A stretch of DNA of 62,899 nt, the filler included, from Octopus bimaculoides (lineage: Eukaryota): assembly GCF_001194135.2 (NCBI RefSeq). It is 4 parts of 4 records of this genome, joined end to end, with 100 filler letters (N's around TTAATTAATTAA, not from the genome) between each part and the next. Parts side by side here need not be neighbours in the genome. Positions count along the whole stretch, not along the records: positions 1 to 13,401 come from NC_069000.1; 3 more parts are not named here. The stretch is one strand, 5' to 3'. Position 1 is the first letter of the stretch. Every line of letters starts with the position of its first letter. The notes beneath the pieces were generated by a model. That model searched no databases. It saw only the letters and a program-made list of their open reading frames with translations, and had not been told where the DNA came from. Below are positions 1 through 62,899 of the stretch, piece after piece. The position numbers and the translations under genes were made by a program.

Positions 1-1089
1 AACAAATATTCAACTTTAATACAAACCGCATCAATCCCAGCAGCCTGGGAGAGGCTGGGAAGGCCTTGGACACTGTCCCCTACTCAGGCTCATTTAACCA
101 GGGTTCCTATGTCACGTAAGCGACGGGGGGGGGCCACACTCCTCCCCCACCTTTCCCGCCCCACTAAACCGAACGCTGTTCGTTGCAAGATTACACAAGA
201 GTGAATTGGAGCATCTAAAAGTAAAGTAGCTTGCCCAAGGAGATAATGCACATTCCCGGCCAGGAATCGAACTCGCAGCGTTTGCGGTTTCTCACAAGCT
301 CTGTGGACGAAGGCATGAAATAGGAAAATGTGCATAAGACCCCATAAATTACGAGTTAATCCCTAAGGGGATGTGATGGAAGGCGATCCAGCAATGACCG
401 TCCCATCTGTTTTAGGGGTTTGTAGGGTTACATTAGCCAAGGACTGCGAGAAAGCTGCGATTTGAAGGGCAGATTTGGCTACTATTTCCAGCGAATCGAG
501 TGACGCACCTTCTTATCGTTTTCCTTTTATATTGCTGTTATCGCTGTTGCTGTTTAAACTCAGCATCCGGCGTTCCAGCCGTACCCATTCTGCCTTTTGT
601 TCTGCTTGTATGTCTGATCTGATAAAGATTTGGCTGCTGTTTCTAGCGACCTCTCATATACTCACACCTCCCTCTTTAAATTTAGACAGAATCCATACTT
701 AGCCACTGAATCTGCTAAAAATAGCAGCCATATCCCTCTCAAACCACTCGTTCTACCGTCAATAAATTAACCAGCAACCAATGAGGGGTGGGTTCCTCTA
801 TGCAGTTGCTCTGTGCATGGTCAAGTCATTCATTATAAAGTTTGCTTTGTAACCACTAGATCACAGGTTCGATCCTACTGTGAGATATCTTAACCCTTTA
901 GCAGTCAGGTTACTCCATTAAATGTAATTCTTATCTATTCACAAAGTTTTCAATTAATCATGCATCGGCTTCTAGCTTCGATATGTCAATGATGCTGCTA
1001 CAAATTTTGACAATGGCACTGTAGGATAGGTGTGAGAGACTGGATCAGGTCAGTGTGATCATAAAGCAAGCAGAATATTTAGGCCAGAT

Positions 1090-1245
1090 GGGCGTGGCTG
1101 TGTGGTAAGAAGCTTGCTTCCTAACCATACGGTTTCGGGTTCACCCCTACTGCGTGGCACCTTGGGCAAGTGTCTTCTACCATAGCCCCGGGCCGACCAA
1201 ACCGGTGCGAGTGGATTTGGTACATGGAAATTGAAACAAGCCCGT

Positions 1246-1295
<50 letters not shown>

Positions 1296-1305
1296 NNNNN
1301 NNNNN

Positions 1306-1357
<52 letters not shown>

Positions 1358-1565
1358 AGGTATGTGTGTGTGTGTTTTTCCCTCACCACCGCTTGACAAC
1401 CGGCGTTGGTGTGTTTACGTCTCCGTAACGGTTCGGCAAAAGAGCACGATACAGTAAGTGCCAAGCGTTAAAAAGTGCCGGCGTCAATTCGTTCGATTAA
1501 AGTTATTCAAGACGATGCCCCAGCATGGCCGCAGTCTAATCACTGAAACAAGTAAAGAAAAAAGA
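1090..1565 (+). mobile_element. tRNA-derived SINE with internal (CA)n tract
   Basis: Head GGCGTGGCTGTGTGGTAAGAAG...GGTTCACCCCTACTGCGTGGCACCTTGGGCAAGTG, central (CA)n, body CGCTTGACAACCGG..GGTGTGTTTACGT, tail CCCCAGCATGGCCGCAGTC. The same family recurs at 22372 and 27195. Confidence 0.85.
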
Positions 1566-1939
1566 AACGGTAAAGACATGTTCGGTTTCAATGGTGAAGG
1601 ATTCAATACATGTCTGCTAGCATCGAGTGGGAATGGAAGTGGGTGGGTGGAAACTGTTCGGAATCCGGTCGGGTGGATTGTACCTGTAGTTTAAAGATAC
1701 AACCTTGTTCCACACTACGTCACACTGATTTTGTTTGGGAATTACGTAAAGGTTTAAGCATCTAAGGTATACTCAACCGCTCAGCGGTTGCTCGTTTCTG
1801 TTGATCCGACACTTGAACTGTCATCGTCGAAACTGACGATGGAGAATCCGTTGTGTATCGCTGCAGATGTTGGAATGGCGTGATGGTCATGGCTGGCCTT
1901 TGTTCACAGCGTTCTGCTCGGTGAAGAGTGACAACAACA

Positions 1940-2235
1940 ACAACAACACTGTGATGGCTTCAATACTGTTGCTGTTTGGGGAACACTTCTATGTCAGCTC
2001 CTCTTACCACCACCACAGTCACCATAACCACCACTGCCATCACAGTTACCACCATCACTACCATCACCACCACTACCACTACTACTACCACTACTACTAC
2101 CACTACTACTACTGCTGCTGCTGCTGCTACTTTTACTTCCACAAGAACTACCACCGAGACCACCACTGCAGTAGTTGCATCAGTTTTCTTTCTCTTTCTC
2201 TTTCTCTCCCTCTCTCCTTTCCACACACACACACA

Positions 2236-2282
<47 letters not shown>
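1940..2282. repeat. compound microsatellite: (CAA)(CAC)(TAC)(CTG) triplets then (CA)n(CT)n, abutting a gap
   Basis: Directly visible; produces the spurious poly-H/Y/T/V ORFs. Confidence 0.9.
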
Positions 2283-3452
2283 NNNNNNNNNNNNNNNNNN
2301 NNNNNNNNNNNNNNNNNNNNNNNNNNNNNNNNNNNNNNNNNNNNNNNNNNNNNNNNNNNNNNNNNNNNNNNNNNNNNNNNNNNNNNNNNNNNNNNNNNNN
2401 NNNNNNNNNNNNNNNNNNNNNNNNNNNNNNNNNNNNNNNNNNNNNNNNNNNNNNNNNNNNNNNNNNNNNNNNNNNNNNNNNNNNNNNNNNNNNNNNNNNN
2501 NNNNNNNNNNNNNNNNNNNNNNNNNNNNNNNNNNNNNNNNNNNNNNNNNNNNNNNNNNNNNNNNNNNNNNNNNNNNNNNNNNNNNNNNNNNNNNNNNNNN
2601 NNNNNNNNNNNNNNNNNNNNNNNNNNNNNNNNNNNNNNNNNNNNNNNNNNNNNNNNNNNNNNNNNNNNNNNNNNNNNNNNNNNNNNNNNNNNNNNNNNNN
2701 NNNNNNNNNNNNNNNNNNNNNNNNNNNNNNNNNNNNNNNNNNNNNNNNNNNNNNNNNNNNNNNNNNNNNNNNNNNNNNNNNNNNNNNNNNNNNNNNNNNN
2801 NNNNNNNNNNNNNNNNNNNNNNNNNNNNNNNNNNNNNNNNNNNNNNNNNNNNNNNNNNNNNNNNNNNNNNNNNNNNNNNNNNNNNNNNNNNNNNNNNNNN
2901 NNNNNNNNNNNNNNNNNNNNNNNNNNNNNNNNNNNNNNNNNNNNNNNNNNNNNNNNNNNNNNNNNNNNNNNNNNNNNNNNNNNNNNNNNNNNNNNNNNNN
3001 NNNNNNNNNNNNNNNNNNNNNNNNNNNNNNNNNNNNNNNNNNNNNNNNNNNNNNNNNNNNNNNNNCTCAGACCACAGAACATCGAGAAATATATATATAT
3101 TCCAAATGTAAACGTCACGTGAGCTTCAAGATTTCTGTCTTAAGGGTCAGGTAGTGATCCCTCGAAGTGAAATCTAGTAAATCACTGTGATTCTGCGCAA
3201 TCCAGTTACTTTTGTAGGTACGTAATACAGATACAAGGGTCGCTGACACTTGTACAACCCCCGACTTCCCCACAGAAAAATAAGCAAAGTAAATGCAGAC
3301 TGGAAGAAATGACTGAGATGTTATGTAATAGAGATTAAGATGTGACAAGTTGACAAGATAAGACAGGAACAGGACTCGATATTTGCAGGACCATGATTGG
3401 TTGAATAAAACAAGGAAAACAGTAAAGAAATCATTCGTTTAATTTCTCATAC

Positions 3453-3529
<77 letters not shown>

Positions 3530-3943
3530 TACAAACACACACACCTATACAAACACACACACCTATACAAACACACGCATACATCAACATAAATATGAGT
3601 CTGTGTATGTTTGCATGTATAGATGGGTCGATAATGTTTACAACACTAACTCATAACTGAATGTGTATGTGTGTGTGTATCTATATACACTCACACACAC
3701 ACATACTAGCATACCCGTGTCGTCAAAAATGCCGACAGTTTTATTAATGATAAAAAATGGCACAGAAGCACAATGATAGAAACCACTGCTAAGAGTCAGC
3801 AATCTAGTAAGAATATGTACAAAGACAGAACTGAAGTGCTTGAAGAATCGGATATAGTTGTACGGTTTCGGCTGATAGTATCGTCTGCATATGTGTGCGC
3901 GTCTGTAAAGACACACACATGTATATATGCACATATACGTATA

Positions 3944-3975
<32 letters not shown>

Positions 3976-5389
3976 NNNNNNNNNNNNNNNNNNNNNNNNN
4001 NNNNNNNNNNNNNNNNNNNNNNNNNNNNNNNNNNNNNNNNNNNNNNNNNNNNNNNNNNNNNNNNNNNNNNNNNNNNNNNNNNNNNNNNNNNNNNNNNNNN
4101 NNNNNNNNNNNNNNNNNNNNNNNNNNNNNNNNNNNNNNNNNNNNNNNNNNNNNNNNNNNNNNNNNNNNNNNNNNNNNNNNNNNNNNNNNNNNNNNNNNNN
4201 NNNNNNNNNNNNNNNNNNNNNNNNNNNNNNNNNNNNNNNNNNNNNNNNNNNNNNNNNNNNNNNNNNNNNNNNNNNNNNNNNNNNNNNNNNNNNNNNNNNN
4301 NNNNNNNNNNNNNNNNNNNNNNNNNNNNNNNNNNNNNNNNNNNNNNNNNNNNNNNNNNNNNNNNNNNNNNNNNNNNNNNNNNNNNNNNNNNNNNNNNNNN
4401 NNNNNNNNNNNNNNNNNNNNNNNNNNNNNNNNNNNNNNNNNNNNNNNNNNNNNNNNNNNNNNNNNNNNNNNNNNNNNNNNNNNNNNNNNNNNNNNNNNNN
4501 NNNNNNNNNNNNNNNNNNNNNNNNNNNNNNNNNNNNNNNNNNNNNNNNNNNNNNNNNNNNNNNNNNNNNNNNNNNNNNNNNNNNNNNNNNNNNNNNNNNN
4601 NNNNNNNNNNNNNNNNNNNNNNNNNNNNNNNNNNNNNNNNNNNNNNNNNNNNNNNNNNNNNNNNNNNNNNNNNNNNNNNNNNNNNNNNNNNNNNNNNNNN
4701 NNNNNNNNNNNNNNNNNNNNNNNNNNNNNNNNNNNNNNNNNNNNNNNNNNNNNNNNNNNNNNNNNNNNNNNNNNNNNNNNNNNNNNNNNNNNNNNNNNNN
4801 NNNNNNNNNNNNNNNNNNNNNNNNNNNNNNNNNNNNNNNNNNNNNNNNNNNNNNNNNNNNNNNNNNNNNNNNNNNNNNNNNNNNNNNNNNNNNNNNNNNN
4901 NNNNNNNNNNNNNNNNNNNNNNNNNNNTCCAGACCTACACTAATACACACACACACACACACACACTATTATACCACTCTACCTTTAAAACACGAACCAA
5001 CGAGGAAGCCACTGTGTGTGCACCCGAACCTGCTAGAAATAGCAACTGAATATCCCTCAAATCACAATGTTTTCTCTTTAAGGTAAATAGAATCCGTTAA
5101 ATAACGCGATCCTGGGTCTCCTATTGTTCGAGAAAAACGGAAGAGTCACGGATGGAATGTCTTAGATCAGGTTTCCCTAACAACCAGACCGCATAGAAAG
5201 AAGAAGTCTATTAGCAAAGTGTTTTGGCATTAAACATGTAATATATTTGTTGCTGGGGGTGGGGCCAGCAAAAGAGATCGATAGGTTTAGAACAAGGGTT
5301 TAAAAAAAATAAAAGAAGTGTTGGAGTCGATCCCTTCGGTTAAAATTCTTCAAGATGGTGCCCCAGCATGGCCACAGTCCAGACCTTGG

Positions 5390-5620
5390 TCCCTCTTCGC
5401 CCAAGTTGAAAGAAAACATCAGGAGGCTGTGACAGGAATCATGGATACGTTCACTTTGAAAGACTATTATGGGATCTTCACAAAGTGAACGAAGCCCTAC
5501 AACAAATACGTCGAAAGCAGACGATCTTACTTTGAAGGAGATTAGAGTTTTGGGACTGGGGGGAGATTAATAAGTCCCCCCCCCCCCACTGAAAAAGTCT
5601 CAAAACCTCTGGAATACACT
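5390..5620 (+). mobile_element. mariner transposon 3' remnant
   Basis: Translates ...YNKYVESRRSYFEGD*, matching the mariner C-terminal pattern (NKC..xGxYFEGD*), followed by TIR-like GAAAAAGTCTCAAAACCTCTGGAATACAC. Confidence 0.6.
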
Positions 5621-6079
5621 TGGTATATTATATATATACACACACATATACATATATACATATACATATATATATACATGTGCACATGTAGACATATATT
5701 TGCGGGTTTATATATTGGTGCAGAATATTAATAAAATTCAGTAAAAACACAAAAATGAATCAAAATTTGGAGCTGGTCTTGTTTTTCTTTTATTAACTTT
5801 TAAAATGGTTTCATCAACAGTTCTAAGCAATAAGGACGAGTCCAAATCCCGGAACTGTTTTAATGAACCATGGCAGGAACAATGACATATTCTTTATGGC
5901 ACCTTGTACACTTGCGTATATATTATTCTTTAGAAAGAATGTTATTGATTGTGACTTCGAAGTCACTATCTATAATATTCTTGTTAAAGAATAATAAGTT
6001 TGTACTCTACAAAAGTAAAGATGTAACTCATCAGATTAATGCGAAATCGTTTCTCTTATAACAGAACATAAAAACAGAC

Positions 6080-6116
<37 letters not shown>

Positions 6117-6601
6117 TAATCTTCAGCGTTTCAGTGTTCTCTATTTCTACATGCAAGATTAATGATTTTTACCTTATTCATCCAATTACCGATTAATTAA
6201 TTCGCCCAACAGAGCTAAAGGTGTCCCATGGCCAACAGACTTCGTTCGTTACATCGACATCTTTGCCATCTTCTATCAAAACCGTCGCTTACTAAACCTT
6301 CCGCCTGATATCTCTTTCTACAGAAATTTAGCTGATTATTTATCTTATTTTCAGTGCAAATACTGATTTTCTAACATAAATACGATGCCACGAGTTTGTA
6401 TATTATTACGACCTCCGTTAATTGATTTGTAGTTTATTTGATCGATTCTAGAAAGTTGAAACGTAAAAGATGGCTTCGGCAGGATTTGAACTCAGAGTAT
6501 TAAATGCCGAAACTATATACCGTCGTTCTCTGATAACTTTAATTGAATGTATAAATAGAATTTATAATATATTATTTTTCTGCCTTTTTTATCGCCAAAA
6601 A

Positions 6602-7162
6602 TCAATAATATTTTTGGTTTGCTATTGTTTCGATACGCCTCATCAAATAGGAATAGTCGTTGTTATCGACACGGCTCTTGAAATAAGGATACTTTTTATA
6701 AGAGTCATTGTTATCTTCATCGACGAACTGAACATGTTTTTCTGTTTCGAAACGTTGTTTCAGTGCCATGAACGACTGGCGACCAAAAGACTCACTTTCC
6801 CGTTCAACTTCATTCTCTGCATCACTTTCATCCGGGACTTCTGTTACAAAGGGTTTTTCATCGAATGATTGCAATTTGCTCTGACATTTCAGTTTGTTTA
6901 AAATATCTTCTTGGATTCCTTCTGAATTTGGGTCTTTCAAAAAGACGTATTTCGTATTTACACGTGGGTTAATATCAGCAGCAGACGATTGGAAATACTC
7001 CGCCATAGTTTCGTATGGAATTTCATTTGGATCTCCATTCTTTCTGATCAAACGTTGTTGTGATATATTTATCACATCTCTTTTGCAAGTTTCACCATCA
7101 AAAATGTCACGACTAAGCGGAATTTGAGCGGTATTGGAGTAAATTCTATTTTCAGGAACAAA
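6602..7162 (-). CDS. in-frame 186-codon continuation of the 614-aa ORF beyond a single TAA (readthrough, edited stop, nonsense allele or base error)
   Basis: 7162-7076 is 87 nt = 29 open codons (FVPENRIYSNTAQIPLSRDIFDGETCKRD), running in frame into the listed 7075-6602 ORF; similar amino-acid composition. Confidence 0.6.
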   Translation of the reverse strand, partial: FVPENRIYSNTAQIPLSRDIFDGETCKRDVINISQQRLIRKNGDPNEIPYETMAEYFQSSAADINPRVNTKYVFLKDPNSEGIQEDILNKLKCQSKLQSFDEKPFVTEVPDESDAENEVERESESFGRQSFMALKQRFETEKHVQFVDEDNNDSYKKYPYFKSRVDNNDYSYLMRRIETIANQKYY

Positions 7163-9007
7163 TTAGGGTTTAAACATGTTATATCTTTGAAATTCTCTTT
7201 CTTTTTCCCATGGAGTTACCATATCAATTGGTTGTTCAACCGATGTTTTAAAAAATCTCTCATGTACTCCTGGGACAGTGAAAGATGGCGGCTCACTAAA
7301 ATCTTCTCGAACATTCCTTTCTCTTCTTATCGTCTCAACTATTACTTCGGGATGTGATTGAAGAATAGGATGTTCTTCTCGTTGTTGTTGTTGTTGTGTT
7401 TGGTGTGTTTGTTGATGTCTGACAGGAACGTCCAAAGATCTGTTGACATAATCATGCAGAGATGCATTACTTAGCTTTATGTTCTTTCCGTAATCGTCTT
7501 CCTTCTTTTCCATATACTTCGCTGAACTTTTAAGAGTGACACCTTCATCAAGGGTTATGACGTCACTCCGGCGATTGCGTAAAACCACGACAGGTGGGCG
7601 AGATGACAAGGTTTCTTGAACAAATGCTTCGTCTCTTATTTGGGATTTTAGTTTATTCTCTTCTAAATCCGTTATGTACGTCTGAAAGGGATCGACCAGC
7701 CTGCCATGGCTGTCAACGTAATTTTCTTGAAAGTCCATTGAGTAATTCGACATGTCTATATTTTCTTCAAGAACCTTGAGAAGACGCATCAGCATCAAAG
7801 ACCGAGCAGTCTGATGGGAGTCGCCAAAGTTATTTCTTGTTTGGTTCGATGACGCAAAAGTGGAATTCGTCAAAGACTTCTCTTTCTTCTCCGGTATCAG
7901 GGACGCTATTTTAAGATTGGATTTTTTTGGCAGAACGTTGAAATTGGGAATTGTTTTCTGCAAATAAGTAAAATATTCTTCTTCAATTTTATCAATATCG
8001 GTTTCATTATTAAAGTTAGAACTATAAGGATCCGCCGAGATCTCTTGGAGGCTGATTGCGTCATGGCAATAAATGGGCTGACTTAAACCAAAATTATTCT
8101 GATGCTTCCTCCTTTGATAGTTGGAGAACTCAAAATGTGTCCGCGGTTCCACGTCATTCTGGTTCCAGTGGTAATTGTCATCGTCAGCATCGTTAATGAA
8201 ATCCCACTCATAATCTCGTGTTGGATTTGATAACTTCATTCGGTGTGTAGGGAATCTACAATATTCTTGCGTTGGGAATCGTGTGGGCTGCGTATAACAG
8301 TTACAACCACACGGGTTCATTCGAAAAGGTGGGCAATTTTGCCTGAAAGGGTTATTAATAAAATTCGGGAACCCAGTTGGAAAAGGAGGTCGATTTGGAG
8401 TATATTTATGAAAATTGTTATATCTTTGTAAATGAGGGTTTAAAAATGGGTTTAAAAACGATTTGCGAGGAACAAACGAAAAGTTCGATTGTTGTGGATA
8501 ATTTTTTTGAGAGTGAAGCATGTCCGAGTGTAATGGTGTCTGTTGTCGTAAGGAAATTTCTCCATCATGTCTCGGGACTCGGATTAACGCAAGAGAATTT
8601 TCTGCGAGATCCTTGCTGTCTTCTGTCATTAGAGAGCTTTCTAAAGGTTCCGCATGGCTTCTTCTTTTACTGCAGAAATTTATCTGATTGTTCATTTTAT
8701 CTTCCGTGCAACTGGTTGGTATTTCATGAAAAGACTGCGGCCGCAAAATCCTGCCGCCATCATAAGTCAGAAGAAGAGTTCGATCGTCATCATCGTCATG
8801 GAAATATGGCATATTTCTTGTCCGTCTGTTAACATTTTCACGTTTCATTTCAAATTGTTGTGGTGCGAATCGTTTAGAAACATCATACTGTTGCATTGAT
8901 TCTGGAAAAGACAAATTACGGCCATTTAACATGTTGCATCTGTTCAAATATGGCGGCAATTGTTGAGATTCTTGTGAATCAAAATCTGGCACATAAGATG
9001 GCAACAT
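7163..9007 (-). CDS. 614-aa uncharacterised, low-complexity (N/Q/S/P/F-rich) protein; single large coding exon
   Basis: 1845-nt uninterrupted ORF in AT-rich DNA where other ORFs are short; ATG start; no TE motifs; no recognisable domain. Confidence 0.8.
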   Translation of the reverse strand: MLPSYVPDFDSQESQQLPPYLNRCNMLNGRNLSFPESMQQYDVSKRFAPQQFEMKRENVNRRTRNMPYFHDDDDDRTLLLTYDGGRILRPQSFHEIPTSCTEDKMNNQINFCSKRRSHAEPLESSLMTEDSKDLAENSLALIRVPRHDGEISLRQQTPLHSDMLHSQKNYPQQSNFSFVPRKSFLNPFLNPHLQRYNNFHKYTPNRPPFPTGFPNFINNPFRQNCPPFRMNPCGCNCYTQPTRFPTQEYCRFPTHRMKLSNPTRDYEWDFINDADDDNYHWNQNDVEPRTHFEFSNYQRRKHQNNFGLSQPIYCHDAISLQEISADPYSSNFNNETDIDKIEEEYFTYLQKTIPNFNVLPKKSNLKIASLIPEKKEKSLTNSTFASSNQTRNNFGDSHQTARSLMLMRLLKVLEENIDMSNYSMDFQENYVDSHGRLVDPFQTYITDLEENKLKSQIRDEAFVQETLSSRPPVVVLRNRRSDVITLDEGVTLKSSAKYMEKKEDDYGKNIKLSNASLHDYVNRSLDVPVRHQQTHQTQQQQQREEHPILQSHPEVIVETIRRERNVREDFSEPPSFTVPGVHERFFKTSVEQPIDMVTPWEKEREFQRYNMFKP

Positions 9008-9149
9008 TGCTTCTTTGTATGGAGAGCTCGTGTTTTCACCTGACTTTCTTATTTCTTGGTTACTGTTCCATGTAATATATGTTATATGTTATAATCATCT
9101 GCTGCCCTCTGTAGTTTCCTTTGTTCTCCAAGTCTTTTCAGCATCTTTT

Positions 9150-9180
9150 CTAGAGAAAGAGAAAAAGAAGAAAATACAGA
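9150..9180 (-). promoter_or_regulatory. candidate 3' splice acceptor of the exon carrying the large ORF
   Basis: Minus strand TCTGTATTTTCTTCTTTTTCTCTTTCTCTAG|AAAAGATG: long pyrimidine tract plus TAG, 143 nt upstream of the ATG at 9007. Confidence 0.55.
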
Positions 9181-9854
9181 ATTTACAAATATTATTCCCA
9201 CCTGACATTATTTTGTTGTTGTCATTTGATCCTAGGTTGCCCACCCCCTGTTGACCAAAGGCATTTCACCCATGACTATCTCGGCCCTTTCTCCAGACAC
9301 AGTGCACCCCGAATCCCTTTATCCAATGTGCCCTTCCTTAAGTGTAATTGGAAAGAGGCTTAGTCGCTGTTTCTAGCCGGTGGAGCGACCACGTAGTGGA
9401 TTTCTCGTTGATTTGGCAGAATTATCGACAAAGTAGCTGCGGCATCTAGTTGCGGCTCTCCGCGTTCTGTGTTCAAACCTTGTTCGGATTCGTTTTCAGT
9501 GAAAAACATCATTAAAATAATGAAGCAGTAAAATACGAGAGATTCATAAATTTTTTCCATAAAGCAGACGAGATGTAAATGGTGACGTAATAGAATTATA
9601 ATGGAAGACAAGAGACTACTTTGGAGTGGAATTCCTCAAAGAATCTATAGATAGTGCTTCCTCGTACTCGATCGATTCGTTTTGCAAGGAGTAGCAGCCA
9701 AACCTCCTTTCAATCACATCATACCGTGTTACAAAGGAAGGACACGTCAGATAATGCAGGCGAAATATTCACTGCTTGACGGTCCTTGACTATCGATCTA
9801 CTATTCAAAAGCTGAGCTGGGATTAAACAACAACAACAACAACAGTGATAAATC

Positions 9855-10030
9855 CTTTCTGCTTTAGGCACAAAGCCAGCAATTTAGGGGACGCGGGATG
9901 CGGGGAGTTAGTCGATTACATCGACCCCCAACGCTCAATTGGTACTTATTTCATCGACCCTCGAAAGGATGAAAGGCAAAATCTACCTCGATGGAATTTG
10001 AACTCAGAACGTAAAGACGGGCGAAATGCA
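9855..10030 (-). mobile_element. tRNA-derived SINE (Meta-domain-like core)
   Basis: Reverse complement of GTTCAAATTCC...GCCTTTCATCCTTTCGAGGGTCGATGAAATAAGTACC...GATGTAATCGACTAAC. Related pieces at about 13125-13175 and 46070-46280. Confidence 0.7.
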
Positions 10031-10059
10031 GTATTCAATGAAAAGGAAGGGAAATGACT

Positions 10060-10225
10060 ACAAAGGTTTACTTTGACCACTGAGCATGTACCACTGTGCT
10101 GTGCCTTGCAGCGATCCAGCCTCTGAAAACGGGTCCGGACGCCGCCTGCTCTCAGGACGCTTTCTAAGTAGCGATGGTCGACCCTATCGAATGCGTTGGA
10201 TTGATTCAAATTGATCAAGCACCCC
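10060..10225 (-). mobile_element. L1/Tx1-clade reverse transcriptase fragment
   Basis: INLNQSNAFDRVDHRYLESVLRAGG resembles the Tx1 RT motif LDQxKAFDRVDHxYLxxVLxxxG. Confidence 0.7.
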
Positions 10226-11827
10226 CACCCCCAACAGCAGTTTAACAAAGTAGACAAAATGCGATGAAGTGTAATATTTTTGTTGCGGGAATATTAATGA
10301 ACTGACTAGATTACACTTGTCGTTTAACCCTAGGTAAGCCGTGACCGGGTAAACTTCTATTCAATGTTAATCCGATGTTGACCAGTTCTTTTTATTTACC
10401 GAGGATTGATAAGATTTCACTCGGGTGGGTTGGTTTTTACACAATATCCACCCTGATCAGGCAGATTATTTTGTAATCAGGTGACCTTGTCGGTAGTGAA
10501 ACAGCTCACAGCGACAAAGTTAAACAGATTTGATTATAAGGTTTTTAATCTAAATCAGTGATCTCTTTCCCACCGACAAGGAGGGCGAATCTGTTGCCTT
10601 CTTGGGCTGGGGATTGAAATAGAGAAGAGGAGTGCTAGAAGGCTAGGGAGTGGAAGAGGGTAGCGGCGTGAGAAAGGTAAAAAGAATGAAGATTGTCTGT
10701 TGTTTGTATATGGCTACTTGTGTTGAACGCAGAGATAGCGGAATCTTATTTAATTACTAATATGAAAAAAAGAAAGAAACACATATAGCTGCGATCACAT
10801 GATTTCTATAAAGACAACCTTGACACAACCGAATAATACGTTTGTCATTCAAGTGATTTCTGTGGTCCGTTATCTGCAAACAAACCCTTCACAATGGAGC
10901 TGATTTGCCCCAAAAAGTGTTTTCCAACGAATCTATGAAATCTTTAAGATTAGAAGAACTCTTGGAAAAAAAGAATCGTTCTGACAAGGCAAATGCAAAT
11001 TTATCTTATTTTAAAGAATTTCAAAATCGATTTTGCAAACGTTGTTAAATATGTTTACATCTGCCAGAAAAGGATGACTTACGTGTTTCTTAATTTTATG
11101 ACTGATTACTAAATCCAGCAAGGCCCACAGAATTGGTAAAACATTAATTCTACCAACTGTTGGCAAAGTTCGACATATCTTATTGCTCAAAACAGAGACT
11201 CGTTTCATTAAAAACAGTCACAAATTGAGAAAATGATCACCTCAAAGACACATTCTTAGAGGCTTGTCCAGTTTTAGTAAGAATTGTATTTAATCGACTC
11301 TATTTGGGACCGAAACCTTATTGTTTGCTTACTTTTAAGTTATAAAAGAAAAGAAAATAACTCAGGTCTTTTTATGTGCCAGACATTTTGTAAGAACTGC
11401 GAGAGAAGGATCGGATCCATGTTTCTTGTAAAAGACTTTTATTTATTCTTGTTTACTCTAGGCACAAGGCCCGAAACCATTGTGTGTGTGTGTACACGCG
11501 CATATATATGTATGTATGTATGAATATATGTATATATGTATGTATAAATATATATACACACACACATATGTACATACATATATATAATATAAGTATGTGG
11601 GTTTATGTATGCATGTATAGATGAGAAATGATAAACACAGGTAAGCAAACAAACAAACAAACAAACAAACAAACCTAAAGAGAAATCATATCGACAGACA
11701 TGGAAACAGATTGAAGCCGGAACGAAATACTATTTTCTTTCCTCAAATAATTCGCCACAGAAACCTTCTCGCCTTGGTTGAGTCGCTATGTAACAGCAAT
11801 GAAAACAACAAGAGGAACACTACTCAC

Positions 11828-11914
11828 CAACGGCTGTCTGTGCTACAGGTTCGTGTCATCACAGAGCGTCGTCACTCTGGGCTTCGGGTTGACGTCTTCG
11901 CGCGACAGCTGCCA
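11828..11914 (-). other. candidate non-coding 5' exon (87 nt) of the large-ORF gene
   Basis: GC/CpG-rich island bounded by TTATTTCAG| and |GTGAGT on the minus strand; stops in all three frames; a CpG-rich tract lies upstream at about 12100-12240. Confidence 0.35.
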
Positions 11915-12026
11915 CTGAAATAACCGAATCACCGCACCATTCCACCCATACACATCACCTCCTCTGCCTGCCACACTTCTATTCTCGTCTTTAATTTACA
12001 TTCCTAATCTCTTTAAAATTCATTAT

Positions 12027-12057
<31 letters not shown>

Positions 12058-12504
12058 GCTTCTTCTTCTTCTTCTTCTTCTTCTTCTTCTTCTTCTTCTT
12101 CTTCCGAAATCGCCCCCGCCTCCAACGGCAACCTCGACAGCGACGACAGCAACGTCTAATGCGACTCCCCTGTTGTTCCCGCCTCTCCCTCCTCCTCCTC
12201 TTTAGTTCTTCTTCAGCCCTCACCTTCACCACCGCCACTGCATCACATTCATCAGCAACATCATCATCATCATCATCATGAACAGCATCAACAATAACAT
12301 CGACTGGCTAAAAATAGCGAAAGATCCCTCAAGTCACGCGTTAGCGTTTAAAATTCAAGGCCATTTTGGATGATGTGGTCCAAAGTTCTCCCGCCATTGC
12401 TGGAATGTCTTTGATCAAAATTCTCAGAGTTTGTCTGGGATTAAACAATTGCAGCAACAATAACAGGAACAAGTCAGCGAGAGAGCGACTGCGGGATGGC
12501 TACG

Positions 12505-13110
12505 TCTTTGTCACTTATGATAAAGCCTTCACTCTCTGCCTTTAGCCCTGAGTTCCGTAGCCATTGATGGGTTTGCTTCTGGTCCACATCAGCTTGTTTG
12601 TTACGGGCCACATATTGGCCATGCAGAGGTTTTTATTCCCAGCCAATTGTTCAAACGTATTTTGCTTTGCTATTGATTTCACCTTCTTTGCAACTGCAGT
12701 TGCTGCACTTCTCTCGTTCTGTTCAACCTGGGTATTATGCATAAACTCACTTGAAAATATTTTGCCCTCCTTCATAACAGAATGAAGTTTCTTACGTCTT
12801 TTATGGTTTTCAACAAGCTTTAGCATCCAGTCGTTAGATGTTTCAAGATATTTTGCCAGTCCAATTGTGGTGGTTTTATTGGAGATTTCAAATTGGATCA
12901 AACCTCGACCTCCGTGAGCTCTGGGTAGGTAAAGACGATCTGCGTCTGCCTTTCGGTGGTGCATCTTATTGTAAGTCAGCAGCTTACGGATTTTCCTGTC
13001 AATCCTCCTTGTTTCGCTCATATTCCAGTTCAACACATTGAAACTGCAAATAAGAACAGGAACTGCTGAGGAATTTATAGCTAACACCTTCTTACGTGCA
13101 TTGCTTTTCC
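12505..13110 (-). mobile_element. R4/Dong-clade (RLE) non-LTR retrotransposon internal fragment
   Basis: AINSSAVPVL..FNVLNW...IDRKIRKLLTYNKMHHRKADADRLYLPRAHGGRGL, then LKAESEGFI; typical post-RT region of R4/Dong elements. Confidence 0.85.
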
Positions 13111-13445
13111 TCTTTTCGGAGTCGATAAATTAAGTACCAATTATGTACTGGGGAACCGATGTAATCGACTAACCCCCGTCTCGCGAGAGAGAAAGGATTA
13201 TTATTATTCGTTAGTGTCGCAAAAATGCTTTGCAGTATTTCTTTCGGGTGTTTATGTTCAAAGTTCGAATCCCACTGACGTCAGCATTATCTTCTTTTCT
13301 TTTGACGACGATGAAACAGAGAACATGTCGACGACGGAGATCGATAGAATCGGCAGCCCCCTCCTCAGGACACAAGCCTTGCACCTATGTGAGAAATAAT
13401 TNNNNNNNNNNNNNNNNNNNNNNNNNNNNNNNNNNNNNNNNNNNN

Positions 13446-13457
13446 TTAATTAATTAA
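13446..13457. other. assembly linker TTAATTAATTAA between N runs
   Basis: Identical 12-mer (stops in all six frames) embedded in Ns here and at 43248-43259 and 58427-58438. Confidence 0.9.
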
Positions 13458-13934
13458 NNNNNNNNNNNNNNNNNNNNNNNNNNNNNNNNNNNNNNNNNNN
13501 NATATGGGGAAAAATATTGAAAACACGTTACTACATGAGAAAGCGATAAAGAAAGGAGGAGGGTTGTCTTTGGATGTGCTAGAAACAATAGCTAAATCAC
13601 CCTTAAATCACTCACTTTTCCCTCTGAAAATATCAACAATTTTTATTTTTTATTTCTTTTTACTGAAAATGCTCTTCCCATGGTTTTGAAGTGCAAAAGC
13701 ATTGGTCAAAATAGGTCTGGAGTGGGTTGGTGAGGGAGAAGGTGTAAAAAAGAGTTTTCAAAACTTTTATCATACAAAGTTGCTCCCCCAATCCTATCAT
13801 TTCGAAGGCTGTAGTTTAGATGAAAAAATGGGGAAAATCCCCGAACAATTTTCCCCACAAATTTCTTTATAATCATAATCTATGCCGTTTGAAAGGGATT
13901 TGTATAAATTTTCATTAAAAGATATCCAGTTTCC

Positions 13935-14260
13935 TCAATGTTATGAGGCCACTCCCGATCTTTTCAACTGTGTCGTCGATTATCTGATGACCAAGCACTG
14001 TGTGCGAGCCTCTAGTAATACCTTCGGTAACTACCACCTTAATGACCTGGAATATGCAGATGTTACCACCCTATTTAGCAACTCGATCGACCATCTCAGG
14101 AATGCACTGACCATTTGCAGAGAAGAATCAGCAAAGCTTGGCCCTCAGGTGAGCTGAGCGAAGACGAAGCTCATGCATGTTAGAGATGGCTCGGACTCTC
14201 CCATTTTCAATATTGGTCCCGATGTTGTGCAGTTTGGCAACTCCTTCATCTACCTGGGTT
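13935..14260 (+). mobile_element. RTE-clade reverse transcriptase fragment
   Basis: PDLFNCVVDYLM...LNDLEYADVTTLF...ESAKLGPQVS*AKTKLM...FIYLG (YADD region, decayed). Confidence 0.8.
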
Positions 14261-14819
14261 TAAGAGAAAAGTAAAGGGAGAAAAGAGGAAGTAAGATGAA
14301 AATGCAATCTATTACATTTTCTTCCGTCGAATTATAGGATACTCAAACATCGTAGTGATTCCGGTATCAAGGTATTTTTAAATATCTTATGACGGCCATA
14401 TAAGATATGTGTTGTGCTATGCTTCAATTTGGTCATCAACGACTGTCGAAACGCTCATGGTACTCCAGATCAAAATTTTTACTCTTAAACCAACTGAACC
14501 ACTTACAGGCAATGTTCTCGGCTGTGGCACCATCTCTATAAACTGCAAAAATCTACTTTGCTGCTTGTACGGAATTTTCCTTTTCTGGAAATAAAAGAAT
14601 ATCAAATGACGAAAATGTATCTCTCCAATTTTCATTTTTAACTAAAGGAAATCCCATGTTTTAACGGTGCGAACTTTTGTTTGCATGAGTGTTTTGAATG
14701 CAAAGCAGGTAACCATTAGTATTGAAACTGCTTATCTGTACAACATTCAACACCTTATTCACAGAAATTGCATCAGACATGATGTTGCGTATACTTGGAG
14801 TTAGAAGATAACGCAGGAA

Positions 14820-15461
14820 TCTATATATATATATAAAACAAAAGGATTCTGTGTGTGTAACATGTATGCATTTCTACAGTTTTCAACCGATTTTCACCAA
14901 ACTTCACACACACATTACTTACGTGCCAAGGATAGTCATGCATTATAACATTTTGCCCAGAGCTTCCGCGTAAAGCTAGAAATAGAGAAAAAATGTATTC
15001 CACGTGGGAGTGAAGTATATTTGCCACTTAAATGTGGCTGACCCCTAAGGGTGGATGTTACTGTTGCTTTTAGCCCCAGGAGGACATCTCTTCCAGCTGG
15101 CTATCGACACACAGCTGTGTCCTGTCTGTATTTGCCAAGGGAAGTTATCTTTCCCATCTTGATCTACGATACGTACGGACTCGAGTTTCAGGGTAGTTTC
15201 CCTTCTTCAGCGTACGACAATCGCCGACCCTCTAAAAACTGCAGTTTCCATTCTCTCCCTTTTGTCTCTCTGACTATTTATCTCGTCTCTTTCTTTTTCT
15301 CACTCCCCCTCTGTAATAGTTCCTATCTTTAAGTCTATGACTTCCTTTCACTCTCTCCCTTTTTTCACTCTGTTTATTTATCTCTTCTCTTTCTTCTTCT
15401 CACACTGCTCTTCTGTAATAATTGCTCTCTTTAAGTCTATGCCTACTTCTTTCACTCTCTC

Positions 15462-15552
<91 letters not shown>

Positions 15553-17117
15553 AACTGACACAATATCTTCTGTCTACATATTGTCTTTCGTGTATTAGTC
15601 GTACGTAAAAACCTCTTTCGTTACGGTTTTTGTACGTTCCCACTGAAAATTAACTTGGTTATTTTTCATTTTCGTCCACATAGTGTGTTTAAATTCAGTT
15701 TCGCCACTTCTGCCTGAAAATTGACTTCACAGTATTTCAATTATGTCGTTTGTAAATATCTTTGTCTTTGCGCTCATTTTTCGACCGATTCTCTCCCTTT
15801 GACTTCTGCAGTTTTCACCCGATTCTCTCACACATCTCTCTCCATTTATTCATCTCTCCTCTTTCCTTTTTTCAATCTCAACATCTATAATTGTTCCTCT
15901 CTTTAATTCTGTCTGTTTTTTCCATTCTCTCTCCCCTCTCCTCTTTCTCTCCTTCTCTTTCTCTCTCTCTCTCTCTCTCTTTAACTGAGACACAATAACG
16001 TCTGTTTACAAATTGTATTCCGTGTATTTCAAATAGTCTTGCGTTAAAAACTATGTCATTACAGTTTTTATACATTCTGACTGAAAAATAACTTAGTTAT
16101 TTCTCATCTTTGTTCATCCAGTGTGTTTGAATTAAGTTTCGCCACATCCGCCTCAGTGTATCTACACTATCTTTACGCTTCCCCCCACAACATTACTTTC
16201 TTTATTTTAAATTGTTTTGCCACATCTGCATTTTGTAATTGAAGCTTCTAAACTCCGACACAACGCCACTTAAGAAAAGAGCCCTTATTGGTTGCAAAAC
16301 TGCAACAGCAGAGGCATTGAAGAGAAAGCGAGCAAATGAATCCTCACACAGGACTGCACGAAGACATTCACAAAATGCTGCTTGCACAGACATTGCCAGA
16401 GCCATGGAAAGTGAGGAGCAGCGTAGCAGTCGCCAGATCAGAAATGCTACATTCACAGCTTCATTACACGCTAACCTGAGTCAGTCACAGTGCATTATTC
16501 TTCCTATTAGGGATGTTCCATCAACTGCTGCTGCGTGAGCTGCAGAGAACGAAAAACAGGGCACCATTCACCATGCTAGAAATGCCACAGCAGCTACTGC
16601 TGCGCGAGCTGCAAAGAACGAAGAACAAGGCGCCATTCGCCATGCCAGGAATGCTACAGCAACTACTGCTGCGTGAGCTGCAGAAAACGAAGAACAGCGC
16701 ACCATTCGCTGTGCCAGGAACTCTACAGCAACTGCTGCTGCGCAATTTGCAGAGGATGAAGAACAGCATGCCATTTGTCATGCCAGGAATGTTACAGCAA
16801 CTGCTACAGTGCAAACAGCAGAGCATGAAAACCAGCGCGTCATTCGTTATTCCTTCCTTTTTATATGTATTTTCATCAATTTCAAGTCATTATACACCAA
16901 ATACATTTCAAATTTTCTAAGAAAAACCAGTATTTTTCTGTTTTTTTTGCGGTTGTGACATATTTCAAGAATATTTTGTACGCTTTTTGTGAATATTGGT
17001 ACATTTTTGCATAGGATTCTGTACATTTTTCAAAAAAGCTTTGGCAGCCCTGATCGTTAAGTGTTCTTAGAATGACGAATTGTTCACATCCCAAGCAACG
17101 CTGGGTACCTCAGCTAG
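14820..17117 (+). mobile_element. non-autonomous Helitron with intact termini
   Basis: 5' A|TCTATATATATATATAAAAC; 3' hairpin CCCAAGCAACGCTGGG then CTAG|T at 17114-17118; AT insertion site without TSD; internal remnant of RepHel N-terminal repeats. Confidence 0.85.
16515..16840 (+). repeat. 69-bp tandem repeat (about 4.5 units) encoding decayed 23-aa Helitron N-terminal repeats
   Basis: Motif TGCG(T/C)GAGC or its diverged equivalent recurs at 16532, 16601, 16670, 16739 and 16808; one frame reads AARAAENEEQ..IRHARNAT with CGA>TGA stops in two units. Confidence 0.85.
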
Positions 17118-17242
17118 TAGCGAAATAAAAGTGAAATAATGACTGAAAGCAAATTATTGATATTTCCTATCAATAGTTTTATATTCTCATAAAATCATTA
17201 TCAAAAGTCGCATGTCTTTAATACAACCTTTATATACCCGGG

Positions 17243-17421
17243 AGCATTTCTGATCTGGCGACTGCTACGCTGCTCCTCACTTTCCATGGCTCTGGCAATG
17301 GCTGTGCAAGCAACATTTTGTGAATATCTTCGTGCAGTCTCGTGTGAGGATTCATTTGCTCGCTTTCTCTTCAATGTCTCTGCTGTTGCAGTTTTGCAAC
17401 CAATAAGGGCTCTTTTCTTAA
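17243..17421 (-). repeat. inverted copy of Helitron-internal segment 16270-16448
   Basis: Reverse complement matches TTAAGAAAAGAGCCC...CAGATCAGAAATGCT with few substitutions. Confidence 0.9.
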
Positions 17422-18132
17422 ATATATGTATATATATAGAAGAAAAAGAGCTGATACAGGCAAAACAATGGTTATATTATGAATTTCATTAGCTTATAGC
17501 TGTTTTTGCTATTAGATGCAGCGGATTCTTAGTCGAGTGCCTGAATAACATTCTATAACTTCATCGGAGCCTTGAATATGAANNNNNNNNNNNNNNNNNN
17601 NNNNNNNNNNNNNNNNNNNNNNNNNNNNNNNNNNNNNNNNNNNNNNNNNNNNNNNNNNNNNNNNNNNNNNNNNNNNNNNNNNNNNNNNNNNNNNNNNNNN
17701 NNNNNNNNNNNNNNNNNNNNNNNNNNNNNNNNNNNNNNNNNNNNNNNNNNNNNNNNNNNNNNNNNNNNNNNNNNNNNNNNNNNNNNNNNNNNNNNNNNNN
17801 NNNNNNNNNNNNNNNNNNNNNNNNNNNNNNNNNNNNNNNNNNNNNNNNNNNNNNNNNNNNNNNNNNNNNNNNNNNNNNNNNNNNNNNNNNNNNNNNNNNN
17901 NNNNNNNNNNNNNNNNNNNNNNNNNNNNNNNNNNNNNNNNAAAAGGTATATCCAAAAGGCAATTAGATAATGTTGGTCAGTTTTTCTATTGATTCATACG
18001 ATAATTGTTCTCTGTCTAATTGTTTCTTAAAGTAGATGATACAGTTTTGTTTGAATTTTGATGTTAAGTTGTGTTGTTTCAGTTGTTTGTATTTTCCACT
18101 CATTATTTCCCTCTGTTCTTAATCAGTTACAC

Positions 18133-19673
18133 TTGTACGATTAAATGTTTAATTGTTATATGTACAATGAGCAAGAATGTAGGAGTTCTTTCCCCTGGTT
18201 ATTTTCTGCAATTTTTACAATATTGCCTCTTTCACAGTCTACCACCAAATTTGGAATGTTAAGTATAGCTATCACTCATCCATTCTCTTGCCATCATTAC
18301 TCATGCATCTCACTGTAAAGAGAGTGGCAAGTAAGTAGAGACATGGGTAGTGAGGTTCCTTTTTTATGTCAAGTATCTAGCTACTAGAGCTGGTATGATA
18401 AAAAAATAAAAAAAGCACCCAGTAAAATGATTGGTGTTATGAAAAACACAGCTGTAGAAACTAAGCCAAAAATTAAATATTATTCAGACGCGGTTTGCCA
18501 ATCATGCTTAAGTTTTATTGTCATCGCATACGCTGTACGAGATGGGAGCTGAAAAGTTCCAGGCTTTAAGGGTATCNNNNNNNNNNNNNNNNNNNNNNNN
18601 NNNNNNNNNNNNNNNNNNNNNNNNNNNNNNNNNGTGTGATTCTGATGATCTGTGAAAATAACAGCAATTTCTTTTCTCAACGAAGGTTGATTGTTGTCAT
18701 AGTTGTTTGGCGCTGAAGTTCGAGTAGTTCAGATGTTTTAAATCCCAATTAGTTTTCATCTTTTTCATGTAACCGATCAAAGGTCTTTTGCTTAACCTTT
18801 CTGTAGAATTATGCAGGCTTTGGTACAATTCACAGATCCATTGAAATTTCTCTCAACAATGCAGCGATCTGCAATAGCTTAACCCAGTCTCCTGTCTAAC
18901 CATGGATTATACAAGTAGTGATGCTTCATGTTGAGTTTCAGTTTTTTTTTTTTTCTGTCCCCATTTGATTACAGCTACTTCTTCGCTCTAATCCGAAGAG
19001 AATCACTCATTGCTTTGAGGTTTTTTGTCATTTTACCATCAAGCCAGTATCAATAGCAAAATTTTGAGAAGAGTGCGTTCATTACAGTAAGATGAATAAT
19101 CCCCTTATACCGACATGACTGACTTCAACATCATTTTATGAATGAAAGCATAAACGGAGAGTGAGAGAGAAAGAGAGAAGGAAATGCAGAGACAAAGAGA
19201 GGGGAGGACAAAGATTTATGGGAAATAACTCAAAATAAAAGAAAATGTGTTATTTCCCTTGTACTACTAAATGTTTAATTGTTATATGTACAATGAGCAA
19301 GAATGTAGGAGTTCTTTCCCCTGGTTAATTTTCTACAAAGTCTATGCTTATAGCTCATTTTTACAATATTGCCTCTTTCAAAGTCTACCACCAAATTTGG
19401 AATGTTAAGTATAGCTATCACTCATCCATTCTCATTACACATTTTTCTTGCCATCATTACTCATGCCTCTATCACTCATGCATCTCACTGTAAAGAGAGT
19501 GGCAAGTAAGTAGAGACATGGGTTGTGAGGTTCCTTTTTTATGTCAAGTACATAGCTACTAGAGCTGGTATGATAAAAAAAAAAGCACCCAGTAAAATGA
19601 TTGGTGTTATGAAAAACACAGCTGTAGAAACTAAGCCAAAAATTAAATATTATTCAGCCGCGGTTTGCCAATC
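18133..19673 (+). repeat. direct repeat pair of about 370-415 bp (18133-18503 and 19259-19673)
   Basis: Near-identical blocks from TAAATGTTTAATTGTTATATGTACAATGAGC to CGCGGTTTGCCAATC, differing by indels and a few substitutions. Confidence 0.9.
18536..18576 (+). mobile_element. mariner-type terminal inverted repeat fragment
   Basis: TACGAGATGGGAGCTGAAAAGTTCCAGGCTTT resembles mariner TIRs (TA-CGAGGG..CTGAAAAGTTCC); truncated by a gap. Confidence 0.5.
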
Positions 19674-22371
19674 GATTTTAGTGCTCACTTTATTTGTGAC
19701 AAATCATGCTTGGATGGAAAGCAGACATAAAATGGTGGTGATTATAATTTCTCATGGAGATTTCATCTATATAACATTATGAAAACTGAACAGGAAATGT
19801 TTCAAATTTAATTAATAGAATAACCCTCTACAAAGCTAATGTGAAAACTATATTGGAGTACAATTCACATTCTTGGATCAGAGCTGTCACTGATTCACTG
19901 ATAAAATTTTAAACCACATTGGATTACAGGTTACATATTTTGGACATGGCTGCCACTGCTATACAATCTAAAGTTTTAGACTACACTGAAGTCCATTTTG
20001 CATTTAAGGATGTTTGCATTTAAGTCCTGCTACTATCACACAAACTAAAATTCTAGACCACATCCAAAAGAAGGCTGACCATTCAAGTGATTGCTAAAGA
20101 CTCACTAAATTTCTAAAATCTCTAGCTTATAAATTTTCTTTTTTTTTTTTTTTCNNNNNNNNNNTCCATAAGCAGGTAACTTAGCTAGGAGTTTCTCATG
20201 TCTGATGTGGTCAGACGCATATTTGGTATCACTCTTATGAATTTGTTCAAATCCTTTTGGCAGAGGACCAAAGAAATTGGCTGCAGTTAAGGAAATGATG
20301 GTGCTTGCAGTCTGTGCACTATACAGAGGTGCCTTCTGCTTCGCAATTCTAAAATTTCTGGAAGAGTTAGTATCATCACCTAATAGGTTTAATGGCTGAT
20401 ACTTCAATCATTTCAACAACACTGGACATGTTTTAGTTTTATAAGACCTCTTCAGCAAGGAATATACTTTATCATGCTTGCTGAAGTAGTAAAAATAGAA
20501 TTCCGAAGAGATTTAGAATACTGTACATAAGTGACTGAGAAAAATTTGCATATTTTTAAACAAGAAAGCACTTAAGCCAATTACTATTTGACGTTTCTGT
20601 TGGCTGCCTAAAACTCATGCAACCTCAATGGCAAAAGACAATCTAACTCCAAGTGATGTTTTCAACACATTGTATAATCAACAAGGGAACCTGCACTTGG
20701 CTCAAAATCAGAGCTAAACAACACCTCTGTCACTCATTAAAAAAATATGTAATGTGTATAATTTGTATCAGATAAATTTCTATCTAGAACATATCCATGT
20801 CTATCATTTTTCTATCTACCATATTTAATCATAAAAACAAAAATGACTGACATCGAGTAAATTTATTTCGAGACTCAAGAAGAATAATTTTAAATACTCT
20901 ATCACATGGTGGTCTATAAAAGGTAGTGCTTCTCTGTATCATGGGGGGAATTCTGGAAGTAATCTGTGCTTTGAGGAAATGCCAGAGTTCCTCAAATGTA
21001 ACTCCAACTTAATAAATAAGCATAAGGAACTACCAATTCACTGCTCACATTTACACAGTAAAACATTCTAAGCATTTCCAAACAAAATATTAAATGATTA
21101 GCTTGCCTTGGTACAAATAGATAAGTTACGTTACCATAATAGATCTTAGTTATGTTACCATTGATTATACTTCTTCCAATGAATCAACTCAGTAATACAG
21201 GAAATCCTCTCAGCTGACCTGAATTAGAATTCAATACTTGGATCATATTTTAATTACACAAATCTTCATTTTTGGTTTCCCCCAAATCAACTTTTAAGCA
21301 TTCCTTTTCAATTTTGAAATTCATCCCAATTTTCAGTCGTCTATAATTTCCACAACATAGAGCAGTCTACTCTTCCTCTAAATTTTTTTTTTTTTAATAG
21401 AATTCTTTTTAATGATTGATAACTTAATTTCTTTTTTTCTGAATATATTTAATTTGAATTATATTGAAAGATTGCCAACTTGAAATTTATTAATAATCTA
21501 AATAGACAATGTTTTACTGTGGTTTTTTTTAAATTTTTTTTTTTTCTGCAGTGAATTGGTTTGCACTAAACTACAAATTGATTTAGATATTAAGCAGACA
21601 TTATTATCATCTTCCCATAGACCTTAATTCACCAGCATCTGATAGCATAACTACCTCCAAAGTCTATGAAATCACTATAGAGTAATAAATTATGGAAAGA
21701 AACCTGATACATCTACTTTTAGTTAACCTTTTCCACTAGTTTTGATTGTGTATATTAAAAAAGAATTAACAGATACTATCATATTAATTCTTCATTTCTT
21801 TACTGATATATTCTGCATTTTAATACACCAAAATTACTAATCGGTGACAAATTTTGGATTTACAATTTGCATTGATTACACACAATTAACAACCTATAGA
21901 AATTATTATAATTTTAATTGGACATCCTGTTAGCTGAGAATTTTTTTTGCAGAGGGCTTAATGACCCATCTGCCCAGGTGGATGAAACTTGAGGTAGCAT
22001 CCAATGGCCAGATGCTCTTCTCCTCTCCAACCTATGTTTTTAAGTATGGTACCTTTTCCACTTGTCTTCATTCATCAATGCTGATGAATCTCTCAAACTG
22101 CAGGAATTATTTGCAGGATGGGAGAATCGTATTTCTTCTAGTTCTTTAATTTCTGTGATGAAATGTTGCCAAAGTGAATTTTACTTTTTATCTTTTTAGT
22201 ATTAATAAACAAAAATACCAGTTTACTACAGGGAGCAATGTTGGCATTGTGATTACATAAAAACAATTATTTAAAGGAGGTAAACATTGTTGTTTTGTTC
22301 AGTTTCTCTAAGAGGCAGAAAATAAACACTCACGCATATGTATACATACATAAATATCATATCTACAGGCA

Positions 22372-22529
22372 CAGGAGTGGCTGTGTGGTAAGTAGCTTGC
22401 TTACCAACCACTACCAGGTTCAGTCCCACTGCATGGCACCTTGGGCAAATGTCTTTTACTATAGCCACGAGCCAACCAAAGCCTAGTGAGTGGATTTGGT
22501 AGACAGAAACTGAAAGAAGCCCGTCGTAT

Positions 22530-22567
<38 letters not shown>

Positions 22568-22660
22568 TTGTCCCCACAACATCGCTTGACAACTGATGCC
22601 AGTGTGTTTACGTCCCCGTAATCTAGCAGTTCGGCAAAAGAGACTGATAGATAGATAGGC
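22372..22660 (+). mobile_element. tRNA-derived SINE (same family as 1090)
   Basis: GGAGTGGCTGTGTGGTAAGTAGCTTGC...GGTTCAGTCCCACTG...GGCACCTTGGGCAA; internal (TA)n(TG)n; CGCTTGACAAC body. Confidence 0.85.
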
Positions 22661-22969
22661 TGAGGGAATGGAACAGGTAAAATGTATGCTACATATTTTA
22701 CTTAGCTAGCTGAAGCTCTTGATGTAATAGTTATGTAACAATCTATGCTCAACATAGCTAATCATCAAACTGAGATTACCTTAATGAAATGAAGGTTACA
22801 TTGTTGCTCAGAATTTCTAAACTCCCCACTGTGTGATATGTCAGGTCATTAAAAATGAAATGCCTGATGTTCTTATGCACCAGGTTCGACAGTCATTAAT
22901 TCTGATGTTTTATTCTAACAATTCTTTGTTTTACAACATTGAAAAGTTACATCATCACTTTTTGAAAGG

Positions 22970-23830
22970 CAATTCATGGTGTCTCATTATATTGTGAGTT
23001 TTCTCTTGTAAATCCATTCTGGCGAATCCATGGATAGATAAGAAATTTGTGTTGTTTATGAATATGAGTTCCGTCATGGAACATCAATGAGGTGTTTGGT
23101 GAGGTGTGGCAAATGAGTGTACTGTACATCGATGGTTTGAGAAGTTCCAGTCTGGTGACTTTACTCTTGAAAATCAGCCCTGTGGTGGACCTGAGACCAT
23201 GGTGGATAATGATGAGCTGGAAACTGTAGTGGAAGTGTATACATCTCAAACTACGTGTGACTTAGCAGCAGAGTTTGATGTTTTGATTGCAACTGTATAG
23301 GACCATCTGAAACAAATTGGTAAGGTAAAGAAGCTGGACAAGTGGGCACCACATGAACTGAACAAGCATCAAATGACATATTATCTTGAAACTTGCTGTT
23401 ATGGCATAAAAATAAACCATTTTTGCATTGTATTGTTACGTGTGAGGGAAAATAGATTATTTTCAACAATAGCAAGCATTCTGCACAGTGGTTGGATAGA
23501 GACAAAGTGCCAAATTACAATCCAAAAAAGAATATTCACCAAAAAAAGCTAATGGTGTCTGGTTGTCCAGCACTGGTGTCATCAATTACAGCTTCATGTG
23601 ACCTGGTAAGTCAATTATAGTAGATGTGTACATCAACCAATTGGATGAAATGATGAGTGAACTTGTAATTAAACAACTGAGATTGGTCAATAGAGAGAGG
23701 CTGATTCTCTTGGAAGACAATGCTTGACCACATGTTGCACAAAGAACTGAACTTGGAAGTTCTTTGCTGCAAGCATAAATAAACTACTGATAAAATGGCA
23801 AAACTGTGTTGATAATTTAGATGCATGCTT
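22970..23830 (+). mobile_element. decayed mariner transposase
   Basis: TVHRWFEKFQSGDFTLENQPCGGP..VDNDEL and HLKQIGKVKKLDKWAPHEL; multiple stops and frameshifts. Confidence 0.9.
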
Positions 23831-24078
23831 TAATTCACTGCATTACTTCCAGTTCAAAATCAGACATTTCATTCTTAATGACCTGATAGTTGTGGTAACA
23901 GGAAGAGTATCTGGTCTTAGAAAATCTGTCTTAACTATGCAAGCATGGAAAAGTGGGAATTAAAGTGATAACGATGATGATGAAATATATATCTGTTTCT
24001 AAAATGTCATGTATTTCTAAATAATCAAAAACAAACAAGAAATGGAGACAAGAACAAAATCCACAGTTTGTTTAAGAA

Positions 24079-24084
24079 TTTATT
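24079..24084 (-). terminator. candidate polyadenylation signal of the EBM/UPF3-like gene
   Basis: AATAAA on the minus strand about 320 nt after the stop, followed by a GU/U-rich tract; a second AATAAA lies at 24366-24371. Confidence 0.45.
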
Positions 24085-24404
24085 AAATATTCCTTCAAAT
24101 GAAAAGGGAGAACAAAAATACTTAGTGTGTCTGAAGATGGGAGGACAGAAGTATTTGACATTCCCCAGCAAAATTCCTCTAACAGAATAGTTAAACCCAA
24201 GAATTCAGTATCATCCACTCAGGTCTGTCTGTATGGTCAATGTGCAACTTGACACTCTCTCACCATATATTGGGCCATGAACAACACTTCACTGTAACCT
24301 GCTATTGTGCAGCAGGATGCAACAGATGTTCAGTAGCTGTAAATGGCAGTGAACAATTCATGTACTTTATTTATCATGGTTGGAATTAACCATTCACTGA
24401 ACTT

Positions 24405-24839
24405 TCACTCCTCAACATGGCACCTGCTCTCCTCAATGATATGACTGCTAACATCTGCAGAAACGGAGTTTTCAACAGAAACTCCACCTTCCATACTAGC
24501 AGCAATGCTGGACAGAGAAGCAACTTCTGCACTGCCTTTGTTTGCAGCTGCTTTATCTATGTTGTATCCACCTTTAGAATATGAGACTTTTTCAGAGTTG
24601 GTCTTATTGTTATCCACCCGGCTCTTATCTAAGTTACCCTTATTCTTGTCATGAGAAGCATTTCTGTCACGACGTTCAGGTAAAACTTTTTCTTGGCTTC
24701 CTGCCTTATTCTCAGAAATGTTTCCTCCTTTATCTGGGTTATTATTTCCTTTCTCATGATACTGCAATCGAGCCGTTTCTGACTGTTGACGTCTTTCCAA
24801 GGCTTTGCGTGGGTCATACAGGGCTCTTTCAGGCCGCTC
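24405..24839 (-). CDS. terminal coding exon (144 aa) starting with an EJC-binding-motif-like sequence; UPF3-like candidate
   Basis: Strong acceptor TTTTCTTTTATTAAG|GAG CGG CCT...; reads ERPERALYDPRKALERRQQ then a disordered K/N/S/E tail to TGA. Resembles the R/K-P-x-x-x-L-Y-x-P EBM of UPF3/SMG6; as I recall, the last exon of human UPF3B also opens at DRPAMQLYQP in phase 0. Confidence 0.65.
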   Translation of the reverse strand, partial: ERPERALYDPRKALERRQQSETARLQYHEKGNNNPDKGGNISENKAGSQEKVLPERRDRNASHDKNKGNLDKSRVDNNKTNSEKVSYSKGGYNIDKAAANKGSAEVASLSSIAASMEGGVSVENSVSADVSSHIIEESRCHVEE

Positions 24840-25099
24840 CTTAATAAAAGAAAATATAATAAAAAGGAGTTAATATTGTACATAATTTGATTACAATTAA
24901 TCAGAAATTGATACAGTACTAAGCACACAGTGCAAGCTTTTGATAAATAACATTCACATGTCAATTACAGGTTTTCCTTGCAAGCAGAATATATCAGGCA
25001 GAGTTGGCAGTATAGAGGCATCATGAGTAAACTAGCTGCCTAACTGGTAAAAACAACAGAGAAAAGTATTGCTTATAAAAGTTACCAAATGATATTTCA

Positions 25100-25148
<49 letters not shown>

Positions 25149-26770
25149 TAGGTACAAAAGCTTTAAGCTTCCAAGGGAGGAGACAAAAATAAGATAGTAG
25201 AATGTAATCTCCTTGAAAAGTATTAAAAATGAAATGGCAACAACTGAACAGATACTGAGTTCAATAATCAAAATGAATTATAAAGAGGAGTCTTAAAATT
25301 TTAAATAGCTTGTTTTGGATAGATATAAGATGGTAGATATTTGGGACTGAGGAAAGGAAATATCGTGATGCTCAAGCCTTTCCCAACACCATTAACAGCA
25401 TAAGAGATGAATCAGGGCATCCTACAAGACATGGATAACAAAAATTTTGTATTTTCTATGCAACTCATAACTGAAATTTTAAATACTGATACCTCACATT
25501 GACACAGTCAATAATTTGAAACAGTTGTGATTCAAATTAAAGCAAGTAAATAATATTCAGGTTATTGACCCTGGAGGGGATGAAAGACTAAAATCAACTC
25601 CAGTAGGGAATATAGTTGGAATGAAAAGGATGAAACTTAGTATAGTAGGGTATTTATTCCAGCATGACAGCATTTCTGTCTCTCCTTGAACTTTGTCCTA
25701 TTATGAACAAGATCTGCCATGTTCAAGGAGTAAAAAGATGTTGAGAAGCTTATGTTTTTCTCATAGGCATGAACTAAAATGGGTTCAACTGAAGATTAAA
25801 TTCTGTTGTTGCCTTATTTAGCAAAATACTGCATAACATTTTATATTTACATTTTATAAATATTGAAATGTAACAGATTGAAGGCTATTTTAGGTAGGCA
25901 TAGCTGATCATAACAACTTCAGAATTCGACTGCTACTTATTAAACATTGAAGGATGAATGTAAGGCAAAATTGACCAAACAAGACTCAAACTCTGACCAT
26001 AAGGGAGACAACTAAAAGCAAAAAAAAAAATGAAACAAAAAGAAAAGAAAAGGCATTCAGTGCTCAATCAATTCTGTCAGTCAACTGGCTTTAGACTTTA
26101 GAAATAGTAATTAAAACTGTCAAAAATATAAATCATATCCTCAGTATCACAACTGACTGATCAATCTACTTTCCCTACACTATCACAATCTAATAGTATT
26201 TTAAACCCAAACTTTGTAATTTGCTTCTGTTTATCTCNNNNNNNNNNNNNNNNNNNNNNNNNNNNNNNNNNNNNNNNNNNNNNNNNNNNNNNNNNNNNNN
26301 NNNNNNNNNNNNNNNNNNNNNNNNNNNNNNNNNNNNNNNNNNNNNNNNNNNNNNNNNNNNNNNNNNNNNNNNNNNNNNNNNNNNNNNNNNNNNNNNNNNN
26401 NNNNNNNNNNNNNNNNNNNNNNNNNNNNNNNNNNNNNNNNNNNNNNNNNNNNNNNNNNNNNNNNNNNNNNNNNNNNNNNNNNNNNNNNNNNNNNNNNNNN
26501 NNNNNNNNNNNNNNAGCAAGTAACACTAACATTTGAAGCTGTTGAATTTGCACCAATTTATAAGATTTACTTTCTAAATCATTCAACATGAGCTGAAGTC
26601 ATTTTGCTTATTTTTTTGCATTTGCTTCATAATGCTCAATGAAACAGTTTGAAGTTTTCTAAATTATCCAACAGTGTTCCTATTTTCTGCTGTAACAGTA
26701 CCTCAGTTGTTCAGTTTGTCTTTTGTAACTGAAAGATCTTTCTGTTTTCTTAATGTTTCATTAGTCTTAC

Positions 26771-26821
26771 CTTACATGATAAAATGCAGTGTTTCACACT
26801 GATCATGCTGGCAGAAGGAAA
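26771..26821 (-). CDS. candidate 51-nt phase-0 cassette exon (FPSASMISVKHCILSCK)
   Basis: TTGTTATTTTAG| ... AAG|GTAAGA; only the phase-0 frame is open. Confidence 0.3.
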
Positions 26822-27194
26822 CTAAAATAACAAACAGAGCAGAGTGAGTGTCAGTCAGAAATGCTAAATGCAGGCAAACTATAATGAGAGGTTTTACTCA
26901 CAAGTTGTTGTGCAAATTTTTATCATAGATAATATTTACTTTAATAGTTTCACAGACACACACATATATATGAAATTCCATATAACACTTTTTTGTTTTC
27001 AAAATATCACTCACGTTACATGTGAATCTTTTATTTTACTCCAATTTTCCATTTTTGCTTTTCCTGAACTAACCCTTGTATATCTTACAAATTAAAGGCA
27101 AACACGTTTATACACACATGCCTATATGTGTGTGTGTGTACGAGAGAGAGAGAGAGAGCGAGAGAGAGTGTATGTGTTCGTGCATGCACTTGTG

Positions 27195-27470
27195 TCTGTG
27201 TATGGCTGAAGTTTGTTACTCAACCACACTATGTAACCCTGAGCCAGCAAAATCTTTGTGAGTGGATTTGGTACACGAAAGCAGAAACGAGCCTGTCATG
27301 TATATACCTGTGTGTGTGTGCATGTGTGTGTGTGTGTGCGTGTGTGTGGATTTGTGCCAGTGTCTGTCCCCACTAATAGGCTCAAAAAATAAGTATTGGG
27401 GTCGATTCATACAACAAAAAACTCTGTATTACATGGCTGCAGTAAGGAAAGTGGTCAAGGGAGCCAGGAC
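27195..27470 (+). mobile_element. decayed SINE (1090 family)
   Basis: GTGAGTGGATTTGGTACACGAAAGCAGAAAC..GCCTGTC plus a (TG)n tract. Confidence 0.6.
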
Positions 27471-27599
27471 CAAACAGAATACCCTACCTGTTGTACAAAA
27501 ATATCCCAGTGTGCTTGAGTGACACCACAAATTAATATGGTCAGCATGGAAGAACTTGAAGATCAGTGACCAATGGATGAAAGCCAAAAGGATATACTT

Positions 27600-28900
27600 T
27601 CCGAAAGAGCAGAACTCAAGTGACATCAGCCAATTAAGACCAACATCACTTCTGTATGTTGAGGGAAAAATCTAACAGGCAGCCAGGGTAAATAAATAGC
27701 TTACAGAGAAATAGTACTTGGATATACCAGTTCAGAAAGGAAGCTTCCCTAGAGTGCTGGGTTGTGTAGAGCATGCCTCAATGATTTGGGAGATGATCCA
27801 AAGAGCTTAGAGCAGAGAGGAGAGATCTTGATGTGGTACATCTCAATCTGGTGAATGCTTAGGGTTCAGTCCCACACAAGATGATTCAACAAGCTCTTGT
27901 GATCTATCATCTTTTACAAAACATCCAAGAAACGAAGTATTTCATGGTTTCTCTTGTAAGTCTCCACCAAAGAGTACACACCATCTGAATCAATTTGGAA
28001 GTTGACATAGCAACGGCATGTACAATCTCCCTTGTATTGTTTGTGTTGGCAATGGAGGTCATCCTGAAGGCAGCAACAGGATGGTCAGTCACAGCAAAAC
28101 TTGGAGGGATTTCAGATGCCACTTCTAAAAGCCTTTATGAGCAACACTACAGTCCTTTCCAGAAAGGAGGATGAAACATGCAAGATTGCTGAAACAGTTG
28201 AACAAAGTTGTTGCATCTTCTAGAATGAGGTTCAAACCAAGGAGATTCCAGAGCCTCACTGTATGGAAAGGTAAATTAGCATAAATAGTCATGTTCACAT
28301 TAGCAGAGGAGCCAGTCAAAAGCCTCGTAAGTTGGTATGACAACACCTTGAAAGATGTGGAAAGAGGAACTGAAACCAAACTAATGGTGGTAAAAGGTCT
28401 GCAGCTCATAGACTAGTGTGGCTTTTCTGGCAAATACACAAAGAAGTGGTTTGGTATCCTACCAGTTCTTACTAATGTTACACTTACTATTGCCAAGCTA
28501 ATCTTCTCAAGTTCATCGTAAGAGGAATAGAGTGTCGGAAAAGTAAGACTCTTAACTTAACCATGCTTGAAAACTCGAAAGACAAGGTTGTGAGATTGAT
28601 CAACCCCAAACTGAAGACAGGAAATGAGAAGTCCAGAATGTGGTGGATGTAGCAAAGGAAAGCTTTACAATCAGAGAAATAGGGGGACACACTCAGGCAA
28701 ATCAACAGAGACTGGGTGTAACAAAACTGGAATGTTGGTTAGAGGCCAGAAGAGGGATCTTAGGAAGGGGATGCCACAGAAATACGGAAGGTAATACAGC
28801 AGAGACAAGAGTGCCTGTAGACAACATGGTATCCCAAGGGGGATACATATGAAGACACAATCAAGTGCTTAAGGAGATCATACACATGATAAGTATGGCA
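27600..28900 (-). mobile_element. highly decayed CR1/L2-like LINE 3' region
   Basis: Stop-ridden minus-strand frames with LINE-like RT C-terminal words (LLGLNL.., ..GSFLSELV); weak similarity only. Confidence 0.35.
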
Positions 28901-29097
28901 AGGGTAACGTCACTGCCGTGCAAGAGGCATTCTTTGTTTCTAGTCTTCCACTTAATCAACTCTGGGCATAATGAAAATTTATCTTAATTGGAAGCAGGTG
29001 AAGATTAGCAATGGGAATGGCATCTGGTTATACAAAATCTGTCTGATCCATTTGAGTATGGAAATGTAAATATTTCATATATAATATATATATATAT

Positions 29098-29235
29098 TAG
29101 GAAGGGCATCCAGCTGTAGAAACTCTGCCAAATCAGACTGGAGCCTGGTGTTGCCATCCGGTTTCACCAGTCCTCAGTCAAATCGTCCAACCCATGCTAG
29201 CATGGAAGGCGGACGTTAAACGATGATGATGATGA
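29098..29235 (+). mobile_element. RTE-family 3' tail ending in (GAT)n
   Basis: TTAGGAAGGGCATCCAGCTGTAGAAAC...CCAACCCATGCTAGCATGGAAGGCGGACGTTAAACGATGATGATG; same tail as at 32395-32525 and 42810-42957. Confidence 0.8.
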
Positions 29236-29239
29236 TATA

Positions 29240-29880
29240 TATATATATATATATATAAATGAGTATATGCATACCTACATCTACCTGTATATATAGATGC
29301 ATATCTGGGTACAGGACGTTGCAAACAAAACGTAGACAAAAAAATAATAAACAGAGTACAGAAAACACACAGGCCACATAGAGAACATTTCCTTCATCAG
29401 CTGCCACCATTCTAACACTGGCATTTCGAAGAGTTAGGGCAGGACGCATCGTTAAAATAGCTCTTCCCACGGACCACAAATTAAATTTGTACCATGGAAG
29501 AATGTAGTGGCAGACAGAAAACAAGACAGGAAAACAAACAAAAAAGGCTATACGGCCAGATGTGAAAAAATATGTGTATATTGAAAGCTATGAAGCAACG
29601 AACTGGAAGGAAGTGGGATGAAGTATGTTCGTATGCCTGCTTGGCAATAGCCAAGGAAGAAAGGAAGTAGGGCTGGACACATGTGACTATCGAGGGGTAA
29701 GGAGAAAGAGTGGTAGAGGGAGAAAAGAAGGGGAGGAAGTAGAAAATAGGTGAGCAACGAGAGACAGGGAGGAAGAGAGAGATATAGTAGTAACAGAAGG
29801 AAGAACAAGAGGGGGAAAAAGATATAAAGATAGATAGAGTTGCGTCAGAAAATATAAAGTTCAAAACTTACTTGCAGGGA
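29240..29880. repeat. interspersed repeat, possibly Penelope-type terminal region
   Basis: Shares ACAGGACGT...CCTTCATCAG blocks with 48310-48570 and 49060-49265; 62620-62800 carries a similar block in the opposite orientation. Confidence 0.4.
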
Positions 29881-30929
29881 TTAGATATATATATATATAT
29901 ATATATATTACATGGATGATTACATTTTCAATTGAGATGTTACAACTGTATCTGATTGTTAAAGTGCATCACTTCTGTGTATGTACATATATTTACTCAA
30001 TTGCTGACATTCATCAATGGTTTCGCCCATTGTTTTGTAATGCACTAATTTCTATTATTAAATAAAACTGTCAGCATTTTTAACAACACAAGTTATGATA
30101 GTTTAGAATAAATTACCCTCAGTAACTATCAGGAAGATGAACTACTGATTGATGATATTGAGAGGAAGTAGGAGTTAGCTTTCTGAAAATGGGTTAATTT
30201 TCTGTGTAGAAAAAGCAATTTACAAAAAAAACAAACAAAAAAAAAGAAGCTATGTTTAAAACAATAATCTTACATTTATTATGTTAATTTTTCACAAAAT
30301 AAATAAAATTACTAAATAACATTATTAAATAAAAAAATCTGTTATTAATAACACACTGAGTGAAAATGGTGATGGTGGGAACAAAATAAAATAATAATTA
30401 ATATCTTAATAATTTTTAGGAGGAAGACCATGCTAAAACTCAAATGTTATCAAGGAAGCACTTACTGTGGTCACTTTGGGCCAGTTCCACTTAAATAAGA
30501 ATAACTGGCTGATAGTATTAAGATACGACATGACAAACTCTTGTATTTGTGACATTAAATTAGATAACAATAGCTATTGAATAACATGATCTGTGATTAT
30601 AACAAACAGCTTTCACTATATCTCGGCCATAAAAATCAAAGAGAACAATTAAGAGCAAATGTATTAATATGATGCATTATCTGGTGTTGCTGTAAATGTC
30701 TTTGTTGTGAGAGAAATACCTTTATTTATTGTTAAGATTACATTCCTCAGAGAATTTTACAAGTTTTTAACAACAGGATCACAGAATGCATATTCCAAAA
30801 GTCATTGAGGTCAACGTGATTCCTGATTGCTGATTCAGTACTCACTTTTTATCCAGGTTTTAATTTGATACTTCTCTTAAATGACATTAAATGCAAATAC
30901 ACTATATTTATTTATGATGGTAAAGCAAC

Positions 30930-32525
30930 TGCAGGGGAAGCATTTAACCAAAAAGAAACCTCTGTACTTGGCTTTTGTTGACTTGGAGAAAGCCTTTGAC
31001 AGGATCCCTTGCTCCCTCATCTGGTGGTTAATGCAGAAGCTTTGTATTGATGAGCGGTTGATGAGAGCTGCACAAGGCATGTACAGAGATGATGTCAGTA
31101 AGGTGAAGGTCAGTAATGAGTATAGCATGAATACAGTGTACAAATAGAAATTCACAAATGACTGATTCTCAGACCCCTCCTGTTTATCATAGTCCTCCAG
31201 GCCATAAAAGAGGAATTCAAGATTGGCTGCACTTGGAAGCTCCTCTATACTGATGACCTTGTTCAAACTAGAGAGGAAATTTCAAGTGCGGAAGCAAGGT
31301 CTGGAATCTAAGGGCTTTAGAGTTAATTTAGCAAAGACCAAAGTCCTAGTAAATAGAAAAACAGACAAATCACAAATCTCTTCAGAGAGATGGCCCTGTT
31401 TGATATGTCAGAAAGGTGTTCGTAGAAACTTCATACGGTGTACCCAGTGCAAGCTATGGACACATAAGACACATAATTAAGAGAGCGGCATCATAGGAAG
31501 GTTAACAGAGAGAGGAGTCTTAGTGTGTGGTAGATGTTTGGGTACCATAAACACTAAGAATGAAAAGAAAATAGATTTTCTCAAATGGCTGGGGGAGGGA
31601 TCCTTAGAAGTAGTAGATAGCTTTTGCTAACTAGGCAACCAAGTTAGCAGTGAAGGAGGAAGTTTTGAAAGCATAACTGCTAGAATAAGAATGGACTGGG
31701 TAATGTTCAGAGTTACTATCTTTGTTGGTAACAAAGGGAATCTCCCGCAGAGTAAAAGGCAGACTGCATGATGCCTGTGTATGTACAGCTATGCTGCATG
31801 GCAGTGAAACACAGGCTATGACTACAGAGGACCTGAGAAGGCTTGAAAGAAATGAAGCCAGCATGCTCTGTTAGATGGATAATGACAATAGGCATGTATG
31901 ACAGAATGCAAATCATTTAAGAGAAAAATTGGGCATACGAGGCATCAGATGCTGCATACAAGAGAGAAGACCTCACTGATATGGTCATGTGATGTGTATG
32001 CATGAAGACAGCTGTAATAAAGAAGTGCCAATCTCTAATAGTGGAGGAAATACATGGGACAAGGTGGTGAGAAAGGATCTCCAGCATTGGGCCTCAGATG
32101 ACGAGGGACCAAGACATATGGTGATTTGCTGTGCTTCAGAAGAACCATCAAACTAAGTAAAACTCTGGCCATCCATGCATACAGGCAAGTCCTTGCACAC
32201 AGGTGCAATATAAAAAGCACTATTGCCAGCACCACATAAAAAGCACTAATGCTGGCACTATGTAAGAAGTACTCATGCTGGCGCCACGTAAGAAGCATTC
32301 ATGCCAGCACCATGTCGAAGTCACTTGTACTGGCACCACATAAAAGCATCAGTGCAGGTACCACATAAAAAGCACACAATACACAATGGTTGGTGTTAGG
32401 AAGGGTATCCAGCCATAGAAGCTATGCCAAAACAGAAAAAATGGAACCTGGGAAGCTCTCTGACTGGTCAGCTACTGTCAAACCGTCCAACCCATAGAAA
32501 GCAGATGTTAAATGATGATGATGAA
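30930..32525 (+). mobile_element. 5'-truncated RTE LINE (RT, Cys-rich insert, 3' UTR with GCACCACATAAAAAGC repeats, (GAT)n tail)
   Basis: KPLYLAFVDLEKAFDRIP..LIWW, LLYTDDL, GLESKGFRVNLAKTKVLV, WPCLICQKGVRRNFIRCTQCKLWTHK; frameshifted. Confidence 0.92.
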
Positions 32526-33169
32526 CCTTACAAACTGGAATCAAATTCAAAAGATGATGTTGGAGATGTAAATACAGATATAGTCATAAGAAAAACAAAA
32601 CAATATGAAAGAAATCTGGCATCCTAACATTTTTAGTATTAAATGTACCAAGATAGAGAACAGGGGAAACCGCAGAACTTAGAGATCATAGAATAAACCA
32701 CAAAGTTTCCAAAGCAGTGTAAATTTGAAAAGTCAGCTGAGGAGACACATCTGCACCTATAATGCTTGACAATTGTACAGCATCTCACTTGTAAGGTATG
32801 GGTGCAGGATGGATCAAAAGAATTGTAGTGAATTCCATTTCCTATCTCTTGTCCTTTTAATATTCTTTAAGTCTCTCTCTCTGATGATGGAATAAAACCA
32901 TAAAAATATATTTCAAGCCTCTTGATTCCCCACGCTTCTATGTCTGTCCACTGACAATTCTTCGGTTTTTGAATTCGGAGTTAATTATTACCAAAACACA
33001 CATTTGTCTACCCACATATACTGATATACACACACACACATTGATACATATGCACCCTGAAATTCAATACCACATATTGAGACATACATGATATAGACAC
33101 ATACATTATTATATATACTCATTTATACATACATACCCTCATATTCCCTCTCCTTCTTTCTCTGCATAT

Positions 33170-36010
33170 CCAGGTTAGGGTGATGCTGTGGGGGAGGAAC
33201 AAAGCAAAACAGATATCATCACTGAACAACTGTGAGACCAAGGAGAACAACAGCAGCAAAGCAAAGGTCCACCAGGAGAAATAGAAGAAGCCAAAGATGG
33301 AAATGAAGACACAGCAAGCAGCCAAGTAGAAAATGGACGTGAGCCCAGGGTGAGTGCAAAATGAAAGGAAAGAAGAAATAGAACTTGTGAAGACAGAGTT
33401 TCTGGAAACAAGAAAGCCTAACCAGTCTGTGCAAGTTCTATGCAAAAGGTACCTGCGGGCATGGAGACATTGAGACAGGTTGCAAATTTGCTCACCTCAG
33501 ATCCCATGTGAGTGGTACTGATTTCACTCACACCAAAGACACAGGGTCAGGTCACAAGATATGATGTCACGGCCATGGAATTAAGTGGATGGTGCTTGCA
33601 CTGCTCATAACCACCTCTGACACCATTGCATATGTCAAACCAGAGGCCACTACTGACACCTTATATGTCACACCTGCATTCCTGCTGAGTATCAGGTGCC
33701 TCGTAATGTCCCACCAATGCAAAACTTTATACCTGACAGAGTTAGTAACATATAATCAAGCAATACGCATAGCAATAACAAAAACACATCTGAACACTGA
33801 CATATCAGATGCTGAGGTACACATACCAAAATAAGTTGTCTTTCAAACTGACAGGAGCAAAAGGACTCACAGTGGAGTTGCAATGTATATCTGGGAAGAT
33901 GTCAAGCCTGTAGTTCTGCTGTCACACTCTAACTCAATCTGTGACACTCTAGTGGTATACATTAAACAGATGAAAATAGTAATATGTACTACATATCACC
34001 CACCAGATGCTCCAAATCATGGGGATTCATTTGAAGAGATCCTCAAAAAGATAGAAGTGTTAACCAATGTTGATGACAACCTTCACAAACTTCTTTTAGG
34101 AGACTTTGCAAACATAGTCATTATGGAGAAAACAGAGCACCACCCAACAAGGAGTAAAAATGTCCTGGACCTCTGCTTCACAAACAACACAGTAGACATC
34201 CATAATGTTAAGCTGACACCAACGATTCACTTGGACCGTAACTTAAGAGAGCTGACAATGTCTGGTTTGCAGAAAACTGCAGACCTGCAGGCTACTAGGA
34301 ACACCCAACTCCTCTCCAGCCTGAACTTTCATAAGACTAATTGGAAAGGTATTCAGAAAGAGGGGATGAAACAAAACTGATCATACAGCCTCTTAACGCA
34401 AGATATTAACATAAACCTACAACACTTTATGGCAATCATGCATGACATATGCAGTAAGTTTGCTTGAGAAAGAATGCCAAACCAACAGAAAAATAATTCT
34501 CAGGGACAGGAGGACTCTACTAAGATGATGAGCAAAAATCTCAAGCCGTCTAAATGAGTCACTAAAAGATAGCAAAAGATCCTATCTCAAACATTGCTCA
34601 AAAAATCTCATGAAAAGGAGAGGGCAGAGAACGAAACCGAGGCTGTCAAAAATATAAAGACAAACCCTAAAGCCTTCTATAGATTTGTAAAAGAGTCTAA
34701 TTCAATATGGTACAAGATAGGGCCACTGCTCAAGGATTGCAGACCCCCAGAGGGTAAGTGAAATACTGTACATGCAATACAGGAATGTTGGGACAACTCC
34801 AATAGGGCACTTACAAATAGCTATGCCTGGTGAGTTCTTCGGCTCAACACAAAGGGATGACAATTATTGATAACTAGCAGAAATACCCGGCTTTGCCCGG
34901 GTTAAAGAGAATAATGAAATCTAAAAACGCCGTCTAGACTACGCAACCCTCAACTGTTAGTAGCTACGATACCATATTTCTACATTAATAACTCTCCAAT
35001 CCATGCCAGCATGGAACATAGACATTAAGTGGAATGCCAGTCTCTCATCTGGGAAGGCCTTGAAATCAATGTTACCAACTGGGGACTATGTGTCACAGTG
35101 ATAATAAAAAGACTCAAAAGAGGTCTGCAACGAAATAATTTTACTCAACACTTTGNNNNNNNNNNNNNNNNNNNNNNNNNNNNNNNNNNNNNNNNNNNNN
35201 NNNNNNNNNNNNNNNNNNNNNNNNNNNNNNNNNNNNNNNNNNNNNNNNNNNNNNNNNNNNNNNNNNNNNNNNNNNNNNNNNNNNNNNNNNNNNNNNNNNN
35301 NNNNNNNNNNNNNNNNNNNNNNNNNNNNNNNNNNNNNNNNNNNNNNNNNNNNNNNNNNNNNNNNNNNNNNNNNNNNNNNNNNNNNNNNNNNNNNNNNNNN
35401 NNNNNNNNNNNNNNNNNNNNNNNNNNNNNNNNNNNNNNNNNNNNNNNNNNNNNNNNNNNNNNNNNNNNNNNNNNNNNNNNNNNNNNNNNNNNNNNNNNNN
35501 NNNNNNNNNNNNNNNNNNNNNNNNNNNNNNNNNNNNNNNNNNNNNNNNNNNNNNNNNNNNNNNNNNNNNNNNNNNNCTGAAAGTATCTGTCATTACAGTA
35601 TCGAAATGTGATTGTTTCAGTTAGTGGAATAGCTTCATTTTTAAAGTGAAAGTATTTGACATGAGTGTTTTTGTTTCACTTTTGACACGTAATACTTAAA
35701 TAGTGGAGGAGATATTATGTTGCCGTGGGCTCGAACTCTGCAAGAAGTTAAAATTTTTTTTTTACTAAAACACAACTGGAACCCTAAGTAAGGCATCTGT
35801 AAAATTTGAATGAAATTGGTTGCGTAGTTCTCGAGTTTTAGGGATACACACACACACACACACACAGACAGACAGACAGACAGACAGACACACATTCTCA
35901 TTTTTATATATATAGATATCAAACTAGAGGAGAGTGATGTAATATCAGCCATTGATGAAATGAGCTCAAACTGAGCCACAGGCCCTGATGGATTCCCAGC
36001 AATCTTTGTA
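33170..36010 (+). mobile_element. decayed CR1/L2-like LINE: ORF1 remnant, APE endonuclease and linker up to GPDG; interrupted by a Helitron
   Basis: IAITKTHLNTDISDAEVHIP, SGVAMYIWED, TYHPPD, LLLGDF, NVLDLCFTNN; resumes after 35916 as IKLEESDVISAIDEMSSN*ATGPDGFPAIF. Confidence 0.85.
34874..35916 (-). mobile_element. non-autonomous Helitron with intact termini, inserted in the LINE
   Basis: Minus strand 5' A|TCTATATATATAAAAATGAG at 35916; 3' hairpin CCCGGGCAAAGCCGGG then CTAG|T at 34874; removing it rejoins the LINE frame (ATTGATAA|TATCAAAC). Confidence 0.9.
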
Positions 36011-37990
36011 AGCTGTCTCATAAGAACTTCCCTCTCCCTGAGAACTTTGTTCATATGTATAGTGGCCTTTCTCTTTGGGACAACCTTGTAGCATATGGAT
36101 TGCATTACAGATATGAATTCTTTGAGTTTCATGTCGATGTCAGATGTAGAGAGAGACACTGAGGTCAATACTGTTGGATGAGCTCTTTTTCAATCGATTT
36201 CCAGTCTGCTTTATTGAAGCTCAGATTGGATACATTTTGGGTGCTTCTCATAGACTGCATGTCTGTGGGTTCACTTGGTACACGTTCTATTAAATTGTGA
36301 TTGGTGTCGCTTTCACATTACGAATGAAATCCATACTGTTTGTGAAACAGATCAAGCAGAGATATTGTTTGCCCTGGTTAGTACTACTTGCTTCATGTAC
36401 AATGTGTAGGTGAGGTTGAGCAGGGATTCTACCAGTCTTTGTTCATACATCATCCTTGAGAGGAAATGGCCTTCAGGTCATCCTACATTGGGCAAGTTGG
36501 AATCGTCAATGAAAAGTACACTGATGTGCTATTCTAATATGGTTCAAACCATTTTTTTTTTTATTTTTGCAAGGTTTTGAATAGGCCTGTCTGATCTGGA
36601 GCATATGGTGGGCCATAAGTAATACATACAACTATATCAAGTTGTCTTACATGAACAATCGGTGTCACACACCAAGTTTGAGTATGAGTAAAGGATCTAT
36701 GGTGTGAGGTCTTCATGGATGTATATTGCAACTCCACCATGACTCCTGTCTTTTCTGTTGTTTCACAATATGACATACTTTAGTACATGTATTTCTGCAT
36801 CAGTCATGTCAGGTTTTAGGCGTTTCAATGAGTGCTACGTATAAGGCTTCATTGCATGCCACAAGGTCTCTAAGAGAGGGAATTTTGGTTCGGTTACTGA
36901 GTTGTAACAGTCTTCTAATGTTTAGAAAGAATATTGATGTAATATCTGTGCTGATGCCAGTGATGGCCACTCTGGATCCATTGGCTGTAGTGGTCTTGTA
37001 TGTTGGTGCAGATAGCTCCGACTCCGAAATTGATGTACCCAGGTCAATTGATGTACCCAGGTCAATTGTTGTACAATCTTTTGTGCCATGCATAAAAAAC
37101 AATTGTTGCTCAGCTGCAGCGCTTCTGACTGCATCTGGATAGGGCTGGTTGTTGCAAACAGTGTGCACTACATTAGCGCATTTTCATTTTGGTGCAGCAC
37201 AGCTTTTTCCCTTTTGAGTCTTTAGTTCCTTTGGAGGAAAGTTTTTGTCCTCCTTATGCAACAATGGCATAATTTTGGGTATGGGAAACAACAGTTTGCC
37301 CCATCATCTCCATGCCATCAGACACCATGCAGGCAGAATTTACATATTTGTGTTTGGTTTCTTTCCTTTCCATTTCTATTGTCTGAAGTCTTTCTTGTCC
37401 CCAGTGTTTGCCTCCTTCTTAATTATTCATACCATCATGTATGGACAGTCAAACTTATTTCTTCTCTTGGTTGTTCTTGAGAGTTGTATTTTTGTCTTTT
37501 TCTTCTTTTTATTTTGTGTCATCATCATCTTTTTGTTCCTATTTATTTCCAGGGGCTTTTGATTTTGCTTTCCTTTATTAGCCCTTTCACTGGTTGCTTA
37601 CATTGGTGGTGCTAAGGCCATTAGTGCTGATGTCTCTTTCCCTGGCAGGTCTCTCACTCATGGTTTCATCTTCGTTTCCTTGTGGGTCAGTAGAGCCAAA
37701 GAAACATCTCTCATTTATATCAGTGTTTCCTCCTTGTTATCATTTTTGTGTTTGTTTTCAAAGATGTTAATATGAGGTCTGATGAGAACATGTGAGTGGA
37801 TAGACTCTTGTTTCTTTCGCTCCATCTGAGCTGTAGTCCTTGTATAACCATTGCTCTTTAGTGCTGCCATTATTATACTATTTGGGTTGTCTCCCTCCAA
37901 TATTTGTCAGCTTTGCAAAAACAGTTTCAATTCTGCACTTAGCCCATTTCAAGACAACTTCAGAGTGATTGTCAGCTGTTTCCTCCTGTA
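36005..37990 (-). mobile_element. second decayed CR1/L2-like LINE (ORF1 CCCH-type fingers plus APE endonuclease), opposite orientation
   Basis: ICKFCLHGV..HG..GANCCFPYPKLC; FFLNIRRL...YVALIET; HGGVAIYIHEDLTP. Same family as the 33170 copy but diverged. Confidence 0.8.
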
Positions 37991-39369
37991 TATATTTAGA
38001 GATACTTAAAGAAAGATAAAGAGATCTAAGGAAAGAGAGGTGAAAAATTGTATTGATCTATGAGTGGATATACCTATGCATAGACAGAGAAGAGGGAGAA
38101 AAATGGAAAGGTTGCATAAATTGTGTAGATCTATGAGTGTATATATCTATACAGAAGACAAAGAGAATGATCTATACATGTATATAGCTATAATCTTTCT
38201 ATAGATACATTCCTATGTACAGACATAGATTAACAGATAGATAGATAGAGAGAGAGAGGTGGGGAGAGAAAGAGAAACCTTACATCCATTGTATATTATT
38301 AACTAAGTTTACCTGAGAACTATGCTATCCTAAACTTTGTTTTTTCAGGCCATGAGTGTTCAGCTTCTATGAAAAGTCTTGAACACAGGCAAAGGTTTTG
38401 TAGATTGAGAGAGAATATTGTTTATATGAGGTGTTAATACTTATAATTATTACATATTATTAATACTTATAATTATTACATATCTCAAAAAGAAAATACT
38501 ATTGATTTTGTACTTAACCAATCCTTTGCAGTTTTGTCAGAGCTTTTCCTAGAAGTGATAATTACGTGTGTGAAGGGCAGGTCATCACATTAAGATATAT
38601 ATATGCATTCACAAATACAAATATATATTTTCACACACACACACACACACGAACACATATATATACACACACATGTATGTATGTAAATATACCACTATGT
38701 ACTCTTGTATGTGCATGTACAGACATATACATATGCATTTATATATGCATTTATATATGTATATATATATATATATATTCATACATGTAAATATGTATAT
38801 ACATACTTTAATACATGTGCATACATATGTACACATAAATACATATGCATACAAATGTTTGCATGTATATATATATATATATANNNNNNNNNNNNNNNNN
38901 NNNNNNNNNNNNNNNNNNNNNNNNNNNNNNNNNNNNNNNNNNNNNNNNNNNNNNNNNNNNNNNNNNNNNNNNNNNNNNNNNNNNNNNNNNNNNNNNNNNN
39001 NNNNNNNNNNNNNNNNNNNNNNNNNNNNNNNNNNNNNNNNNNNNNNNNNNNNNNNNNNNNNNNNNNNNTGTATGTATATTCATAAATTCATGAGAGTAGA
39101 GAAGAAGAAGAGTTTCTGAGCAAGCAGATCTCATCAGGGAACTGACATTCAAGCAGTGGAAAGAAAGTATTGAATGTTCATGGAAGAGTCTGGAAGAATT
39201 TGAGAGAAAGATGGGCATAATGAACAAGTCATTTAGTACAACAAATCTCAAATGCAAAATACAATCACCAAAGACTGTGATGACGAACAACCAAGATTCC
39301 TATCTACCCACCCTTTTCCAATGTCCGTCTAGCAGAGATGCTTTAGCAGTTGATATATGGGAAAATTAC

Positions 39370-39555
39370 CTTCTTCTTCTTGCGTGGCTCCTGTTTGTCA
39401 CCTCTAACTGGCTCGGAGTTGCAACAATCACCAGTACTTTTATTGACCTCACTCAATTTACCTGGTTTCATTGATTCATCAGCACTGTAAGGGCTAACAC
39501 TTAGCTCTTTGGCACCACTCTCTGATGCTGGAGGAAACGAGCTGCCGTTTTCCAC
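39370..39555 (-). CDS. internal coding exon (62 aa, phase 0-0), probably upstream partner of the 24839 exon
   Basis: CTCCATAG|GTG GAA AAC...AAG AAG AAG AAG|GTAATT; 186 nt open frame VENGSSFPP...DKQEPRKKKK; disordered composition like the terminal exon. Confidence 0.5.
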
Positions 39556-42500
39556 CTATGGAGCACAACGATATCACCAACCACAACGAGGACGACGATG
39601 ACCACAGAGTTTGGGAGTACAACAGGAAAAACAAAGCAGGCATGAGAAAATTGGAAAAGAAAATGAATAGAACTGACCAAAACATGCTCACATATCTGTA
39701 TATTTGTGTAAGTGTGAATGTGTATGTGTGTGAAGGGGGAGTTATGTTAAAAATATGACTAAGATATTTTTGAAAATATTCCCTGCTTTTAATTTAAATT
39801 CAAACAAAACCACAGTTTCCCTCATTATCATAAACTTGTTAAAATTCGTGTTTAATGTTTTACTTTATTCTATGGAAAAGAAAAAGGTAAAGGCTGTTTT
39901 GGTTGAAACCACAAATTTCCCAGTGACTGGAAAAATGTGAAAACTGAGGGCTTATAATAGCAACAGTTTTACATATAACCTTATAAAATCCTATGGCTAG
40001 GTGTAAGGTGTCATTAAATTACACCACTCAAAATTAATGGCTGGTAATCTTTTGAAAGCAGACATGGCATAATGATTAAGCAAGTATTACAATACTTGAT
40101 AATGAAGGTGGACAGCTTGAAATGTGGATATTTTGGACAATTTTCCTACAGTACAGCCTCATAGACAATTGTTAAAAGGACATTAGTCATATTTTTAATA
40201 TAACATATTTTAAAGAAGCAACACTTACCATTTATATATGTATAAAATATGTGTATGTGTATATCATACTCACATGCATACATTATGTACACGCACACAC
40301 ATACATATATATATATATAATGTATATTATATATATATANNNNNNNNNNNNNNNNNNNNNNNNNNNNNNNNNNNNNNNNNNNNNNNNNNNNNNNNNNNNN
40401 NNNNNNNNNNNNNNNNNNNNNNNNNNNNNNNNNNNNNNNNNNNNNNNNNNNNNNNNNNNNNNNNNNNNNNNNNNNNNNNNNNNNNNNNNNNNNNNNNNNN
40501 NNNNNNNNNNNNNNNNNNNNNNNNNNNNNNNNNNNNNNNNNNNNNNNNNNNNNNNNNNNNNNNNNNNNNNNNNNNNNNNNNNNNNNNNNNNNNNNNNNNN
40601 NNNNNNNNNNNNNNNNNNNNNNNNNNNNNNNNNNNNNNNNNNNNNNNNNNNATATATATATATATATATATATATACAATATGTATATATTTATATATAA
40701 CATATGTAATATAGATTATATACTATAGATAGTATAGACATGTGAGTATATAGCACAACTGTATGTGAAATGCAGAAATGTGTATACAGGTGCATATATA
40801 TATATACGCCTTTATGGAAATGAAATATGAAAGTGAAGTTACTGAAATGAGGTCCAACAAAGATAGGAAAAAATCTAGTAAAGATCATTTATATGAAACT
40901 TCGTGTTTTGAATTCAGTATTTGGTGCTACATGTGTAATGAATAGCTTTAGTGGACTATATTGTGATAACAATCTTGGAAAAATGAATTTTTGCCAATCT
41001 ACTGGTTTTTCTAGATACTCAGTATTACAGCAGAAGTATAATTGGGATTTACATATACAGAGCAAATTTTAACATCTAAGTGAACCGACCCAGGTGTATT
41101 ACTGGTACCTATCTTAGAAACTTAAAATAGTTAAAAGTAAAGTCAATTTCAGCAATATTTAAACCCAGGCGAATGAGGTTCCTTACTGTACAGAGTAAAG
41201 TATTCAAGCCAAGCTTGTTCATCTCAACCACCAACAATGGAGATATATAATAATAAAGACATAGTTAATTAGTTATAAAGGATTTTTTAGTGCATCATAA
41301 TAATCATAGTATAGTTACAGATATTAAGTAATAGGAAAATAACTAATACGAGACAAGAAGTGAACAATAAAAATAAGAAAATCTAAGCAAGAATTCTATT
41401 TCAAGACATTTGAGCAACTTACTCATATTTATTCTACATAAATCCAACTACATCAATGTCAAGAATTGAGGCTGTAAAGCATAAATATCTAGCCCATGTG
41501 ACTATGGGAATGAAAATCATTATCGTGAATAGCTCCAACAAATTTATCCTTTTATCTTGTAGGGATTAGAACACCTAAAAGTATATGTGTAAAATTTATA
41601 GAATCTCATAGATTTTGTTCTTGAAAAACTAAATAGGAAAATAAGAATACAAGGATTCATTTCCACCATGGAAATGAAAAAGAAAATTTATTCTATTCAG
41701 TCATAGGATTGAAAATTTGTTGATAGTTGAATCTTACTGTGTGGGCTGGGCAGAAGCAAACTAATTTTCTTTATCTTAAATACTAAAGCTTCAAAATTCT
41801 AGCATAGGTAGGCAAGCTTGAGCATAGCAGCAATAATTAAAAACTTGTTTAAACGAAAGCCATAAAGCTGAAGGACAATGACCCTGACATTAAAAAAAAA
41901 AAAATACATGGCAATAACCATATCTCTCGAGTAGATATAACATGAAAATACTAATCAAATAATTCTAAGAGTTAGGTGACTGAGAATCTTTTCATTTCAT
42001 AATTAAGAAACTGTAAGTACTACACTGAGTGGAATTATTCATTAAGAAATTATGATTAAATTTATTTCTAAAAATTAATTTTTTAAATTAGTATAGTTTG
42101 CATTGACAAATACTTCAATAATTCCCTTAATATATTGAAAGAAACAATACTGAACTAAACTTGAAAAGTATTTTTTAGAAGAAAAAATTCTGTTACATAA
42201 TTTTGTATATTATTTCCAAAGATTTTTGTTTAAAAAAAAAGACAATCTTTGGTAAACCTCAAAGCCAGCAATTAAACATTTAACACACACTAAGCAAAAC
42301 AATACTTTGCATAAGCCAATTAAAAATTTGTAATAAAATAGCAACATGCAGTTTCAATGTTAGACAATATTAATACATAACTGTACAGTGAATATTTATT
42401 CACATGCTGATATTATGAGAGGATAATCCCATTTAAATATATCATTAATATTTTATAAGGCTGTAAAGCTGTTATCATATTGGTTTCTTACATTGCATAA

Positions 42501-42659
42501 AGCAATTTTTCAGAGGGAAATTGTATAAACCCTAGAATAAACTCTACTACATGACATGTTAATTTTATTACCTACAAAAGGGATAAAAAGTAGCATCACC
42601 CAGTGGATATTAGAATTCAGAATAAAACTAAATATTGTAACATGTTGAAGTTGACATAC

Positions 42660-42957
42660 AAGCATCAGAGCCAGTACCAAAACTCTAATTCTGGCTTCTG
42701 TACCGGTGGCACGTAAAATACGCCATTTTGAGCGTGGCCATTGCCAGTACTGCCTGACTGACCTTCGTGCCGGTGGCACGTAAAAGCACCCACTACACTC
42801 TCGGAATGGTTGGCGTTAAGAAGGGCATCCAGCTGTAAAAACTCTGCCAAATCAGATTGGAGCCTGGTGTAGCCATCTGGTTAACCAGTCCTCAGTCAAA
42901 TCGTCCAACCTATGCTAGCATGGAAAGCGGACGTTAAACGATGATGATGATGAGGAT
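42660..42957 (+). mobile_element. RTE-family 3' UTR fragment
   Basis: GGTGGCACGTAAAA repeats, GGTTGGCGTTAAGAAGGGCATCCAGCTG...GTTAAACGATGATGATG. Confidence 0.8.
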
Positions 42958-43156
42958 GTAGTGAAAAATGCTTTCAAAGGCATTCCTCTAAGAAATGTGT
43001 AATAATACTGTAAACCTACCATTAGGTTTAAACGGTTTACATAGTAGATAATAACTCCATTTAAAACTGTACATTACAATTGCAACAAAACTAGAACATA
43101 GGGTGACCACACAGCTTGACAAATGTTCCTGCAAGCCATAGAAACTCAAGAAGACA

Positions 43157-43203
<47 letters not shown>

Positions 43204-43247
43204 NNNNNNNNNNNNNNNNNNNNNNNNNNNNNNNNNNNNNNNNNNNN

Positions 43248-43259
43248 TTAATTAATTAA
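43248..43259. other. assembly linker TTAATTAATTAA
   Basis: 12-mer within an N run. Confidence 0.9.
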
Positions 43260-43305
43260 NNNNNNNNNNNNNNNNNNNNNNNNNNNNNNNNNNNNNNNNN
43301 NNNGG

Positions 43306-43640
43306 AGATCTTCCGTGCTGTCACAGACATCAGGTGACATCTGATCATTGAGAGGAAGTAGGAAATCCTGTAGTTACTAGCGACATTCGCTCCACAGACT
43401 GGTCTTGTTGGTGGTCCCACTACAGGATTAGTTGTTACTTTGTGGTCCTTACGGAGCCCATACAGCGTCGGGATATCATTGTTCCAGGCTTGGAAGTTGT
43501 TGGCTGTGTGCTTCTGGGGTCTAAGGACAACTGTCCACATCATCATGTGGGCATTGAGGACTTTTTTCTCTTTCCTCGTGCGCAAGCATTGGAAGGTATG
43601 GTCTTTGTTCTACAACAGAAAAAGTTAAGGGACAATTGAC
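43306..43640 (-). mobile_element. Penelope-like element RT N-terminal fragment
   Basis: DIPTLYGLRKDHK...GPPTRPVCGA matches the PLE P.LYGL.K.HK...P.RP motif. Confidence 0.8.
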
Positions 43641-46069
43641 AAAACGACTACATAGTCTGGTTGTGTTCAAAAGTTTGCATGGTAACTACAGACATTTAAA
43701 TAAAATACACAGATAGCACTTTCGATAGGTTATAAGGGTATAGTGATGGTTATAAATGTAAAATTAAGAAATATATAATATGAATAGAAAGTCTGGATAA
43801 TATTTCCAAGATAAAAATTTGAAATTATAAGATGGTAGGGTGTAATACACATTAGATATAATATATATTATATATATTGCGGGAAAAAAAATCATGTATA
43901 ACGAAGTTGTTGGGAAGACAACCTATAAAGCGCTAGCATAAAACTGAGTTATATGAAAGGAGCTAGGCTAAAAGATCGCGAACGATTGGCGAAACGTAAA
44001 AAGGAATATCAATATGGAATCGTTTGGTAGCATATAAGGTACCTCGTTGCGTGTCTAGGGTTCCGTTTTGCGGCTCAAAGCATATTTGTCTCGGAATATG
44101 TATTTGCTTCTTTAATCTTTAGTAAGAACCTTATCGATCTTAACTTTCTCAGAATATGGAAAATATATTGCCTTAAATTTGCTGCCAGTCTCATTTAATT
44201 TACAGAGAAGGCTAGATGTGCAAAATGATGCCAGATGCAACGGAGATACGTTGGGTTACAACCTCAAGTGTGTATGTGAATTTATATATATGTGTGTGAC
44301 TGTGTGCGTACGGTGGCTTTGTGCACATTTTACCAAATCCTACTACCAGTATATTAGCCAACGCGTGGTTATCAAATAAATGAGAACTAAAAGTTTGAGA
44401 AGTGAACTTGCTAAACTCAAGCCATTTTTGGGTCCAAAGTCCGCTGTACATATTTATATTGATCGCTTATAGATAAGAAGCAATATGTATCTCATCTACA
44501 TTCGAACTAAACTACAAAAAGGATATAATTAAATTCTAAAAAGAATTTAGCCTGAACCTTAATGTTTCTGCATGAAATAGCAAACGAAATAAAAGAAAAG
44601 TGAGGTGGACAAGGAAAGGAGAGGAACAGAGAAATAGCAGAAAAATGTAAAAATAGTTTTAGAATTTGTTTCTTTTATTTGATATTTCCTTGGCATGTTC
44701 GGCGTATTAAGAAAATAAAATGTTGACCGGAGATAATATATAAGACAAACAGTTTTCTTGGCATTTCCCTTTGCATTTTAATTCAATTATTCCAGACTTT
44801 TGGAACAGTTTCGCGAGAAACATAATCGAAAAATACTGCTTATGTGCATAAGTGATTTTCTGACCAGCATCCAACTGCCTTAATAACCTTTACAATATAT
44901 TTGAATTCTCTGTATTGGCATGTACATGATTATACTGTCGTATTTTTGTCTCGATTATCGAAAGGAAATATTAGAAGAGCCTTGAGATTAGTGTATTCGT
45001 TAAATGTTTCATGGATCAATGCGTTCTACGATGCCAGATATATGGTCTATTATGTTATACAGTAGTATGGTCGAAAAAGAGATGTTGCGTAAAAAAGTTG
45101 ACTTTCATACAGTCACGCAGTTTTTGGTTCCTAAAAGAATACGAAACTTAATCCCCAACTACGAGTTCTGACTATGTTCAATGTAATTTCTAATGTATAA
45201 GAAAGTGTTTTATTTAACTTAGTGTGATCTAGAAATTTTACAAGAGTGGAGGAGTCACATTTATTGTTAACCTAGTTCACTGCTATAGAATCTTGACTCG
45301 TGTTGTTTCTCGCTTTATTAGAAATGATCACCTCCAGTGATAAAATGTGTGTTGCTATTTAGAAATCTGATAGATAATTAACTAAAAACAATTTTTTCAG
45401 TTGTTTTTAATTCTAATGGATTATCATTGGTATTATGGTTATACATGCAAAGGCTTAAAATTATATGCTGTATATTCTTTGATTGATATCTCACATAGTA
45501 GTGCTTATCGTTGAAAATAACTACTTAATATATTTCAATCAAATTGATGCAATAAGCAAATAAAATTCTAGGATGGGTTATTGGCTAGACTAATGTCTGT
45601 AAAAAAGCAAGATTAATATTATTGCATAACATTTCTTCGGTAATTAACATTCCACTTGCTTAAATTATTATTTATGTATGTCTAAAATAGTTGATATTTA
45701 CGTTATATTTTCCGTAGTGTATCAAATGGATTTCGTTGTTATATTCATGTATACGTAGAGTAAAATTTCGAGTGAAATTTGTTGAATGGCGAACTGTTAT
45801 ATGGATTGACAATGAAATGCACTTGTGCATATGGATTAATATTTGGTTTATTGGTAAACATTTGACTTTCTCTTTGCTTAACTTTATTATATATGATGGA
45901 GTAAATTCAGATTGGAGCTTGCATTGGAATTATGCATTTTATTCAATATGATATGATGTGGGATAGACGTATTGTAAGGCATTTGTTTAATTAATTCGTG
46001 TTTGAAATATTAATTAGACAAATTAGTCTTCAGCAATTATTAAGGAATTAATATTTATCTAGTAATACG

Positions 46070-46280
46070 GCGATGAGGAGGGAGAATCGTTAGTACACTC
46101 GGCAAAATGCTTAGTGGCATTTCGCTTGTCTTTACGTTCTGACTACAAATTCTGCCAAGGCCGATTTTGTCTTTCATCCTTTCAGGGTTGATAAAATAAG
46201 TATCAGCTGAGCTGTAGGGCGATCTGAATGATTTACCCCTTCCTCCAAAATAGCTAGCCTTGTTCCAAAATTTGAAACCA
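46070..46280 (+). mobile_element. tRNA-derived SINE (Meta-domain-like core)
   Basis: GAATCGTTAG...CAAATTCTGCC...GTCTTTCATCCTTTCAGGGTTGATAAAATAAGTA...CCTTGTTCCAAAATTTGAAACC. Confidence 0.7.
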
Positions 46281-46439
46281 ATATTAACCTATCAATATGG
46301 CACTAGACTGATCAATATTAGATAATGTTATAACACATATAAAGTTGATGCAAATGTGAGAAATTAGTGTATGATCTATAATATTATTCACATTTCCACA
46401 GCCTATATTTTTTTATGTGACACGGTTTAAACAATCTTC

Positions 46440-46835
46440 ACTAAAGCGTGAAATCGAAGACAACCTCGAACATAAGTGGCAAAGAGAGCGTCGTATGAAT
46501 GAGAAAGGAAGGGGTGATAGATGGATAACGAAGGAAGGAGTGAAAAAGCCGATAAACGGCATTTAAAGTGTGAGTATGTGTGTATGTGTATGCACGTACA
46601 AGTGAACTATGTGAAACTTTACATTTACATTTAAAGGAAAGAAAATATAAAAAAATCCAGAATCCTTGTCCAGTACCGGATCGATCCCCAGATCTAATGA
46701 AACCGTGCCATTCACAAGGCCAAACATCCCTGAAAGTTTCATCCGAATCCATTCAGCAGTTTTCGAGATATTTAGTCTACGGACAAACAAACATGGTTGC
46801 AAAACAATACCTCCGCCTTAACGAAGGCGAAGGTA
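46440..46835 (-). mobile_element. Helentron-type non-autonomous element (DINE/HINE-like)
   Basis: Terminal hairpin TACCTCCGCCTTAACGAAGGCGAAGGTA; body with GGATTCGGATGAAACTTTCAGGGATG and GATCGATCCGG. Confidence 0.55.
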
Positions 46836-47559
46836 ATAACCAAAATAGAAAGAAAATTACTTGATGTGCATTTGTATGCTTGAAAAATGAACTCAGTTTC
46901 TCGGGGTTCTAAATAGTTGGCATTATTAATATATCTGTTGAAACAAAATAAGTAATTTCATAGTTTGTTTTAAAACAGCAAAATTACCAATAATTAATAT
47001 TATTTTATACAAATTATGAACACGCTTTATTTTAGAGGAAGTAGGTTTAGGGATTCGTCATCTGTATCTGAACGATGAGCAGAGGAACACAAAAAGCGAT
47101 AAATTAACTTGAAACGGAGCTTCAAGAAATATTGGTGACTACATATTATAAGGTTTATTAAGTCTTGTGGTAAGGATGCTCTAAACATGTGTTGAATGAT
47201 CGTAATAGCTCTGTGTCTTCTGTCACTGTGATCCTCTCGTCATACTGGGTTTAAATAGAAACAAACTTATCGCTCATCTCTCAACAGTTTTGTATACACA
47301 CACATAAATTTGATCATGCAAACTTATAGTTAAAAAAATCATTCCACTTCACTGTCATCCATTATTTATATTAGTCAATTCACACAAACACATACACGCA
47401 TGTGTGTGCAAATACAAACATACATTGAAACATGCATATATACATATATACATATGTATGAGTGTATATGGGGGTGTGTGTAAATTAATCAAAGGACATA
47501 CTAAGTATGTCTACTTGCTGGAAATAACAGTCAAAACTTCAACGTGGCGGGTCGGGGCT

Positions 47560-47870
47560 CTCTATCATGGTAATGCGTGCTGAGGAAGGTGAGGCTATAA
47601 TTCCAGTCCTAAAAACGGTCCACGTGAGTCCACATACTTAATGTACGCTAAGAGATTGTCTTAGTCCGTTTGCTCTCAGAAGATGATTTCTGCAGTTATT
47701 ATCGGCGGCTTCTTTGTCGGCAGATGCTGTCTCTCGATGCAGGGAAGCACTTTATTTTAAACCGTTTCTGGAAACGGCCAAACCATCCCTTGCTAGTTTG
47801 AAATCTACGGGTTCCGGTATTATCAATGGCCATGGTTGTGGTTCTTCGGTGCCTTCTGCTCCGTCTCCTC
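47560..47870 (-). mobile_element. Tigger/pogo transposase fragment
   Basis: FQTSKGWFGRFQKRFKIK followed (frameshifted) by ETASADKEAA, the CENP-B-type HTH signature. Confidence 0.8.
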
Positions 47871-49274
47871 TGTCGAATTACTCTTTACTCTTTTAATTGT
47901 TTCAGCCATTTGTTGTATTTTGACCTGAAGATTAGCTACATTTTTTAATAGAATTGATTTTCGATTGATTTAATCGATTTGATTATATTTCATTTTCTAT
48001 TTGAAAACTTGGTTATGAGACACGTTTAGTCGTTTTATTATTATTATTTTATGATTTTACTTTGTATTTTATTATACTTATTTATCGTGTATTATTGATT
48101 TTTTCTATATGTGACTGTGGATTTTCCTAGATGAGGTCTTGAACTTTGGTTCTTTTCTCTAAATTATATATTTATATATTATATACTGTGAAACTTAATT
48201 TAATTTTAATTTTAGATAAGTTGAATTTAATTGAGTTTTTACCTGTAAATTTGGATTTTTATCTCTAATATTATTATCATTATATATATATATGTATATA
48301 TATGTGTGTGTGGGGGGGGGCTACAGGACGTCACCAACGGTTCAAACATTATGAAATACGCAAACAACGGACAAAAATTGAAAACAGAACAAGTAAAGAC
48401 AGAGAAAGAACCCTTCATCAGTTGTTGGCTGTCTATCTACTTTTCATTTGGAGTATTTTACGAGGACATGAGCCTTCAAAAACAGCTACTGCCATAAATT
48501 CTAAAATAAAATTTAGGATTTATGGAGGATCAAAGTTAGGAACAAAACATGACATTGGGGACATACAAGGAAAGTGANNNNNNNNNNNNNNNNNNNNNNN
48601 NNNNNNNNNNNNNNNNNNNNNNNNNNNNNNNNNNNNNNNNNNNNNNNNNNNNNNNNNNNNNNNNNNNNNNNNNNNNNNNNNNNNNNNNNNNNNNNNNNNN
48701 NNNNNNNNNNNNNNNNNNNNNNNNNNNNNNNNNNNNNNNNNNNNNNNNNNNNNNNNNNNNNNNNNNNNNNNNNNNNNNNNNNNNNNNNNNNNNNNNNNNN
48801 NNNNNNNNNNNNNNNNNNNNNNNNNNNNNNNNGAGAGAGAGAGAGAGGGGGGGGGAGAGAGAGAAATAGTAAAAGAGAAAGAGGAGGTAGAGAGAGATAG
48901 AGAAAACAGTGAAGGAGGGAGGGGAAGAAAAGGGAATTAGAGAAGGACGGAGGAAAAAAAACAGTATAGAGAAGAGAATCGCATCCAAAAGGTGAAGATA
49001 AACTTACTTATAAATGGTTACGTGGGGTGCAATTAAATAATAAATTGTAAATAATATATATGGATACAGGACGTCATCAACGGTTAAAACAACATGAAAT
49101 ACGTAAACAACGAGGGAAAATGGAAAACAGGACAAATAAACACAGAGAAAAGACCCTTCGTTATTGTCGGCTGTCTATCATGTCCTCATTTTGAGCATCC
49201 AGCGAAAATATGAGTTTTCCAAGACAGTTGCTCCCATATATTCTAAAATAAAATTCAGGATTTATATATAGTTC

Positions 49275-49994
49275 GCTTCGCAATAGTAAATAGGTATGGG
49301 AAACCGTTGACAAGTAGCGCCAAAGTCAAACGTTTAGGGTGTATATTATCAACTCAAGAATATGCTACACTGATATGTTAATATATTAAGATATGCTCGC
49401 TATTAAAAACTAAAAACAAATTAAATAAACAGTGCAAAATAGCACTAGCGATTGCTAAAAATAAGAATAAAAAAGTTAACTCTGAGAGCCACAAAAACAC
49501 TAACCTTATTACATTTACGGGAGGCGGGCACAGCAAACAAACTAAAACTATCTTTCCCATGTCGGATAGATTCACAAAAAGAAGTAGCTGGATAAGCCTT
49601 TATCACATGATTTCGAAATTTAACCAATAGGGTCTTGTTTCTCTTCTGACGCATCCATCAACTATTCAGGGCTAAGAAAATAGTTTGCTTCGTAATGGTA
49701 AATGAGAATATGAAACCGTCGATAAACAGCGCCAAATTCAAACGGTTGGAATGTATATTATCAACACAAGGATATACTACAATGATATATTAATATATTA
49801 AGATACATTAAACATATTGTAGTATGAGTGGCTCATTAGCAATTAAAAACCAAAATGGAAATAATAAAGGGTGCAAAATAGCACCAGTGATTGCTAAAAA
49901 TAAGAGTCAAAAAATTAACTCTGAAAACCACGAAAGCCACTAACCTCATTACATTTACGGGAAGCAGGCACAGCAAACTAAAACGATTTTTCCC
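49275..49994 (+). repeat. old diverged direct repeat (49275-49558 and 49687-49994; 412-bp offset)
   Basis: Shared blocks GCTTCG(C/T)AAT.GTAAAT, TGTATATTATCAAC, TGCAAAATAGCAC, TTACATTTACGGGA, GGCACAGCAAAC. Confidence 0.85.
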
Positions 49995-50449
49995 TTGTGA
50001 GATTTTGTGGCTCTTATTTTTCGCAGTCACTGGTGAAATAGCACAGGACATTTCCCACAACATATTGAAGACTTAAATGCTACCCTACGCGTACCGTAAG
50101 TCGAGAGGAAAAATAGATTTTCTTTTGTCCTAATGTAATATAATGTATACTAAAGTGTATATCGATTGTGTCATAAACGTATCTCATCTCTTTCACATCA
50201 ATTTCTCATCTTTCATTTCACAAGTAAACGTTTGGTTAATGTTTATATGAAAACCACGAGGCATATAAGACAATTAATGAAATAAATCATCTGATCGTAA
50301 ATTTTTTCGTTACTTCGAATGCGTGAATATAATATAGCCAACTATGTCTGTGTGTTATCTTAGTAAGATGACACTTTAAAACAATCATATTTCGTTTATT
50401 TAAATGGCTTTCTTTCAGAATTCTCGGCCTCAAGATCTTCTTTACATGA

Positions 50450-52062
50450 ACTAGTATTTAATTTTTTAATAATTTTACAGATTGCTTATATCCGAAACAT
50501 TTTCGAAACTTAGTTTTGGATTCTTGTGTTCTATCTTCCTGGTTTGCATGTACACACTCTACATGTTGTCAGTTACACAAAAAGCATTCAAATCCAACGT
50601 TATCAGGATGTTCCAACATCAGGCAAGTGACAATTACAGTAATAATATTGACTGCCTTTTATTTGTTGCCTCACTTTCTACAAGATTTGGCAAAAATTAC
50701 CTCCCACAACGTTTGTGTATAGCTTATAATTTTGCGATAAATTTCGGCATAGCTTCTTGTTTTTAACAATATATTGTAAAAATGTGTACGATGTTGCCAC
50801 TACGAATTGTATGTGATGCATACATTGCTAATTTCCGTATTTGTGACGACTTTGGGAAGCCGTGTTCGCTCAGCATCTTCCAGAGTCTGCTGCCAACGAT
50901 CATCCGATTAGAGTAAACCTTTCTCTCTACAAACGTGTTTGAATAATGGCAACAGTTGCCCATCACACATTTTTAAAGAGTTGACCGATACGGGCCCTTT
51001 GTCGTGATGCAGAAGGAGTCTTAAGTAATATCGTGGAGAAACAGTATATATTCGTCCCAAAACATTTGTCTCAAAAGTCCCTGGATACTGGTCAATTCTT
51101 TTTCCCACCTCCTTCCTTTCCCATGTCTTGTACTCCAAGTGTGAAACCTCGGCACATAAGCATAATACAAAGTTTTTGCAAATGGATTGCGAGCACAAAG
51201 ATCCATGAACTTAGTGAGAGTTGTCCTACGTATGTTATTGTTTACCGTATCAGCAGCATTGTCCCGAAAGAAAATTTAATTTTCCTCAGGTAAATGAACT
51301 TGAAGGCAAGCTACAGCTGGTTTCCTCTCATGAAGTGAAAATCCGTGTACTGAGGCAACAGCTTCTGAAGGACCGATGTATCTTCCTCTTAAATACTGTG
51401 TTATCTCTTCTTCCCTGTTCACTCCAAATACTGTCTGATCACTGTCCTTCATGGTATATGTGATAATATATTTGATTCATTTAACGGAAGTGCATATCTC
51501 TACATTTAGGTGGCAGTTGAACAGTTTTAATAATTTCATATTGTAGGGGAACCATCCGTTTTGACGTTGTATTTCGGCTTTCTCGTCCTTCTTGGTTCCC
51601 GGCAAATCCTCCCATTCTTGGAGACCGTCTTCTGTACACTGGATAAGAGTCCTCTCCACACAATGTATATTAATTGAAAGGATTAGGGTACCACTTGCTG
51701 TATGTTCTATCTTTCCAACACAGCGAATTGTTAGAGCAATTGGAACCGTGGATCATGTGCTTCAGCACCAACCGATGACTCTCTGGATCTTTTGTTTGGA
51801 TCTGGTATTTCGATTTGAACGAATTTGTCCTATTTCTATGGTCTGGGTTTGGAAGCTTCACTGAGCTATAGCAAACAGTGTACATGGGGAAGACCTGATC
51901 ACGTGTGCAATACACATGCCAAATAAGCCATCTACTCCAATAAGATACTTTATGAACAGTTTCCGCTTCAGGTCAAATATTCTGGCAATTAAATCTGGCC
52001 TGTCATGCGGTTTTTGATTCAGGAATAGGTTTTCACAGAATTTCAGGCCAGTTTGGCACTTC
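50450..52062 (-). mobile_element. decayed autonomous-type Helitron RepHel (Rep motifs plus Pif1 helicase remnant)
   Basis: QKPHDRPDLIARIFDLK, VLKHMIHG, WFPYNMKLLKLFNCHLNVEICTSVK, YYLRLLLHHDKGP..CREKGLL, VVGGNFCQIL (GGDFRQIL motif). Confidence 0.92.
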
Positions 52063-53093
<1,031 letters not shown>

Positions 53094-53460
53094 TATTATC
53101 AGCAGATAGGTCACGTCGTTGAACTGTCCTTGCTGTATTCGTAATGGTTTGTCGGATAAGACGTTTAGATCTCCGAACGTCCGAATTATGATATCTCCTG
53201 CTTCTATATCTGTCCCTCTGGTTAACTAGATGCTCACCTCTCTGTGCGTCCGATTCATGCTCCCTTCTGTTTGTGTCTCTTTCTCTGTTCCACCAGACGC
53301 TCAGCTCTCCGAATGTCCGATTGATGCTGTCTCAGGTTCTGTCTCTTCCCCTCTGTTCTACCAGACGCTCTGCTCTCTGAGCGTCTGATTCTTTATGTCG
53401 CCTGCTTAGCCGCGCACTTTTCGCACTATCTATAGACCAACCAAATGTTTTCTTTCTTCC
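53094..53460 (-). mobile_element. 5' part of the Helitron ORF: about 69-bp repeats encoding ESDAQRAERL-type units
   Basis: (C/T)GTC(C/T)GA recurs at 53178, 53247, 53314 and 53382; minus strand reads ESDAQRAERLVEQRE / ESDIRRAERLV / ESDAQRGEHLVNQRDR. Confidence 0.7.
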
Positions 53461-53594
53461 TCGTCGAGGCATGATGTAAGAATAGGTCACCTAAATAAAT
53501 ATTCTTTTTTAAATCAGCTTAACTTACCGAACGAAAATAGTCGTTTTACACTGAAAGAAATAGATAGAAGGATAATAACGTCAAACAAATAAGA

Positions 53595-53731
53595 AGGCTT
53601 TGATAGATAGATAGATAGATACATACATACATACATACATACATACATGCATACATACATACATACATACATACATACATGCATACATACATACATACAT
53701 ACATACATACATACATACATACATACATACA
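53595..53731. repeat. (GATA)n(CATA)n microsatellite
   Basis: Directly visible. Confidence 0.95.
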
Positions 53732-54301
53732 TAAAGAAGAAAATCTTAACTGAACTGACGAAATGAAACTAATGAGTTAAATAAGAACGCTTGTAGAAAG
53801 GTGTGTTCCAGAGCAAACGGAAAAAGAAATGAAAATCTGAACCTTTCCTTTTTTTTAGCATAGCTGACGAAATGAACGTAATGAGTTAAAACAAATAAGA
53901 ACACTTGTAGAAAGAAAGTGTTTTTGAAAGGAAACTCCAAAAGAGTGAAAGAAATAATGTTGCAAGACATGAAAATCTTATCTTGAAATCAGGAACTATT
54001 GCTGTACGTCGCGAAGACATGTGTGATTTTATTGTTACCGCCGCGTGTGGTGTTTTACAAAGAGAGAAATAAAAGGGCAAGAAATCGCTATTCAGTTGTC
54101 TGCTCGGAATTTTGTGGGATCTTTCGGCCAGAATCAACGCGTATCTCGGGAAACCGTGGTCCAGTTTACTCGAAACCTGTTTTATTCTATTTATATTCAC
54201 ATTTCACAGGCACCTTTACTTCCAAAGTATTTTCCCATTTTGCACCGGTTTGGCTATGTAAGATTCCAAGCAAGCAAGCGAGATTCAAGTTCAGTTTTAA
54301 T

Positions 54302-54342
<41 letters not shown>

Positions 54343-55019
54343 NNNNNNNNNNNNNNNNNNNNNNNNNNNNNNNNNNNNNNNNNNNNNNNNNNNNNNNNNN
54401 NNNNNNNNNNNNNNNNNNNNNNNNNNNNNNNNNNNNNNNNNNNNNNNNNNNNNNNNNNNNNNNNNNNNNNNNNNNNNNNNNNNNNNNNNNNNNNNNNNNN
54501 NNNNNNNNNNNNNNNNNNNNNNNNNNNNNNNNNNNNNNNNNNNNNNNNNNNNNNNNNNNNNNNNNNNNNNNNNNNNNNNNNNNNNNNNNNNNNNNNNNNN
54601 NNNNNNNNNNNNNNNNNNNNNNNNNNNNNNNNNNNNNNNNNNNNNNNNNNNNNNNNNNNNNNNNNNNNNNNNNNNNNNNNNNNNNNNNNNNNNNNNNNNN
54701 NNNNNNNNNNNNNNNNNNNNNNNNNNNNNNNNNNNNNNNNNNNNNNNNNNNNNNNNNNNNNNNNNNNNNNNNNNNNNNNNNNNNNNNNNNNNNNNNNNNN
54801 NNNNNNNNNNNNNNNNNNNNNNNNNNNNNNNNNNNNNNNNNNNNNNNNNNNNNNNNNNNNNNNNNNNNNNNNNNNNNNNNNNNNNNNNNNNNNNNNNNNN
54901 NNNNNNNNNNNNNNNNNNNNNNNNNNNNNNNNNNNNNNNNNNNNNNNNNNNNNNNNNNNNNNNNNNNNNNNNNNNNNTATATATACATACTCACAAAGTA
55001 TGGGGGTTTAGTTCTCAGG

Positions 55020-55400
55020 TGATCTAAACGATTAGGTACGCTAGGTAAGTGCTGTAACGCATTACAAGGGGTCCGAAGTTATAGCTGAAACGGTAGTCAT
55101 GGAGCCTGCAAATTTCCGATGCAGTGAGAATAGCAATTCCACATCATTAGCCAGCAACGTACACCATCTAATTAACAGAAAAATACAGTATAAGTTTCCC
55201 CGGGCTATGATACACTTCGGTATTTCATATCAGGGCCACCACTCTAGTTGTGGACTCTGTTTAAAGGAAGCTCTCAAAGTTTTAACCCAAAATTCACCAC
55301 AATTGCTTAATAAATACGAGGCCTTCACTACGTGTAAACACAAATTCTTCCGCACTTTTTAATTCTTCCATAAATCTAAATGTAAGCTCACCCCCACTAC
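55020..55400 (+). mobile_element. Penelope-like GIY-YIG endonuclease C-terminal remnant
   Basis: NSTSLASNVHHL...SSCGLCLKEALKVL...LLNKYEAFTTCKHK matches the PLE CxLCLxE...LNK..E...CxH motif. Confidence 0.8.
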
Positions 55401-57749
55401 GAATAGCACCCACATAGAAATCCCTGTGATCATTAACACATATCTCTTCTATATTTCTATAACTCTTATTTCTACCCTACCTTTACTCATGAAAATAGGA
55501 GATAAATAATCAGTCATTAATTTATCCTTAATTTATTTTTATAACTTAACGCAATAAATCCCCTAATGTAAATCCCCTAACTCTATCTCCCGCTCATAAA
55601 TGATTTAACATTCAACTAGCTCTTCCATTCTCGACTACCTACCTACTCATTACCACATAGCTAAAAAAACCTCTATAGCCACTGACCTTAGCCAGAACGG
55701 TCACAACAGTTACTGCTAGGTTTCCTACCCTACCACAGATACCTACTACTCTCTCCAATTTTCTTTCATTTTGCTCTATGTTTACCCTATCTTCCTCTAC
55801 CTCCTCATTCTCTCCAACGGAAAGAATACGGGGATTAGATCATATATTTTGTGAAGAAGAATCGGCGTGCTCCGGTTTGTTTGGATATATGAAAAAAAAA
55901 AAAAAGTTAAGGTCCGTTATGTACGCAGCCTATTAGGATTTTCATTAGGTAATTTTTTATAAGAAAGGTGTTGGGTCCAGAAATAAAAGGGGGATACAGG
56001 TTGTGAACATTGAATGGTTAATGTAGTGAATATAAATGTCTAAGAGAACATTAAAGAACAAAAATGAACTGTTTAATGTGTGCAGCGTATAGAAAAGTTT
56101 GGATCGAAATATGCATCATAGAAAATAAACAAGTAAAATCATCGAATTTTTAAAAATATTTTAGAGGTACGTATATAATTATTTAGGATGTCATAAAAGT
56201 CAACCATATTACATATGCACTGGGCTTCATGAGGAAAGTAAGGTTATTATCTGTAAATTTAGCAATAAAAAAATAAATAGAAAGATAGTAAGATGAATGA
56301 AGTATTGGGATACTGAAACAAAATAAATATGACGGAGGATGGATGGAAGTTGTTTTAACAAAACAGCGGATATGATTCATGACAAATAGGATTTACTTAT
56401 CGACCGTTAATTGATTAGGGTATGTAGGTAGATATTTAAAATGCAGCTGTGAGATTAAACAAATCCATAGAATACATAGAATACATTGCGGGCATATCTA
56501 TGTGGATTTACAAATTTCACATATAGATACGGGGGCATGTAAGCAAGCACGGATAAGTATATAAAACATGTATACTTATATATACACATACATACATGGT
56601 CACACATACACACATGCACATGTACATATATATATACATATATATATATATATACATATATGTATATATANNNNNNNNNNNNNNNNNNNNNNNNNNNNNN
56701 NNNNNNNNNNNNNNNNNNNNNNNNNNNNNNNNNNNNNNNNNNNNNNNNNNNNNNNNNNNNNNNNNNNNNNNNNNNNNNNNNNNNNNNNNNNNNNNNNNNN
56801 NNNNNNNNNNNNNNNNNNNNNNNNNNNNNNNNNNNNNNNNNNNNNNNNNNNNNNNNNNNNNNNNNNNNNNNNNNNNNNNNNNNNNNNNNNNTATATATAA
56901 GGTTGAGGAGGGTATTGGATTTAACCAAACCCAAGAGGATACAAGTAATACCGAGTAAATGCTGTATACCGACTAGTTTGCCCCAGTCGTTGTATGAACA
57001 GGATTGGGGATTATAAGTCGTATATTAGCGTGTGTATATGTAAAAATATAAAAATAAAAATATAAGAGAGCAATGGTAAGGTATTTTATGGATAGATTCT
57101 TACAGCTGTTTCTGGGAAGATCCAGTACTTCCCTTAATCGGAGACAGAAAAAATTAAGTAATCTATTATTATATCCATAGGCGGATATTTTTAGTATGAA
57201 GTGGTAAAGAGTGGATATATATATACACATATATATATATACACTCTTACACACACATACACACATGGGCATGCCCTCTGTTAAGGAATGAATTTGATAT
57301 ATATATATATTTATTTAAATATATAGAGGTAAAAGAAGTAAGCTAGTAACTATAGTGAGAGGGAAAAGCAGAGCATGTGGAAAATGATTGGGCGAAAATT
57401 TTGTATTAGTAGGTATCTAAATTTTAGATGGAGTATTAGGTTAGGTTAATTAATAGTAAAATCAGTGAGTTGTTAAGAAAAGTATAGAGACGTGTATATA
57501 ATAAATGTTTATGGGAATGTTAAAAGACAGGTAAGGTATATAATACATGCACCGGGTTTTTAAACAATGTAAGGTTTTTTCTACAAAATCAGCATTAAAA
57601 ATGTAGTGTATTACAAAGAAAGAATACAAGGGTGTCATTAGTTGTTGATAATAAATTCTAGGTGGTATATCTAAAAAGGTAAAAATGTAAAAAAATATCA
57701 TATGTAAGTGATGCTTTAATTATATAAAGGTTTAGAGCGATTTATTTAA

Positions 57750-58100
57750 AAAAATGGTATCTATATGTCTGTAAGCATGGAGAGAATTTCTCGACCCTTT
57801 CATTTTATAGTTTTTTTTAGCAAAGAAAAGAATTTTATAGCGTTCAGTTGTATATTGGTATTTATCTTGGGATGGGTGTAAGGCTTTTGCCTGAGATAAA
57901 ACTTTCCATTTAATTTTAAAACTAATGTTCTTTTAATTACAAGATAAATTTGCTCAGGCTTGATGATGAGTGTTTGTTAGGATTTCGAAAAGTAAGCTCA
58001 GTGTTCACGATCCTAGCCTTAATGTAGTTTTTGCAAAAACCTATATAAGAGCAGTGTTTACCTGCAGCTTCAACTGTGGCTTGGTAAACCACATTTTTTC
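57750..58100 (-). mobile_element. second Penelope-like GIY-YIG remnant
   Basis: SYIGFCKNYIKARIVN...SSLSKFIL*LKE, then frameshifted IKWKVLSQAKA. Confidence 0.7.
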
Positions 58101-58426
58101 TTTTCCAATGATTATTGAATTCACACTGATCTTTAATTTTAATTTTTAAAAATTAAAAAAAAAACGTCATCTTTCTACAACATGCAAATAAATCAGTAAT
58201 TACATCCATCTATTCTTCGTTTTCCTCTCCTCGTTTTTCCCTCATTATTAAAAAAATTCAATAATCCTAAATTTAAACAAATGAATTTACCATTATACGC
58301 TACGGATTGAACGAGTGGAATACCTTGGATTATATAATCCCTAATGAACACTTAATTTCCCGAGTTTCCCCAAGGTAACTATNNNNNNNNNNNNNNNNNN
58401 NNNNNNNNNNNNNNNNNNNNNNNNNN

Positions 58427-58438
58427 TTAATTAATTAA
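58427..58438. other. assembly linker TTAATTAATTAA
   Basis: 12-mer within an N run. Confidence 0.9.
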
Positions 58439-58964
58439 NNNNNNNNNNNNNNNNNNNNNNNNNNNNNNNNNNNNNNNNNNNNGAATGCAGGGGTGAGAAA
58501 TAGACAACGTAATGTTTATTACTGTCATCGTCGTCACCACCACCACCACCACACATATCGATTTATAAAAATCACACAAACACACACACAAACACACACA
58601 CACACACAATGTAATCTCAAGCTCATCTTTTAAACAATAGAAGTAAAATGTAAAATTGAAATTAAAGATCAACAAACAAACAAACAAGAAGATTTGTGTT
58701 CCAATCTGTCCAAGTTTAGTGCCAAAGAGGTCTGCTTTCTTGTTATATAACCAGCTCTGTCACAGAAACACACGTTAAAATATATATATATTCAAATATA
58801 TTTCATTATATACGCATTTATGTGATTCACCGCCATATACACTCAATCTTTCTGCATGCCTGTCTGTCTGTCTGTCTCTGACTCTTTCATCCTCTCTCCT
58901 CAATTCTATATCCCCTCTATTGCCAGCAAGGCTGTTGCCGCCATCATTCAAAGCACTTTCATAA

Positions 58965-59286
58965 GTGTTTGTATGTATGTAAGTATATGTGTGTATGTAT
59001 ATGTGTGTATGTATGTGTGTATGTATGTATATGTGTGTATGTATGTATGCATGTATGTATGTGTGTGTATGTATGTGTATGTATGTATGTGTATACATGT
59101 ATGTATGTGTGTATGTATGTATGTGTGTGCATGTATATGTCTATACGCTTAAGTGTATGTATGCTTGTATGCATTTACGTATGTATATATGTATGTATGT
59201 ATATATTATATATATATATATGTTTATATGTATGGCATATATGTATGTATCTGTGCGTGCTTATATGTATGTGCATATGTTTGTAT
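58965..59286. repeat. degenerate (TATG/TG)n microsatellite
   Basis: Directly visible; source of the MYVC-type ORFs. Confidence 0.95.
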
Positions 59287-59932
59287 NNNNNNNNNNNNNN
59301 NNNNNNNNNNNNNNNNNNNNNNNNNNNNNNNNNNNNNNNNNNNNNNNNNNNNNNNNNNNNNNNNNNNNNNNNNNNNNNNNNNNNNNNNNNNNNNNNNNNN
59401 NNNNNNNNNNNNNNNNNNNNNNNNNNNNNNNNNNNNNNNNNNNNNNNNNNNNNNNNNNNNNNNNNNNNNNNNNNNNNNNNNNNNNNNNNNNNNNNNNNNN
59501 NNNNNNNNNNNNNNNNNNNNNNNNNNNNNNNNNNNNNNNNNNNNNNNNNNNNNNNNNNNNNNNNNNNNNNNNNNNNNNNNNNNNNNNNNNNNNNNNNNNN
59601 NNNNNNNNNNNNNNNNNNNNNNNNNNNNNNNNNNNNNNNNNNNNNNNNNNNNNNNNNNNNNNNNNNNNNNNNNNNNNNNNNNNNNNNNNNNNNNNNNNNN
59701 NNNNNNNNNNNNNNNNNNNNNNNNNNNNNNNNNNNNNNNNNNNNNNNNNNNNNNNNNNNNNNNNNNNNNNNNNNNNNNNNNNNNNNNNNNNNNNNNNNNN
59801 NNNNNNNNNNNNNNNNNNNNNNNNNNNNNNNNNNNNNNNNNNNNNNNNNNNNNNNNNNNNNNNNNNNNNNNNNNNNNNNNNNNNNNNNNNNNNNNNNNNN
59901 NNNNNNNNNNNNNNNNNNNNNNNNNNNNNNNN

Positions 59933-59981
<49 letters not shown>

Positions 59982-60931
59982 GAAAAATAAAGTAAGCGAA
60001 TAATATACAAATAAAATAAAATAAAATGAAATGAAATAAATGACAAAAGAAAGCGAAAAAAAAAAAAAAGAAATTCAGACAAGTCAAAGAAAATAAACAA
60101 AGAAAACCAAAAAGGAAAATAAATAAATAATAAAATAAAAAGCAGAAACATAAAAGATATAAGGAACTTAATTAGGTGTTTGGAATTATTGGGTTCTCTG
60201 TTTTTGTAGCAGCCAAATATTGTAGAAGATTGGAGAAAGAAACCTTTAAACATCGCCATATTTGTTGTTTGATAGAGTCTTTACATGTCATTACAGGTGT
60301 TAAGTCACTTCGCTTCCTACCCACCTACCCACCTACCTACTCACCTGCCGACTACCTTTTTGTGTTTTTTCTTTTATCTTTTGCTTACCTACCTGCCCTG
60401 TCTACCTACCTATGTACCTTCAACTTCCCTCCCCACCCTATCCCCCTCTCCCGCCACATTCTTCCTTTCTACCTACTTACCCCCACCACCTCCACCATCG
60501 TTTTCCTTTCTTCATCCTCGCACCTTTACGCGGAGGTTGAGGAAATTTCGAGCAACACATATGCGCGTGCGCATGCATGGGTGGTTGCATGCATGGGTGG
60601 ATGGATGAGGTCTATACGATAGTTTTATTTACCAGGCATACATACATATGTCATACACATATCTACAATTATATATCAAAAATGTATGTGTGTAGATATA
60701 TATATATATACATATATTCTTTTATTCTTTTTCATGTTTCAGCTTTGAGGCTGCGGCCATGCTGGTGCACCACCATTATATGTACGTATATACATATATT
60801 CATACATACACACTCATATATGTATGTCTATATACACATATATATTACCATGCATTTATATTTACATACGTATATGTATGTGTGCATATAAATACGTCTA
60901 TATATATAACACGTATGTGTATATATACACA

Positions 60932-60964
<33 letters not shown>

Positions 60965-61901
60965 NNNNNNNNNNNNNNNNNNNNNNNNNNNNNNNNNNNN
61001 NNNNNNNNNNNNNNNNNNNNNNNNNNNNNNNNNNNNNNNNNNNNNNNNNNNNNNNNNNNNNNNNNNNNNNNNNNNNNNNNNNNNNNNNNNNNNNNNNNNN
61101 NNNNNNNNNNNNNNNNNNNNNNNNNNNNNNNNNNNNNNNNNNNNNNNNNNNNNNNNNNNNNNNNNNNNNNNNNNNNNNNNNNNNNNNNNNNNNNNNNNNN
61201 NNNNNNNNNNNNNNNNNNNNNNNNNNNNNNNNNNNNNNNNNNNNNNNNNNNNNNNNNNNNNNNNNNNNNNNNNNNNNNNNNNNNNNNNNNNNNNNNNNNN
61301 NNNNNNNNNNNNNNNNNNNNNNNNNNNNNNNNNNNNNNNNNNNNNNNNNNNNNNNNNNNNNNNNNNNNNNNNNNNNNNNNNNNNNNNNNNNNNNNNNNNN
61401 NNNNNNNNNNNNNNNNNNNNNNNNNNNNNNNNNNNNNNNNNNNNNNNNNNNNNNNNNNNNNNNNNNNNNNNNNNNNNNNNNNNNNNNNNNNNNNNNNNNN
61501 NNNNNNNNNNNNNNNNNNNNNNNNNNNNNNNNNNNNNNNNNNNNNNNNNNNNNNNNNNNNNNNNNNNNNNNNNNNNNNNNNNNNNNNNNNNNNNNNNNNN
61601 NNNNNNNNNNNNNNNNNNNNNNNNNNNNNNNNNNNNNNNNNNNNNNNNNNNNNNNNNNNNNNNNNNNNNNNNNNNNNNNNNNNNNNNNNNNNNNNNNNNN
61701 NNNNNNNNNNNNNNNNNNNNNNNNNNNNNNNNNNNNNNNNNNNNNNNNNNNNNNNNNNNNNNNNNNNNNNNNNNNNNNNNNNNNNNNNNNNNNNNNNNNN
61801 NNNNNNNNNNNNNNNNNNNNNNNNNNNNNNNNNNNNNNNNNNNNNNNNNNNNNNNNNNNNNNNNNNNNNNNNNNNNNNNNNNNNNNNNNNNNNNNNNNNN
61901 N

Positions 61902-61970
<69 letters not shown>

Positions 61971-62310
61971 CACACACACCTTACTCTCATTATACACTAA
62001 TCACTTTTTGCTTCGCAATGTGTAAGAAAGATTGTTTCGTTTCGTCACATTAACCAGAATATATTTTATATGTGATAAATTGCACTTCGCCACCGATATA
62101 AAAATTGTGAGACAAAATAGCCAAACAAAAACAACACCAACACCACCAACAACAACAAAAATACAAAGAATATCAAACAACAACAACAACAACAACAACA
62201 GAAATATGACAATAGTAACAATATTGATGAAAATAAACATTCACTTAAACGTGATAAAAAAACGGCCAAAACGGAACTTCTCAATAGAATCACACACACG
62301 CACACACACA

Positions 62311-62358
<48 letters not shown>

Positions 62359-62899
62359 AATATGCATGTATGTGTCAAGCCTATCTATAAGTATCTGCAT
62401 TACTTACCTGTCTCTGTATATATATGTATATATATATATATGTATATATATTTATATATATGTANNNNNNNNNNNNNNNNNNNNNNNNNNNNNNNNNNNN
62501 NNNNNNNNNNNNNNNNNNNNNNNNNNNNNNNNNNNNNNNNNNNNNNNNNNNNNNNNNNNNNNNNATATATACATATATATGCGCTTGTGTGTGTATGTAT
62601 ATGTATGCATGCGTGAGCGTGTATATAATGCTCGAAATAAGGAGTAGAAGGACACCCAACAACTGATAAAGGGTTGTTTTTTATGTTACTTATTTTGTTT
62701 TCCATTCGTTTCTCTCGTTTTTTTCTTTTGCGTTCCCAATGTTATTTTCGTATTTCATGTTTGTTTACGTTTTTGTGACGTCATGTACCGATATATGCAT
62801 AGCTATATACATGTATACGTATGTATGCACATATGTGTCTATATATGCATATAAATATATATATATTACTTATATTATATATATATATATATATATATA

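What the first reader, a model, noticed from the sequence alone, without database searches (positions are those of the whole stretch)
6602..9007. 801-codon frame interrupted by one in-frame TAA: candidate edited or read-through stop
Seen: the 614-aa ORF ends ...RYNMFKP-TAA (7165-7163). The same frame then stays open for 186 more codons (FVPENRIYS...ETIANQKYY-TGA at 6602); the ORF track reports this tail as a separate ORF. Such a long open run right after the stop is unlikely by chance in DNA this AT-rich, so the tail is or recently was coding. Established: coleoid cephalopods recode mRNA heavily by ADAR A-to-I editing; UAA becomes sense (UGG, Trp) only if both adenosines are edited; editing-dependent correction of premature stops is known in filamentous fungi. 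Inference: this could be an editing- or readthrough-switched C-terminal extension. The TAA-TTT context is not a classic leaky-stop context, and a nonsense allele, young pseudogene or consensus error (e.g. CAA/GAA/TAT) are simpler alternatives.
Basis: partly seen in the sequence, partly recalled or inferred. Interest (0 to 1): 0.8.

Follow-up and report, generated by a model that had tools for sequence, protein, structure and literature searches.

The report
Recent nonsense change in octopus gene
The in-frame TAA is real in this Octopus bimaculoides assembly, but two sister octopus species carry CAA (glutamine) there, so it is most simply a very young truncating mutation or a consensus error, not an RNA-editing or read-through switch.

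Summary
On the minus strand a 614-codon ORF (9007-7166) ends at TAA (7165-7163), and the same frame stays open for 186 more codons to TGA (6604-6602). Chance expectation for that open run is about 3e-6.

The window is Octopus bimaculoides (GCA_001194135.2). The single-exon orthologues in O. vulgaris and O. sinensis are uninterrupted and carry CAA (Gln) where the window has TAA, a single C-to-T difference. The tail is as constrained as the head (dN/dS 0.14-0.18 against 0.21-0.24) and has one 3-nt indel, while the noncoding flanks are full of frameshifting indels. So the stop is evolutionarily young.

Nothing supports recoding:
- UAA needs two edits to become UGG.
- The result would be Trp, not the ancestral Gln.
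- The origin is C-to-T, not the G-to-A of restorative editing.
- No duplex is predicted at the site.
- UAA-U is a poor read-through context, and the stop is not conserved.

In passing: the protein carries one reflectin-type motif but is not a canonical reflectin.

The parts
7166..9007 (-). Head: the 614-codon ORF annotated in public databases as a complete 614-aa O. bimaculoides protein (P0003). It is orthologous to residues 1-~615 of the O. sinensis protein (789 aa).
   Evidence: dN/dS against O. vulgaris is 0.21 and against O. sinensis 0.235. All indels are multiples of 3.
7163..7165 (-). In-frame TAA. The orthologous codon is CAA (Gln) in both O. vulgaris and O. sinensis, so this is one C-to-T difference on the coding strand, in the context CCC-TAA-TTT. 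It is not at a CpG.
6647..7162 (-). Tail: 172 sense codons collinear with the C-terminal 172-173 residues of the intact orthologues. It has no frameshift and no second stop.
   Evidence: dN/dS is 0.18 and 0.14. p-distance is 0.068-0.072 with one 3-nt indel.
6644..6646 (-). TTG (Leu) at the position where O. vulgaris and O. sinensis have their terminal TAG stop.
6602..6643 (-). Thirteen further sense codons (MRRIETIANQKYY) and then TGA (6604-6602). In the orthologues this stretch lies beyond their TAG, and it ends at an aligned in-frame TGA in all three species.
7700..7759 (-). Single reflectin-type motif, IDMSNYSMDFQENYVDSHGR (aa 417-436; the similarity extends to ...LVDPF at aa 441). It lies in the head, upstream of the stop.
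   Evidence: Motif definition from PMC9779258.

Best explanation
The TAA is a DNA-level, evolutionarily very young nonsense change (CAA Gln to TAA, one C-to-T transition) carried by the sequenced O. bimaculoides genome. It sits in a single-exon, Octopus-restricted gene for a mostly disordered protein with one reflectin-type motif. Ordinary termination at this UAA would give the 614-aa product and drop the conserved 172-residue C-terminus. The tail still looks coding only because too little time has passed for it to decay. The allele may be fixed in the species, polymorphic, or heterozygous in the sequenced animal. Shown here: the sense codon in orthologues, the intact and constrained tail, and the absence of features that favour editing or read-through. 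Inferred: that translation actually stops there, and that the base is a true allele rather than a consensus error.
For: (1) O. vulgaris (P0001/L001) and O. sinensis (P0002/L002, XP_036366955.1, 789 aa) have uninterrupted single-exon ORFs with CAA at the TAA position. The loci are collinear at about 89% identity over 4.2 kb including both flanks, so they are true orthologues. (2) Tail dN/dS (0.18 and 0.14) is no higher than head dN/dS (0.21 and 0.235). Fisher's test of head against tail gives p=0.85, and tail omega is below 1 at p=2e-6. (3) The flanks carry 19 indels in about 1.7 kb, 16 of them not multiples of 3, while the 516-nt tail has a single 3-nt indel. (4) A rough model: if the tail had been unconstrained for the whole O. 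bimaculoides branch, the joint probability of seeing no new stop, no frameshift and at most 16 nonsynonymous differences is 1e-4 or less. For half the branch it is about 0.01 or less, and it becomes unremarkable only at about a quarter of the branch or less. (5) The public annotation already ends the protein at this TAA (P0003, 614 aa).
Against: There is no outgroup, so the pairwise dN/dS averages both lineages, and the age bound assumes equal branch rates. An intact, constrained tail is also what a functional rescue by recoding would predict, so comparative data alone cannot exclude that. No expression or protein data exist here for O. bimaculoides.
Confidence: 0.62

Rival explanations
1. Consensus or assembly error: the animal's genome actually has CAA (or another sense codon), and the T is a wrong base call in the Illumina-only draft contig that was carried unchanged into the chromosome-scale release.
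For: The window is a gap-rich draft contig, with N runs at about 2290-3050 and 3975-4900. The v2 assembly is identical over the ORF and so is not independent. The tail shows no decay at all, which is exactly what an error predicts. The difference is a single base next to a CCC run.
Against: From general knowledge, substitution errors in deep-coverage short-read consensus are rare, far rarer than the roughly 6% real differences seen between the species in this ORF. No other anomaly such as a frameshift occurs in the ORF.
Confidence: 0.2
2. Functional recoding: the UAA is real and is bypassed in a useful fraction of molecules. The route would be either ADAR editing of both adenosines (UAA to UGG, Trp) or ribosomal read-through, and the result would be a switchable 801-aa isoform alongside the 614-aa one.
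For: Coleoids edit mRNA heavily, and stop-loss editing is recognised in their transcriptomes (PMC8382921). The tail is intact and under purifying selection in the pairwise comparison. From general knowledge, near-cognate decoding of UAA often inserts Gln, which would restore the ancestral residue in the rare read-through products.
Against: Orthologues carry a sense codon, so the stop is not a conserved recoding signal. UAA needs two edits in the same molecule, because single edits give UGA or UAG, which are still stops. The coleoid pipeline treats only UAG-to-UGG as editable. Restorative or harm-permitting editing repairs G-to-A changes (PMC6881472), whereas this is C-to-T and editing would give Trp, not Gln. 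No structure is predicted at the site: the 300-nt fold has z=-0.70, no helix longer than 6 bp lies near the stop, the longest helix anywhere is 10 bp, and no inverted repeat covers the site. UAA is the least leaky stop, and the high read-through consensus is UGA-CUA (PMC4359377), whereas the context here is UAA-UUU.
Confidence: 0.05
3. Older, fixed truncation in the O. bimaculoides lineage. The 614-aa protein is the functional form, and the tail stays open for another reason, such as separate translation from an internal start or constraint at the RNA or DNA level.
For: The ancestral terminal stop position also differs in O. bimaculoides (TTG against TAG), as might happen once the tail is no longer read. 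The 614-aa model is what databases annotate.
Against: The pattern of constraint in the tail is specifically protein-coding: synonymous differences exceed nonsynonymous ones (omega 0.14-0.18), and the only indel is 3 nt. The age model rejects long neutrality. From general knowledge, reinitiation after a 614-codon ORF is very inefficient. The first AUG in the tail lies about 60 codons in. A single change at a stop codon is expected in about one case in five at flank divergence, so TTG against TAG carries little weight.
Confidence: 0.05

Closest known systems
Ordinary lineage-specific or segregating nonsense (stop-gain) variant truncating a protein-coding gene
   Same: A single transition away from the orthologous sense codon. 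The downstream frame is still intact and shows no excess nonsynonymous change. The gene is single-exon in the orthologues' gene models, so the truncated mRNA would probably escape exon-junction-dependent decay (inference from general knowledge).
   Different: Zygosity and population frequency are unknown. The gene is uncharacterised, so the cost of losing the C-terminus is unknown.
Premature-stop-codon-correction (PSC) A-to-I editing in filamentous fungi (Fusarium graminearum, Neurospora crassa; PMC10776026, PMC4817773)
   Same: An in-frame premature stop followed by a long, conserved, still-open coding tail.
   Different: The fungal cases are UAG to UGG with an ancestral Trp. Here the codon is UAA with an ancestral Gln. 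TAA is the uneditable control in that system. The enzymes also differ: the fungal editing is ADAR-independent.
Coleoid ADAR stop-loss and restorative recoding (PMC8382921, PMC6881472)
   Same: The same animal group, with pervasive editing of coding sequence.
   Different: Recognised stop-loss events are UAG to UGG. Restorative editing reverses G-to-A substitutions, while this is C-to-T. No duplex is predicted.
Programmed or basal stop-codon read-through (UGA-CUA(G) type in animals; PMC4359377)
   Same: Coding-like conservation downstream of a stop.
   Different: In true read-through genes the stop itself is conserved across species. Here only one species has it. The stop identity (UAA) and context (UUU) are unfavourable.
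Reflectins (cephalopod structural-colour proteins)
   Same: The head carries one motif, IDMSNYSMDFQENYVDSHGRLVDPF. It matches reflectin repeats at 43-54% identity over 27-28 residues in the best alignments, and the repeats of long unnamed reflectin-motif proteins at 50% over 34 residues. It fits the M/FD(X)5MD(X)5MD(X)3/4 pattern with I and V in place of two Met, and it resembles the N-terminal reflectin motif ...SMDFxGRYxDSxxRxVDP.
   Different: It has one motif rather than several. Its composition is ordinary (A, I, L and K are present; Y 4%, M 3%, W 0.5%, against 15/12/9% with no A/I/L/K in a Sepia reflectin). It is 790-800 aa rather than about 200-400 aa.

Membership tests
A-to-I editing-corrected premature stop (stop-loss recoding) | Stop codon convertible to Trp by one A-to-I event (UAG or UGA to UGG) | tested here: not met
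   The codon is TAA, so both adenosines must be edited in the same molecule. The literature treats UAG-to-UGG as the editable stop and uses TAA as the uneditable control.
A-to-I editing-corrected premature stop (stop-loss recoding) | Restorative logic: the ancestral or orthologous codon has G where the focal genome has A (TGG ancestor) | tested here: not met
   Orthologues have CAA (Gln). The change is C-to-T at codon position 1. Model described in PMC6881472.
A-to-I editing-corrected premature stop (stop-loss recoding) | Double-stranded RNA structure embedding the edited adenosines (ADAR substrate) | tested here: not met
   The 300-nt fold has z=-0.70. In folds of 303-1003 nt the helices near the stop are 6 bp or shorter, the longest helix anywhere is 10 bp, and pairing probability at the stop is roughly average to moderately above it (0.23-0.73 per base against a mean of 0.54-0.55). 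No inverted repeat covers 7163-7165. This is prediction only.
A-to-I editing-corrected premature stop (stop-loss recoding) | A-to-G mismatches in RNA reads that are absent from DNA reads | not testable with these tools
Programmed stop-codon read-through | Leaky stop and context (UGA-CUA(G), UAG-CARYYA) | tested here: not met
   The context is CCC-UAA-UUU. UAA is the least read-through-prone stop, and the consensus is UGA-CUA (PMC4359377).
Programmed stop-codon read-through | The stop codon itself is conserved among species, with coding conservation downstream | tested here: not met
   Downstream coding conservation is present, but the stop is absent from both orthologues.
Programmed stop-codon read-through | Footprints or peptides beyond the stop | not testable with these tools
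   No ribosome-profiling or proteomic data were accessible.
Young nonsense allele / recent C-terminal truncation | Orthologues carry a sense codon one substitution away | tested here: met
   CAA against TAA.
Young nonsense allele / recent C-terminal truncation | The downstream frame shows no decay yet: no extra stops or frameshifts, and dN/dS is not raised relative to the upstream part | tested here: met
Young nonsense allele / recent C-terminal truncation | The variant is present in the raw genomic reads of the animal (homozygous or heterozygous) | not testable with these tools
No independent contig was on record.
Reflectin | Several tandem reflectin motifs M/FD(X)5MD(X)5MD(X)3/4, plus an N-terminal motif | tested here: not met
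   A relaxed pattern scan finds one motif in the head and none in the tail, against 3-7 in reflectins. Definition from PMC9779258.
Reflectin | Unusual composition: rich in Y, M, R, N and W, nearly devoid of A, I, L and K | tested here: not met
   head Y 3.9, M 2.8, W 0.5, A 2.1, I 3.9, L 7.2, K 4.9%. Sepia-type reflectin P0007: Y 15.3, M 12.4, W 9.1, and A/I/L/K all 0.
Reflectin | Significant sequence similarity to reflectin repeats | tested here: met
   In an exhaustive phmmer search of 1.84 billion representatives, the only hits beyond the query itself were reflectin-motif proteins, at E=1.5e-9 to 4e-4.

The most novel reading that the evidence does not exclude
The TAA is a true, fixed O. 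bimaculoides base, and the conserved C-terminus is still made in some tissues. The route would be double A-to-I editing (UAA to UGG) or regulated read-through that inserts Gln. That would make a reflectin-motif protein with a conditionally added 186-residue tail, the first animal case of a UAA premature stop rescued at the RNA or translation level.
Probability: 0.04. Interest if true: 0.7.

Novelty: new member of a known kind. Interest (0 to 1): 0.15.

Why it matters
As it stands this is mainly an annotation point. The O. bimaculoides 614-aa model is a truncated version of a roughly 790-aa Octopus protein, either through a young stop-gain allele or through a base error in the reference, and users of that proteome should know it. 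It is also a useful negative example for scans that flag a stop followed by a long open frame in cephalopods as candidate editing. The orthologous codon (CAA, not TGG) and the codon type (UAA, not UAG) are quick discriminators. Only if reads showed a genuine homozygous TAA together with edited or read-through products would it become an interesting recoding case.

Tried and rejected
I then tried read laying once, with two O. bimaculoides WGS accessions named in PMC9115989, and it was closed too. I made no further attempts. Genomic zygosity and RNA editing were therefore not tested.

2. Independent contigs. Exact-protein look-ups of the tail ORF (157-aa GTG-start form and 134-aa ATG-start form) in per-run assemblies found nothing.

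3. Outgroup. A word-indexed search of 5.8 billion proteins found only the one 90% cluster (O. vulgaris, O. sinensis, O. bimaculoides). An exhaustive phmmer search of 1.84 billion representatives added only motif-level reflectin hits. So I could not polarise changes onto the O. bimaculoides branch.

4. Domain and fold. There was no Pfam hit for the head, the tail or the orthologue. The AlphaFold2 single-sequence model of P0001 had mean pLDDT 35 and pTM 0.22, so I ran no fold search, which would have been meaningless.

5. Literature. There was no mention of LOC118767063, XP_036366955 or CAI9738044, and I found no report of UAA-to-UGG stop rescue in cephalopods.

6. A 30-nt in-frame GT...AG 'mini-intron' spanning the TAA (GTTTAAACCCTAATTTGTTCCTGAAAATAG, read). 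I rejected it for two reasons. The orthologues translate these ten codons as conserved protein, and from general knowledge 30 nt is below workable metazoan intron size. It was not tested with reads.

7. Alternative genetic code or selenocysteine. I rejected both. TAA is not a Sec codon, and the orthologues use TAG and TGA as ordinary stops.

8. A coordinate slip of mine. In one search I set the tail/extension boundary 12 nt off. I found this and corrected it, and the conclusions did not change.
Full report
**1. Observation**

The feature is in the sequence exactly as described. On the minus strand an ATG at 9007 opens a 614-codon ORF ending ...RYNMFKP-TAA, with TAA at 7165-7163. The same frame continues for 186 sense codons to TGA at 6604-6602.

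The open tail is not chance. With the local base composition a codon is a stop with probability 0.066, so 186 open codons have P of about 3e-6. None of 200,000 shuffles of the tail was stop-free, and the other five frames of the same stretch contain 4-20 stops.

**2. Source and orthologues**

A search of 5.8 billion proteins with the read-through translation (X at the stop) returned one cluster. Its members are listed below.

| Protein | Species | Length | Note |
|---|---|---|---|
| P0001 (CAI9738044.1) | O. vulgaris | 765 aa | model starts at an internal Met |
| P0002 (XP_036366955.1) | O. sinensis | 789 aa | full-length |
| P0003 | O. bimaculoides | 614 aa | the window's own head |

- P0003 is encoded on O. 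bimaculoides GCA_001194135.2, chromosome CM046620.1.
- That locus is identical to the window over the 2406 nt, so the window is O. bimaculoides.
- The window still contains N gaps, so the chromosome-scale release reuses the draft contigs and does not confirm the base independently.
- The O. vulgaris and O. sinensis genes are single, uninterrupted exons.
- Both loci align collinearly with the window at about 89% identity over 4.2 kb, including both flanks, so they are orthologues.

**3. The codon**

Both relatives read ...RYNMFKP-Q-FVPE... with CAA where the window has TAA.

- This is one C-to-T transition at the first codon position, in the context CCC-[C/T]AA-TTT, and not at a CpG.
- The tail is open and collinear in all three species and strongly constrained between O. 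vulgaris and O. sinensis (omega 0.08). The ancestral state must therefore have been a sense codon.

**4. Is the tail decaying?**

Nei-Gojobori estimates:

| Comparison | Head (613 codons) | Tail (172 codons) |
|---|---|---|
| O. bimaculoides vs O. vulgaris | 0.21 | 0.18 |
| O. bimaculoides vs O. sinensis | 0.235 | 0.14 |

- Head and tail do not differ (Fisher p=0.85), and tail omega is below 1 (p=2e-6).
- The noncoding flanks give a neutral yardstick: p-distance 0.083-0.089, with 19 indels in about 1.7 kb, 16 of them not multiples of three.
- The tail has p-distance 0.068-0.072 and one 3-nt indel. The head has only 3- and 6-nt indels.
- I ran a rough model assuming equal branch rates. If the tail had been unconstrained for the whole O. 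bimaculoides branch, the joint probability of no new stop, no frameshift and at most 16 nonsynonymous differences is 1e-4 or less. For half the branch it is about 0.01 or less. It becomes unremarkable only for about a quarter of the branch or less.
- So either the stop is very young, or it is not really in the genome, or the tail is still being translated.
- Caveat: without an outgroup, pairwise values average the two lineages.

**5. Testing the recoding ideas**

Editing:
- UAA must be edited at both adenosines in the same molecule, because UGA and UAG are still stops.
- The product would be Trp, not the ancestral Gln.
- Restorative or harm-permitting editing in coleoids is defined by G-to-A substitutions that are edited back (PMC6881472). 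This substitution is C-to-T.
- The coleoid editome pipeline merges ORFs only across UAG-to-UGG events (PMC8382921).
TAA is deliberately used as the uneditable allele, and for most of the genes tested it behaved like the deletion mutant (PMC10776026).
- Structure prediction gives no ADAR-type duplex. A 300-nt fold has z=-0.70. In 303-1003-nt folds no helix near the stop exceeds 6 bp, and the longest helix anywhere is 10 bp. No inverted repeat covers the site.

Read-through:
- UAA is the least leaky stop, and the high read-through consensus is UGA-CUA (PMC4359377). The context here is UAA-UUU.
- The comparative hallmark of functional read-through is a conserved stop followed by conserved coding sequence. 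That fails here, because the stop exists in only one of three species.

Recoding is therefore unsupported and disfavoured, but not formally excluded.

**6. Best explanation and rivals**

| Explanation | Confidence |
|---|---|
| Real, young CAA-to-TAA stop-gain allele (fixed, polymorphic or heterozygous); 614-aa protein lacking the conserved C-terminus | about 0.6 |
| Consensus error in the draft contig, which predicts the same undecayed tail and can only be separated by reads | about 0.2 |
| Functional recoding by editing or read-through | about 0.05 |
| Older fixed truncation with the tail preserved for another reason | about 0.05 |

Taken together, the readings with a DNA-level difference and no recoding come to about 0.85-0.9.

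**7. What the gene is**

- There is no Pfam domain in the head, the tail or the orthologue.
- The AlphaFold2 single-sequence model of the intact orthologue is low-confidence throughout (mean pLDDT 35). That fits a largely disordered protein but is not informative.
- In an exhaustive phmmer search of 1.84 billion representatives, the only hits beyond the query itself matched one short stretch, aa 408-441 of the head.
- Those hits are reflectins (Sepia, Acanthosepion, Euprymna), an O. bimaculoides reflectin-repeat protein, and two long unnamed proteins with several such repeats.
- The motif IDMSNYSMDFQENYVDSHGRLVDPF (window 7759-7700 for its core) fits the reflectin motif pattern and resembles the N-terminal reflectin motif (PMC9779258).
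- The protein has a single copy and an ordinary amino-acid composition. I describe it as a reflectin-motif-containing protein known so far only from Octopus, not as a reflectin.
- The motif lies upstream of the stop, so both isoforms would keep it.

**8. A second stop-related difference**

- O. vulgaris and O. sinensis end at TAG straight after ...DYSY.
- O. bimaculoides has TTG (Leu, 6646-6644) there and runs 13 more codons to a TGA that is aligned and in frame in all three species.
- Without an outgroup the direction is unknown. One change in a stop codon is expected in roughly one case in five at flank divergence, so I give it little weight.

**9. Verdict**

The claim that the tail is or was coding is confirmed.

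This is an ordinary kind of feature, a stop-gain difference or a base error, in an uncharacterised gene. Interest is low (0.15). The residual novel reading has a probability of about 0.04.

Noticed in passing
window 7700-7759 (-), aa 417-436 of the head; similarity extends to aa 408-441: A single reflectin-type motif (IDMSNYSMDFQENYVDSHGRLVDPF) sits in an otherwise non-reflectin-like protein of about 790 aa. It resembles the N-terminal reflectin motif (SMDFxGRYxDSxxRxVDP) at least as well as the internal repeats.
   Followed up: partly
window 6644-6646 (-), with 6602-6643: O. bimaculoides has TTG (Leu) where O. vulgaris and O. sinensis have their terminal TAG. All three share an aligned in-frame TGA 13-14 codons further on. 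The direction of change is unknown without an outgroup.
   Followed up: partly
P0004 (1270 aa, Logan transcript contigs) and P0006 (1103 aa, ENA): These are long, unnamed, Met-rich proteins with at least 3-4 reflectin-like repeats by the pattern scan (PERYMDLSRYTMDFQGRFMDxxGRxxDP) and a conserved acidic, coiled C-terminus. They are the closest non-orthologous relatives of the window protein. Their source organisms are not shown.
   Followed up: no
P0012 = XP_014779611.1 (O. bimaculoides): This protein is named 'TBC1 domain family member 5 homolog A-like' in RefSeq. It clusters at 90% or more with P0005, which has seven reflectin motifs and a reflectin-like composition, so the name looks wrong.
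   Followed up: no
L001 9926-10000 (O. vulgaris): The O. vulgaris gene model starts at an internal Met. The ORF is open 25 codons further upstream to an ATG that is conserved with O. sinensis and O. bimaculoides (MLPSY...), so the 765-aa model is probably N-terminally short.
   Followed up: partly
window 9946-10257 (-) and 12542-13087 (-): These ORFs of 103 and 181 aa look, by eye, like retrotransposon reverse-transcriptase remnants (for example ...NAFDRVDHRYL...). Neither has a Pfam hit at E<=0.01. Both regions are alignable to O. vulgaris at 85-89% identity, so the insertions predate the species split.
   Followed up: partly
window 5921-5996: An imperfect palindrome with 38-nt arms, 87% complementary and no spacer, lies about 600 nt downstream of the ORF. 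It borders the end of the long collinear block shared with O. vulgaris.
   Followed up: no
window ~1240-1360, ~2060-2290, ~3450-3585, ~3920-3975; N runs ~2290-3050 and ~3975-4900: Dinucleotide microsatellites flank two assembly gaps. These repeats produce many spurious long ORFs in the ORF list, and the gaps show that the contig comes from the draft assembly.
   Followed up: no
L003 1-5697 (-), i.e. upstream of the gene in O. bimaculoides, beyond the window: The neighbouring called gene has VWA and (weak) chitin-binding CBM_14 Pfam hits. No neighbour was called within 10 kb in the O. vulgaris or O. sinensis loci.
   Followed up: no
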